Shown here: positions 1 through 64,000 of the stretch, piece after piece
Position numbering within the stretch: position 1 is the first letter of the stretch
How the letters are laid out: each line of letters begins with the position of its first letter
Source of the DNA: Mobula hypostoma
Taxonomy: Eukaryota
Direction of reading: 5' to 3'
Assembly (NCBI RefSeq): GCF_963921235.1
Contig: NC_086097.1
Location: 120,654,001-120,718,000, forward strand
DNA length: 64,000 nt
The notes under the pieces: generated by a model
The model's database searches: none
What the model was told of the DNA's origin: nothing
What the model saw: the letters and a program-made list of their open reading frames with translations, nothing else
Made by a program: the position numbers and the translations under genes

Positions 1-2
1 GT

Positions 3-1133
3 AGTGAGATAAGAGGTAGTGAGGGAGCTGGGACGGACGTAGCAGTAGCCAGGAAAGAATTTGTGCAGACGCAGGAGCGAGACGAGGGGCTGATGGTTTT
101 GGCCGAGACCGCTCTCTCTGACACAGCCTTGACAAGCTATTGTGCGGATAAGGAGGTGCTAAGGAAGAAAGGGAAATCAAGTACAGCATCCGCAGATGAG
201 GAGTGGGGGGTGGTGCAAAAGAGTTATGGGGATGAGGTTTTTAACATGGCCCACGAGGTACCCCCCGGTGGACATTTTGCGGTGCTGGAGGAAACAGTTG
301 GTGGAATCATGAAAGAGAGTTACCGGCTGCCCAGGGGGAAAAATGTTATTGATCATGACCGACGCGAACTGAGACGGTCACCGGCTTTTGATATGCTAAC
401 AAACCTAGTCGGTGTTAGCGTGGAAATCAATGAAGCTAGGGGCCCCTTGATAAGAGGAAAAAACCATTTTGAAAAGATTAGGATGGGATCGGTCAGATGG
501 GAGAAGGCTATTGTTTTGGCCAGGTCTACTGATAAGGTCTCTCCCTTAATCCCCGAAGGAGTAATTAAACGACTCGCACCCATGTGTTTGATTGTCCCGA
601 GGAAATGCAAAGAACTGGGACGTTGGGTTATGTCGGTTACAATAGGGCGGCCAAGTAAACAACACCCATATTTTTTGAGTAATTCAGTGACTAAAGGGCT
701 GATGAACACAGAGGTGTGTATTGGCAATTTAACACGGCTGTCTGAAGCCACCTTGATAGTGAACCTTGGAAAAAATGAATTCGGCCACACGAATGTCACT
801 TACCTGGGAATTGTGGTGACACAGGGGCAGCTGGCAGTGATGCAAGCTACAGTGCAGGCTATCGCTGACCTCCCAACCCCGACATACAAGAGGGCCCTCA
901 GAAGGCTTTTGGAGATGGTGGGGTACTGCAGGAAGTTTTGCAATAACTCTGCGGTCAATACCCGTCCCCCTCCTACTAAGCCCTTGCGAGGGAAAATTGA
1001 GTCGGAATGGGACGACCCTTGTTGTTGTGGTCCGGGACAAAACCAAATGAGAGGTTACATTGGTCGCAATTCATCAGTGTTTTTGGCCACTATGAAGTTT
1101 GCTGAGTTGGAGCCTGGTCTAAGGGATTATTAA
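3..1133 (+). CDS. Open pol-derived mosaic ORF: integrase Zn-finger remnant followed by RT C-terminal/RNase H-linker remnant; open to the window edge
   Basis: AHEVPPGGHF..ET resembles the integrase H2C2 N-terminal motif (AHxxPxxGHLG). LIVNLGKNEFGHTNVTYLGIVV..VQAIADLPTP..LRRLLEMVGYCRKFC resembles the Gypsy RT C-terminus. No stop codon from base 3 to TAA at 1131-1133. No YxDD or DDE motif is visible. Confidence 0.75.
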   Translation, partial: SEIRGSEGAGTDVAVARKEFVQTQERDEGLMVLAETALSDTALTSYCADKEVLRKKGKSSTASADEEWGVVQKSYGDEVFNMAHEVPPGGHFAVLEETVGGIMKESYRLPRGKNVIDHDRRELRRSPAFDMLTNLVGVSVEINEARGPLIRGKNHFEKIRMGSVRWEKAIVLARSTDKVSPLIPEGVIKRLAPMCLIVPRKCKELGRWVMSVTIGRPSKQHPYFLSNSVTKGLMNTEVCIGNLTRLSEATLIVNLGKNEFGHTNVTYLGIVVTQGQLAVMQATVQAIADLPTPTYKRALRRLLEMVGYCRKFCNNSAVNTRPPPTKPLRGKIESEWDDPCCCGPGQNQMRGYIGRNSSVFLATMKFAELEPGLRDY

Positions 1134-1305
1134 TAACACGTGTAAAAGGAACAGAAAATGTGATGACTGTCTGTCAAGGTATTGACAGCTTCAAATTCTC
1201 TGTATTAGCTAAATAACTGTTAAAGATGTATATTGTGTATGTATCAGATAATGTAGTCATGTTTGTAATTTTTACCTCCCGGTAAAAATCCTTAAAGGGG
1301 GGGAG

Positions 1306-2185
1306 TGTTACGAGAATACACATAAAATTAAGATGTTTGCTGGCCTGGGCTAGCATCAGTGGCATCAGCAGTTGGTCTGCCACCTGCCCTCAGGGGAAGG
1401 AGAGATAAGGAACAATGGAGCAGCGTCTGGAGATGTGTAATGAAGGGATGTGGGAGGAAGAGCTGTCTGGAGCGGCTCCCCCCTTTGAACCCTGAACTGT
1501 TTGAAGTGATGGACAGGCGATACCCCAGCAGGAGGATAAAAAGGGACAGGTTCGCTAAGACAGACACACACGCCACCCGAGGTAACGAGACCCTGGAAGC
1601 GGTGCGCTTCTCACGAGTGGGTGGGAAGTCCCAGACAACGACAAGGGTGGAAAGGTACGATCAGCGGGAACCCGGTGTGTGTCCGCCCTTGCCTGGGTGC
1701 CGGGTTCACTGCAGAGGATCGACCGCATCTGGAGGAGGGGTCACAGTCGGTGACCTCAGGTGACATCACCAAGGACCTGCCCAAAAGCTGTTTGTGAGCC
1801 ATCTCGCTGGTCTGTGAGCCATCCTGCTGGTCTGTGAGTGAAGCCGTTCTGAATGATGAGTTGTTCCTATTCTATCTCTCTCTTCCCCCACGTTGTCCAT
1901 CGCCATGGCAACGATTACTGCGAACTGAACTACAAACTGGACTGAACTTTGGGTCATTTTGAAATTGGTCATTTAACCCCTAGACAACGATAGAGCTTGA
2001 TTGATGCTGTTCTCTTAATTCTGTGCACATGTGTGATTATCATTGTTGAATTGTTGCATTTATTATCCTTTCGATTACTGTGTTGCTTGTTTCTTTAATA
2101 AAACTTTCTTAGTTCTAGTACTCCAGACTCCAACTGAGTGATCCATTTCTGCTGGTTTGGCAACCCAGTTACGGGGTACGTAACA
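1306..2185 (+). repeat. 3' LTR (880 bp)
   Basis: 7-bp terminal inverted repeats TGTTACG...CGTAACA; AATAAA at 2097-2102; preceded by the PPT; CpG-rich; short internal tandem duplication at ~1793-1840. Confidence 0.9.
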
Positions 2186-2189
2186 ATAT

Positions 2190-3500
2190 ATTGAATAGAT
2201 TAAAATCGTATATTGAAAAAGTGAGGTGGTGTTCAGAGGTTCAACGTCCACTTAGGAAATGGATGGCAGAGGGGAAGAAGCTGTTGCTGAATCGCTGAGT
2301 GTGTGCCTTCAGGCTCCTGTACCTCCTACCTTACAGTAACAGTGAGAAAAGAGCATGCTCTGGGTGCTGGAGGTCTGTAATAATGGACGCTGCTTTCTGA
2401 GACACCACACCTTGAAAATGTCTTGGGTACTTTGTAGGCTAGTACCCAAGATGGAGCCAACTAAATTGACAACCCTCTGCATCTGCTTGCGGTCCTGTGC
2501 AGTAACCTCCCCATTCCAGACAGTGATGCAGCCTTTCAAAATACTCTCCATGGTACATACATAGAAGTTTTTGAGTGTATTTGTTGACATACCAAATCTC
2601 TTCTAAATAAAGTATAGTTGCTGTCTTGCCTTCTTTATAACTGCATCAATATATTGGGACCAGGTTAGGTCCTCAGAGATCTTGACACCCAGGAACTTGA
2701 AACTGCTCACTCTCTCCACTTCTGATCCCTCTATGAGGATTAGTGTGTATTCTTTCGTTTTACCCTTCCTGAAGTCCACAATCAGCTTTTTCATCTTACT
2801 GACATTGAGTGCAAGATTGTTACAGTGACACCACTCCACTAGTTGTCATATCTCGCTCCTGTACACCCTCTCATCTCCATCTGAGATTCTACCAACAATG
2901 ATTTTATCATCAGCAAATTTATGGATGGTATTTGAGCTATGCCTAGCCACACAGTCGTGGATATAGAGAGAGTAGAGCACAGGGCTAAGCACACACTGCT
3001 GAGGTGCATCGGTGTTGATCATCAACAAGGAGGAGATATTATCAACAATCCGTACAGATTGTGGTCTTCCGGTTAGGAAGTCGAGGATCCAATTGCAGAG
3101 GGAGGTACAGAGGCCCAGGTTCTGTAACTTCTCAGTCAGGATTGTGGGAATAATGGTGTTAAATGCTGAGCTATAGTCGATGAACAGCATCCTGACATAG
3201 GTGCTTGTATTGCTATAAGGGCACATGAAGAGCCATTGAGGTTGCATCTGCTGTTGACCTATTGTGGCGATAGGCAAATTGCAATGGGTCCAGGTCCTTG
3301 CTGAGGCAGGAGTTCAGTCTAGTCATGACCACCCTCTCAAAGTATTTCCTCACTGTTGATGTGCGTGCTACCAGGCAATAGTCATTAAGGCAACTCTTCT
3401 TAGGTACTGGTATAATTGTTGCTTTTTTGAAGCAAGTGGGAACTTCTGCCCATAGCAGTGAGAGGTTGAAAATGTTCTTGAATACTTCTGCCAGTTGGTT
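2190..3500 (-). mobile_element. Rex1/Babar-type LINE, 5'-truncated, frameshifted RT
   Basis: Minus-strand peptides [73 protein letters not shown]. Confidence 0.9.
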
Positions 3501-4048
3501 AGTACAAGTATACCCAAAAGACTTGGCTTTCACAGCCATGAGCTCCACAGATTCACTGCCCTCTTGTCAAAGAATTTCCTCCTCATTTCTGTTCTAAGTG
3601 GATGTCCTTCTATTCTGATGCTATGCACTATAGCTCTAGACATGAAGGGCTTTGCCACACACTATCACACAGAGGAATGATTGTTATAGAAACTGCTCCA
3701 CATGCAAACGTCTGCATGGATCAAGATAATGGTCTGTCCATGGCCAGTCATTAAAGGAACAAAACCCTCTTATGTCAGAGTTGGCATTTTGCATCTACAA
3801 AATAACATGAGTGCAATCAAAAACACCTACATCAATGTGAAGTCTGCACATCACAGCCTCATTATGTATTCTGTCTACTTCTTTCCAGAAAATGGGAAAA
3901 TGACAATAGAAGAAACAATGAGGAGTTGATGGCCATGTGACAGAGAATAGGTCGTTGGGAAATCGGTGCTGGTATGAGATTGGTAAACTTTTTCTGGAAG
4001 TTGATATAATTGGCTATCCATTGTATCTAATGATTAATTTTTTGAAAT

Positions 4049-4590
4049 GTGTCTGGGAGAGTTTTTAAAGTGGAAAAGCTGTTGCATTGGTGCAGTTCCT
4101 CTCTCTCGACCTCAAAATTCAGGTCCAGTACTATGTATCGTTGTCACAACTGGGAGTCTTCTGTGGTGGATAACGGTAACTTATTCTGTGCCTTGTCATG
4201 CCTTTTGCTCTCAATGAAGAGATGCAGAACAACCTTCTTGACATGTTGGACCTCACAGTTGATCTTATCCTCCAAGTCTACTGGAGATGACTTTGCACAA
4301 TGGAGGGATATGGACATTGTATAGGTAGGAGGGATTAGTTTTTGGTTTTTTTAAATTTCCTTTTTGCTGGTTTGGTACAGCGATGTGGGCCAAAGTGCCT
4401 GATCCTGTGCTGTACTGTTCTATGTTGTTCATGCCTCAACCTCACTGGCGTGTGAGGCCCGTCAGCTACCCTTATCTGGTTTAGCCGCCTGTTGAAGCTG
4501 CGTACCAGGAAGTGGCTACTGTTCCTGCCCACTGCTACTTGGAGCCGCGGGTGAGAGTTGAATGTCCGATGGCAACCAAAGTTGAGTAAT
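4049..4590 (-). mobile_element. Non-coding interspersed repeat (probably RTE-related SINE), interrupted by a CR1 3' tail at ~4300-4430
   Basis: Aligns by eye, in reverse orientation, with 54057-54500 (e.g. GTGTCTGGGAGAGTTTTTAAAGTGGAAAAG vs the reverse complement of CTTCCACTTTAATAATTTCCCACACAC). Confidence 0.55.
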
Positions 4591-5954
4591 CGGTTACGGC
4601 TTCTAGATTAGAGTCATTCTTCCCCTCCTCAAGCAATTAATTATCTGCACAATCAAATGGAAGGCATTTCTGAGACCAACTGCTTTGTAACTTTGAAGTC
4701 AAATTGTGACAAGTACCAAATCTAATAAAAGTTTTAGCAATAGCATTAGAAATCAATTGTCAACTGAAATACTGTATATGCCATTATTGATCTTTTGAAG
4801 TAGTGCAGAGTGATAGTTCCTCATCCTGCTTAATGTGTCTTCAACGAAAGTGACTAAGGTATAAAGAGAAGTACTGAGCTCTAGAATGGTAGCACTGTTG
4901 TCCGATCTAGACTGACTGGCAGAATGATCTGTCTGCTTCCAATGGATAGTAAGTACAAGCAAAATGGCTGATTCATTGCATGCTTAATGTGTGTACACAC
5001 ATGCTTTGTATGGAAAGTAACTGGAGACAACTGTTTCATCCAACCTGTCTTGATCAAACACCTAACTTCAAGCAATTTTAACACCTCCGCATGCTATACA
5101 AAGATTGTTTCAAACAGAAGAACCTAGCAAGGCATAGTCTTCAGCTATGGGTGGCATTTTCAGTTGGAATCCCAATTTAATTCAGCTTCACGCCTTTCCT
5201 TACATCTTGCTATCACTGTGCAAAGCTGAGCCCAATGAAAAGGGGCAATTGTTTGGAAGCCAACCAGTAGGATGCATTTCTGATGGCGGTGGATGCAGGG
5301 TGGGTACACTACCTCTCTGAGCAGAAGCCAAGACTTAACTTGAGGGGACCAAAGAAGCACACCTGATTTCCTTCTGGGAGCTCTTTAGTCCCTACCCCAA
5401 CTTCGAACATGATAAAAAGAAGTTTGTTAACTTTGTGGGAACCTGATATATTTCTGCAAATCAGCATTCTCAGCAGGTCTTTAACATTTTAACCTCTGAA
5501 GTTCATTAAAAGGTACACAGACCAACAATACAAAAGACACATGCAAAGTTCAAACAAGATGTGTCTTGGTTATTCAAGAGTTTTACTCAGACTGCATCCA
5601 GACCATAATAAGCACATAATATAGCATATCATCAGTGCTAACACATATATTTCTAGTACAAAACCATCAATTTGAATTAAGTGAGTACCTTATGTAGTTG
5701 ACATTTTATTAAAGACTACCGATGCTTTTCCACACAAATTTTCCAGATGGAAATATCAGATAGTATTGCTACTGATGGATTAAAGTGATGCTGTCGACTA
5801 GAGCAACAAACAACATGCTGAGAAAAAAATGCATGCTGCTCGATCCACTGAATTCCTCCAGTGAATAATCTCTCAAAATTCTGGTATCTGCAATCTCACT
5901 TGTCTCCAATGTTGTTAGCTAGTTGGATTCAAGCATATTAACTATAAAGCCAGG

Positions 5955-8635
5955 TTCATAAAGGCCTTGATAGCATAGATATGGAGAGGATGTTTCCTAT
6001 AGTAGGGGAGCCTAGGACCAAAGGACACAGCCTCAGAATATGAGGGCATCCCTTTAGAACAGAGGAGAAAGAGAATTTCTTAGACATCATCTCCCTGCTG
6101 TGTGTCGAGGCGAAGATCTTCTTCAGTGCAGTTTCCAACCGGTTGTGCACCTACCTAGCAAAGAACACCTATATTGATACATCAGTCCAGAAGGGTGGCA
6201 TTTCAGGGATGCCGGGCTGTCTGGAGCACATCGGTGTGGTGACACAGCTCATCAGGGAGGCCAGAGAGAGCAAGGGTAACCTGTCAGTATTGTGGCTCAA
6301 CCTGGCAAATGCATATGGCTCCACTCCGCAGAAGCTGGTGCAGCTCACACTGATCAAATATCACGTCCCCAGCAGAATCAGAGACCTTATCGCTGATTAT
6401 TACAGCAACTTCAGGATGAGGGTCTCTTCAGGAGCAATTACATCAACCTGGCGGAGGTCGGCATCATCACAGGGTGCACTATCTCAGTGACACTGTTCTC
6501 CCTAGCCATGAACATGCTCACTAAGTCTGCTGAACCAGAGTGCAGAGGGCCCAGAATGAATTCCGCTCAACGGCAACCACCTATCAGGGCATTCATGGAT
6601 GACCTCACAGTCACCACAGAATCAGTCCCAGGCTGCCGGAGGATTCTGCAAGGGCTCGAAAAGCTGGTGGAGTGGGCCCAGATGCGTTTCAAATCAAATC
6701 AAGATCGATGGTGCTGAGGAAAGGGAAGGTGGAGAACAAGTTCCGGTTCAACATCGCAGGCACAGCCATCCCAACCATCACAGAAAAACCAGTCAAGAGC
6801 TTAGGCAAAGTTTTTGACAGCTCTTTAAGGGACACAACATCCATTCAGGCAACCTGCACCAAGTTGGATGGCTGGCTGAAATCTGTGGACAAATCTGGCC
6901 TACTTGGGAAGTTTAAAGCCTGGGTGTATCAGCATGGCATTCTTCCCAGAATCCTGTGGCCCCTCCTCGTCTATGGAGTTCCGATCTCGACAGTCGAAAC
7001 CTTAGAGAGGAGGGTTAGCAACCACCTCAGGAGATGGCTGGGGCTGCCAAAGAGCCTAAGCAGCATCGCACTCTATGGACACCACAACAAACTGCAACTG
7101 CCCTTCAAATCCTTGGACGAAGAATTCAAGGTAACAAGAACCAGAGAAGTGCTACAGTATAGAGACTCAAGTGACCCGAATGTGGCTAGAGCAGGGATCC
7201 AAGTAAGTACTGGCAGGAAGTGGAGGGCAGAGGAAGCTGTTCAGGAGGCAGAGGCGAGGCTGCGTCACAGGAGGCTGGTGGGAGTGGTCACACAGGCCGA
7301 GCTGGGCTAGGATCCTTTCCAACTCCCCAAATGGACACCAGAGGGAAGGAAAGGCGTCGTCTAGATCAGGAGAAGGTGAGAGCAGTAGTGGAGGAGATGA
7401 GAGCCTGCAAGGCGGTGGGAATGAAGCAACAGGGAGCTTGGACAAGATGGGAGAACGCGGTTGAGAGGAAAGTGACCTGGGCTGATCTTTGGAAAGCCGA
7501 ACCACACCGCATCCAATTTCTCATCCAGGCAGTGTACGATGTGCTTCCAAGCCCATCAAACCTGCACACATGGGGCAAGGCAGAGTCATCTGCGTGCCCA
7601 CTGTGCTCCAAGCGAGGAACCCTGGAGCACATCCTCAGCGGTTGTACAAGGGCACTTGGTGAGGGACAGTACAGATGGAGGCATGATCAGGTCCTGAAGA
7701 CCATCGCTGAAGCCGTCAGTGCAGGAGTTGAGTGGGCGAAGCGGTCCCGACCCTCCAAGCAGACCATTCCCTTTGTCAGAGCTGGGGAGCAGCCAATACC
7801 TGCCAAAAGGACATCTGCAGGCATTCTGACCTCTGCAAGGGACTGGCAGCTGTTGGTGGACCTCAAAGGGCAGCTGAAGTTCCCCAACCATATCGCAGCC
7901 ACCACCCTGCGACCAGACATTGTCCTAGTGTCTGAGTCTACTAAACAAGTGGTGCTGCTGGAGCTGACAGTCCCATGGGAAGATAGCTTGGATGAGGCCT
8001 TTGAAAGGAAGCTCTCCAAGTACGCAGGACTGGTCAGCAACTGTCAGCAGGCTGGATGGAGAGAGGTGTCTCCCAGTGGAGGCTGGGTGTAGGGGATTCA
8101 TAGCCCTTCTTTAGTTAGAGCCTTCAGTATTTTAGGCATCGAGGGAGAGAGGAAGAGGAGAGCCATCCGCAGTACAACCGATGCGGCAGAGAGGGCCTCA
8201 AGATGGCTGTGGCTCAAAAGAGGGGAGCCATGGAGTCATAAGTAGCTAGCCATCTGGACACAAGCTGGGGTCTGATCAGCCCCGGCTGGGTCACCTGGAG
8301 GAGGTTGTATGATGTTGAAAGACCCGAAACACCCGATGATTCCAGGAACATCACTGAAGATATGTCCAGAAGCATCAATAGATGTATGTACACAGCAGAC
8401 AGGGGTTGGTGAATCTGTGGAATCCATTGTGACAGATAGCTTGGTGAGGGGAAAGTCATTGGGTAGATGTAAATTGGAGGTTGATAGGATCTTGATTAGT
8501 AATAGTGTCAAACGGATAAGTAGAGTAGGCTGGAGAATGGGGTTGTAAGGGATGATAAATCAGCCTTGATGGAATGGCGGAGCAGACTTGATAAGCTGAA
8601 TGACCTAATTCTGTTCCTAAGTCTTATGATCTTCG
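5955..8635 (+). mobile_element. CR1 LINE 3' end (5955-6086 and 8397-8635), split by the HERO-like insertion
   Basis: CR1-type tail GGAGAGGATGTTTCC..CACAGCCTCAGAAT..AATTTCTTAGACA resumes as AGACAGGGGTTGGTGAATCTGTGGAAT and ends in CCTAATTCTGTTCCTAAGTCTTATG. Confidence 0.8.
6087..8396 (+). mobile_element. HERO-like (R2 group) non-LTR retrotransposon with restriction-like endonuclease; 5'-truncated, frameshifted
   Basis: RT motifs QKGGISGMPGCLEH, LWLNLANAYGS, AFMDDL; CCHC CPLCSKRGTLEHILSGC; RHDQVL; PD-(D/E)xK-type RPDIVL..ELTVPWE..RKLSKY; flanked by AGACA at 6082-6086 and 8397-8401. Confidence 0.9.
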
Positions 8636-9868
8636 TAAAAATTAGACTTAGAGTACCTGAAATATTGACTCCTGGTTTAGGATGCAAATCTTCTTTCTCT
8701 TCTGTTTTTGAGTGGGCTGTTTGACTTCTTTGCTGAGAGGTAGCCCTCGATTATTCCTGAAGCTCTTAAAAAGTTTTGCATGTCTTTGAGTTAAAGGAAA
8801 TTTTGCATCAAGCAAACTTTATAATTGAGCTGGAATCTGAAAGTACTGTACCTGCTACAACTGCATTTAAAATTCAAAAGGAATAGGACCTATTAAGTAT
8901 GTCTTTTCTTTTTATTACTCACATCAGAACCTTTGCTTGCTGATATTAATATGCTTCTTTAGCTGTCTTTAAACTGTCCAAGAGCACACTTCACTATTCT
9001 CTGAAGAAGTTATTTATATCAAAATGACTGTCGTGCTTATATTTTCTGCATTAAGAGCCGCAAAAGCTGACTTCTAAAATTTTAATTTTATTACTTTGCA
9101 TTGATGTATGATTTTTTTTTCATTTTCCCGCAACTCATTTTGTCTTCTAATTGCATATTTTTCTACAGAAGCAGAGACTTCGATGACCCTTTTTTATGAG
9201 TTCAAGTTCTGTTATTAAAGTAAAAGCCAAAGCAAAGCTACAGCAAGGATTTCATATGAAGAGCCCAAATGTGAGTTACTACTTGAGCTCTTGCTCTATT
9301 TACAATAAATCTTTTGGTAAAGGGAGTTTTTTATTGTTAGATAAAGGCTTGCATTTACACAATGCCTTAGTATGCCAATCATAAAACTTTGCTTTTACAG
9401 AATTAAATAGGGAAACGTAGGAGACATTTTTACTTTCAGTGAGATCCCAGTCAGAGCAGTGAGATGAATGTGATTGCTTTTTTTGGTTTTATGAGACATT
9501 TCTGTTCTAAGAATGATATACGTTGAAAAATTGAACATTGTGAATTTAGAGCGAAATCTTGAAGAACAAGTTGATGTCAACAATTGCTATCAAAACTAAC
9601 CATGGACTTCCCTCCTTGTGACATTGCTTCAGCCGGAATATGGCTTGTTCTAATGGAAAATCTTCCAGGGAGTTTTGTGTCAACAACACAGTTTGACCAG
9701 AATCAAGGAGAGATGAGCAAATGAGAAAAATGTGACAGAGAGGAACAAGAGGAGCAGCGGCTGGTAGCAATGGTGTGTTTGGGGAGGGACAGGGTGCTGA
9801 AGGAAGGTGATACAAAAGGCACTATGGTTAAGAAAGAAATTTATCACTAACTAACAGCACGTATAAGA

Positions 9869-9890
9869 GGGAAAGAAAGAGAGAGGAGAG

Positions 9891-9925
<35 letters not shown>
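9869..9925 (+). repeat. (GA)n microsatellite
   Basis: Directly visible GAGAGA run. Confidence 0.95.
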
Positions 9926-9928
<3 letters not shown>

Positions 9929-9984
9929 TGATTGCTTGAAAAGAGTGTTACATTGATCATTGTATATTTCAATATGATCATTTA

Positions 9985-10435
9985 TTCCACCTTCTCCTTT
10001 CTCCCTTTTTATATTCCCCTTCTACCTTTTCTACCTCTTCTCTTCTCACCTGGCCATCACCTCCCTCTGATGCACTTTCTATTTTCCTTTCTCTCATGGG
10101 CCACTCTCCTCTCCTATTAGATTTCTTCTTCTTCAGCCTTGTACTTCTTCCGCCTATCACCTCCCAGCTTCTCACTTCATCCCCCCCAACACACCATCCA
10201 TCTACCTCCCCCTCACCTGGTCTCGCCTATCACCTGCCAGCTTCTACTTCTTCCCCTCTACCTAACTTCTTATTCTGGCTTCTGCCTCCTTCCTTTCCAG
10301 TCCCGTTGAAGGGTCTCGGCCCAAGACATCAGTTGTTTGTTCCTTTCTATAGATGCTGCCTGGTCTGTTGAGTTCCTCCAGCATTGTGTATGTGTTGCTC
10401 TGGATTTCCAGCATCTACAGAATCTCTTGTGTTTA
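9985..10435 (+). mobile_element. Penelope-like pseudo-LTR, decayed, with degenerate hammerhead motif at ~10299-10335
   Basis: Pyrimidine-rich tract, then CAGTCCCGTTGAAGGGTCTCGGCCCAAGACATCAGTTG and GATGCTGCCTGG..GAGTTCCTCCAGCA..TTCCAGCATCT; similar to 43200-43585. Confidence 0.8.
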
Positions 10436-11509
10436 TAATAGTTTATAATCCTGCTCAAATTCAGGGAGCATAACCTATTCTATTCAATTGATCGTCACAG
10501 GATAAAACTATCCCAGAAACCAGTCCAGTGAACTTTCCAATCTTACTTTCAAACCAAGTTCATGCCTCTCCAAAGGAGAACAAAAATCTACACAATGCAG
10601 CAGGTTGTTTCTTATTAAAGCTATATTTATTCATAACAAGAATTCCTTACATTTACATCCTATCCTCCTTATAATGAGGACCAACATTACATTTGTCTTT
10701 TTAATTACTTGCTGTAGTCATGTGTTAATTTTCCCACCCAGTTTGCTGAATGCAAATCATTTGACACTTTTGAAATGGATGATTTTACAAAGATCTTGAA
10801 ATGTTCACAAAAGGGGTTATATATGTGTAAGTAACATGCATAAATTGACATACATGGGTAGACTTTAAGCTTGAGCTTGGAAGCTAATAGTTTAAATGAG
10901 GCCGAGGTTTCTCATTCTCTCACAAGCCTGCAGAAGCCTGGTGCTGCCAGGTCCCTGATCTCAGTGTTCCAATGTATCGGTCACCTACGTCTGATTCAAT
11001 GGAGAACTCCAGTTAACTCAATATGTAAAGATTTCAGCAGGAGCTCATTGTATTTTTCCTGTGGAATTTCATGGTAATATTTGCATAAGATATAGGTCTT
11101 TACTTTTCGCAGGTCAGGACATGCTTCCCTCTCATTTTTGATTAATGTAATCATTACTTTGAATGTTGATGTTAATATTATCCCAGAACCTGCACTCACT
11201 AAATTTCCTGAATTGGGCAGAGATATTCAAAGCTTTGATACCGGACAAGTGGCCAAAACACAACTCCTATCATAGAAAATAGTGAAACTGAATTCAATGG
11301 AATTAAGAAGCTTGTGAGCTGTCACTATCGAACTTCCAGATTACAGTGAAAGTCCAACTGTTGCCAAGGACAATCAGGACAAACTAATGCTGGAGTCCAG
11401 GAGTTGGTTGAGTGGGAGGTAGGAACAGGGCTGATTTTGCTGTTATTGCTTTTTTGCTTGGTATTTCCTGCTTTGTGTTGTTCTGCCGAGCACTTGGGGC
11501 ATGCTATTT

Positions 11510-11835
11510 TTGGGGAAGGGAGGAGCTGGAAGGGGAAAGGAGGAAGGAGGAAAGGGGAGGAAGGAGAGACGGGGGAAAGAGGAAATGGGGAGGGGGTAAG
11601 GAAGAATAGGGAAGGGGAGGGGAAGGGGAAAGGGGTGGGGAAAGGGGAAAAGGGGAGGAGAATGGGGAAGGGGAAGGAGTGAAGGGGAAAGGGAAGAGAG
11701 GAGGAGGAAAGGGGAAGGTGAAAGAGGATGGGGAAGGGAGAAATGGGGAGGGGATGAAGAAAGGGGAGGGTAGTGGGAGGGGAAAGGGAGAAAGGGAGGA
11801 GCCTAAAAGTGTGGGGGGGGGAATGGGGAAGAGGG
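11510..11835 (+). repeat. Polypurine (G/A) low-complexity tract
   Basis: About 320 bp almost entirely G and A (GGGGAAAGGGAAG...). Confidence 0.9.
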
Positions 11836-11844
11836 AATGACAGC

Positions 11845-12070
11845 GATAAGTTTTTTTGCACAGTGGTAGGTCTACAGAACACGCTGCCAGGTGTGATGGT
11901 AGAGGCAGATGCATTAGGGAAATTTAAGACATCCATCGGCACGTGGATGAAAGAAATATTAATTCCTATGTAAGAAGGAAGGGTGAGTGTGATCTTAGAG
12001 TAGTTTGGAAGTTTGACAAACAGTATCATTGTAGGCCAAGAGCCTGTGCTGTAATGTTCAATGTTCCATT
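11845..12070 (+). mobile_element. CR1 3' tail fragment
   Basis: TTTTTTGCACAGTGGTAGG..GCTGCCAGGTGTGATGGTAGAGGCAGAT..GCCTGTGCTGTAATGTTC. Confidence 0.7.
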
Positions 12071-12964
12071 TCCTAATATTTCAAATTCATGCACCTGTAT
12101 TATATTTCTTTTAAGTCCTTATTCCTTTTAAGATCCTTAAATTTCTCATCTTAATACATATAAATGTTATAAATATCTTGTAATTCATTTCCCTCTGTTT
12201 ACAATTCCTACTTTACACTGCCTTTTCCAATTTGCCTGATATCAATCTCCTGGGCATCCGCACTTAACCGGAAATGTCAGATGAACACTATGGTGATAAG
12301 AGGTTATCAAAGACTAGATATTCTGCAGTGAATTGTTCAGAACCACTCTTCCCAAAACTCTTTTGTATAATCTTGGTATACTGTATAGTAAAGATGTAGC
12401 TGGTACACTCCACAGAAATGTGCAGGAAATCGATACAAAAGGTGCAAAATAAAATACTAAAGCAGCAGGCAACTTTAGGCCAGATTTCAAGCCTTTTGAG
12501 TATTGTTGAATCTGTATTGATTCCAGCAAGAGGAGTCCATCATTCTCCTGAGTTATGTGTTGTAGTCTCAGGAAAGGCTTTAGGTAATCTGGAAATGAGT
12601 AATTTATTCCAGCATACTCAGTCTCTGAGAGCAATCCAGTTAGTTACAGTTCACTGCCCATTCCTCACAGTCCGACTTTTATTTTTCCTTTTGATAATCA
12701 TTCAGTTCCCTTTCGAGTGCTGCAACTAATGCGCAGTCATCATCATTTCAAAATGCTGCATTAAGAATGTTTTTCTTATTCACTTATGGACCCTGTCAAT
12801 AATTTCCATTCTATGCCAAGAATGTCAAGACAGGGGATGGCTGAGTCCTGGGCTGGACGTTCTGCTCACTTAAGAAAGGTGAATGGTCTCCCACTATCTC
12901 TCCTTTCCAGGAGTAGTGATTGCCACAGGACCACTGATTAAAATCAGGCACATTAGAAAAGGCA

Positions 12965-13105
12965 GTGTAAAGTGGGAATTTCTTGGTCTTACTGATGTTG
13001 AGTGCAAGGCTGTTATTGCGACACCACCCAACCAGCTGATCTGCCTCTCTCCTGTAACCCCTCCTTGTCACCTTCTGAAATTCTGCCAACAGTAGTTGCG
13101 TCGTA
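12965..13105 (-). mobile_element. Rex1/Babar LINE fragment
   Basis: Peptide YRREADQLVGWCRNNSLALNISKTK. Confidence 0.7.
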
Positions 13106-13107
13106 TG

Positions 13108-15535
13108 TGTTATGTTTTGTAACTTCTACAACATAAAAATTATCAAAAGGAAAAACACGAAGCCAAGTATCCACTTCGTTTTTACTTTTAGTGAGGTGCA
13201 CAGATATGATGTGCTGATATAGACGTATGCATTCAGGCTCTTCTACATATAACACGTAATGAATTATGTAAACAAACCAAGAATGCTGAATCAAACAATG
13301 TATTTACAATACTAATCAAATATTACTGATATGTTAAATATACAATATTCCTTCCTGCTTAGCTATAGACTCCTGCTCAATATAGAATGCATCTCAACTC
13401 AAATATGTAGCTTTCTTTCTTTTCAAATCTTTTTATTATTATTATTATCCAAAATTAACACGAGTACATCGAAGTAAGCAACACTTACACTGTCTCAAGA
13501 AAAAAGAACATTATTTTAAAGGTTGAAAAATTTTTGGTGATAATAGAAAAATCCCTACTAAGCAAGAAAAAGTGGGTAAAAAAAAACCCATTAAGTGTTC
13601 AACCCCGGAGCCAAGCGTCATACAAAAAGCTTCTAAAGATAAACATCAAACCGCCAGCGAGAAAAAAAATAAGTAACTTATTGCTCTCTAGACATCACAG
13701 TACGCTATATGGTACAACTACTATACAGACAAACTAATCTTAAATTGTCCCATATTCAGATATTCAGGTCTAAAGATTTAATCCCTGTGGAGGATTTCTT
13801 ACTTCCGGGACATCTTTCCTGACAAGACTGGATGGGGGGTAGGTTCACTGTGTGGAAGGTGAAACAATTTCAGGTCCTGGGCCTCTCCTGTGGTGCTTGT
13901 ACTGGTTGACTCTGGGATTGCAGGAAAAATGGTTTTGACAGCTCTGAACACCTCCCTTCTCTAACAATTGACTCTGCTCTCCTCAACTGATACATGTGTT
14001 GTCTCCAGCTGACATCAGATGCCATCTCCACTGTGTAGGCAAGTGGTTGAGTTCCGTCCATAACCTGTCCTAGTACCCACTTTTGATCACGTCTGTAGTC
14101 CCTCACTAGGACTACTTGCCCAGGAGTGAAACATCGAACATCCTTTTTTGAGGAGTCCTCACTTTGCCTCAGCTGTTAGTCCTGCGTACTCCTGTTGAGA
14201 CTGGGTTTGAGAAGATCCAAGACTGAGCATAAGAGATGACTCAGAAACAACATAGCTCATGAGTTGTTGGCTGCGGAATGTGTTGCATTGTGATATGCAA
14301 GAAGAAAATTGGTGAGCTTCTACATCAGTGACAGTGTAGTTCTGCTGACATTGCTTGCTGTGCATTCTTTAGACTTTGGACAAACCTTTCCACCAAGTCA
14401 TTTGTAGCTGAGTGGTATGGTGCGGGTGTAAGATTCCTTGTTCCATTCATTTTCAGGAACGACTGAAACTGTTCCACAACAAACTGTGGTCCACTGTCAC
14501 TGACGAAGTGTTCTGGGATACCAGTCTTGGAGTAGAGGCTTTTCAACCCATCAACCGTGTGTGGGGCTGTAGTAGAGGCTATTGGGAACATTTCTGGCCA
14601 CCTTGTAGCTGCATCCCCTGCTACCAAGATAATTGTGCCTATAAATGGTCCAGCAAAATCCACATGAATTCTCTGCCAGGGCAACGCTGTCCATTCCCGG
14701 GGATAGAAAGAAGCTTCTCTTGGCATCTTCTGGCCGTGTTGGCATCCTGAAGAATGCATGACAAGCTGCTCCATTTGCTGATCTATCCCAGGCCACCAGA
14801 CATAGCTTTGAGCGGGCACCTTCATTTTGGTTTCCTCTAGGTGACTGGAATGTAGCTCCTCCAATAATTTAGCTCTCAGCTTGGATGTTGCAACAGCTCT
14901 CAATCTCCACATAAGGCAACCAATGTCAAGGGCAAGGTCACCCCAGCGCTGGTAAAAATGGGGGAGCTGGAGTTTCTGCTGATCATTCGAGCCATTTGGA
15001 GTTTCCATGCAGAGCTGAGATAACGTGGGGTCTTTTCAATTTCCCTTTAGATTGCCTCTGCCATATTAGGGAGACTTTCAATTTGCATTAGGGTGAATGT
15101 GTCAAGAGTAGTGTTCTGTTTTGTAAATTTTTCAGGTATTTCTTTTTCCAGGGTAAATAGGCCAATCCATCAGTGATCCATGATTTGTTGTCCTCTTGAA
15201 TTCGATTTCGTCCTCCAAGACACAGAACCCTTTATGCTGCTGTAGTTAATGAAACTCCTTTTGTGGATTGAAAATGGACACTAGTGATGGATGGTCAGTA
15301 ATAAGGGGTAAACTCTTTTCATACAAGTACTGGTTGAAACATTTTACACCCCAATCCAGACTCAAGGCCGTTCTGTAAATCTGTGCATAATTTTTCTCTG
15401 CAGTGGCAAGGGAACATGATTCAAATGGGGCATTCGCTTCCATCACTGATAACTTGTGACATTATTGCACAGATACCATAAAGCAAGTCATTACTGGCAA
15501 GCTTCACTGAATGATGTGGATCATAATGTGTGAGT
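13108..15535 (-). mobile_element. Gypsy LTR retrotransposon copy A (3' LTR 13108-13347, integrase, RNase H remnants), decayed
   Basis: Integrase peptides LHSSHL..YVWWPGIDQ, PWQRIHVDFAGP, VSDSGPQF, PYHSATNDLVERFVQSLK; RNase H AEKNYAQI..LITDHPSL; purine tract on the minus strand next to the LTR; LTR matches 37948-38185. Confidence 0.85.
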
Positions 15536-15741
15536 TCTTTAAGCATTTTGGAAGCATTGATCATAGCTCCCTGACCTTTACCATGGTCATGGACAGGGAT
15601 AGGAGAAGACTGTAATTGGGAAGTATTTAATTGGGGGAAAGCAAATTATGATGCTATTAGTCAGGAAGTTGGGAGTGTAAATTGGAAACAGATGTACTCA
15701 GGGAAATGCACAAAGGAAATGTGGACGTTGTTTAGATAGCA

Positions 15742-15874
15742 AACAACAGGAATTCTGCAGATGCTGGAAATTCAAGCAACACACATCAAAGTTGCTGGTG
15801 AATGCAGCAGGCCAGGCAACATCTCTAGGAAGAGGTACAGTCGACGTTTCAGGCCGAAACCCTTCGTCAGGACT
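15742..15874 (-). mobile_element. 133-bp Penelope-derived mini-insertion (hammerhead plus pLTR 3' end) with 15-bp TSD
   Basis: GTTGTTTAGATAGCA at 15727-15741 and 15875-15889; the insert is nearly identical to 40645-40777. Confidence 0.92.
15839..15874 (-). ncRNA. Minimal type I hammerhead ribozyme motif
   Basis: Minus strand AGUC-CUGACGA-AGG GUUUCGG CCU-GAAA-C-GUC-GACU: intact CUGANGA/GAAA core, stems I and II, palindromic ACGU at stem III, GUC cleavage triplet. Confidence 0.8.
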
Positions 15875-16544
15875 GTTGTTTAGATAGCACTTGCATGGGG
15901 TTCTGGATAGATTTATCCTCTTGAGGAAAGGGAAGGATGGCAGGGTGAAGGACACACTGCCAGGGATGGTGATAGAGGCAGATACATTAGAGACATTAAG
16001 GAAACTCTTAGGTAGGCACACTGATGATAGAAAAATGGAAGCCTATGTAGGAGGGAAGAGTTGGATTGAACAGAGGAGGTTAAAAGGTCAATACAGCATT
16101 GTGGGCTGAAGTTCTAATGTCTTGTAATGTTATATTGCTCTGGGTTCTAAATCTCAGAACAAACTACCCAATTTTACTTTAGGAATGTCTTGACTTCGAG
16201 GAGTGTGGTTGTTGATCAAGATAGCTTACCAGTGGCTTTGCAAGAATATTATGGGTGGTCTTTCCAGCAACATGTAGAGCCTGAAACATAAATAAATTGT
16301 TCCCACGATGTTACCTACTTTGTTATGCCCCTTTATATTATTATTATTATTATTATTTTTCTTTTTTATTATTTTTCTTTTAATATAATCTCAGTGTGTA
16401 TTTGTGAATGTATAAATATATATAGATTTATACATACATAAAAAATGGAAAAGGTTTTATTTGTAAAAAAGTTTGCGTAATACTGGCGAATACCTTATCC
16501 AAATAAAAATCAAGTAAAAAAAAATGTTAAACTCCTGTAGTTAG

Positions 16545-16690
16545 TTGCCTTAGGGTCCTGTTGAAGGGTCTCAGGTCGAAATGTCAACTGCTTACTTTTT
16601 TCCAGAGATGATTGCCTAACCTGCTGAGTTCCTCCAGAATTCTGTGTGTGTTGCTTGGATTTCCAGCATCTGCAGATTTTCTCTTGTTTC
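16545..16690 (+). mobile_element. Penelope-like pLTR fragment with degenerate hammerhead
   Basis: GGTCCTGTTGAAGGGTCTCAGGTCGAAATGTCAAC..CCTGCTGAGTTCCTCCAG..TTTCCAGCATCTGCAG. Confidence 0.75.
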
Positions 16691-16852
16691 CCTTATGGTA
16701 CTATCCGCTATGTGGGCTGCAGCAACTCGAGAAGACAGATTGCCACTGTCTTCTCTAGGAAATTAGCAAGTGGCATTAAATACAACTCATGTTATACATG
16801 CTAATATTTCATAAAAAATAAGAATAACAATTAAAAAAACTTATTTTAACTG

Positions 16853-17740
16853 TACTCTCAGTGGCCATTTTTTAGCTACTCCTGTACAACTGCTAGTTAA
16901 TAAAAATATTTAATCGCCCAATCACGTGGCAGCAACTTGATGCATAAAAGCATGCAGACATGGTCAAGAGGTTCAGTTGTTGTTCAGACCAAACATCAGA
17001 ATGGGAAAGAAATGTGATCTATGTGATATTAACTGTCCAATGATTGTTTGTGCCAGACGGGGTGGTTTGAGTATCTCAGAAACTACCGATCTCCTGGGAT
17101 TTTCACACAAACAGTGTCTAGAGTTTATAGGGAATGGTGCAAAAACAAAAAAAAAAATCTGGTGGGCGTCAGTTCTGTGGGCAAAAATGCCTTGTTAATC
17201 AGAGAGTTCAGAGGGAATGGCCAGACTAGTTCAAGCTAACAGAAAGGTGACAGTAACTCAAATAATCAAGTGTTATAACAGTGGTGTACAGAGAAGAGCA
17301 CCTCTCAGTGCACAATGCTGCAAACCCTGTAGTGGATGAGCTACTGCAGCAGAAGACCACACTGCTACTATTATGTTGACTCAGGCCTCGGGGGCCGGTG
17401 TCAGGCATGATGATGGACTCTCCACTTCTCTCTGTCCCTCATCAGTGTATTCAGTTCATCTACATTAGCTGCACCGCTGTCTTCTAGGAGCATGTTGACC
17501 ATAGTCTTGGGAGGGCGCCCAGGGTTCATCCTCCCAGGCTTGGGCTCCCATATGATGACTAGGCTGGCAGGTAGCTTGGGGTGGCGTAGACAGTGCCCCG
17601 CTAGTTGCAGTCTTCTCATCTCGATTTTAGTGGTGAACATCGGTAAGTCATCATAGAGCTCAACGTTCGTCATGTGCTGTTGCCATGACAGAAGACCACA
17701 AACATACACTCAATGTCACTTTATTAAGTACAGGAGGTAC
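16853..17740 (+). mobile_element. Non-autonomous Tc1 derivative (left TIR plus transposase N-terminal remnant), interrupted by an RTE insertion
   Basis: Starts TACTCTCAGTGGCCA; encodes MGKKCDL..MIVCARRGGLSISETTDLLGFS (Tc1 HTH region); repeated about 8 times in the window. Confidence 0.85.
17362..17688 (-). mobile_element. RTE-clade LINE 3' end with 12-bp TSD
   Basis: Peptide SWQQHMTNVELY..RRLQLAGHCLRH..WEP..GRPPKT..MRDREKWR; TSD CAGAAGACCACA at 17350-17361 and 17689-17700. Confidence 0.88.
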
Positions 17741-17744
17741 CAGT

Positions 17745-17960
17745 CACCCCAAACCATAAACTGTTTCAGCTGCTTCTGTCTGGCAAACGGTACCACAGCA
17801 TTAAAGCCAGGGCCAACAGGCTACGGGACAGCTTCTTTCTACAGGCCATTAGACTTATAAACTCACGTGTCTGTACATTGCGATGGAGTCATAACGCAAA
17901 GATTTTTACTCCCTCATGTTGTGGGATAAATGTAAGATTTAAATAAATTCAATTCAATTC
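17745..17960 (+). mobile_element. Rex1/Babar LINE 3' end
   Basis: CTGCTTCTGTCTGGCAAACGGTACC..CAGCTTCTTTCTACAGGCCATTAGACT, ending in AATAAATTCAATTCAATTC. Confidence 0.7.
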
Positions 17961-18489
17961 TACGAGAAATCCAAAAAAAAACTATTTAAAAAGACCAACA
18001 CCCAATGTGCAGGGAGAAGAAAAAAAAAACACAAATAACGCAAATGATAAAAGCAACCAACCAGCATTCAGAATGAGAGTGAGCACATTGACACGAAGCC
18101 CAGAGTGGACCCATAGCTTCAGCCTAATAGCTTCAACCTCCAGGTTAATATTAAAAAATGAGCTGTCAGGCAAAGAAGAGAAAACCCTGTGGTCCAGATG
18201 GACTGAGAGATAAATGGTTAAACCAGATCTGGATTGAAGAGAGCAGTGATGTAGTAAATGAGGGGAAATTATCAGGGTAAACGAGACTAATGATTTTCCT
18301 GAAACCAAAGGTTTAGGTGGAAGCTTAGTGGAGCAGATAGCTAGCTATGGGATTAATCTGGCAAACAAAGGGCCACAGGGTTTTGAAAGTGATTTAGAGA
18401 AGTACTTCAAAGGGGTTAACAAATAAAAACATTGACATATCTATCCCTATTCAGAACAGAATACCTCAAATTGGTTAGTTGCAAGTTGC

Positions 18490-19255
18490 AAAAATGGAAA
18501 AGCCCACAAAATGTAATGAATACAGCTCAGTCCACCACAGATAAAACCCTCCCCACTATTGTGCACATTTGAAAGTATTGCAGCAACATGGAAGCCACAT
18601 CCAGCATCTAGGATCCCCATCTTCCAGGCATGCTCTCTTCTTGCTGTTGCCAGTAGGAAGGAGGTATAAGGATCCTTAGGTCATACACCACCAGATTCAT
18701 GAGTAGTTATTACCCTTCAACCATCAGGCTCCTGAACCAGCGTGGATAACTTCACTCACCTCAACACTGAACTGATTCGACAACGTATGGGCTCACTTTC
18801 AAGGAATCTGCACCTCATGTTCTCAATATTATTTATTCATTTTTAAAATTTATTATTATTTGTTTTTGCACATTGTCTTCTTTTGCACGTTGGTTTCTTT
18901 TCAGTCTTTGTGCATACTTTTTCATTGATTCTATTGTATTTTTTTGTTCTACTGTGAGTGCTCTCTGCCACAGGAAACAGTTGAGGCCAGTTCATTAGCT
19001 ATATTTAAGAGGGAGTTAGATATGACCCTTGTGGCTAAAGGGATCAGGGGGTATGGAGGGAAGGCTGGTACAGGGTTCTGAGTTGGATGATCAGCCATGA
19101 TCATACTGAATGGCGGTGCAGGCTCGAAGGGCCGAATGGCCTACTCCTGCACCTATTTTCTATGTTTCTATGTTTCTATGAAATGAATAGCAGGATAGTG
19201 TATGGCTTCATACATATACTTTGATAATAAATTTACCTTGAACTTTGAACTTTGA
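18490..19255 (+). mobile_element. Rex1/Babar 3' end containing a young CR1 3' tail (18961-19180)
   Basis: The Rex-type tail is interrupted by a CR1 tail ending (TTTCTATG)n and resumes to AATAAATTTACCTTGAACTTTGAACTTTGA. Confidence 0.75.
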
Positions 19256-20681
19256 GTTTCAAGGATATAAGGGCCCAGGAAGATATGTGACTTACTTTTA
19301 CAACTGCTCAGACTATCGCTATTATTATGGCTTCTGCCTGAGCAGTTATCTTCCCATCTCTATACTCACATCAAGACAATGTCACGAGGTAGACCCACAT
19401 CAATATGAATCACTGACTGATTAAAAGAAAGTCCACAGCTGGAAATAAGGGTGGATTTTCACTTTCTTGGTGAATTCCAAACTGGTTTTTCTCTGTTTGA
19501 TCAGCACCTAAAGCACACAGGTACAAAAATCAGTCACATTGTTTTAATTTGAGTTTACTGTTCAAAAAACAAAGGCGAGTTTTTTAAAGCCTTTGGGGTT
19601 AATTTTTGAAGCACAGTTGTAATCCATCCTGGTTACCTACACTCTGTGCTGTTTCTGCAGCTCTAGCACTGTAATTTTTTAACCTAAGTCATTTATTATT
19701 CTGAGGTATATTTTCCCCTGTCTTATTATCAGAGGGGAAATATTATGTACTAGTTCATACTTGAAGGAACAGAAAGTATTTTTCAGTAACCATTGGTAAA
19801 AAGCAATGCAATATTTATGAGCAGTGTGCTTTTTATTGCATGTCATTCGGCATTATGTCACATTACAAAAACCTGCCACAAGCTATTTGGTTTCTTCTCT
19901 GCAAAATAGTTATCTTCAATGGATCTCATAAAATTAAGTCCAGAATAGAAGCTGCCTTTAAACAATGACAGGCACCATCACTTGATTGAATGCAAGGTGC
20001 AAGGTGCACAAGAGAATATTAAAACCAGCATTATATTAGGTACACATTGACTTGAAATATTTCTGATTCTTGCTTCTTGATCCGGCAGTGTGGGAACTAA
20101 TGAAGTGTGGTCAATTCGTGTCAAGTTTAATATCATAGGACAAACACAGGATAAATCAGTGCGAGGCCGAGGTTACTGAAAACTAAACTACTGTGGGGAA
20201 CTGGGATGGGAGCTAAATAGAGTTAAATATCCCTAATGTCATGGTTGGTTTCCCTTTAATTATCTTTTGCCAAGTTTCTACCTTTGTTGCAGGAATTAGC
20301 CAGCTACTTGTACAAAAAGAGTGATTCATGCTGATAAAATTGAGAATCCACAAAATGCACTATAATATTGAATTATTTCTTGAACATGTAACCAGGAAGT
20401 CAAGCATTACAGTACTAAATTCATTATAATGAAACACCTGGTAGCCATACGTATTTGTGGGTTGTGTCATGATGATGGAATATTGGTAAGGCGATTGTCA
20501 TGGGCAGCCAACACTGTCAGATATATGTGGAGTCCTGATGTCAATCAAGAGCCAATGTTGATTTGACAGTCATGCTCCATTTTGGAGATCAATGCTCCAG
20601 GTGACTTCATCTCTTACTTTCCAGACCAACGGAACCCTAATTTTCATGTATTACTGCCATTAAAAAGCAAATTTCATGACA

Positions 20682-21246
20682 TAGACTCAATGGCCACTTT
20701 ATTAGGTACACCTGCTCATTAATCCAAATATCAATCAACCAATCTTGTGGCAGCAACTGAATGCATACAAGCACGCAGACAAACGGTTCAGAGTCAACAG
20801 GTTCAGTTCAGACCAAACATCAGAATGAGGGAAATAATGTGATCTAGGTGACTTTGACTGTGTAATGATGGTTGGTGCCAGACGGGGGTAGTTCGAGTAT
20901 TTCAGAAACTGCTGATCTCCTGGGATCTTCACACACAACAGTCTCTAGAGTTTATAGATAATATTGTGAAAAACAAAAAAAATCCAGTGAGCAGCAGTTC
21001 TGTGAGCAAAAACTCCTTGTTAATGTGAAAGGTTGGAGGAGAATGGCCAGGCTGGTTCAAGCTGACAGGAAGGCAACAGTAACTCAAATAACCACGCATT
21101 ACAACAGTAGTGTACAGAAGAACATTTCTGAATGCACAACATGTTGAACCTTGAAGTGGATGGGCTACAGCCACAGAAGACCATGAACATATACTCAGTG
21201 CCCTCTTCAACAGGTACTTAGTGCACCTAATGCCACTGAATGTATA
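20682..21246 (+). mobile_element. Non-autonomous Tc1 derivative
   Basis: CTCAATGGCCACTTTATTAGGTACACCTG start; same body as 16853; degenerate palindromic right end at ~21190-21246. Confidence 0.85.
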
Positions 21247-22789
21247 GGCAACCTTCACTACTCCCCTTCTATAAATGCTATTTAGAGGGACTATCAACTA
21301 CTTATAGAGGTGTTTTTCAATTTACACCAGGTTTACATTCCCAGAAAATATTATATTTCATAAAAAATTGTAACTTGTAAAGGTTTTCCGATAAGTTTTG
21401 AAATAAAAGCTCTGTATTCCTGAGCTCAAAGATTTCACACAGAGAAACATAAACACCTAAAAACTGATCCATACAGGTTTCGCAAATAATAAAATGTCAT
21501 TTTATTATAACTAAGTCTTAAATAAATACAGAAACATACTGAATATAGCATTCCAGGTTCCTCTTCAAGTGAAACATAAGATACTGATTGGTCTTGTCAA
21601 GGTTGGTGCAAAGAAGAATTTCTCTCTTGTGAGAAAATATAGTACTCGTGAGTCACTGACTTGCCCATTTAAGTCAGAGGTGTGGCAAAATGTTCTCTCT
21701 CAGAGTGATATGAATCTTTAGAACTATTTTTGTCAAAGGTCATTGTTTCTAAATATTCCTTAAGGCAGATTCTGGATAAGAAAACAGGTGAGAGTGTAAG
21801 AAAAGAGTTAAATTTGTTTTTTCCTTGGTGTATGCTAAAATGTGGGACACAAAATGGAAGTCCATAAGACAAAATGCTGTTAACCTGAGATGTGGAATTG
21901 TTTTGAGAAAGTACAAAGGAAACAGTCCACTGTAATGTTTGAGAAGTTAGTGAGTATCAGTCTACAGCCCTGAGAGTAGATAATAGCGAAAAAAGAACAT
22001 CCTTGTCTGGAAAAGTCCTGATGTAAATGTTATGTTAGATTTTTGAAGGGGATCCTAAATGTATAAAAAGTAGAAATTCCTTTGTGCAAGGCAGAATCTT
22101 CTAGCTAAGTAGCTACTAGTACTAAGAGTGGAAGATGGAGACAAGAGGCATTATATATATCGGAAAAGTTGTTGGGCATCTGTGGTTTCCTCCCGCAGTA
22201 GATTGTGTGGAGTTGCTTGGTGTTTGGTTGGTAATATTATCTTGTCTCTGTTGCTACTTCATTAATCATTTTTCTTCCTATATTTTATCCTTTATAACTC
22301 AAAGGAAGTATTTTTATAACCTCTAACATATGAATGGTGCCTCCTTTGTTTATGAATAACTCGATGCTGAATCAAAAAAGAACCAGGAACTAGTTCTAAA
22401 ATATTTTCTCTACAGATAGGCACTGCAAAATGGCAGACGGATGAAGTTGAGGTTGTAGTTAGGTCAGTTATACTCTGACAAAGCTGACCAAGGGGTTTTA
22501 CTCCTACTCTTAATCCATATCTTTATATATAAAATACTCTATTCTTTTTTAACTGACCTCATTCCTACTCACAAATCTTGACAAAGAAACCTGTGTTTCA
22601 TATTACAGTCAGCATCTTCGAAAATAGCTACCTTTATGAGAAAGAGTACCTCCTAAAGCTTCATCATACTGAGACCCTGTGGTGGTGTTACTGCTGATGT
22701 ATCATTGAACTTTTGTTCCTCTTGTGACCTTTGGATCGATTACAGTTCACTTTCCACAGATGCTGCCAGTTTTCAGCTTTTTCTGTTTT

Positions 22790-23100
22790 ATAGAACATAG
22801 AACATTCCAGCATAGTACAGGCCCTGTGGCCCACAGTGTTGTGTTAACTTTTTGACCTACACTAAGAGCAATCTAACCAGTCCCTCCCTCACAGTCCACC
22901 TTTTTTTCTCATCCATGTGCCTATATAAGAGTTTCCTAAATGGTGGGAGGAGAGAGAGCAGCGCGCCGTGCGTGCGCAGCCCTCCGGTAAAAAATGATAT
23001 CGTATCCAACCATCATCCTGGTAAATCTCCTCTGCATCCCCTCTAAAGTTTCACATCCTTCCTATAATGAGATGATCATCCCACACACAATATTCTAAGT
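22790..23100 (-). mobile_element. CR1 3' end fragments
   Basis: ATAGAACATAGAACA..ACAGGCCCTGTGGCCCAC (reverse of the CR1 tail). Confidence 0.7.
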
Positions 23101-23104
23101 TAGT

Positions 23105-24700
23105 TGTGATTTCCCTTATTTCAGTGAGTGATCGCCTCTTCAATATTTTTTCACAGCACCTTAGTCACTTGATATCTGTTCCCGATGTCTCCTGTACAAG
23201 AACGGTAAAGGTTTGTACACTTCTGGAAATATTCAAACTAGTGATGACACTATCCACAACAGTCCGTGGACTGCATATCCTTCAGAGATCTTACCTCTCC
23301 CAACTTCATACATCCCCGTCCTATCTCCTCCCCAAGACCTGCAAGCGGTACATTCCTGGTAGACACATTGCTTTTGCCTACTCTTGCTCTACAGAACTTA
23401 AGTCTAAATTTTATAAATCTATTACTTCTTCCTTTGTCCAACCCTTTCTCGCATACAACTGCTGCTTCCACCCTGTTGACAACATCTAGATATCTTCTTC
23501 TACCATGGATGTCCAAATGCTCCATACTTCAATCCTACATTGGGGTGGCTTCCATCCCTAAACAGAGGCTCAATCAGTTCCCTTCCAGAACCATTCTCTT
23601 ACACCTGACTGAACTTATTCTTACATTGAACAATTTTTCGTTCAGTTCCATTCGATACTCCCAAGTCAAAGGTGTAACTATGGGAAAAGCCCAAGCTAGG
23701 CACATCTCTTCATTTGATTTTCTTTCAGCCCCATTCAGGCACCTACCTTCAAATTTCATTCTGTAGCATCAATGTCTAGAATGCTGGTGCATTCTACATT
23801 CATACGGAATTCATTTACATTTGCTGCCAATTTTCACTCTGTGCACATAGTCCACATCAGATTCTTTCTTTCCTTGATATCTCTATTTATATCTCGGGAG
23901 GCGGAAGGAGAAGATGGCGGCGCGATGCGGCTCACAGCGGCCACTCCGGTGGTGATATCTGTTATCTGTCAAGTAGGGTGCCGTGCACAATCCTGATTTG
24001 ATGGAGACAGACGTGAGAGCACGGAGGAACATCTGGTGAAACTTCTGAAATGCTTGCTTCGCTGCTGCTGCTACTGTGTGATCCAGAATCTCCGGAGGGG
24101 AAGGTCCCGAGTCCTCAGCTTTGCTTGTTGCTCGGCAGCCAGGGTGGGGTTGAAGCGCTCAGCAGAGGATGGTGCTCTGTGCTCGGTGTTGGAGGGCTGG
24201 TCGGAGGCTGAAAGTTTTCGGATGGACTCAGAGTCCGCTGAGGTCAGTTGCTTCTAATGGTGCTGCATTGGCAAGTTTGCGGCGCTTGGAGGTTCATGGC
24301 AGGGAGAGTTTCTCCCTTCTGCCGTCTGCGTGAGATGATGAGTCTATCAGGACTTGAGATTTTTTTTACCGTGCCCATGCTCTGCTCTTTATCAAATTAC
24401 GGTATCGCTTTGCACTGTTGTAACTATATGTTATAATTATGCGGTTTTGTCAGTTTTAGTCTTGGTTTGTCCTGTGTTTCTGTGATATCATTCTGGAGGA
24501 ACAATGTATCATTTTTTAATGCATGCATTTCTAAATGACAATAAATGAGGACTGAGTGTCCTCATAATCTAATCTAATCTCCAGGGAGAAGTTGACTGTA
24601 ATATCCATTCCAAACCTACTGATTCCCACTGCTATATCAATTATACATTTTTTTTCATTGTTTTCTGGTAAAAACCCTCAAGCCTTCCATGACTTGCATG
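23105..24700 (+). mobile_element. Old Penelope-like RT fragment, interrupted at 23896-24580
   Basis: Peptides YLLPKTCK..PGRHI, LHLTELILTLNNFSFSS..QVKGVTMG, HSKPTDSHCY, homologous to the 41076-42642 ORF. Confidence 0.75.
23896..24580 (+). mobile_element. Young non-coding LINE-dependent element (SINE-like or bipartite LINE derivative), ~685 bp
   Basis: 5' GAAGATGGCGGCG head, CpG-rich, AATAAA, perfect hairpin ATGAGGAC-TGAGT-GTCCTCAT, (AATCT)n tail; ATCTC at both junctions. Confidence 0.7.
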
Positions 24701-24764
24701 ACAATTGATGCTGAGTATCAATGGCACGGTAGCATAGTGGTTAGTATATGGCTTTACAGCATCA

Positions 24765-25670
24765 GCAACAACAAAGACAATGAGATGGTGTACAGAAAGG
24801 AAGTAGAGCTACTTTCTGAGTGGTGCGAGCACAACAACTAGAGTCTCAGTGTGCACAAGACTAAAGAGATGATTGTGGACTTAAAGAAGGTGCAAACTGA
24901 ACACTCCTCACTGCATGTACACAGCTGCTCCCTGGAGAGAGTTAGGAGCTCCAAAGTTTCTAGGAGTGTACAATCTCATCTGATCCCTCAGCAACACCTC
25001 TTTAGTCAAAAAAGCACAGCAGCATTTCCACATCCTGAACAGATTGTGGCAAGTGAGGCTCCCCCTCCCCATTCTAACCAACTATTATAGGGGCACCATT
25101 GAGAGTGTCCTGACCAGTTGTATCACCAGCTGGAGTGGGAATGACAAGGCATCTGACCGCAGGAGCTAACAAAGAATTGTGAGCACTACTGAGAGGATCA
25201 CTGGGGTCTCTCTCCAACCCATATGAGACATTTATCAGGAGTACTGTATACACCGGGCCCTTAACATTGTCCTTGATCTCTCCCATGCATCGAACAATCT
25301 CTTTGACACTCTACCTTCAGATAAATGGTACCGTAGCATAAGGACAAGGCCTTTTTGGATGAGAAACAGCTTCTTCTCCTAGGCCATAAGACTACTGAAC
25401 TCCCTTCCACCATCCATTTCTTATCATGTATGAAGCACCAGTGGCATTATACTGCTTTCTTTTTAACTCGCGTCATAAATGCACTTTAAGCTTCATATTT
25501 ATCTTCAGGAATATATTTTATTGTCTGTTAATTTACTTGTGATAACAATACTTTATACATTGTATATGAATTAAATGCACTGTGTTGTGCATCTTGGTCT
25601 GGATGAACATTGCTTCATTTGGCAGTATATATGTATGTGGTTGATTGTGGCTAAAATTGAACTTGAACTC
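24765..25670 (+). mobile_element. Rex1/Babar LINE 3' part, decayed
   Basis: YRKEVE..WCEHNN..KTKEMIVD; CACCATTGAGAGTGTCCTGACCAG; tail AAATTGAACTTGAACT. Confidence 0.8.
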
Positions 25671-26154
25671 ACGATCATCAATCAGGGTTCAATTCCCGCC
25701 ATTGTCTGTTAGGAGTTTCTACATTCTTCCTGTGTCTGCATGACGCTGATTTCCTCCCACATTCCAAAGATGTACAGTGGTATGCAAAAGTTTGGGCACC
25801 CCGGTCAAAATTTCTATTACTATGAATAGTTAAGTGAGTAGAAGATGAACTGATCTCCGAAAGTCATAAAGTTAAAGATGAAACATTCTTTTCAACATTT
25901 TAAGCAAGATTGGTGTATTATTTTTGTTTTGTACAATTTTAGAGTGAAAAAAAAGGAAAGGAGCACCATGCAAAAGTTAGGGTACCCCAAGAAATTTGAG
26001 CTCTCAACTAACTTTTACCAAGGTCTCAGACCTTAAGTAACTTGTTAGGGCTATGGCTTGTTCACAATCATCGTTAAGAAAGGCCAGGTGATGCAAATTT
26101 CAAAGCTTTATAAATACCCTAACACCTCAAACCTCGTCCCAACAATCAGCAGCC

Positions 26155-28423
26155 ATGGGCTCCTCTAAGCAGCTGCCTAGCACTCTGAAAATTAAAATAA
26201 ATGATGCCCACAAAACAGGAGAAGGCTATAGGAAGATAGCAAAGTGTTTTCAGGTAGCCGTTTCCTCAGTTCGTAATGTAATTAAGAAATGGCAGTTAAC
26301 AGGAATGGTGGAATCTGTTGGAGTTTTTCAAGGAGGTTACCAGGAAAGTGGATGAAGGGAAGGCAGTGGATATTGTCTACATGGACTTCAGTAAGGCCTT
26401 TGACAAGGTCCCGCATGGGAGGTTAGTTAGGAAAATTCAGTCGCTAGGTATACATGGAGAGGTGGTAAATTGGATCAGACATTGGCTCAATGGAAGAAGC
26501 CAAAGAGTGGTAGTAGAGGATTACTTCTCCGAATGGAGGCCTGTGACTAGTGGTGTGCCACAGGGATCAGTGCAGGGTCCATTGTTATTTATCATCTATA
26601 TCAATGATCTAGATGATAATGTGGTAAATTGGATCAGCAAATTTGCTGATGATACAAAGATTGGAGGTGTAGTAGACAGTGAGGAAGGTTTTCAGAGCCT
26701 GCAAAGGGACTTGGACCAGCTGGAAAAATGGGCTGAAATATGGCAGATGGAGTTTAATACTGACAAGTGTGAGGTATTGCACGTTGGAAGGACAAACCAA
26801 CGTAGAACATACAGGGTTAATGGTAAGGCACTGAGGAGTGCAATGGAACAGAGGGATCTGGGAATACAGATACAAAATTCCCTAAAAGTGTCGTCACAGA
26901 CAGATAGGGTCATAAAGAGAGCTTTTGGTACATTGGCCTTTATTAATCGAAGTATTGAGCATAAGAGCTAGAATGTTATGATGAGGTTGTATAAGGCATT
27001 GGTGAGGCCGAATCTGGTGTATTGTGTTCAGTTTTGGTCACCAAATTACAGGAAGGATATAAATAAGGTTGAAAGGGTGCAGAGAAGGTTTACAAGGATG
27101 TTGCCGGGACTTGAGAAACTCAGTTACAGAGAAAGGTTGAATAGGTTAGGACTTTATTCCCTGGAGCGTAGAAGAACGAGGGGAGATTTGATAGAGGTAT
27201 ATAAAATTATGATGGGTATAGATAGAATGAATGCAAGCAGGCTTTTTCCACTGAGGCAAGGGGAGAAAAAAACCAGAGGACATGGGTTAAGGGTGAGGGG
27301 AGAAAAGTTTAAAGGGAACATTAGGGGGGGCTTCTTCACACAGAGAGTAGTGGGAGTATGGAATGAGCGGCCAGACGAGGTGGTAAATGCGGGTTCTTTT
27401 TTAACATTTAAGAATAAATTGGACAGATACATGGATGGGAAGTGTATGGAGGGATATGGTCTGTGTGTAGGTCAGTGGAACTAGGCAGAAAATGGTTCGG
27501 CACAGCCAAGAAGGGCCAAAGGGCCTGTTTCTGTGCTGTAGTTTCTATGGTTTCTATGGAGGTCAAGTTGAGGTCTGGAAGACCAAGAAAACTTTCCGAG
27601 AGAACTGCTCATAGGATTGCTGGGAAGGCAAATCAAAACCCCCGTTTGACTGCAAAAGACCTTCAGGAAGATTTAGCAGACTCTGGAGTGGTGTGGAGTG
27701 TTCTACTGTGCAGCGACACCTGCACAAATATGACCTTCATGGAAGAGTTATCAGAAGAAAACCTTTCCTGCATCCTCACCACAAAATCCAGTGACAGAAA
27801 TTTGCAAAGGAACATCTAAACAAGCCTGATGCATTTTGGAAACAAGTCCTGTGGACTGATGAAGTTAAAATGGAACTTTTTGGCCACAATGACCAAAGGT
27901 ATGTTTGGAGAAAAAAGGGTGCAGAATTTCATAAAAAGAAAACCTCTCCAACTGTTAAGCACGGGAGTGGATCGATCATGCTTTGGGCTTGTGTTGCAGC
28001 CAATGGCACAGGGAACCTTTCACTGGTAGAGGGAAGAATGAATTTAATTAAATACCAGCAAATTCTGGAAGCATACGTCACACTGGCTGTAAAATCTGAA
28101 GATGAAAAGGGGATGGCTTCTACAACAGGATAATGATCTTAAACACACCTCAAAATCCACAGTGGACTACCTCATGAGGCACAAGCTGAAGGTTTTGCCC
28201 TGGCCCTCATAATTCCCCCGACCTAAACATAATCGAAAATCTGAGGACAGACCTCAAAAGAGCAGTGCATGCAAAACGGCCCAAGAATCTCACAGAACTA
28301 GAAGCCTTTTGCAAGTAAAAATGGGCGAAAATCCCCCAAACGAGAATTGAAGGACTCTTAGCTGGCTACAGAAAGCATTTACTAGCTGGGATATTTGCCA
28401 AAGGGGGTGTTACTAAGTACTGA
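26155..28423 (+). pseudogene. Tc1 DDE transposase pseudogene (CR1 insertion plus frameshifts)
   Basis: MGSSKQL..GEGYRKIAK..|..RSGRPRK; WTDEVKMELFG, PTVKHGSGSIMLW, QQDNDLKH, PDLNIIENL; TGA at 28421-28423. Confidence 0.9.
26313..27556 (+). mobile_element. CR1 LINE, 5'-truncated (RT C-terminal half), young
   Basis: [28 protein letters not shown]; one in-frame stop; tail (TTTCTATGG)n; TGGA at both junctions. Confidence 0.95.
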
Positions 28424-29424
28424 CCATGCTGGGTGCCCAAACTTTTGCTTTGGGCCCTTTTCCATTTTTGTTATTTTGAAACTGTAAAAGATGGAAATAA
28501 AAATGTAATCTTGCTTAAAATATTAAAGAAATGTGTCATCTTTAACTTTATGTCTTTTGGAAATCAGGTCATCTTTTACTCACTTAGCTATTCATAGTAA
28601 CAGAAATTTTGACCAAACTTTTGCAAGCCACTGTAGAGTTAGAGTGAGGATTAGTAAGTTGTGGGTATGCTATGCTGGCACTGGAAGCATGGCATCACTC
28701 GGCTGCCCCCAACACATTTTTTGGGCTGTGTTGGTCATGATGCAAAACTGTATGTTTCAAAGATTTGTTGTACAGTACATGTGACAAATAAAGCTAATCT
28801 TTTAAAAACATATGCGGACAGAATTTCTTTTTGAACATACAAATCCCTGTACATTTCAGGTTCATTGAATTCTCTGCACAACATGTGATTGAGTCTAATG
28901 TAAAATCTCCGCCTTGAAACATTAACTTTATCTCTCCTTTCAATGGCATTCCATGACACACTGAGTGTTTTCAGTATTTCCTGCCTCTACTTCAGAGTGC
29001 CAGCTGTGTTTTTGTTTGATTGTCTGGTTTTTAATTTTGATTGTGCTTGAGTTTAATTTTGCCCAATTTGGAAAGGAAAGTGGAGGAAAATGATGCAAAC
29101 TGAGAGTGTATAATGTAAGCTGTAAGGGAGATGGATTCGCGTCAGCACTCATTCAATAAAAACATGGATGTGTATTTTTCAAAGAATTATCTGCTGAGGG
29201 ATTCCCATGTTAACCACTTGATCAGACACTGTGAAATCCAGAACTGCAATTAATTATTTGCAGCCAATGGTGTTCCTGAAGCAATTGCTGAAGAAGAACT
29301 AACACGTGAAATTTCTGCCGAGGGTAAAGATAGCATTATATCCTTCAGCCCAAAGATGCAAGATCCTCCAGCAATATCTGGGGAATCCATAAGAACTACA
29401 GAACTGGTATCAGGGACTGAAGAT

Positions 29425-29550
29425 ACTGCTAATGTTGAGATCTGGAGCTAAGGCAAACAAAACTGCTGGAGGAACTCAACAGATCAGGTAGCATCTGTGG
29501 AGACAAAGGAATAGTCAACATTTCGGGTTGAGACCTTGCATTAGGACTGC
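29425..29550 (-). mobile_element. Penelope-like pLTR fragment with degenerate hammerhead
   Basis: Minus strand CAGTCCTAATGCAAGGTCTCAACCCGAAATGTTGACT..GATGCTACCTGATCTGTTGAGTTCCTCCAGCA. Confidence 0.7.
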
Positions 29551-29624
29551 ATCACAGCTAATATAAGTGTCATTGTGAAGATCACAAGTGGCCAGTGTTA
29601 AATTTGCAAATATTGTAAATACAA

Positions 29625-29745
29625 CCCGTGGGTTACTTCATTAGGTACGTCTGTAATAGGTATATCTCTGAACACACAACATGCAGAACCTTGAAGTGGA
29701 TGGGATACAGCAGCAGAAGACCATGAACATGCACTCAGTGTGTTT
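29625..29745 (+). mobile_element. Internally deleted Tc1 derivative fragment
   Basis: TTCATTAGGTAC..GAACCTTGAAGTGGATGGGATACAGCAGCAGAAGACCATGAACATGCACTCAGTG. Confidence 0.7.
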
Positions 29746-30564
29746 TTTTTAAAGAAGCAACATGGTACAAATATACACAATATTTGAGAATAGTAACTTG
29801 CTTTTATGCTGTTACCCATTTCAGGATCGTACCATGAGATGCTTTCTGGATTGAATCAAAGTGAAAGATTTCCGAAGCTATGAAAACTCCAAATACAACA
29901 GCACATACTTTATTTGACCCCATTTTGGCTCATGTATAGATTGGACATTCTGCAGTAGGCTTTGTTAGGAATTAAAATCCTTTATTCGTAAAATCCCTTT
30001 GATCTCACATAGCTCATAGGCTCTTGTCACTAATCTAAACATCATAAATCATCAGCGTTATTATAATACTTAGTATATCCAGATTGTATCCTAAATAAAG
30101 GCCATTGAGATGCATAATTAAGTAATCTGCATTACACTGCAAGTGACTGTATTAATTGTTTTCCTCTTCACAAGTGCGGGAAAATTGCCAAATAAGGATT
30201 TTAAGGCCCTTTGTGGTTCTTTAGTTGCTTACTATACCTGCAGGAATCCTCCCAGTCTGTGCTATTGGACTGATCACTGCAGATTGCATTGAGAAGGGAA
30301 TGAACTCTAAATATGCTGTAACACAGCATCACTGGCATTCCTTTGATACAATTACAAAAAATTAGTGCTCATGGAATTAAGAATAATGCTTTGGAGTGGA
30401 TTGAGGATTAGTTAGAGAAAATGAAGTTTTTGTAAGATAACAGTGCAAATTATTGACTTTGAATTTAGTTACAGTATGTATAAACCTATCAAAATACTGT
30501 ATAATCTAAGTTTGTGTAATGTATTGAAGTCTGTTGATGATACAAATCTAGGTAAGAAAATAGA

Positions 30565-30800
30565 CCATAAAACTATAAGGCATAGGAGCAGAATTAGGAC
30601 ATAAGAGTGCGACAGCATTTCATCATGGCTGATTTATTACCTCCTCAACACCGTTCTTCTGCCTTCTCCCTGTAATGTTTGATGCCCTTAGTACTCAAGA
30701 ACCTATCAACCTCCGCTTTAAATAAACCCAATTAACTTTGCCTCCACAGCTGTCCATGGCAATCCATTCTACATATTAACCACCCTATGTCTAAAGGTAA
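30565..30800 (-). mobile_element. CR1 3' tail
   Basis: CATAGGAGCAGAATTAGG..CATGGCTGATTTATT..AAGAACCTATCAACCTCCGCTTTAAATA. Confidence 0.7.
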
Positions 30801-31069
30801 AGTAAACAAGAAGAAGACAACCTTGGCAATTTAACTGAGTGAAGAACATGCATGACAGAATTTCAAAGCTTTTCAGTTTGCAAGGCAGAATTATAAAAGC
30901 ACAATGCTTATCAAATTGCAAAAAACACTGGGAACATTTGTCATTCAGAGATCCCGAAACCAGGGATGTGAAATAAAGGATCCTGTCCATACTCACACAA
31001 ACCTATCTTCCTGTAGCAAAATGGGCTCACCACAGGCAGCTATGTTACCTGGTTGGATAAGAAAAGATT

Positions 31070-31220
31070 GGCTTTATTTGTCACAGGTGAAGTATGTCAT
31101 TTGCATCAAATCAAATGAGCAAGGATTGTGCTGGGCAGCCACAAGTGTTGCCATGCTTCCAGAGCCAAGATAGCATGCCCACACCTCACTAACTCTAACC
31201 CATAAGTCTTTGGAATGTGT
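31070..31220 (-). mobile_element. V-SINE-like SINE, 3' part
   Basis: Reverse match to 28640-28800 and 44240-44400. Confidence 0.7.
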
Positions 31221-32554
31221 AGGGGAGGGCTGCAGTTCTGTCTTTAATCTTTCCAAGTACCCACTTTTGATCACCTCTGTAGTCCCTCACCAGGACTGCT
31301 TGTGCAGGAGTGAAACAGAACATTTTTGTTTTGAAGGGTCCTCAATTTGTCTCAGCTGTTTGTCCTGCATACTCCTTCTGAGGTTGGGTTTGAGGAGATC
31401 CAAGGGTGAGCATAAGTACCAACCCGGGAACTGCAGAAATGGTGAGTTGTTAGCTGTGGAGTTTGCTCCATTGTGATATGCAAGGAGAAAATTGGCACGC
31501 TTCCAATTCAGTGTTAGTGTAGAGTGTTCTGCTGATACTGCTGGCAGTGCATTCTTTAGACTCTGAACAAACTTTTCTACTAAGCCATTTGTAGCTGGAT
31601 GGTACAGTGCAAATGTAATATGTCTTATTCCATTCATTTTTAGGAATTATTGAAACTGTTCTGCAACAAACTGTGGTCTATTGTCACTGATTAAGTTCTC
31701 GAACATCAGCCCTTGAAAAGTAGATTCTCAAGACATCAACAATGAGTGAGCCTGTAGTGGAGGCTATTAGGAACACTTCTGGCTACTTTGTAGCTGCATC
31801 CACTACTACCAGGAAATTTGTGTCCATGAATGATCCAGCAAAATCCACATGAATCCTTGGCTAAGGCAATGCATGCCACTCTGCAAGATGGAGAGGCACT
31901 GTTCTTGGCATCTCCTGGATGTACTGACTTCCCAAACAGTGCATGGCCATCTGCTTGTTCTACTGATCTATTGCAGGCCACCAGACAAAGCTGTGAGCCA
32001 ATGCTTTCATTTTGACCACGCCTAGAAGGCCAGCATGTAGCTCCTGCAGCACTTTAGCTCTCAGTTTGGATGGTACAACAAATCTCAGTCCCCACATAAG
32101 GCAACCTCTGTCAAGGGCAAGTTCATCCCAGTGTTCTAAAAATTGGGAAACTGATATTTCTGTTGCACATTCCAGCCATTTTGGGTTGCCTTGTAGACCT
32201 GAGTCATTGTAGGGTCATGTCTGGTTTCCCTTTGGATCTTATCTGCCATACTAAGGAGACTTTCACATTGCATTAGGGAGAATACTTCAAAGGAATGTCC
32301 TCTTTTGTATATTTTTTGGATATTTTCTTTTCCAAGGTAAATTGGACAATCCATAACTATTTCCATGATTAATTCTCCTATTGAATTCGATCTTATAATT
32401 GTGTCATTCAAGAGAGAGAGCCCATCTCTGCATTTATGCTGCTGCTTCTGTGGTTTGAAAATGGTCAGTAGTGGTTGATGATTAGTAATGATGGTAAACT
32501 CTCTCTCATACAGGTACTGGTCGAAATGTTTTAAACCCTAAACCAGACTCAAGG

Positions 32555-34356
32555 AGTAATGAACACTTTGGGCGTATGGAAGGTGCCAGAGAGCCTTGGG
32601 ATCCAAGTTTTATTAGAGCACCCAAACTAGTTAATTGTCATTTAACAACAACTGTTAATTGTTTAGAGTTCCTTGTGTTTTTCTTGAGTGACTCGCGCTT
32701 TGTAATGCGGTCTCCTGATGCCTTCTGTTGAAGCTTGTTAAGCTTATTTTGATAGGCTTAGAAATTCTGGGTTACTTGTATTATTTAAGTGGATGCCTGA
32801 TTAGTACAAATCGCAGGGTCCTAGTTTTGAGAATGTTACTTCTCGTGGTGTTGCTCGGCTGAGCCACCAAACTCTTTTTGGAATCATTATGAATAAACTT
32901 TCATCACCTCGCTACATCAGAGTCTGTCTTTCCTCTGCACTTGAGGTCCAATATTGCCAGTGCACATCATAACAGAAGAACCCAGTGAAGGTTGAACAGT
33001 GATGTTTTGACATCAGTGGCTGGATGTGAGGGTACCTTCTATTCTCAATGCATGTCCCAAGTCTACGTTCTCAGTATACATTCTGAGCTTCTCCAGTCTA
33101 CATTCACAGTTTCTCCGGTCCCTGTTTCTGAGCTTTTCAAGTCTCAAGTACCCAGATCCCAGTTTCAGGGACCCATGACTCAGGTTCACACAACAAATGA
33201 AAGCTTCAAGCAAGCTTATTGATTAAAGTTTATTTGATTCAACAAATCAGCATCCAAGTCAATAGTGTACATTTTGGAAAAGTCCTGCTCCAAAAGCTGA
33301 ACCCTTGCTAGAGTGTGCAAACTCACAGGTAAAGTAACCCAATCAAAAGTAAGTTACCTTGCGTTGAACCTCTTGATGAGAGTCATGGTACAGACTGTGA
33401 AAATTGAACTTTTATTTAATAAATGAAACAAATCAACAGAGAGCCATCTAGACATGCCTGTCTATGCTGTCACAATCTGTAAGATTGAGTGTACAGTCTT
33501 TTGTATCCTGATTGCCTCTGGAAAAATAGTGAAGGGTAAAACACTGTGAGCAAGATCCTCCCAGCATCCTTCCCTAGGTTTTAGGTTTCATGTTTTGAAG
33601 GACTCGTTTCCAGGCCTCAAGGCTTTTTTCAGATCTCAAGGCTTTTTCCAGTTGTAAACAACCTGATCTAAACATCCTAGTCTCAGTATCCTGACTTAAG
33701 CGTTCAAGTTTCTCAAGCTACTCAATGTTTCCAAGGACTTTTCAATGTTTCCAAGGATTTTTCAGTGTTCTCCTTGTCTTGAGGACTCCCAAGCCTCCCT
33801 CTTGAGGTTCCCTGGTCTCGCTGGAGGTTCCCCTTGAGGTTCTCAGGTCTCTTAGTCTCTCTGCTTTTTAGGGTTCCCCAGGTCCCCCTTTCAAGTTCAC
33901 CAGGTCTTTTAAGTTGCCCATGGATCTCTAGTTTTCAAGTCCCCCTGGGACAGCAGGTGCTGGCCATAGGGAGTGAGATCCTGTAACATTGAGCTGTAAG
34001 GTTTTTAGAGCACCTTAATTGGTTAATTTTTGTTTAATAACAGTTGTTAATTGTTTGGAGTTTCTTGTGTTTTTCTTTGTTCTTTGTAATGCAGTCTTCT
34101 GGTTCTTTCTGTTTAAGCATGTTAAGCTGATTTTGATAGGCTCGGGGATTTTATGTTACTTATATTATTTAAGTGGGTGCCCAATTATTGCTAATTGTGG
34201 GGTCCTAGATTTGAGAATGTTGCGAGTCACTTTTGGAATTACGAATAAACTTCTCAGTCGAACTTCTCTGAGACGAATATACGGTCACTGTCTCTATTTC
34301 AGAGTCTGTCTTTCCTCTACACTTGGGTTCTGATATTGCCAGCACACTTTGTGACA
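32555..34356 (+). mobile_element. Non-coding two-LTR element (LTRs 32555-32974 and 33982-34356)
   Basis: Direct repeats of ~420 and ~375 bp ending in ACA; purine tract AGGGAGTGAGA before the second LTR; flanked by CAAGG/CAGGG; the host RNase H sequence resumes across it. Confidence 0.8.
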
Positions 34357-34879
34357 CAGGGGCTCTCTGCCAATTCGTGTGCATGGTTTTTCTTAAGCAG
34401 TGGTAAGGAAACATAATGCGAAGGCTATGCGACATCCATTTCCATCACTCATAGCATGTGACATGACTGTAACTGTAAGCTAAGACGAGGCATCACAGGC
34501 AAGCGTTACTGCATGATGTGGATCATAATATGTGAGTAGAGTCCAACATCACCATTTCCTTTGTATTTTTGAAAGCTGTCTCACACTACTTTGTCTATTG
34601 CCATTTCTTTCTGATCTGCAGTAATGAATTCAAGGGGTGGGGAACAGTAGTCAGGTTTGGCAAGAACTCAAAAAAGACCATGCATGTGACACATCCTTTG
34701 GACGGGGGCATCCACTTCTGCTTGAATTTTCTCAGCACACTTGTGTGTCAATGGTGTGACGACAGTAAGTGATGCTTGGTTTAAAGAATCCACACTTGCT
34801 GTGTCATGCTCTCAACCCACAATCTTCTAATCTTTTTAAAACTGTATTGAGATTTTTCATTTGATCTTTGTAAGGATGA

Positions 34880-35645
34880 TTAGATTAGATTAGATTCAAT
34901 GTTATTGTCATTGTGCCAAGTACAGATACAAAGCCAATGAAATGCATTTAGCATCTGGCCAGAAATGCAAAGGGTACTGTTATTTACAAAATAACTGCGA
35001 ATAAACAAAGTGTTACAGCACACAAATATAAAAGTACTGTGACAGTACAATATGGACGCAATACTGCTTAGCACTGTGATGAGAGGTTCAGCAGTGTCAC
35101 AGCCTCAGGGAAGAAGCTCTTCTTGTGCCCGCTGGTACGGGAGTGGAGGCTCCTGTAGCGCCTACCGGATGGGAGGAGAGTAAAAAGTCCATGGTTAGAG
35201 TGAGATGCATCCCTGATAATGCTCCTCACCCTGCTCAGGCAGCGTTTATGGTAGATGTTCTCAATGGTGGGCAATTGGGTGCCGATAATCCACTGGGCAG
35301 TTTTCACCACACACTGGAGTGCTTTGCTGTCCAATACAGGATAATTGCCATACCACACTGAGATGCAGTTGGTGAGTATGCTCTCAATGGTACAGCGGTA
35401 AAAGGCCATCAGTATCCTGGGACAGAGGTGAGCTTTCTTCATGATCCACAGGAAATAAAGGCGCTGTTGCACCTTTTTGATCAGGATGGAGGAGTTCAGG
35501 GACAAGGTGAGGTCCTCGGAAATGTGGACACCAAGGAATTTGAAGCTTGATACACACTCCACTACAGTTCCGTTGATGTAGATTCAGATGTGAGTGTGAC
35601 TCCTAGCATGCCTGAAGTCCACAATGATCTCCTTGGTCTTCTGGG
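34880..35645 (-). mobile_element. Rex1/Babar LINE 3' part inserted in the RT of Gypsy B
   Basis: ORF 35068-35562 FKFLGVHISEDL..QQRLYFL..FYRCTIESILTNCISVWYG..LLPSGRRY; (TAGAT)n tail on the plus strand at ~34880. Confidence 0.92.
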
Positions 35646-38524
35646 TGTCATCCAGGTAACACTCTAAGTGTCTGGCAGCCTTGCAACACCTAGTCCATAG
35701 CTTCTGCCAGAGTTCAGGGGCAGATGCTACTCCAAAAATAAGCCTATTATAGTGGTAAAGTGCTTTGTGAATGTTTATGGTGAGAAACACTTTGGACTCT
35801 TCTTCCGTCTCCATCTGCAGGTAGGTCTCAACTTAAGTCCACTTTACTGGAGTGTTTTCTTCCAGAAATGATGCAAAGTATCCTCTGTCCTGCAAAGTGT
35901 TCATGATCTACTGAGTTGATGGTGACTTAAAATTACCACAGATTCTGACAGACAAATTTTTCTTGGCTACAGAGACCACAGGTCCACCCAACCTTGGAAA
36001 GAATTCCTTCAGCCTCTAAGCAATCTAGCTCACTAGCTGCTTTATCATAGATGGTATAAAGAACTGGATGGACTTTGTAAAACATGGATATAGCATTTCT
36101 TTTTAACTTTGATATATTTGAATTTTCCAGTGTATTCCTTGAACCCTGCTGTGGCATTATCCTGTACCTTCCTTAATTCACTTCCAGTTGACTCAACCAC
36201 AGAGGATCTGTCGTGCAAGTAGTTGATGGATCTCCAGTGAAGCGTAGTTGTCTCACCAATCATGGCTCCACAATGCTGGCCCTTCTGTTTTTATCACACT
36301 CGGGCCCAATGTTGCTTGTTGATTGTTGTTTTTCACTATTGTGAATGTCATTCCCAGATGAATTATCTTTTCTCCAGTATAAATTCTTAGCTGTGTATCT
36401 GCAGGCCTCAGCTCAGTATCTTTGAAATGTTGATCAAACTCATTTTGTGGAATGACTGAAACAGCTGAGCCAGTGCCCAGTTCCATTTCAATTAATTTGC
36501 TGTTCACTTCTGATGTAAGCCATATGGCTTGCCTCTTGTTAATTTTCACATTGTAAATCCCTCCTCACATAAAAAAAACAGCAAAGAAAAATGTAACAGG
36601 CACGTCAACCCACAAATCCCTCCACCCACACGAAAAATGAACAAAATAGAGCAGGTACATCAGCACCCCCAAATCCCCCTCTCTGCACAAAAAAAAGAGA
36701 AAAAAACTGGGTGAAAAACGTATAAAACACTATAAGACTGAGAAAAGTTTATAGTCCAAGTCCATATCCAAAATGAAGAAAACCTGGGTAACATTTTTGG
36801 GCACGACGACAGGCTCTCCCCTCTCTGGTATCAGAGCAATCAAAAAACAGGCAGTTGACGTCAACTTTTACATTCATCTCAATGTTTCCATCTCCCTATT
36901 GCTTTAATTGGTGAACAATGCAAGCTTTAATTAGTGCAATGATGTCAAATATCAGCTTCCTCCCCGTCCCGCAGTTTGCCCGCTGTTCGGTTCGCACACA
37001 CTATTCATTTGTTTTCATCTGCCCGACATGCTCTTTGTGTGTGTGTTCTAGTTTGTTACATTTGCTGCAAGTATTTCCTTTAAACCTGCATTGGTCTGGT
37101 GTATATGAGCCCCTGCTGCAAAGGTAACACAATTTGTTCATCCAGGTAGGTTTATGTTTAGGGATTACAATTTTGCTCATGCTCACTTTCTTTCCCGACA
37201 GCAAGTCAATTGCGCCTCTTTCTGCTGTATTCATTGATACAACAGTTTAAAATGCTCTTTTAAATATTAGTTGTTCATCCATTTGGAGCTGTTTTTAAAT
37301 GCTTTCTTGTAAGATACCACAAACTGAACATTCTCTCAGTGCATCATTAAGTCCATCACTGAACTGACAATGCTTAGACAAGTTCTTCCATGCAGCCACG
37401 TAAGCTAAAGTGGACTCTGCTTCCTTTTGATTCCACTTATAAAATCTAAAGCATTCTGCAATCAGTAATGACTTCAGTTCTAAATATCCCCTCGTTGCAT
37501 TCATTGTATCAGCAAAACTCATTTCAGCTGGTTTGGTTAGAGCAGTTAACCATCTAAGCAAACTCTCTACTATTCCTCCTATTGCACTCAGCAACACTTG
37601 GCACTCACTTATTATTGGCTATTTCATTCACTTCAAAATACTGCTCAAGTCATTCAGCATATATAATCCAGTTATCTGCTGCATAATCAAACCTATCTAT
37701 TTTTTCAATATACCCAGTTATTTCTGGTTCTTTTTATTTATTTATTTTATTATAACTTACTATTTATGAACCCATGAATTATTTTGATTTTCTGCCTTTT
37801 TTAAATTTGACCATCTCTCTCCCTTTCCGAAGAGACACATGTTGCAGTTTTATTAAACTCAGAAGTCTGTCTCTCTTGTGCAGAAAAAAAATAATGTTCT
37901 GCCTCAGAAGGTAGTCCATCAACATTTTAAAACTACCTCATTGTCACTGTTACATTTTGTAACTCCAAAACATAAAACTGATCAAAAGAAAAACATGGAA
38001 CCAAAGGTAACGAGTCTACTTCATTCTTCACTTAATGAAGTGCTCACAAATGATGTGATGGCATAATGGTGCATGTCATTCATGTACTTTTACTTATAAC
38101 CTGTAATAAATTATGTAAACAAAGAATGCTTAACTAAACAATATATGTAACATAATTACTCAAATATACTATTAAATACGCAACAATGGGGAGAAGGCAG
38201 ATGAATGCGGTGAGAGGGTTAGTAAATCAGCTAGGATGTAATGGTGGAGCAGACTCGATGGGCCAAATGGCTTAATTCTGTTCCTATGTCTTATGGTTTT
38301 ATTGTGGTCTTATGTTCAGAGGAAGAATGTACAAATTCCTTAAAGACACTAGTTTTAGAGAGAAAAATTCTGGTAAGCGTTTTTTAGTATTTAACGGCAC
38401 ATCACTTTAACTCTTTTCTACATTGTAAAACTGCCCAAACCTTGTGGTGAATTCATGAATAAAACCCAGTCTCGTACATTGTCAGGCTTAACAATGCCGA
38501 TTTGAAAACACATCATTAGAGGAT

Positions 38525-38700
38525 GTCAGGCAGCATCTATGGAGAGAAATGAACAGTTGACATTTCAAGCTGAGACCTTTCATCTTGTCCAAAACGTTGA
38601 CTGTTCATTCCTCTCCATAGGTGATGCACGATCTGTCGAGTTCCTCCAGCAATTTATGTATCTGGATTTCCAGCATCTGCAGAATCTCTTGTGTTTTTTT
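38525..38700. mobile_element. Palindromic Penelope pLTR remnant (two pLTR ends in inverted orientation)
   Basis: GCATCTATGGAGAGAAATGAACAGTTGACATTT pairs with AAACGTTGACTGTTCATTCCTCTCCATAGGTGATGC. Confidence 0.75.
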
Positions 38701-39161
38701 ATTAGGGGATGCTTTGTTCACTCTGCTAGCTTGACATCAGTTCCACCCCTCAAGCAATTTATTACCAAGCCATAGAACACACATTAATGCTAATATTGTC
38801 AGAGTATCACATGATACCACTGACAAGCAATTTGAAAGCTCTGACATCTACATAAAACAAAATGATGATTACAAATGACAAATACAATTGGCAATACCCA
38901 GACACATAATTTGAAGAAAATGTTATTAATCATTTCAACAATGATGAAGACTGTTTACATTGAGTTGGAGAACATTAATTAGCAACTCACAAGTCAATTT
39001 AAATACAAATCAAAGATTATTTATTAATAGAAGCCCTGCAATAAAGTTGACAATTGGTAATTTAAACATACTGTATTAGCATTTATTGTTGTCCTGGCTA
39101 CCAATGTTTTTGGACAGAAGAACTTTGAAGTATGAAAACATATCTGAATTCAGGTTTAAGA

Positions 39162-39740
39162 TATACAGTTGGTGGCCATTTTATTAGGTACTTCCGGTAC
39201 CTAATAAAATGGCTACTGATGGTATGTTTGTGGCTTTTGGCGCCTCTAGCCCAGCCATTCCAAGGTTTGACAGGTTGTGTGTTCAGAGATGTTCTTCTGC
39301 ACACTACTGTTGTGACACATGGTTATTTGATTTACTGCCGGCTTCCTGTCAGTTGAACCAGTCTGGCCATTCTCCTCTGACTTTTCTCAGTAACAAGGCA
39401 TTTTTGCCCAAAGAACTGCTGCTCACTGATTGTTCTTTTTTTTTTTGTTCTCTACACCATTTTCCATAAATTCTAGAGACAGTTGCGCTTGAAAGTCCAA
39501 GAGATCAGGAATTTCTGAAATACGCAAACGACCGTGGCTGGTCCAACAATCATTCCACGGTCAAAGTCACTCAGATCACATTTCTTCCCCATTCTGATAT
39601 ATGGTCTAAACAACAACTGAATGTCTTGTCCATGTCTGCGTGCTTTTAGTATTGAGTTGCTGCCATATGATTGACTGATAAATTATTTGCATTAATGAAC
39701 AGGTGTACAGGTGTACCTAATAAAGTGGCCATTGGGTGTA
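39162..39740 (-). mobile_element. Non-autonomous Tc1 derivative, complete, with palindromic end
   Basis: TIR GTACCTAATAAAGTGGCC at ~39713-39730; palindrome GTGGCCATTTTATTAGGTAC-TTCCG-GTACCTAATAAAATGGCTAC at 39172-39216. Confidence 0.88.
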
Positions 39741-40741
39741 AATTTGCAAATTTGAATTTCAACTGTGTTAATTACACCAATAAAGGAGAAATTAAATGGA
39801 CCTTATGCCATTAGTAAGAACAAAGAAAAATTGTTATGCATTTTATATGGTATCAGTTAAACAGTAAAAGGGTTTGGTGTGAATTTGCGTTTTTAAGCAT
39901 AAATTCAGCTGCCACTGCGAGTTACTGGTTGAAACAGAGATCAATTCCTCAAATAGGAACAATGTGGTGGTTGATTGAACAACCATCAACATTTGAGTGG
40001 AAGGGACAGCCTGTTAAAGGAAACTCCAGTGCTAAGGGAGCAAAGGATATGTAGAGGGACACATGGAGAAGAAGATAAAGTGGTGCAAGGTCACAGAGGA
40101 ATTTGAAGATGAGAACAAATTGTTAAAAGCAACTCAATGGGACACAAAAAGGCAGAAATGACAGAAGAGGGTCAGACTAATAGCGCAACAAGATGAAACC
40201 TGGCTTTTAACTTAGCGTTTACTTGATTCTGAGTCATACAATTATAATCTGTCAGATCAGGTAAGCTAACATTAGCTTTATTTGTCATATGTACATTGAA
40301 ACATACAGTGAAATACATCACTTGCATCAAATCAAATCAACCAGTGTTCATGTGGGAACAGGAATGTTAATGTAAGTGGAAGGTTTTAATCTTAGTAATC
40401 TGACAAAGCAATTGAAAATGAAAAAAACTACAAAAACTGGAAATATGAAATAAGACGAAAAAAATGCTGGAAACACTCAACAAGTCAAATAACATCTGTG
40501 CCATAAGAGCTGTTAATGTGTCAGGTCTAGGACCCTTCTTCCAAACCAGGAAAGAAAATAACTCAGGGAGGGTGGAATGCAGAGAATACCTCTGAGAGCG
40601 TGAGACTGGATGATCTAACAGGGCACTCAACATAATTCAAAGCAAACAACAGGAATTCTGCAGATGCTGGAAATTCAAGCAACATACATCAAAGTTGCTG
40701 GTGAACGCAGCAGGCCAAGCAGCATCTCTAGGAAGAGGTAC

Positions 40742-40777
40742 AGTCGATGTTTCAGGCCGAGACCCTTCGTCAGGACT
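40742..40777 (-). ncRNA. Minimal hammerhead ribozyme motif in pLTR
   Basis: Minus strand AGUC-CUGACGA-AGGGUCUCGGCCU-GAAA-C-AUC-GACU; core intact, AUC triplet, stem III palindrome broken. Confidence 0.7.
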
Positions 40778-41075
40778 AACTGAAGGAAGAGTGAGTAAGG
40801 GATTTGAAAGTAGGAGGGGGAGGGGGAGATCCAAAATGATAGGAGAAGACAGGAGGGGGAGGGATAGAGCCGAGAGCTGGACAGGTGATAGGCAAAAGGG
40901 GATATGAGAGGATCATGGGACAGGAGGTCCGGGAAGAAAGACAAGGAGGTGGGGGGTGACCCAGAGGATGGGCAAGAGGTATATTCAGAGGGACAGAGGG
41001 AGAAAAAGGAGAGTGAGAGAAAGAATGTGTGCATAAAACTGAGTAACAGATGGGGTACGAGGGGGAGGTGGGGCA

Positions 41076-42642
41076 TTAGCGGAAGTTAGAGAAGTCGATG
41101 TTCATGCCATCAGGTTGGAGGCTACCCAGACGGAATATAAGGTGTTGTTCCTCCAACCTGAGTGTGGCTTCATCTTTACAGTAGAGGAGGCCGTGGATAG
41201 ACATGTCAGAATGGGAATGGGATGCGGAATTAAAATATGTGGCCACTGGGAGATCCTGCTTTCTCTGGCGGACAGAGCGTAGATGTTCAGCAAAGCGGTC
41301 TCCCAGTCTGCGTCGGGTCTCACCAATATATAAAAGGCCACATCGGGAGCACCGGACGCAGTATATCACCCCAGTCGACTCACAGGTGTGGTGATGCCTC
41401 ACCTGGAAGGACTGTTTGGGACCCTGAATGGTGGTAAGGGAGGAAGTGTAAGGGCATGTGTAGCACTTGTTCCGCTTACACAGATAAGTGCCAGGAGGGA
41501 GATCAGTGGGGAGGGATGGGGGGGACGAATGGACAAGGGAGTCGCGTAGGGAGCGATCCCTGCGGAATGCAGAGAGAAGGGAGGAGGGAAAGATGTGCTT
41601 AGTGGTGGGATCCCGTTGGAGGTGGCGGAAGTTACGGAGAATAATATGTTGGACCCGGAGGCTGGTGGGGTGGTAGGTGAGGACCAGGGGAACCCTATTC
41701 CTAGTGGGGTGGTGGGAGGATGGAGTGAGAGCAGATGTACGTGAAATGGGGGAGATGCGTATAAGAGCAGAGTTGATAGCGGAGGAAGGGAAGCCCCTTT
41801 CTTTAATAAAGGAAGACATCTCCCTCGTCCTAGAATGAAGAGCCTCATCCTGAGAGCAGATGCGGCGGAGATGGAGGAATTGCGAGAAGGGGATGGCGTT
41901 TTTGCAAGAGACAGGGTGAGAAGAGGAATAGTCCAGATAGCTGTGAGAGTCAGTAGGCTTATAGCAGACATCAGTGGATAAGCTGTCTCCAGAGACAGAG
42001 ACAGAAAGATCTAGAAAGGGGAGGGAGGTGTCGGAAATGGACCAGGTAAACTTGAGGGCAGGGTGAAAGTTGGAGGCAAAGTTTATAAAGTCAACGAGTT
42101 CTGCATGCGTGCAGGAAGCAGCGCCAATGCAGTCGTCGATGTAGCGAAGGAAAAGTAGGGGACAGATACCAGAATAGGCACGGAACATAGATTGTTCCAC
42201 AAACCCAACAAAAAGGCAGGCATAGCTAGGACCCATACGGGTGCCCATAGCTACACCTTTAGTTTGGAGGAAGTGGGAGGAGCCAAAGGAGAAATTATTA
42301 AGAGTAAGGACTAATTCCACTAGACGGAGCAGAGTGGTGGTAGAGGGGAACTGATTAGGTCTGGAATCCAAAAAGAAGCGTAGAGCTTTGAGACCTTCCT
42401 GATGGGGGATGGAAGTATATAAGGACTGGACATCCGTGGTGAAAATAAAGCGGTGGGGGCCAGAGAACTTAAAATCATCGAAAAGTTTAAGAGCGTGAGA
42501 AGTGTCACAAACATAGGTCGGAAGGGATTGAACAAGGGGTGATAAAACAGTGTCGAGGTATGCAGAAATGAGTTCGGTGGGGCAGGAGCAAGCTGAGACA
42601 ATAGGTCGGCCAGGACAGGCAGGTTTGTGGATCTTGGGTAGG
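41076..42642 (-). CDS. PLE reverse transcriptase and GIY-YIG endonuclease; N-terminally truncated but stop-free
   Basis: LPKIHKP..GRPIVS, DVQSLYTSIP, QTKGVAMGTRMGPSYA, LRYIDD, LPFLDL, CKRNKCYTC, VIYCVRCSRCGLLYIGET, EEQHLIFRLGSLQPDGMN. Confidence 0.9.
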
Positions 42643-43489
42643 ATTGGGGCCCTGAATGGTGGTAAGAGAGGAAGTGTAAGAGCATGTGTAGCACTTGTTC
42701 GGTAAGGGAGGAAGTGTAAGGCGCTTCCTACATGACTCCCTTGTCCATTCTTCCCCCCCATCCCTCCCCACTGATCTCCCTCCTGGCACTTATCCTTGTA
42801 AGTGGAACAAGTGCTACACATGCCCTTACACGTCCTCCCTTACCACCATTCAGGGCCCCAGACAGTCCTTCCGGGTAAGGCGACACTTCACCTGTGCGTC
42901 GGCTGGGGTGATATACTGCGTCCGGTGCTCCCGATGTGGCCTTCTATATATTAGCAAGACCCAACGCAGACTGGGAGTCCATTTTGCTGAACACCTACAC
43001 TCTGTCCGCCAGAGAAAGCAGGATCTCCCAGTGGCCACACATTTTAATTCCACATCCCATTCCCATTCTGACATGTCTACCCACGGCCTCCTCTACTCTA
43101 AAGATGAAGCCACACTCAGTTTGGAGGAACAACACCTTATATTCCGTCTGGGTAGCCTCCAACCTGATGGCATGAACATTAACTAACTTCTGCTAATGCC
43201 CCACGTCCCCCTTGTACCCCATCCGTTATTTATTTATATACACACATTCTTTCTCTCTCTCCTTTTTCTCCCTCTGTCCCTCTCACTATACCCCTTGCCC
43301 ATCCTCTGGGTTCTCCCCCACCCTTGTCTTTCTCCCTGGGCCTCCTGCCCCATGATCCTCTCATATCCCTTTTGCCAATCAACTGTCCAGCTCTTGGCTC
43401 CATCCCTCGCCCTCCTGTCTTCTCCTATCATTTTGGATCTCCCCCTCCCCCTCCAACTTTCAAGTCTCTTACTAGCTCTTCCTTCAGTT

Positions 43490-43525
43490 AGTCCTGACGA
43501 AAGGTCTCGGCCCGAAACGTCGACT
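43490..43525 (+). ncRNA. Minimal hammerhead ribozyme motif in the inverted pLTR
   Basis: AGUC-CUGACGA-AAGGUCUCGGCCC-GAAA-C-GUC-GACU; core and ACGU palindrome intact, stem II weakened. Confidence 0.7.
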
Positions 43526-43585
43526 GTACCTCTTCCTACAGATGCTGCCTGCCCTGCTGCGTTCACCAGCAACTTTGATGTGTGT

Positions 43586-43892
43586 TCCACAAACTATGGA
43601 CTCACTTTCAAGGACTCTACAATTCATGTTCTCAATATTCATTCATTCATTCATTCATTCATTCATTTATTTATTTATTTTTGTTATTTTGTTATTTTTT
43701 CTTCATTGTTTTTGCACAAATTATTGTCCTTTGCACGTTGGTTCTTTGTCTTTCTTTGCACTCAGTTTTTCATTGATTCTATTATGTATCTTCATATTTA
43801 CTGTGAATGTCCTCAAGGAAAGGAATTTCAGGGTAGTATATGGTAATATATGCATACTTTGATAATAAATTTACTTTCAACATTGAACTTTG
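43586..43892 (+). mobile_element. Rex1/Babar 3' UTR containing (ATTC)n
   Basis: CTATGGACTCACTTTCAAGGACTC..GATAATAAATTTACTTTCAAC; similar to 18780-19250. Confidence 0.7.
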
Positions 43893-44099
43893 GCTGTTCA
43901 TTTCCTAGACAAGGGAGTTTGATTGGCAATTATTCACAATTAACAGTGTATAACAGTGAATCATAGATGTAGTTTTCCACCATCTTTAATCGGTGAAACT
44001 TAAAGGGGGAATGTTTTTATGGGAAGTTGTTGGAACTGATGAAAAATTACTGACAGCTTGTAAGTTACTCTTTCAAAAGACTAATCTTAAAATAGTGTT

Positions 44100-44410
44100 G
44101 GTGGCAGAGTAGCTTAGTGATTAGCATAACATTATTTCAGTGCCAGATGTAGGATTTAAATTTAATTCCTGCGGCTGTCTGTAAGATGTTTGTACGTTCT
44201 TGCCGTTACCACATGGATTTCCTCCTGTTTCCTCCCACATTCCAAAGGCATAGAGGTTAGCGTTAGTGAGCTGTGGGTGTGCTATGTTTGTGCCAGAAGC
44301 GTGGTGACACTTGCCCAACAGAATCTTGTTTAATTTGTTTTGACGCAAATGACACATTTCACTGTATGTTTCAATGTACATGTGACAGATGAAGCTAATC
44401 TTTAATCTTT
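44100..44410 (+). mobile_element. tRNA-derived V-SINE-like SINE, full length, diverged
   Basis: GTGGCAGAGTAGCTTAGTG head, TGTACGTTCT..TTTCCTCCCACATTCCAAAG core, (AATCTTT)n tail. Confidence 0.8.
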
Positions 44411-45162
44411 AAGTTAATATGCTAACACAGAAGAGGGATTGAAGCCATGATAATACTAAATGATGGGTCATGCCTGAGAAGCCAGTGAACTAATCCTGCT
44501 GTCACTTTCTAATGTTTTTGTATATAGGATAGCTCTTCATTAGCCAAGAGTCTTCACAGCTAGGCTCTTCCTTGGTTGCTCTGGATAGCCATATCATCTT
44601 CTTTACAAGCCAGAATTGGCAACCTTTACAATAGCAGGGATGTAGAATGGAAGGCTTCACAGAGCAACGAACAGAGCACAAAGGTTTCTAATAATCTATT
44701 TCAATCTGTTAGAGAATGGAACAGAATATGGGGTCCTTTACAGAGCTGAAGATGATACCTCTTTAATTTTCCTTCTATTTGTGGTAGCAAATTTTATGAG
44801 CAACTCTAAACAGAGAGAAGGATAACAATATAATAATAACGGTAGTGTGATCACGCGAGTGATGTTCTCCAGAGGGGTTGTCTATTGGTCGGTCCTCAGA
44901 TGGCTGTCAAGGTTGATCTGGGATCCACATAACTGGGATGTTTATGTGGATTTCATTAATGGAGAACACCTGTGTGTAACCAAGGCACGAAATTGAAGGC
45001 AAAGGCCATAGAACAATAGTGCTTGTAGCCCAGGGCTTCATCCGATGGGAATTTGACACAGGTCAGTCAGATGACCTCAAACCAATGAAATTGAACATTG
45101 TAGATTAACCTGATAAGAAGAAGTATAAAAATAGATGATTTGTGGGCTCAACAGTGACATCT

Positions 45163-45755
45163 CATAGTCATAGTCTCAGTCATAGTCATAGTCATACTTT
45201 ATTGATCCCAGGGGGAAATTTGTTTTCATTACAGTTGCACCATAAATAATAAATAGTAATAGAACCCTAAATAGCTAAATAGTAATATGTAAAGTATGCC
45301 AGTAAATTATGAAATAAGTCCAGGACCAGCCTATCGGCTCAGGATGTCTGACCCTCCAAGGGAGGAGTTGTAAAGTTGATAGCCACAGGCAGGAATGACT
45401 TCCTATGACGCTCTGTGCTGTATCTCGGTGGAATGAGTCTCCGGCTGAATGTACTCCTGTGCCCACCCAGTACATTATGTAGTGGATGGGAGACATTGAC
45501 CAAGATAGCATGAAACTTAGACAGCATCCTCTTTTCAGATACCACCGTGAGAGAGTCCAGTTCCATCCCCACAACATCACTGGCCTTACGAATGAGTTTG
45601 TTGATTCTGTTGGTGTCTGCTACCCTCAGTCTGCTGCCCCGGCACACAACAGCAAACATGATAGCACTGGCCACCACAGACTCGTAGAACATCCTCAGCA
45701 TCGTCTGGCAGATGTTAAAGGACCTCAGTCTCCTCAGGAAATAGAGACGGCTCTC
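45163..45755 (-). mobile_element. Rex1 LINE 3' end
   Basis: MLRMFYESVVASAIMFAVVC..NKLIRKASDVVG..HPLH..SFLPVAI; (CATAGT)n tail on the plus strand. Confidence 0.9.
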
Positions 45756-46439
45756 CGGAGATCAGTCATTGCAGATGTGAAGAATCCCTTGTCGGATATG
45801 TGGAGATTAGATCAGGACCACAAACAATATCTAGCCAGCATAGACTCCTTTCCCAGGTATTATCTTTTCTATTCTTTGACTGTCCATGGAGGGTCAGGAA
45901 AACTTAGTAGCTGTATGCACAGGTATTCAGTTGTGTAAATTCAAGTGCTTGTGAACTAAGTCAGTAATTACAGATTCTCTCTGTGACTAACTAATCATTA
46001 TTACTAAGGGGTGTTCCTTGTAATGGAATCTTTGTCTGGAACCTTACTGCCATAGGTGATCTGACCCAGGAGCTAAGCTCCAGACAGCATTGCTTTTAGG
46101 ATCAGGAAACTCACAAACCTCTCCACCATAGCAAAGCGATAATTCTCCTGAAGAATATCCAAATATCTGACTAAACTGCACACATTCAGACTTAATACAA
46201 GCTGCAAGCTAATTGCGTTCAGTGAATCTAGCCAGCAATCAACCTGCTGTTTTTTTGAATGCTTCAGTGAACTGGTAACCTGGAAGAGCCCAGAAACATA
46301 CTGCATGTATTATTGGCAGCTGAGACGATGACTGTTAATAACAGTACTATATCCTTAACAGAGGCTCTTCCTAGTTAGCTAGTAGCTGATGCCTCCCTGC
46401 CTCATTACTGTCTATATAAATTTAAAACAATTGTTTATA

Positions 46440-47018
46440 TACACACAGTGAGCACTTAATTTGGTGCAGTGCATCCTGTACCTAATGAAGTGGCCACCGA
46501 GTGTATATTTGAGGTCTTTTGCTACTGTAGCTAATGCACTTTAAGGTTCAATGTGTTGTGTGTTCAGAGATGCTCTTCTGCACACCACTGTTGTAATCTT
46601 GAACTGGTATTGACATCCCTGTCATCTTGAACCAGTCTGGACATTCTCTGATTTCTCTTATTGAAAAGGCATTCTTGCCCACAGAACTGCCACTCACTGG
46701 ATGTTTTTTTTTGTTGTTTTTTTTGCACCATTCTCTGCAAATTCTTGACAGAGACTGTTGTGCAAGAGAATTTCAGGAGATCAGCAGTTGCTGAGACACA
46801 CTAACCACCCTGTCTGCCACCACCAACCATTCCATGGTCAAAGTCACTTAGGTCACATTCCTTCCTCATTCTGATGTTTGGTCGGAACAACAACTGAACC
46901 TCTTGACCAAGTCTGCATGCTTTTATGTATTGAGTTGCTGTCAAATGATTGACTGATTAGTTATTTGCCTTAACAGGCAAGTGAAATGTGTACCTAATAA
47001 AGTGGCCATTGAGTGTAT
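46440..47018 (-). mobile_element. Non-autonomous Tc1 derivative
   Basis: GTACCTAATAAAGTGGCCATTGAGTGTA at the right end; degenerate palindromic end at ~46445-46505. Confidence 0.85.
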
Positions 47019-47309
47019 GTGCCAAATGCAGTCATTCCTGAATATGACAAGCAGATTCCGTTCCTGAAAATATTTTGTTAAATGTAAATTTGAAAATCAT
47101 AGTACTGGGCAAACGTGCATGGTGAGTATTTTGATAGAGAGAATTCTTGTGGAAAGAGTGTGATGCAACATTTATTAGAGCAAAATGAAGAAAAATAATT
47201 CAGAAGTCAAAGGCACTTAAACCAGAGTAATTGGTATTACACTGAAAATTTAAAAATTAAGGAACACTACTAATTTGGCCTGTACCTACTGATGGACTGC
47301 AGTATTTTC

Positions 47310-49440
47310 TGATGGATTTGGCATGTCACTGACAAACTTCTAGATGTGTGGTGGAGAGTATGTTGACTGGTTATATTACAGCCTGGTATGGAATCACCAA
47401 TGCCCTTGAAAGGAATAGCCTACAAAATGTATTCTATAAAGCCTTGTCCATCACGGATAAAGCCCTCTCCACCATTGAGTACATCTACACAGAGCACTGT
47501 CGCAGGAAAGCAGCAATATTCATCAATGACACCCACCATCCAGGTCTCTTCTCACTGCTGCCATCAGGAAAAAGGTATATAAGCCTCAGGACTAACGCCA
47601 CCAGGTTTAGGAACAGCTGTTACTCCTCAACCATCAGGCTCTTGAACCAGAGGGTATAACTTCACTCACCTTCACTTGCTCCATTACTGAACTGTTCTCA
47701 CAAACTATGAAGTCACTATCAAAGACTCTTCATCATATGTTCTCAATAATTATTGCTTATTTATTTATCTATTTTTCTTTTGTGTTTGAACAGTTTGTTG
47801 TAATTTGCACATTGATAGATTTGGGAACGGCTTTTCATTGCCAAAGACGAGTGCCCAAGAAGAGCAGTGAGAGCTGCCTTGATCGTCTAGTAGCTCTCAC
47901 ATCTACGGTGATGAAAGGCTTTGATAAGTTGGTCATAGCTAGAATTAACTCCTGCCTCAGTAAGGACCTACAATTTGTCTATTGCCACAATAGGTTCAGG
48001 GTGAATGCAATCTCATTGACTAGGCATAGCTCAAATGCCATCTATACATTTGCTGATGATACAACCATTGTTGTCAGAATCTCAAATGGTGATGGTAGGG
48101 TGTACAGGAGCAAGATATACCAATTAGTTAAGTGGTGTCATAGACACTCATCTGCTCTCAATGTTAGTAAGATGAAAGAGCTGATTGTGGGCTTCAGAAA
48201 AGATAGGACAAGGGAACACAAACCAATCCTCATAAAGGAATCAGAAATGGAACAAGTGAGCAATTTCAAGTCCCTGGGTGTCAATATCTCTGACGACCTA
48301 ACCTGGTCCAAACCTACTGATGCAGTTATAAAGAAAGCAAAACAGTTGGGAGTTTGAACAGATTTAGTTTGTCACCTACAACACTCAAAAATTTCTACAC
48401 ATGTACTGCAGAGAGCATTTGACTGTCTGTATCACCATCTGGTATAGAGGGACTGCTGCATAGGATCGAAGTAAGCGGCAGAAAGTTGTAAAATTAGTCA
48501 GCTTCATCTTGGCAATAGCCTCCGTAGTATCCAAGACATCTTCAAAGAGCAGTGCCTCAGAAAGGCAGTGTCCATGATTAAGGACCTTCACCACCCAGAA
48601 CATGCTCTATTCTCACTGTTCCCATCAGGAAGGAGGTACAGAAGCATGAAGGCACACACTCAGCGGTTCAAGAACAGCTTCTTCCTCTCTGCATCAAATT
48701 TCCGAAGAGAACATTGAACCCATTGACACTACCATATTACTTTTTTTTTAAATTTCTGTTTCTACACTACTCATCTTAATGTAACTATTTAATATACATA
48801 CAGTATATATACTTACTGTAATTCCATTTTTTTCTATATTTATTATGTATTACATTGTTCTGCTACCACAATGTTAACAAATTTCATGACACATATGCCG
48901 ATGATATTAAACCTGATTCTGATTCATTGATTCTAGTATGTTCCTTGTATTCACTGTAAATGATTGCCAGAAAATTACTATCAGGATTGTATATAGTGAC
49001 AGCTATGTACCTTGATAATAGACTTACTTCAAAATTTGTATCATTCTCTGGGTTAGAGCAGCCACTGCACCGGTTAGGAAAAAGCTGCAGAGGGTTGTAA
49101 ACTCGGCCGACTCCATCATGAGCACTATTCTCCAAAGCATTGAGGACATTTTAAAAAAGGCAATGCCTCAAAAAGTCAGCATCCATCATCGAGGACCCCC
49201 AGTTACCCAGGATATGCCTTCTTCTTTTTGCTAACATCAGGCTGGAGGTACAGGAGCCTGAAGACACAAACTCAACATCTTAGGAACACCTTCTTCCCCT
49301 TACCATCAAATGTCTGCTCAGTCCATGAACATACATAAATATATATTTATTTGATCTATATTTCTTACTGTAATTCATGGTATATTTTATGTCTTTCATT
49401 TCATTGCTGATGCAGAACAACAAATTTCACGACATCTATC
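47310..49440 (+). mobile_element. Cluster of Rex1/Babar LINE fragments (~47310-47810, ~47820-48925, ~49050-49440)
   Basis: VESMLTGYITAWYG, VALTSTVMKGF, FADDTTIV, KWCH..ALNVSKMKELIV; (CTGATT) tails. The last fragment resumes at 51904-51935 after the Gypsy insertion. Confidence 0.85.
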
Positions 49441-51903
49441 TGTTGCAAGGAACAGGGCGAACCCAAACGCAGGACACTGGCACGGGGATTGAGTTAGGAT
49501 GCAGACGAGGGTGTGAGAGTGTATCCCCCTCCCTTATCCTGACCAGGGGATAGGCATTTCACAAGTCCAACTTCGAGAAAATCGTGGTTTCGTGAAGGGG
49601 CTCGAATGCTGAATTGATAAGGGGCAGGGTATACTTATTCTTTATGGTGATGTTGTTCAGGCCACGGTAGTCAATGCAGGGATGCAGTGAGCCGTCTTTC
49701 TTCCCCACAAAGAAGAAACCTGCACCTACAGGAGAAGATGGGGGTCAGATAACGCCAGCCCTGAGAGAGTCATTTACCTAAGTCTCCATTGCTTCCCTTT
49801 CTGGTCAGGACAGGTTGTACAGCCGACTGGTGGGTAGTGAGGCTCCGGGGAGAAGGTCAATAGCACAATTGTAAGGGTGATGTGGAGGCAGAGAAAGAGC
49901 CTGTTGCTTGCTAAACACTTCCCTCAGATCGTGATACTCTACGGGAACCTTGGACAAGTCAGGGGGCTCAGAGGCAGACGAGGGTGCAGTGACCTCCACT
50001 GGGGAAAGGGCTGATTGCAGACAAGTAGAATGGCAGAACGAACTCCAGTTGACTATCATCCTGGTGGGCCAGTTGATGTGGGAGTTATGACAGCTTAACC
50101 AGGGGTGGCCAAGAAATACAGGGGCTTGAGGAGAGGAAATTAAATTGAATCGTATCTGTTCCCGATGGTTTCCGGAGAGAAGGAGAAGCAGAGGTACCGT
50201 GCAGTGTGTGACTCGGGCCAGGAGTCTACTGTCCACTGCCTGGGCTTCTGGGGATACACAATGGCTCATGAGGAATTCCGGCTTGGAAGGCTAAGTTTTC
50301 ATCCAAAAGGTTTCCCTCTGCGCCGGAGTCCACTAGTGCTAACAGAGGCACGGACTGCTGGTTGTAACACAAAGTGGCTTGAAGCTGCATCCGGGTCGGG
50401 GGACAGAAGGGAATGTTGTCTGACTCACCAGGGTCCCCCTTCTACTGGTGAACCTTCCGCTTTTGGCCGAAGGGGACAGGTGGCAAGGAAGTGGCTGGAC
50501 TGGCCGCAATATAGACACTCATCTGTTCTCAATCTCCAGAGTCGTTCAATGGGAGAAAGGTGGTTCCGTCCCAGCTGCATGGGTTCCTCTCCTGGGGCGG
50601 TGGAAACGGCCGGGCTGGGAGCTACGCAGGGTGCAGAAGGAGGAGAGAGGCTTGTTCTGGTGGGAGTGGTAATGAGTGCCGAGAAGTGGCCAACAGTGGT
50701 GGATGACCAGTTCTCACTCTATGGCGTTCGCGGAGACGATTGTCCAACCTAGTGGCTAGGGAGATCAGGGAATCCAGGCTGTCAGTGTCGTCTCTTGCCG
50801 CCAACTTGTCTTTTACCATGTCACTGAGTCCATTCCGAAAATCCCTGGAGTGACTCATCGTTCCACCCCGAGTCAGCTGCTAACGTCCAGAACTCCACAG
50901 AATATTCGGCAACACTGCGGGAGCCCTGGTGGAGAATGATAAGATGCTTGGCGGCATCTTTACTATGGACGGGGTGGTCAAAGATCTTTCTCATTTCCGC
51001 GATGAAAATGGCGAAAGAGGATATAAGCAATCTTTGACTTGTCCGTGGAGTAAGTTGACGACGGCTGTTCAACCACCAAGGAGCACTAAAGGAGGAAGGC
51101 CCGGCACTTCCCCAAATCTCCAACGTAGTGCTCCGGCTCAGGTATGAGAGACTCTCTTGGCGGGGGTGTTGGTGTCACGGCAGGAGTTGCCACTACAGGC
51201 TGTCTGGTCTGGTTAGACAGGGTTCCAGGAGTGGGTTGAGTGAAATGAGTGGAGACACTGTCCAACTGGTTACCGATCTGCGTGACATGAGCAGACAGGG
51301 AACGGAAGTTCTCCATGACCTCCCGAAGGAGTTGGTCGTGCTGTCCCGGTAGGGAACCCTGGCTGGCGAGGGCTTGTTGAAGGGTATTTGTGTCTGCTGG
51401 GTCCATGGTGGCCAGATCGTTCTGTTGTGAGGAACGGGACTAACCCAAACGCAGGACACTGGCATAAAGATTGAGTTAGGATGCAGACGAGAGTGTGAGA
51501 GTGGCTGGAGCTGAACTGCAAACAGGAGAGTGATCAGGAAAGCAGGAGTCAGGCAGAACTTATTTTGACACGGAGCGTAGAAAGGCAAGCGGTAGACAAT
51601 GCTTTTCTTGACTCGGAGGGATGGAGTTATACAGGTAAACTTCGGTATTGAAGTAAATCTTAGAATCCTTATCTTGACAATGAGAGACAGAGTTACACAG
51701 GTAAACTTCGGTACTGAAGTAAAACTTAGAATACAATCCTAAGTGGCCGGGAACGTTAATCACCACACTGGCTAAAACAATGATCTGGCAACGAGTGGGT
51801 GCAAAGCCAGGGTTTTTATGCTGCAGGTCTTGATGAGAACCAGGTGTGCCGCCATCAAAGGGAACTAGGAGAAAATGGGGAATTAACGGTCAGGACCGTG
51901 ACA
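49441..51903 (-). mobile_element. Sushi/PEG10-like Gypsy LTR retrotransposon: 5' LTR 51423-51903, gag, PR, RT N-terminus, truncated 3' LTR 49441-~49520
   Basis: gag [84 protein letters not shown]; 49441-49520 matches 51423-51500. Confidence 0.92.
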
Positions 51904-52364
51904 ACATCAGTAATAATAAATTCTGATACTGATGCAACCTCAAAGAATGGAATGGAAATTAGATATTGTCCCAAGTATTCTTTCTTTAATGATATTACCT
52001 GACCTGAATAAAGCACTCGGATCTGCTTTCACTTTCAACGATGAAGATCAGCAATTGACATTCAGCAGCTCATTCTTAAAGTAAACCAAACATCATTCAT
52101 CTCTAATGCCTTTGAGCAATTGCAACATGAGTTACATGTGCATTCAGGATATCACAAGCATATTCGTAATTGAACAAGGATTTCAAAGAATTATTAACAT
52201 AAAAGCATGGATGGATTATTTCTTATGCTTGGGAATTTATAGCTCGCATAAAATTAGTATATGGTGGAATATCAAGGAGGATACATTGTGAGTTTGCAGT
52301 CCTCTGTGTCCAGCTTTCAAAGTGTTCCTTATCTGGATGATATTCTATGTTCTTCTTCAAGGAT

Positions 52365-53720
52365 TGTTGCCTTGTTGTGGTAGAGAGGTTTGTGAGTTCC
52401 TGAGATCCCAAAAGCGATACTAACAGGAGTTCAGTCACCTGGCACTTTGCTCCTGGTAGGATCACCTACTTTATACTTTATACTTCATTGTCGCCAAACA
52501 ATTGATACTAGAATGTACAATCATCACAGCAATATTTGATTCTCCGCTTCCTGCTCCCTGGATTACAAATCGATAGTAAATATTAAAAATTTAAACTACA
52601 AATCATAAATAGAAATATAGAAAAACGGTAAGTAAGGTAGTGCAAAAAAACCGAGAGGCAGGTCTGGATATTTGGAGGGTACGGCCCAAATCCGGGACAG
52701 GATCCGTTCAGCAGTCTTATCACAGTTGGAAAGAAGCTGTTCCCTAATCTGGCCATACGAGTCTTCAAGCTCCTGAGCCTTCTCCCGGAGGGAAGAGGGA
52801 CGAAAAGTCTGTTGGCTGGGTGGGTCGTGTCCTTGATTATCCTGGCAGCACTGCTCCGACAGCATGCGGTGTAAAGTGAGTCCACGGACGGAAGATTGGT
52901 TTGTGTGATGTGCTGTGCCATGTTCACGATCTTCTGCAGCTTCTTTCGGTCTTGGACAGGACAACTTCCATACCAGGTTGTGATGCACCCTAGAAGAATG
53001 CTTTCTACGGTACATCTAGAAAAATTAGTGAGTGTTTTAGGGGACAGGCCAAATTTCTCTAGTTTTCTTAGGAAGTAAAGGCGCTGGTGGGCCTTCTTGG
53101 CAGTGGACTCTGCTTGGTTGGACCAAGTGAGGGCATTTGTGATATTGACCCCGAGGAACTTAAAGCTTTTGACCTGTTCCACTTGCGCACCACCGATGTA
53201 AATTGGGTCGTGTGGTCCGCTACTCCTTCTGAAGTCAACAACCAATTCCTTCATCTTGCTGACGTTGAGGGATAGGTTATTGTCTTCACACCATGCAACC
53301 AAGTTCTTAATTTCCTCTCTGTACTCCATCTCATCATTACCAGAGATACAGCCTACAATTGTTTTGTTATCAACATATTGTGCCTATGGTCGAGGGGGAG
53401 GTTCCATACAAAGAGCAATCCAACCAAGACCTCAGTGACAGAGCCAGCAGAGGATGCTAACACATCACAACGGCAGTGAAGGGACTCTAATCATCTTACA
53501 TTCCGTGCCACTGGACCCCAACACGTATCTATCAAAGACTGCATCGTGGCTGCCTATTCATCAGCCTGCCCAGAATAAACAAAATCATGCACACAGATAC
53601 TTCATTAAGGGCAGAATATATGGACCCGGATCGGCCTCCACAGCCACCTAAACACCCATCAATTGACAATCCCTTCTGAGAACTTCACAGTGGACTCAAG
53701 TGATTGCACCATTACTACTA
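52365..53720 (+). mobile_element. RTE-type 5'-UTR-derived element interrupted by a Rex/Babar insertion
   Basis: CCTTGTTGTGGTAGAGAGGTTTG..CCTGGTAGGATCACC resembles the conserved RTE/BovB/Rex3 5' region; it continues at ~53375 (GGTCGAGGGGGAGGTTCCATACAAAGAGC). Confidence 0.55.
52468..53373 (-). mobile_element. Young Rex1/Babar LINE 3' part
   Basis: Open 248-aa frame YREEIKNLVAWCEDNNLSLNVSK..KKAHQRLYFLRKL..LPSGRRLRS; (TACTTTA)n tail. Confidence 0.93.
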
Positions 53721-54056
53721 ATTCATGCACTCACACATTAGTAAGTATAATGTTTATAGATATGAAATTTAGCTTGCATTAAAGCCAAGCCTGATTCTGC
53801 AGTTATCCAGTTGCAGGAGTCACTGGAGACAATGCCAGCATCAGAAGTAATGGTCGTTATCCTCTCCTCCAGCAATGAACATCAAAACAAATGGCAGCAA
53901 TGTGACACAACAGCTGAGATCAAGTAACTGCAAGCACTCTTGCTTAGTAAGGGCCATTTTACACACTAGCTTTGGGACTACTCATGAACACCATTTATTC
54001 CAAATGCCATATCCTGTAAGATAACCAGCATCCATTCTACAATAATGTGGTGTATA

Positions 54057-54500
54057 AGGTGTCCAGGGAGGGGTAGCACCGCTGGAGGAGGGGCTTGACG
54101 TGTCCACTCCATGTGGCTCACTCACCTTTGGTCAGTACCTGACACTCAGTCCTCACCTGTTTCACAGAGCACCTGTTGGCATGTGACAATGGGCACACAC
54201 CAGTACACCTCTTTTGGGGAGCTGGCAGACCCTACAGCCCAGTGAGATAGGGGCATACCTGTCCTAGTCTGTGAATTCAGCTCATGTGGACTGGATGGAT
54301 GTGATCAACAGTGAGACCCAATGGCCAGGAAAGTGGTTCTGCAATGCTTCATGAAGAGCAAAAGGAATGACAGGGCACAGAAGAAGACATGGACATCCAC
54401 AGCAACCACGGGGTTCCATTTAACAAAGACTTCCCAAGTCGTGTGAGTAGAACTGCCCCTGTGCATTGACTCTTCCACTTTAATAATTTCCCACACACGT
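54057..54500 (+). mobile_element. Non-coding repeat, probable RTE-related SINE (same family as 4049-4590)
   Basis: Reverse match to 4049-4590; RTE-like head GGAGGAGGGGCTTGACGTGTCC; ends CCCACACAC. Confidence 0.55.
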
Positions 54501-54810
54501 TTCTTCCTGCAGTTCACGTAACAGGAAAACTGCACAAATAAAACAGACGTCATTGGACACCACAGACAGCCAACCAATCAGTCATTCTACAATAATAAGG
54601 AAAAATAGTTATTATATCAATCCAGTAGCCTAAGAATTAGTCTTAGTTTTAGCATCACTCCCCTTGAAAATTAATCAGTAGAAAATTCTGACAGCAAATG
54701 TGAGGTTAAATGACTGGGAGATTTCCTACCTTCTTCCTCAGCTGATAAAAATACAAAGCAAGGATTTTCAAACAAATAAACAATACTTTAGCACAATGCC
54801 ATGATGAAGA

Positions 54811-55275
54811 ATACACTGAGTGGCCACTTTATTAGGTACACCTGTACACCTGATTGTTAATGCGAATATCTAATCAGTCAATCAGGCGGCAGCAACTCAA
54901 TGCATAAAAGCATGCAGACATGGTCAAGAGGTTCAGTTGTTGGGAAAGAAATATGGTCTAGGTGATTTTGACCATGAAGTGATTGTTAGTGCCAGATGAG
55001 GTGGTTCGAGTATCTGCCAAACTGCTGATTTCTGGGGATTTTCACACACAACAGGCTCTAGAGTTGGTTAAAAGTTGTAGACTGGTTAAAAATAACATCC
55101 AGTGAGCAGCAGTCCTGTGGGTGAAAACACCTTGTTAATGAGAGAGGCCAGAGGAGAACGGCCAGACTGATTCAAGCTGACAGGAAGGCAACAGTAACAC
55201 AAATAAACACTCGTTATCACCGTGGTGTGCAGAGCAGTATCTCTAAAAGCGCAATACGCCCCAACCTTAAAGTTG
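54811..55275 (+). mobile_element. Non-autonomous Tc1 derivative, 3'-truncated
   Basis: TACACTGAGTGGCCACTTTATTAGGTACACCTG start; same body as the other copies. Confidence 0.85.
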
Positions 55276-55799
55276 CTACTCAGAAAAAAGTAATCATAGG
55301 AAAAACTTACTGAACTGGAAATCAGCCAGTATGTAGACCTCAGACAGTGATTCTGACAGTTATGTTATAGGGTATTCCTTCTGAAAACTCTCCTTGGCAG
55401 GCATGTGAAAGCCATACATCTTTGACAAACATTATCTTTCTCCTTTTGAGACATGTATCTGGCATTTGCTCACAATTTTAAGCTGCATATCTTTTGTTTC
55501 TCTTGTTTGTTTGCTGCTTACAGACACAAAACAGATAAGCAGAGAGCGCACTTGAAAATTACAGAATTACTAATTACTGATGTCACAAGCTTCACTAATG
55601 GTGATTTATCATCTGGCAACATTCCCAAAAATAAAATGATGTTACAGGAAAAGAAATCAGTGGTTTCTGTAAATAAGAAAATAGGAACAGCTGACAGGGT
55701 AGAAACAAACATAAATTAGCATTCAGCTGCCAGTCTCCTACAGGATAATATCCAATGAAATAATTTGCAAAGTAATCATTATTTAGTTCTAACCACAAT

Positions 55800-58700
55800 T
55801 TCTTTCTTATTTTGCCCATTATGTCCCTGGCCTTTAGGACAGCAATGAAGGTCCTCCATGGTTCGGGAGGGTTTAAACTAATTTGCAAGGGGGATGGAAC
55901 CTGGAGTGATAGAGCAGTGAAAGAAGTGCATGGAGGAAAACCAGATCTAACATATAGAGAGGCTTTGAGGAAAGAGAAGCAGAATAAAGGGTGTAAAGGT
56001 AGTAAGGTAGAAGGGCTAAAGTGCATGTACTTCAATGTAAGAAGCTTCAGGATCAAAGGTGATGAACTGAGAGCTCGGATAGATACCTGGAAGTATGATG
56101 TAGTGGCCATTACAGAGACTTGGCTGGCACCAAAGCAGGAATGGATTCTCAGTATTCCTGGATTTCAGTGCTTTAAAATGGATAGAAAGGAGGGAAAAAG
56201 GGGAAGAGGGGTGGCATTACTGGTCAGGGATACTATTACAGCTACAGAAAGGGTGGGTAATGTAGCAGGATCCTCTTTTGAGTCAGTATGGGTGGAAGTT
56301 AGGAACAGTAAGGGAGCAGTTACTCTATTGGGAGTATTCTATAGGCCCCCTGGTAGCAGCAGAGATACAGAGGAGCAGATTGGGAGGCAGATTTTGGAAA
56401 GGTGCAAAAATAATAGGGTTGTTATCATGGGTGACGTTAACTTCCCTAATATTGATTGGCACCTGATTACTTCCAACGGTTTAGACAGGATAGAGTTTGT
56501 TAAGTGTGTCCAGGACGGATCCTGTCACAGTATGTTGACAGTCCAACTGGGGGATGCCATACTAGATCTAGTATTAGGTAACGAATCGGGTCAGGTCATA
56601 GATCTCTCAGTGGATGAGCATCTGGGGGATAGTGACCACTGCTCCCTGGCCTTTAGCATTATCATGGAAAAGGATACAATCAGAGAGGACAGGAAAATTT
56701 TTAATTGGGAAGGGCAAATTATGAGACTATAAGGCTAGAACTTGCGGGTGTGAATTGGGATGATGTTTTTGCAGGGAAATGTACAATGGATATGTGGTCG
56801 ATGTTTAGAGATTTCTTGCAGGATGTTAGGGATAAATTTGTCCCGGTGAGAAAGATAAAGAATGGTAGGGTGAAGGAACCATGGGTGATAAGTGAGGTGG
56901 AAAATCTAGTCAGGTGGAAGAAGGCAGCATGCATGAGGTTTAGGAAGCAAGGATCAGATGGGTCTATTGAGGAATATAGGATAGCAAGAAAGGAGCTTAA
57001 GAAGGGGCTGAGAAGAGCAAGAAGGGGGCATGAGAAGGCCTTGGTGAGTAGGGTAAAGGAAAACCCCAAGGCATTCTTCAATTATGCGAAGAACAAAAGG
57101 ATGTCAGGAGTGAAGGTAGGACCGATTAGAGATAAAGGTGGGAAGATGTGCCTGGAGGCTGTGGAAGTGAATGATGTGGAAGTGGAAATTCCTCAATGAA
57201 TACTTCTCTTCCGTATTCACCAATGAGAGGGAACTTGATGACGGTGAGGACAATATGAGTGAGGTTGATGTTCTGGAGCATGTTGATATTAAGGGAGAGG
57301 AGGTGTTGGAGTTATTAAAATACATTAGGATGGATAAATCCCCGGGGTCGGATGGAATATTCCCCAGGCTGCGCCACGAGGCAAGGGAAAAGATTGCTGA
57401 GCCTCTGGCTAGGATCTTTATGTCCTCGTTGTCTACAGGAATGGTACTGCAGGATTGGATGTGAATGTTGTCCCCTTGTTCAAAAAAGGTAGTAGATGTA
57501 GTCCGGGTAATTACAGACCAGTGAGTCTTACATCTGTGGTGGGAAAGCCGTTGGAAAAGATTCTTAGAGATAGGATCTATGGGCATTTAGAGAATCATGG
57601 TCTGATCAGGGACTGTCAGCATGGCTTTGTGAAGGGCAGATCGTGTCTAACAAGCCTGATAGAGTTCTTTCAGGAGGTGACCAGGCATGTAGATGAGGGC
57701 AGTGCAGTGGATGTGATCTACATGGATTTTAGTAAGGCATTTGACAAGGTTCCACACGGTAGGCTTATTCAGAAAGTCAGAAGGCATGGGATCCAGGGAA
57801 GTTTGGCCAGGTGGATTCAGAATTGGCTTGCTTGCAGAAGGCAGAGGGTCATGGTGGAGGGAGTACATTCAGATTGGAGGATTGTGACTAGTGGTGTCCT
57901 ACAAGGATCGGTTCTGGGACCTCTACTTTTCGTGATTTTTATTGACAACCTGGATGTGGGGGTAGAAGAGTAGGTTGGCAAGTTTGCAGATGACACAATG
58001 GTTAGTGGTGTTGTAGATAGTGTAGGGGATTGTCAAAGATTGCAGAGAGACATTGATAGGATGCAGAAGTGGGCTGAGAAGTGGCAGATGGAGTTCAACC
58101 CGGAGAGGTGAGAGATGGTACACTTTGGAAGGACAAATTCCAAGGCAGAGTACAAAGTAAATGGCAGGATACTTGGTAGTGTGGAGGAGCAGAGGGATCT
58201 GAGGGTACATGTCCACAGATCCTTAAAAGAAGCCTCACAGGTAGATAGGGTAGATAAGAAAGCTTATGGGGTGTTAGCTTTCATAAGTCGAGGGAAAGAG
58301 TTTCAGAGTCATGGGGTAATGATGCAGCTCTATAAAACTCTCGTTAGGCCACACTTGGAGTACTGTGTCCAGTTCTGGTTGCCTCACTATAGGAAGGATG
58401 TGGAAGCAATGGAAAGGGTACAGAGGAGATTTACCAAGATGCTGCCTGGTTTAGAGAGTATGGATTATGATCAGAGATTAAGGGAGTTATGGCTTTACTC
58501 TTTGGAGAGGAGGAGGATGAGAGGAGACATGATAGAAGTATACAAGATATTAAGAGGAATAGATAGAGTGAATAACAAGTGCCTCTTCCCTAGGGCACCA
58601 CTGCTCAATACAAGAAGACATGGCTTTAAGGTAAGGGGTGGGAAATTCAAGCAGGATATTAGAGAAAGGTTTTTCACTCAGAGAGTGGTTAGTGCGTGGA

Positions 58701-59230
58701 ATGCACTGCCTGAGTCAGTGGTGGAGGCAGATACACTAGTGAATTTTAAGAGACTACTAGACAGGTATATGAAGGAACTTAAGGTGGGGTGTTATATGGG
58801 AGGCAGGGTTTGAGGGTCGGCACAAAAATGTGGGCCGAAGGACCTGTACTGTGCTGTACTATTCTATGTTCTATGTAACTCTGGCCGTGTTCACAGCTTC
58901 CTTCATTGAGTCAGTAGCTTCCTCTCAGTTTTCTGTCGTTCATGCAAGCCTAGGATGTGGACTCAGGAATACTGTCACATTCAGATGTAAAAGGATTCTT
59001 CATCGCAGTTGCTATAAAACTTTTGTTTGGCCAGTCAGGGTTGTTAGCCTTGAACGGACCACACAAACCTGGAGGATTGGTGGATCACTCTCAGTCTGGC
59101 CTCTACCCTTTGGCCTGTTTGGTACTGGTAACCCTCCATGAACTAAAGTATAAAGCCCTGACTCCAGCCACTATCGCTCTCTGGTTCACTGGAGCGTGCA
59201 AACCTCCAAACCACAACAAGGTTGTGGTTC
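55800..59230 (-). mobile_element. Bipartite RTE-derived element (head ~58878-59230, tail ~55800-55860) split by a CR1
   Basis: Minus-strand head CAACCTTGTTGTGGTTTGGAGGTTTGCACGC..GGTTACCAGTACCAAACAGG; tail ATGGAGGACCTTCATTGCTGTCCTAAAGGCC..AAGAAAGAAA. Confidence 0.6.
55861..58877 (+). mobile_element. CR1 LINE with essentially complete ORF2 (APE endonuclease plus RT), frameshifted
   Basis: YFNVRS..YDVVAITETWL, GVFYRPP, MGDVNFP, LGDSDH (APE); [42 protein letters not shown] (RT); tail TTCTATGTTCTATGT. Confidence 0.95.
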
Positions 59231-59309
59231 TCTTGGGGGATAACCACAATAATTTTAACGAAATGTGAAATGAAGGGTGTCACCTTTAGAAATTGTGGCA
59301 ATTTGTCGT

Positions 59310-59660
59310 CGTATATCTAATTAGCCAATCATGTGGCAGCAACTCAATGCATAAAAGCATGGTCAAGAGGTTCTGTTGCTGTTCAGATCAAGCACCAGAA
59401 TGGGGAAGGAATGTGATTTATGTGACTTTGACTGTGGAATGATTGTTTGTACCAGACAGGGTGGTTTGAGTATCTCAGAAACTGCTGATCTCCTGGGATT
59501 TTCACACACAAAAGTCTCTAAAGTGTATAGACGATGGTGAGGAAATACAAAAAAAAAATCAGTGAGTAACATATCTGGAGACGAAAAATCCTTGTTCATG
59601 ACAGAAGTCAGAAGAGAATGGCCAGACTGGTTTAAGCAAACAGGAAGGCGACAGGAAATA
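59310..59660 (+). mobile_element. Tc1 derivative internal fragment
   Basis: AGCCAATCATGTGGCAGCAACTCAATGCATAAAAGCATG..GAGTATCTCAGAAACTGCTGATCTCCTGGG. Confidence 0.85.
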
Positions 59661-59739
59661 ATCAGTGTGTGAAGAAAAACTGTGTTACTGTTTAGGTTAG
59701 AGACCCTTCATCAGAATTAAAAAGGAGACAGGAGAAAAT

Positions 59740-60775
59740 TTGTAAGAATGTTGCTAAAACTTGAGGACTTGAGTTATAAGGAAAGTTTGAATAGGTTAGA
59801 ATTTTATTCGCTGGAGCATTGGAGAATGAGAGAAAATTTGATAGATGTATACAAAACTATGAGGGGTATAGATAGGGTTAATACAAACAGGCTTTTCCAC
59901 TGTGGTTGAGTGAAATATTAGCACTAGAGTTCATAGGTTAAGAGTGAAAGATGGCATATTTAGGGTAAACCTGAGGGGGAACATCTTCACTCAAAGGGTG
60001 GTGTGAGTGTAGAACAAGCTGCCAGTGGAAGTGTTGGATGTGGGTTCAATTGGAACATTAAAGAGAAGTTTAGGTAAGTACATACAGTAGATAAGAAGAG
60101 TATGGAGGCTTACAGTACAGACAAAGGGTCAATGAGACTCTCAGAATAATGGTTCAGCACTGGCTAGATGAGCTGAAAGGTCGGTTTTTGTACTGTGGTG
60201 CCCTGTGACTCTATAACTTCATGGGACAAAAGAAGCTTGTTAATCATCCCAATGCCACACTGGCCTCTCAGTCGGTGGCCTCATGTACAGTCACAGTGAG
60301 ACCCATCTTCACAAGGATGATTCCAGGAATGAAGGGGTTAACATATGAGGAGCATTTGGCAGCTTTGGGCCTGTACTCACTGGAATTTATCATTGAAACT
60401 TAACAGATGTGGAAAGGAATAAACAGGGTAGCTGTGGAGAGAACATTTCCTATGGTGAAGTTATCCAAAACTAGAGGGCACAGCCTCCAAATTGAGGGCG
60501 ACCCTTTAGAACAGAGGTAAGGAGGAATGTTTTTAGCCAGAGTGTAGTAAATCTAAGGAGCGCTCTTCCATAGATTGCAGTGGAGGCCAAGATTTTGTGT
60601 ATATTTAAAGTGGAAGTTGATTGTTTGCTGATTGGTCAGGGCATTGAAGGATATGGTGAGAAGGGAGGTGTATGGGTTGAGTAGGATCCAGGGACAGCCA
60701 TGATGGAAAAGAGGAGCAAACTTGATGGGCTGAATGGCTTAATTCTGCTCCTATGTCTTATGGTTTATTGTCTTA
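59740..60775 (+). mobile_element. Two tandem CR1 3' ends (~59740-60215, ~60305-60775)
   Basis: Typical CR1 ORF2 C-terminus and 3' UTR (FTRMIPGMKGLTYEE..LGLYSLEF; AATTCTGCTCCTATGTCTTATGG). Confidence 0.8.
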
Positions 60776-60949
60776 TCATTTGTCTGAATCAATATTGAAT
60801 TCTATAAATTTAGGAAACTTTATTTCTTAGTGTGTATCAGATGTCCATCTATGATATTCACTCAGGTTTATTATTTTATCCATATTTTTCCCTTTTTTAA
60901 CTTTCTTTGGGAAGGGGAGGACATGTAATCCTCTTCTACATTTCTCAAT

Positions 60950-61200
60950 CTTCACCTTCTTTTTCCTGGGTTATTTTCTCTATGTTCTCAACATCTGACT
61001 GCTCTGGTTTATTTATTGAACAGACAACTTTGTTTACAGTTGATCCCCATAGATATCTTGCCTTTCTCCTATCAGATACGACCCCTGCTTCTCCACCCTC
61101 CCTGAAGCTTAACAAGCTTCTACTTTTCAGTTCTGATAAAGGGTCTCAAACTGAACCATTGACTCTCTTTCTCTCCCAACAGATATGGCCTGACCTGTCA
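60950..61200 (+). mobile_element. Old Penelope pLTR with degenerate hammerhead (~61128-61163)
   Basis: CAGTTCTGATAAAGGGTCTCAAACTGAACCATTGACT..CAGATATGGCCTGACCTG. Confidence 0.55.
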
Positions 61201-61204
61201 AGTA

Positions 61205-61810
61205 CATAGAACATTACAGCATAATACAGGTCCTTTGACTTAAAATGTTGTTCCAACATTTTAACCTACTCTAAGATCAATCTAACCCTTCCCTCTCACA
61301 TAGCTCTCCATTTTTCTATCATGCATGTGCCTATCCAAGAGTCTCTTAAATGCCCCTATTGTATCTGCCTCTACCACCACCTATGGCATCTACCAGTCTC
61401 TGTGTATAAGCTCACCTCTGACAACGCCCTTTCTTTCCAATCACCTTAAAATCATGCCCCATCATATTAGTCATTACCACCCTGAGAAAAAAATCTGTCT
61501 ATCTACTCTATCTATGCCTTTTATCATCTTGTATACCTCTATCATGTCACCTTTCATCCTCCTATGCTTCAAAAGGAAAAGGCTTAGCTCACACAACCTA
61601 TCCTTATAAGATGTGCCCTCTAATCCAGGCAGCATCCTGGTAATTCTCTTCTGCATCCCCTCTAAAGCTTCCACATCCTCATAATGATGCAACCAGAACT
61701 GAACACAATATTCCATGTGCGGTCTAACCATGGTCTTATAGAACCGGAACATTACCTCATGGCTCTTGAACTCAGTCCCCAACTAACACACCACATGTCT
61801 CCTTGACTAT
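61205..61810 (-). mobile_element. CR1 3' end
   Basis: FYKTMVRPHMEYCVQFW..RMLPGLE..RRMKGDMIEVYK. Confidence 0.9.
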
Positions 61811-62199
61811 TTTCCAGCAAACTCACCTTCTAACCTGCATATCAACTGGATTCTTAAGAATACGAGCTTTAAAACCTTGTCGGTCAACAATCCTTTGAGG
61901 GATGTAGCTGTTCAGTTAAAGATATCGTGAACTGTGAAATTGCTTAAAATAAGGTTTAGAAGGTCGACTTGCCATGCGTTACTTATTGCTTTCACTAATG
62001 AAACTGCCACCTAAATGTTATTAAGTAAAAAGTATGTTTCAGTTTTAGTTCCTCTCATCCAGCTCATTTGATATCTGTTCCAGAATGGTAACCAACAATA
62101 TCAGTCCAAGGGCAGTGGATAAAGACATTTATTTTATTATATAGTGTTGCCTTGCTAGGGAAGATTCAAATCCATTAGCTCTTCACTTGGCAGCAGAGA

Positions 62200-62895
62200 A
62201 TTACAGAAACTTTTCCAGCAATATCATGAAGGATCGCACTCATTCAGGTTATGCACTGCTTTTCCCAATCATGCCATCAAAGAGGCTATGCAGAATCTAT
62301 GCCAGGACCAGCAGACTCAGAAACAGTAAATAACTCCTAAGCTATTAGGCTGATCAACACCTCCACCGCCTGACCCACCCCACCACGTGACCCACCACCA
62401 CTACCCGCATATCACCTTGTATCACTTCATGTACATACAATCAGTCTCTGTTTGTTAGTTACTTGTACATTGTGTTTTGTAAGATTGCTTTTATATTTAT
62501 ATTTATTGTGTTTTTTTTCTGTTTTTATGTTCTTAATGTGTTTAGCAATGTGACTATATACTAGCTTGAGATTTATCTTCTCGCAGCCATTTACAGGCAG
62601 ATTTTTTAAAAATTGCAATTAAATTTATGAAAAGCTATACATAAGCAAAGACTAACAAACAACCAATGTGCAAAATAAGACAAAACGTGCAAATAAATAC
62701 ATAAAAGCAAACCCAAATCGCTGATACTCTGAAAATGAGTTGTAAAGTCCTTGAAGGTGAGTCTGTAGATTGTGATAGCTTCATAATGATATCCTGCTAC
62801 AAGGTTTAATCTGTGGTCCATTCAGAGATGCTTTTCTGCACATCACTGTTGTAGTGTGTGGTTATTTGAGTTACTGTCACCTTCCTGTCACCTTG
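62200..62895. mobile_element. Fragments of Rex/Babar 3' ends (+ 62200-62530, - 62600-62790) and a Tc1 derivative (- 62810-62895)
   Basis: Similarity by eye to other copies in the window. Confidence 0.55.
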
Positions 62896-62964
62896 AGCGT
62901 AATGTCAGTGTTAGTAAACCTCATTTTGATTCTGATTCTGATTCTGATTCTGCAGGATTATTCA

Positions 62965-64000
62965 GACTGGCTGCAGAAAAGGTTTACCAAGATGCTCCCT
63001 ACACCAGAGATTGTGTTCTGTGGGAGGCCTTTAGATAAACTTGGATTGTTTACTCTCAGGTGTTGGAGGCAGAGAGAGATGGAGACCTGGTAGATATTGA
63101 TAAAATTGTGAGAGGCACAGATAGGGAAAACAATCAAAGTACAATGTCCAATGCTAGAGGACATGTATTTGAGTTGAGAGGAGGTAATTTTCAAGAAAAT
63201 GTTCAGGGCACGTTTTTTTACACAGTATGTGGAATGAGCTGTTAAGGATACTGGTGAGAGCAAATATGATGGGGGTATTCTAGATCTTTTAGATAGACAC
63301 AAAAATATGCAAAGAATGGAGGGATATGGATCCTGTGCTGGCAGAAGAGATTTAGTTTAATTTGGCATTGTGTTCAGCAGACCTCATGGGTTAAAGAGCC
63401 TGTTGCTTCACTGTGCTGTTCTATATATAAAATTGAAAATGATGGAAATATTGTAAATATATAAACTAACCCCCGTTTTTGTAAAAAAAAACAAACAATA
63501 ATAAGGATAAGAAATGTAAACTGAATAATCTTTGGACATCTCAGGAAGATAAAGAGGGAGAGTCTAAGGGAAGTAAAGAAAACACATCAAAGTTCAAGCC
63601 AGGTGACTGAAGACAGTGTTGTGAAGACAAATGCAGCATTAGCATTCATTCGGAGAGGACTGGAATATAAAACCAACAAAGTAATGCTGAGGTTTTACAA
63701 GGCATGGGTCAGACCACATTTGGTGTGTTGAAAGCAGTTTTGTTGCCCAAACATAAGGAAAGATGTGCTGGCATTTGAGAAGGTTCAGTGGAGGTTCATG
63801 AGTATGGTCTTGAGAATGAAAGGGTTAAAGTATGAGGTAAATTTGATGGCTCTGGGACTGTATTTGCTAGAGTTTAGAAGAATGAGGGGCATCTCTTTGA
63901 AACAGACCAATATATTGAAAGGCCTAGATAGAGTGGATGTGGAGAGGATGTTCCTAATAGTGGGAGAGGCTGAGACCAGAAGGCACCAGACTCTGATTAC
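62965..64000 (+). mobile_element. Two decayed CR1 3' fragments (~62965-63425, ~63590-64000)
   Basis: QKRFTKMLP..DKLGLFTL; GCATTAGCATTCATTCGGAGAGGACTGGAATATAAAA..GGAGAGGATGTTCC. Confidence 0.8.

What the first reader, a model, noticed from the sequence alone, without database searches (positions are those of the whole stretch)
15727..15889. 133-bp hammerhead-headed mini-retroelement with a perfect 15-bp TSD
Seen: the insert 15742-15874 is flanked by GTTGTTTAGATAGCA on both sides. On the minus strand it starts exactly at stem I of an intact minimal hammerhead (AGUC CUGACGA...GAAAC GUC GACU) and runs to the same 3' end as the PLE at 40641. AGCA is shared by the TSD and the element end at 40641, suggesting microhomology-assisted priming. 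Known: PLE hammerheads with a palindromic ACGU stem III are proposed to cleave as dimers, and non-autonomous ribozyme-containing retroelements exist. Inference: either an independently mobilised ribozyme-SINE using the PLE RT/GIY-YIG in trans, or RT stalling at the ribozyme fold. The 5' end lies upstream of the GUC site, so the template was not cleaved there.
Basis: partly seen in the sequence, partly recalled or inferred. Interest (0 to 1): 0.72.

Follow-up and report, generated by a model that had tools for sequence, protein, structure and literature searches.

The report
Penelope mini-copy starting at ribozyme edge
A 133-base scrap of a Penelope-like jumping gene, flanked by a perfect 15-base target duplication, begins on the first base of the element's hammerhead ribozyme motif, likely because the element's RNA starts there and was copied to its end, so it is probably a dead-end copy and not a new self-spreading ribozyme element.

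Summary
Observation confirmed: 15742-15874 is the last 133 bp of a Penelope-like element (PLE; 95.6% identical to 40641-40777). It sits in an old CR1-type LINE with a true 15-bp TSD and starts at stem I of a minimal hammerhead. The start point recurs: 2 of 8 other insertions in the window begin there. In contigs of two public runs, 322 and 284 leave the element exactly there, against a mean of about 5 per place. A sister family makes up part of that peak. No whole genome was available. The first base fits an initiator +1 and lies in a 3'-splice-site-like context. Best reading (0.5): PLE RT starts inside the RNA and runs off a 5' end at the hammerhead edge, giving uncleaved dead-end mini-copies. 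A separate ribozyme-SINE is unlikely (0.12): no diagnostic SNPs were seen, and in a related PLE the RNA needed for priming lies beyond the copied part. RT stalling at the fold predicts the other side of stem I. Against my reading: this junction has chance-unlikely microhomologies. Solo PLE hammerheads are in print; the scan noted this 5' clustering before in other windows of this genome.

The parts
15727..15741 (+). TSD copy at the element's 3' end; its last 4 nt (AGCA) are complementary to the element RNA's 3' end
15742..15874 (-). 133-bp PLE terminal fragment: hammerhead motif plus 97-nt downstream part including the optional tail
   Evidence: 95.6% to 40641-40777 over 137 bp incl. AGCA; 6 differences, 3 of them the family majority
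15839..15874 (-). minimal type-I hammerhead motif; stem I AGUC/GACU, core CUGACGA and GAAA, stem II with G10.1.U11.1 wobble, ACGU palindrome, predicted cut between 15843 and 15842
   Evidence: sequence; folds; alignment of 7 window copies
15742..15777 (-). about 36-40-nt 3' tail that is present here and at 40641 but missing from the inverted arm ending at 43586
   Evidence: BLAST ends; optional 30-40-bp tail described in PMC8557442
15875..15889 (+). TSD copy at the element's 5' end; on the minus strand its last 7 nt are complementary to the element RNA's last 20 nt, and the insert's first AG extends the match to 9 nt
   Evidence: 7 nt or more at 0.16% of 120,350 window sites
15558..15960 (+). 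host target: decayed CR1-type LINE ORF2 fragment interrupted by the insertion
   Evidence: 72% over 249 bp to 56633-56877 after removing the insert; Exo_endo_phos hit on the ORF at 55776
40641..42641 (-). 5'-truncated copy of the parent PLE family: 521-codon open stretch (RT, CKRNKCYTC linker, GIY-YIG), about 300-nt pyrimidine-rich region, hammerhead, tail
   Evidence: (RVT_1 9.8e-6 and GIY-YIG 5.3e-4, both under Pfam's cut-offs)
40771..40800 (-). context of the 5' boundary in the parent: branch-point-like TACTCAC (TACTAAC in 43-45% of family depth), pyrimidine tract, CAG, then TTAGTCC whose A (40777) fits initiator +1
   Evidence: consensus motifs recalled
42722..43586 (+). inverted arm of the same compound PLE insertion, with hammerhead but without the tail
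   Evidence: 90.7% over 875 bp to 40681-41555
16555..16689 (+). older-family short copy that also begins at hammerhead stem I, upstream DNA not PLE-like
   Evidence: pyrimidine share upstream 0.43
29426..29548 (-). older-family short copy that also begins at hammerhead stem I
   Evidence: pyrimidine share upstream 0.55

Best explanation
The insert is the last 133 bases of a Penelope-like element, placed in an old LINE with a 15-bp target duplication and an uncut hammerhead motif at its start, and it is likely a dead-end run-off copy: the element's RT would start inside the RNA at the tail of the upstream pLTR and copy to an RNA 5' end predicted to lie at the first base of stem I. Shown: the TSD, the PLE origin, the shared 3' end, the uncut motif, and a pile-up of contig ends at this base. 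Inferred: (1) the GIY-YIG domain nicks both strands 15 bp apart; (2) the bottom-strand end AGCA pairs with the RNA's UGCU and primes cDNA; (3) a full-length pLTR-ORF-pLTR transcript offers two internal RT start sites, and use of the upstream one yields only about 133 nt; (4) the RNA end is most likely a Pol II start (initiator +1 on the A of AGUC), with a splice-defined boundary as the close alternative, because the same bases also look like a 3' splice site; (5) the copy lacks upstream promoter context and the downstream RNA needed for priming, so it would not move again. Ribozyme cleavage plays no part in making this copy.
For: Contigs of runs X2 and X5 laid on 40578-41777: 322 and 284 leave the element at 40777, the largest of the 6 loose-end rows shown per run, with long (median 109 and 71 nt) and mixed (agreement 0.41 and 0.40) continuations. 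The mean is about 5 partly-laid contigs per place and side (11,148 and 12,297 over 2,274). Summed depth drops 2.0x and 3.1x at 40777/40778, the largest of 26 bin-to-bin steps in both runs. In the window, 2 of 8 other insertions start within about 2 nt of AGTC (P 0.007-0.057 for a 300-100-nt span). The first stem-I A fits YYANWYY in 5 of 6 copies that keep upstream sequence, across diverged families; base rate 3.9% per A. One X5 joint (40777 back to 40667, depth 310) is a head-to-tail unit starting at this base with one extra G in sense, as a copied cap would leave (one event). In vitro, an anole PLE starts RT 111-118 nt into the ORF, copies to the RNA's 5' end, needs RNA to +172, and uses uncleaved RNA (PMC11167929). 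PLE transcription starts inside the upstream pLTR (PMC6765202; PMC2377424).
Against: The majority letters of the 40777 loose ends are the upstream region of a sister family like the copy at 10297, so part of the peak is not truncation; my 20-35% estimate rests on assumed agreement values. The tool hid 2,745 loose-end rows, left some uncounted and showed no 3'-end rows, so neighbouring places could not be compared. Bin depth varies up to about 4x along the element and reaches 79-84% of the terminal level at 41098-41137. The 5' junction of this copy has two microhomologies: AG extends a 7-nt target-to-RNA match, and the target continues GTCC (1.2% by chance), so the true end may be TCC, 2 nt later. 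No RNA 5'-end data were seen. In D. virilis the start site lies 46 bp upstream of a 75-bp intron whose end, not the start site, maps to helix I. Four of the seven initiator positions are stem I and core bases. The in vitro data come from the Poseidon clade, not this one. Half or more of window copies keep upstream sequence.
Confidence: 0.5

Rival explanations
1. Ordinary 5' truncation: cDNA was captured early by microhomology with the second nicked strand and happened to end at stem I; the apparent peak is mostly sister families that share the hammerhead but not the upstream region.
For: PLE copies are usually 5'-truncated (PMC8557442) and 5' junctions by microhomology are described (PMC3846280). 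The target's top-strand end matches the RNA end over 7 nt, 9 with the insert's AG, and the target continues GTCC. The loose-end majority letters are a sister family's. In-window counts are small (2 of 8).
Against: Agreement of only 0.40-0.41 and long continuations at 40777 imply mostly unrelated flanks. The family-specific bin 40698-40737, which sister families leave at 40740, is still 2.0-2.3x deeper than the bins upstream of the hammerhead. Depth does not decline across the terminal 133 nt. Two older families show the same start.
Confidence: 0.25
2. Structure-driven termination: once RT has copied stem I, the cDNA end GACT folds back on its own AGTC, or RT leaves the template at the hairpin that pairs the upstream pyrimidines with the core, ending synthesis at the outer edge on an RNA that continues upstream.
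For: The end coincides with the stem I edge. Self-priming at palindromes is proposed for PLE inverted junctions (PMC3846280). The copy at 38524-38696 has both arms starting inside the hammerhead. In the parent, AGUC lies in the loop of a predicted hairpin.
Against: Stem I is 4 bp with pairing probability near 0 in the parent context, and the cDNA region folds at only -4.0 kcal/mol without stem I. A plain stall would fall on the 3' side of the fold. It does not explain conserved YYAGTY.
Confidence: 0.13
3. A separate non-autonomous family (ribozyme-SINE or retrozyme monomer) with its own master copies, mobilised in trans by the PLE protein.
For: Uniform size and ends; one head-to-tail joint starting at 40777 in X5; non-autonomous PLE derivatives exist (MRC1, PMC8557442; tandem retrozymes and their monomers, bioRxiv 10.64898/2026.07.22.740005).
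Against: The copy matches the family majority at 3 of its 6 differences from 40641 and its other 3 changes are not among the 40 listed variants (175 hidden). It is single, not tandem. A retrozyme monomer from double cleavage would start at the cut, 32 nt downstream. No Pol III promoter was looked for or obvious. The copied part lacks the RNA needed for priming in the tested PLE.
Confidence: 0.12

Closest known systems
Solo minimal hammerheads of truncated metazoan PLEs (Cervera and De la Pena 2014, PMC4209133; parts 1-2 of 4 read)
   Same: Type-I minimal motif with 4-bp helix I, unpaired base before helix II and palindromic helix III positions; thousands of single motifs thought to be truncated PLEs; intron end mapping to helix I in D. 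virilis.
   Different: The parts read do not report clustering of 5' ends at the helix I edge, TSD-flanked mini-copies or cartilaginous fishes. This copy has G.U at 10.1-11.1.
Poseidon element of Anolis (PAc), internal RT initiation (Frangieh et al. 2024, PMC11167929; parts 1-2 of 4 read, supplement text searched)
   Same: Internal RT start defining the 3' end and optional tail; both strands cut and extended; uncleaved RNA is the substrate.
   Different: Different clade (no linker zinc finger). PAc primes without homology in vitro, whereas this junction shows 4-nt and 7-nt complementarity. No genomic run-off class is described in the parts read.
Canonical EN+ PLEs of the Neptune/Nematis type (Craig et al. 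2021, PMC8557442; passages read)
   Same: C-terminal GIY-YIG, CX2-5CxxC linker, 5' truncation, inverted arm, optional 30-40-bp tail, hammerhead near the 3' end.
   Different: No (TA)n target here; a preferred 5' end at the hammerhead edge is not mentioned in the passages read.
Non-LTR retrozymes (Cervera and de la Pena 2020, PMC7229834, passages; Li et al. 2026 bioRxiv 10.64898/2026.07.22.740005, parts 1-3 of 5)
   Same: Short, non-coding, type-I hammerhead, related to PLE pLTRs; dispersed monomers known; found in one chondrichthyan.
   Different: Defined by tandem units with two or more hammerheads and circular RNA; this is a single unit with a minimal motif that keeps the 5' side of the cut site.

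Membership tests
EN+ Penelope-like element, Neptune/Nematis type | single ORF with RT and C-terminal GIY-YIG in the parent family | tested here: met
   RVT_1 and GIY-YIG hits, both below Pfam cut-offs; YIDD and GVIY...YIG motifs; 1,979 homologues, best named ones from rays and sharks
EN+ Penelope-like element, Neptune/Nematis type | CX2-5CxxC zinc-finger linker between RT and EN | tested here: met
   CKRNKCYTC at residue 388; definition
EN+ Penelope-like element, Neptune/Nematis type | placement in the Neptune clade by RT phylogeny | not tested
   no tree with reference PLEs was built; Neptune versus Nematis is not resolved by the linker
EN+ Penelope-like element, Neptune/Nematis type | 5' truncation, inverted arm, optional 30-40-bp tail | tested here: met
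   40641-43586 compound copy; arm lacks the last 36-40 nt
Minimal type-I hammerhead of PLEs | core CUGANGA, GAAA, NUH with helices I and II and palindromic 15.2-16.2 | tested here: met
   sequence and descriptor scan; helices recovered in an alignment of 7 copies, with compensatory changes only in an off-pathway core helix
Minimal type-I hammerhead of PLEs | conserved G10.1-C11.1 pair | tested here: not met
   G.U in this copy; G-C in 35-40% of family depth and at 43490
Minimal type-I hammerhead of PLEs | self-cleavage (as dimer or protein-assisted) | not testable with these tools
   needs an in vitro assay; predicted catalytic fold is 4-7 kcal/mol above the MFE
Non-LTR retrozyme | tandem repeat with two or more hammerhead-bearing units | tested here: not met
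   single unit; no such array among 20 TRF rows; one head-to-tail joint elsewhere in X5
Non-LTR retrozyme | abundant linear and circular monomer RNA | not tested
   no raw RNA reads of a holder were offered
Independent SINE-like family | shared diagnostic SNPs separating short from long copies | tested here: inconclusive
   3 copy-specific changes not among 40 listed variants, 175 rows hidden; contigs do not phase SNPs with 5' ends
Independent SINE-like family | fixed 5' end with TSDs | tested here: inconclusive
   peak at 40777 but confounded; TSD clear only for this copy, weak for 16555 and 29548 (score 7, reached by 22 of 300 random sites)

The most novel reading that the evidence does not exclude
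Vertebrate PLE transcripts begin, or are spliced, exactly at the first base of the hammerhead, and PLE RT makes a strong-stop-like run-off cDNA from the upstream pLTR that is integrated by itself in huge numbers, with both nicked target strands pairing to the RNA's start region. The mini-copies would then be a genomic record of the element's RNA 5' end and of the intermediate that builds pLTRs, tandems and inverted arms.
Probability: 0.3. Interest if true: 0.65.

Novelty: new variant of a known kind. Interest (0 to 1): 0.4.

Why it matters
How PLEs build their pLTRs and what their hammerheads do are open questions (PMC8557442; PMC11167929). A very abundant young family whose short copies start at one base gives a direct handle: the exact start base, any extra G and the junction homologies across thousands of copies can separate a transcription start, a splice boundary and a structure-driven stop. 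As a single insertion it is ordinary, and it gives no evidence that the ribozyme cleaves.

Tried and rejected
No whole genome is held, so no census of copies was possible. Rfam at gathering score: 0 matches. Exact-pattern scans for related DNA: 0 loci in viral contigs, 0 and then 9 in metagenome contigs, 4 in prokaryote genomes; all 13 match only over the pattern or a few bases more (E 0.019-0.15) and were dropped as chance. Raw-read runs X21 and X22 laid 0 reads, so they are no test. A two-sequence MAFFT alignment of target and LINE failed and was redone pairwise. Protein searches with the translated motif: frame 1 gave 3 ray gene models, of which 1 (P0121) has a junction that fits splicing at CAG|TTAG, 1 includes upstream bases and 1 starts inside the motif; frame 2 gave none. 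These are predicted models, so I give them little weight. No joint from a donor at 41402 or 41383 to the hammerhead is among the 15 joints shown (712 hidden). A two-strand fold of the 42-nt motif gave -34.9 versus 2 x -15.0 kcal/mol but not a catalytic dimer fold. Three weak profile hits (E 0.028-0.65) were left out of the window count. Cleavage-defined 5' end rejected: the insert keeps 32 nt upstream of the cut. PMC7561263 passages held nothing relevant. Lunse et al. (PMC5785218) is not held; only its title was seen.

Full report
Observation. The two 15-mers at 15727-15741 and 15875-15889 are identical, maximal and unique in the window, and enclose 133 bp. With the insert and one copy removed, the site aligns without gaps over 168 bp to a second CR1-type LINE near 56.7 kb; keeping both copies forces a 15-nt gap. 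The duplication was therefore made on insertion. The insert plus AGCA is 95.6% identical to 40641-40777. On the minus strand it starts with stem I of a minimal type-I hammerhead whose core and ACGU palindrome are intact. The 10.1-11.1 pair is G.U, a common family variant, and the catalytic fold is predicted 4.0-7.3 kcal/mol above the minimum. Rfam does not score it.

Parent element. [quoted passage not shown] This is the standard layout of an EN+ PLE of the Neptune/Nematis type with its optional tail (PMC8557442, passages). The best named protein matches come from rays and sharks, up to 92% for Mobula. No tree was built. The finding's copy differs from the 40641 copy at 6 of 137 positions; at 3 it carries the family majority (72-96% of depth), and the other 3 are not among the 40 variants listed, with 175 hidden. 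It is a young member of the autonomous family.

Do 5' ends cluster? No genome was held. In the window a profile finds 14 hits; 11 have E at most 0.002 (10 of them built the profile) and form 9 insertions, while a reversed window gives one hit at E 0.76. Of the 8 insertions besides this one, 2 (16555, 29548) start within about 2 nt of AGTC with non-PLE DNA upstream, 1 (38524-38696) has both arms starting inside the motif, 3 keep upstream PLE-like sequence and 2 are unclear and counted as misses. P is 0.007-0.057 depending on the span assumed. Contigs of runs X2 (organism A) and X5 (organism B) were laid on 40578-41777; runs X21 and X22 laid nothing. At 40777, 322 and 284 contigs leave the element, with long and mixed continuations, against about 5 per place and side on average. 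Summed depth falls 2.0x and 3.1x there, the largest of 26 steps. Against this: the majority letters of those loose ends belong to a sister family like the copy at 10297, which I put at 20-35% under assumed values; 2,745 loose-end rows were hidden; some were not counted; depth is uneven elsewhere. X2 may be the sample behind the window. I rate a real preference at about 70%.

Why there? RT reads the RNA 3' to 5' and meets the 3' strand of stem I first, so a stall at the fold would end near 15840 (inference). Cleavage is excluded, since 32 nt upstream of the cut were copied. The boundary itself carries two signals (consensus motifs recalled). The A of AGTC fits initiator +1 (YYANWYY) in 5 of 6 copies that keep upstream sequence, against 3.9% of window A's, though 14 such sites lie in 760 nt of the parent. 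It also sits at a 3'-splice-site-like motif: by a crude score of my own, CAG|TTAG beats all but 0.24% of 8,931 AGs, the 10297 copy all but 0.07%, the 61127 copy 4%, and 43-45% of family depth has a perfect TACTAAC. In D. virilis an intron ends at helix I and the start site lies 46 bp before that intron (PMC4209133; PMC2377424), which favours the splice reading there. One X5 joint runs head to tail from 40667 into 40777 with an extra G in sense, and 1 of 3 ray gene models fits splicing at CAG|TTAG. Both are single, weak observations.

Mechanism. An anole PLE cuts both strands, starts RT 111-118 nt into the ORF, copies to the RNA's 5' end, needs RNA up to +172, and does not need hammerhead cleavage (PMC11167929). 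PLE transcription starts in the upstream pLTR (PMC6765202). A transcript that begins at the hammerhead edge therefore has an RT start about 133 nt from its 5' end, and using it gives this product. Such a copy lacks the downstream RNA and would be dead on arrival. These steps are inferred from another clade; confidence 0.5.

Junction detail. The bottom-strand TSD end pairs with the RNA end over 4 nt (0.5% of sites). The top-strand end pairs with the RNA's last 20 nt over 7 nt (0.16%), and the insert's first AG extends this to 9 nt; the target also continues GTCC (1.2%). These tests were made after seeing the sequence. They suggest pairing at both nicks, and they mean that the AG may come from brief top-strand priming, so this copy's true 5' end could be TCC. 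This supports the truncation rival (0.25) for this locus. Structure-driven termination gets 0.13 and a separate family 0.12.

What is known. Single minimal hammerheads from truncated PLEs (PMC4209133, parts 1-2 of 4), non-autonomous PLE derivatives and retrozyme monomers derived from pLTRs (bioRxiv 10.64898/2026.07.22.740005, parts 1-3 of 5, supplements not seen; PMC7229834, passages) are in print. Eight library searches showed no paper on a preferred 5' end at the hammerhead edge or on run-off copies; the library lacks most subscription papers and Repbase. Earlier notes of this scan report the same clustering in other windows of this genome; they are unchecked and are not counted as evidence. 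My first reading, given before seeing them, was already close to theirs.

Verdict. A correct observation of a young, short PLE insertion. It belongs to a known class, with one feature not found in print here, the preferred start at the hammerhead edge, which is probable but not proven with these data. It is not shown to be a new mobile ribozyme element. Interest 0.40.

Noticed in passing
window 38524-38696: Tiny inverted PLE insertion: both arms begin inside the hammerhead; possible 11-bp TSD with one mismatch (score 9, reached by 2 of 300 random sites).
   Followed up: partly
window 42641-42721: The junction between the two arms of the compound PLE holds a 57-bp and a 21-bp duplication of element sequence, a sign of template switching.
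   Followed up: no
window 40667-40777 (run X5): Head-to-tail joint of an about 112-bp unit starting at the hammerhead edge, one extra base between, depth 310; could seed a retrozyme-like array.
   Followed up: no
window 41383-41402, minus strand: Two strong splice-donor-like sites at the start of the GIY-YIG region, about 610-625 nt upstream of the acceptor-like site.
   Followed up: partly
window 15742-15874, minus strand: The whole 133 nt are open in one frame (44 codons), and ray gene models carry this peptide inside host proteins; others absorb the PLE ORF.
   Followed up: partly
window 6044-8092: Broken RT-like ORFs with a zf-RVT hit and a nuclease-like C-terminus, resembling an R2/NeSL-type non-LTR element (label recalled).
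   Followed up: no
window 14032-15367 and 31216-32554: Two decayed LTR-retrotransposon integrase fragments, 76% identical.
   Followed up: no
window 9866-10434: Older sister-family PLE copy with about 330 nt of upstream region next to an (AG)n run; its upstream letters match the majority loose end at 40777.
   Followed up: partly
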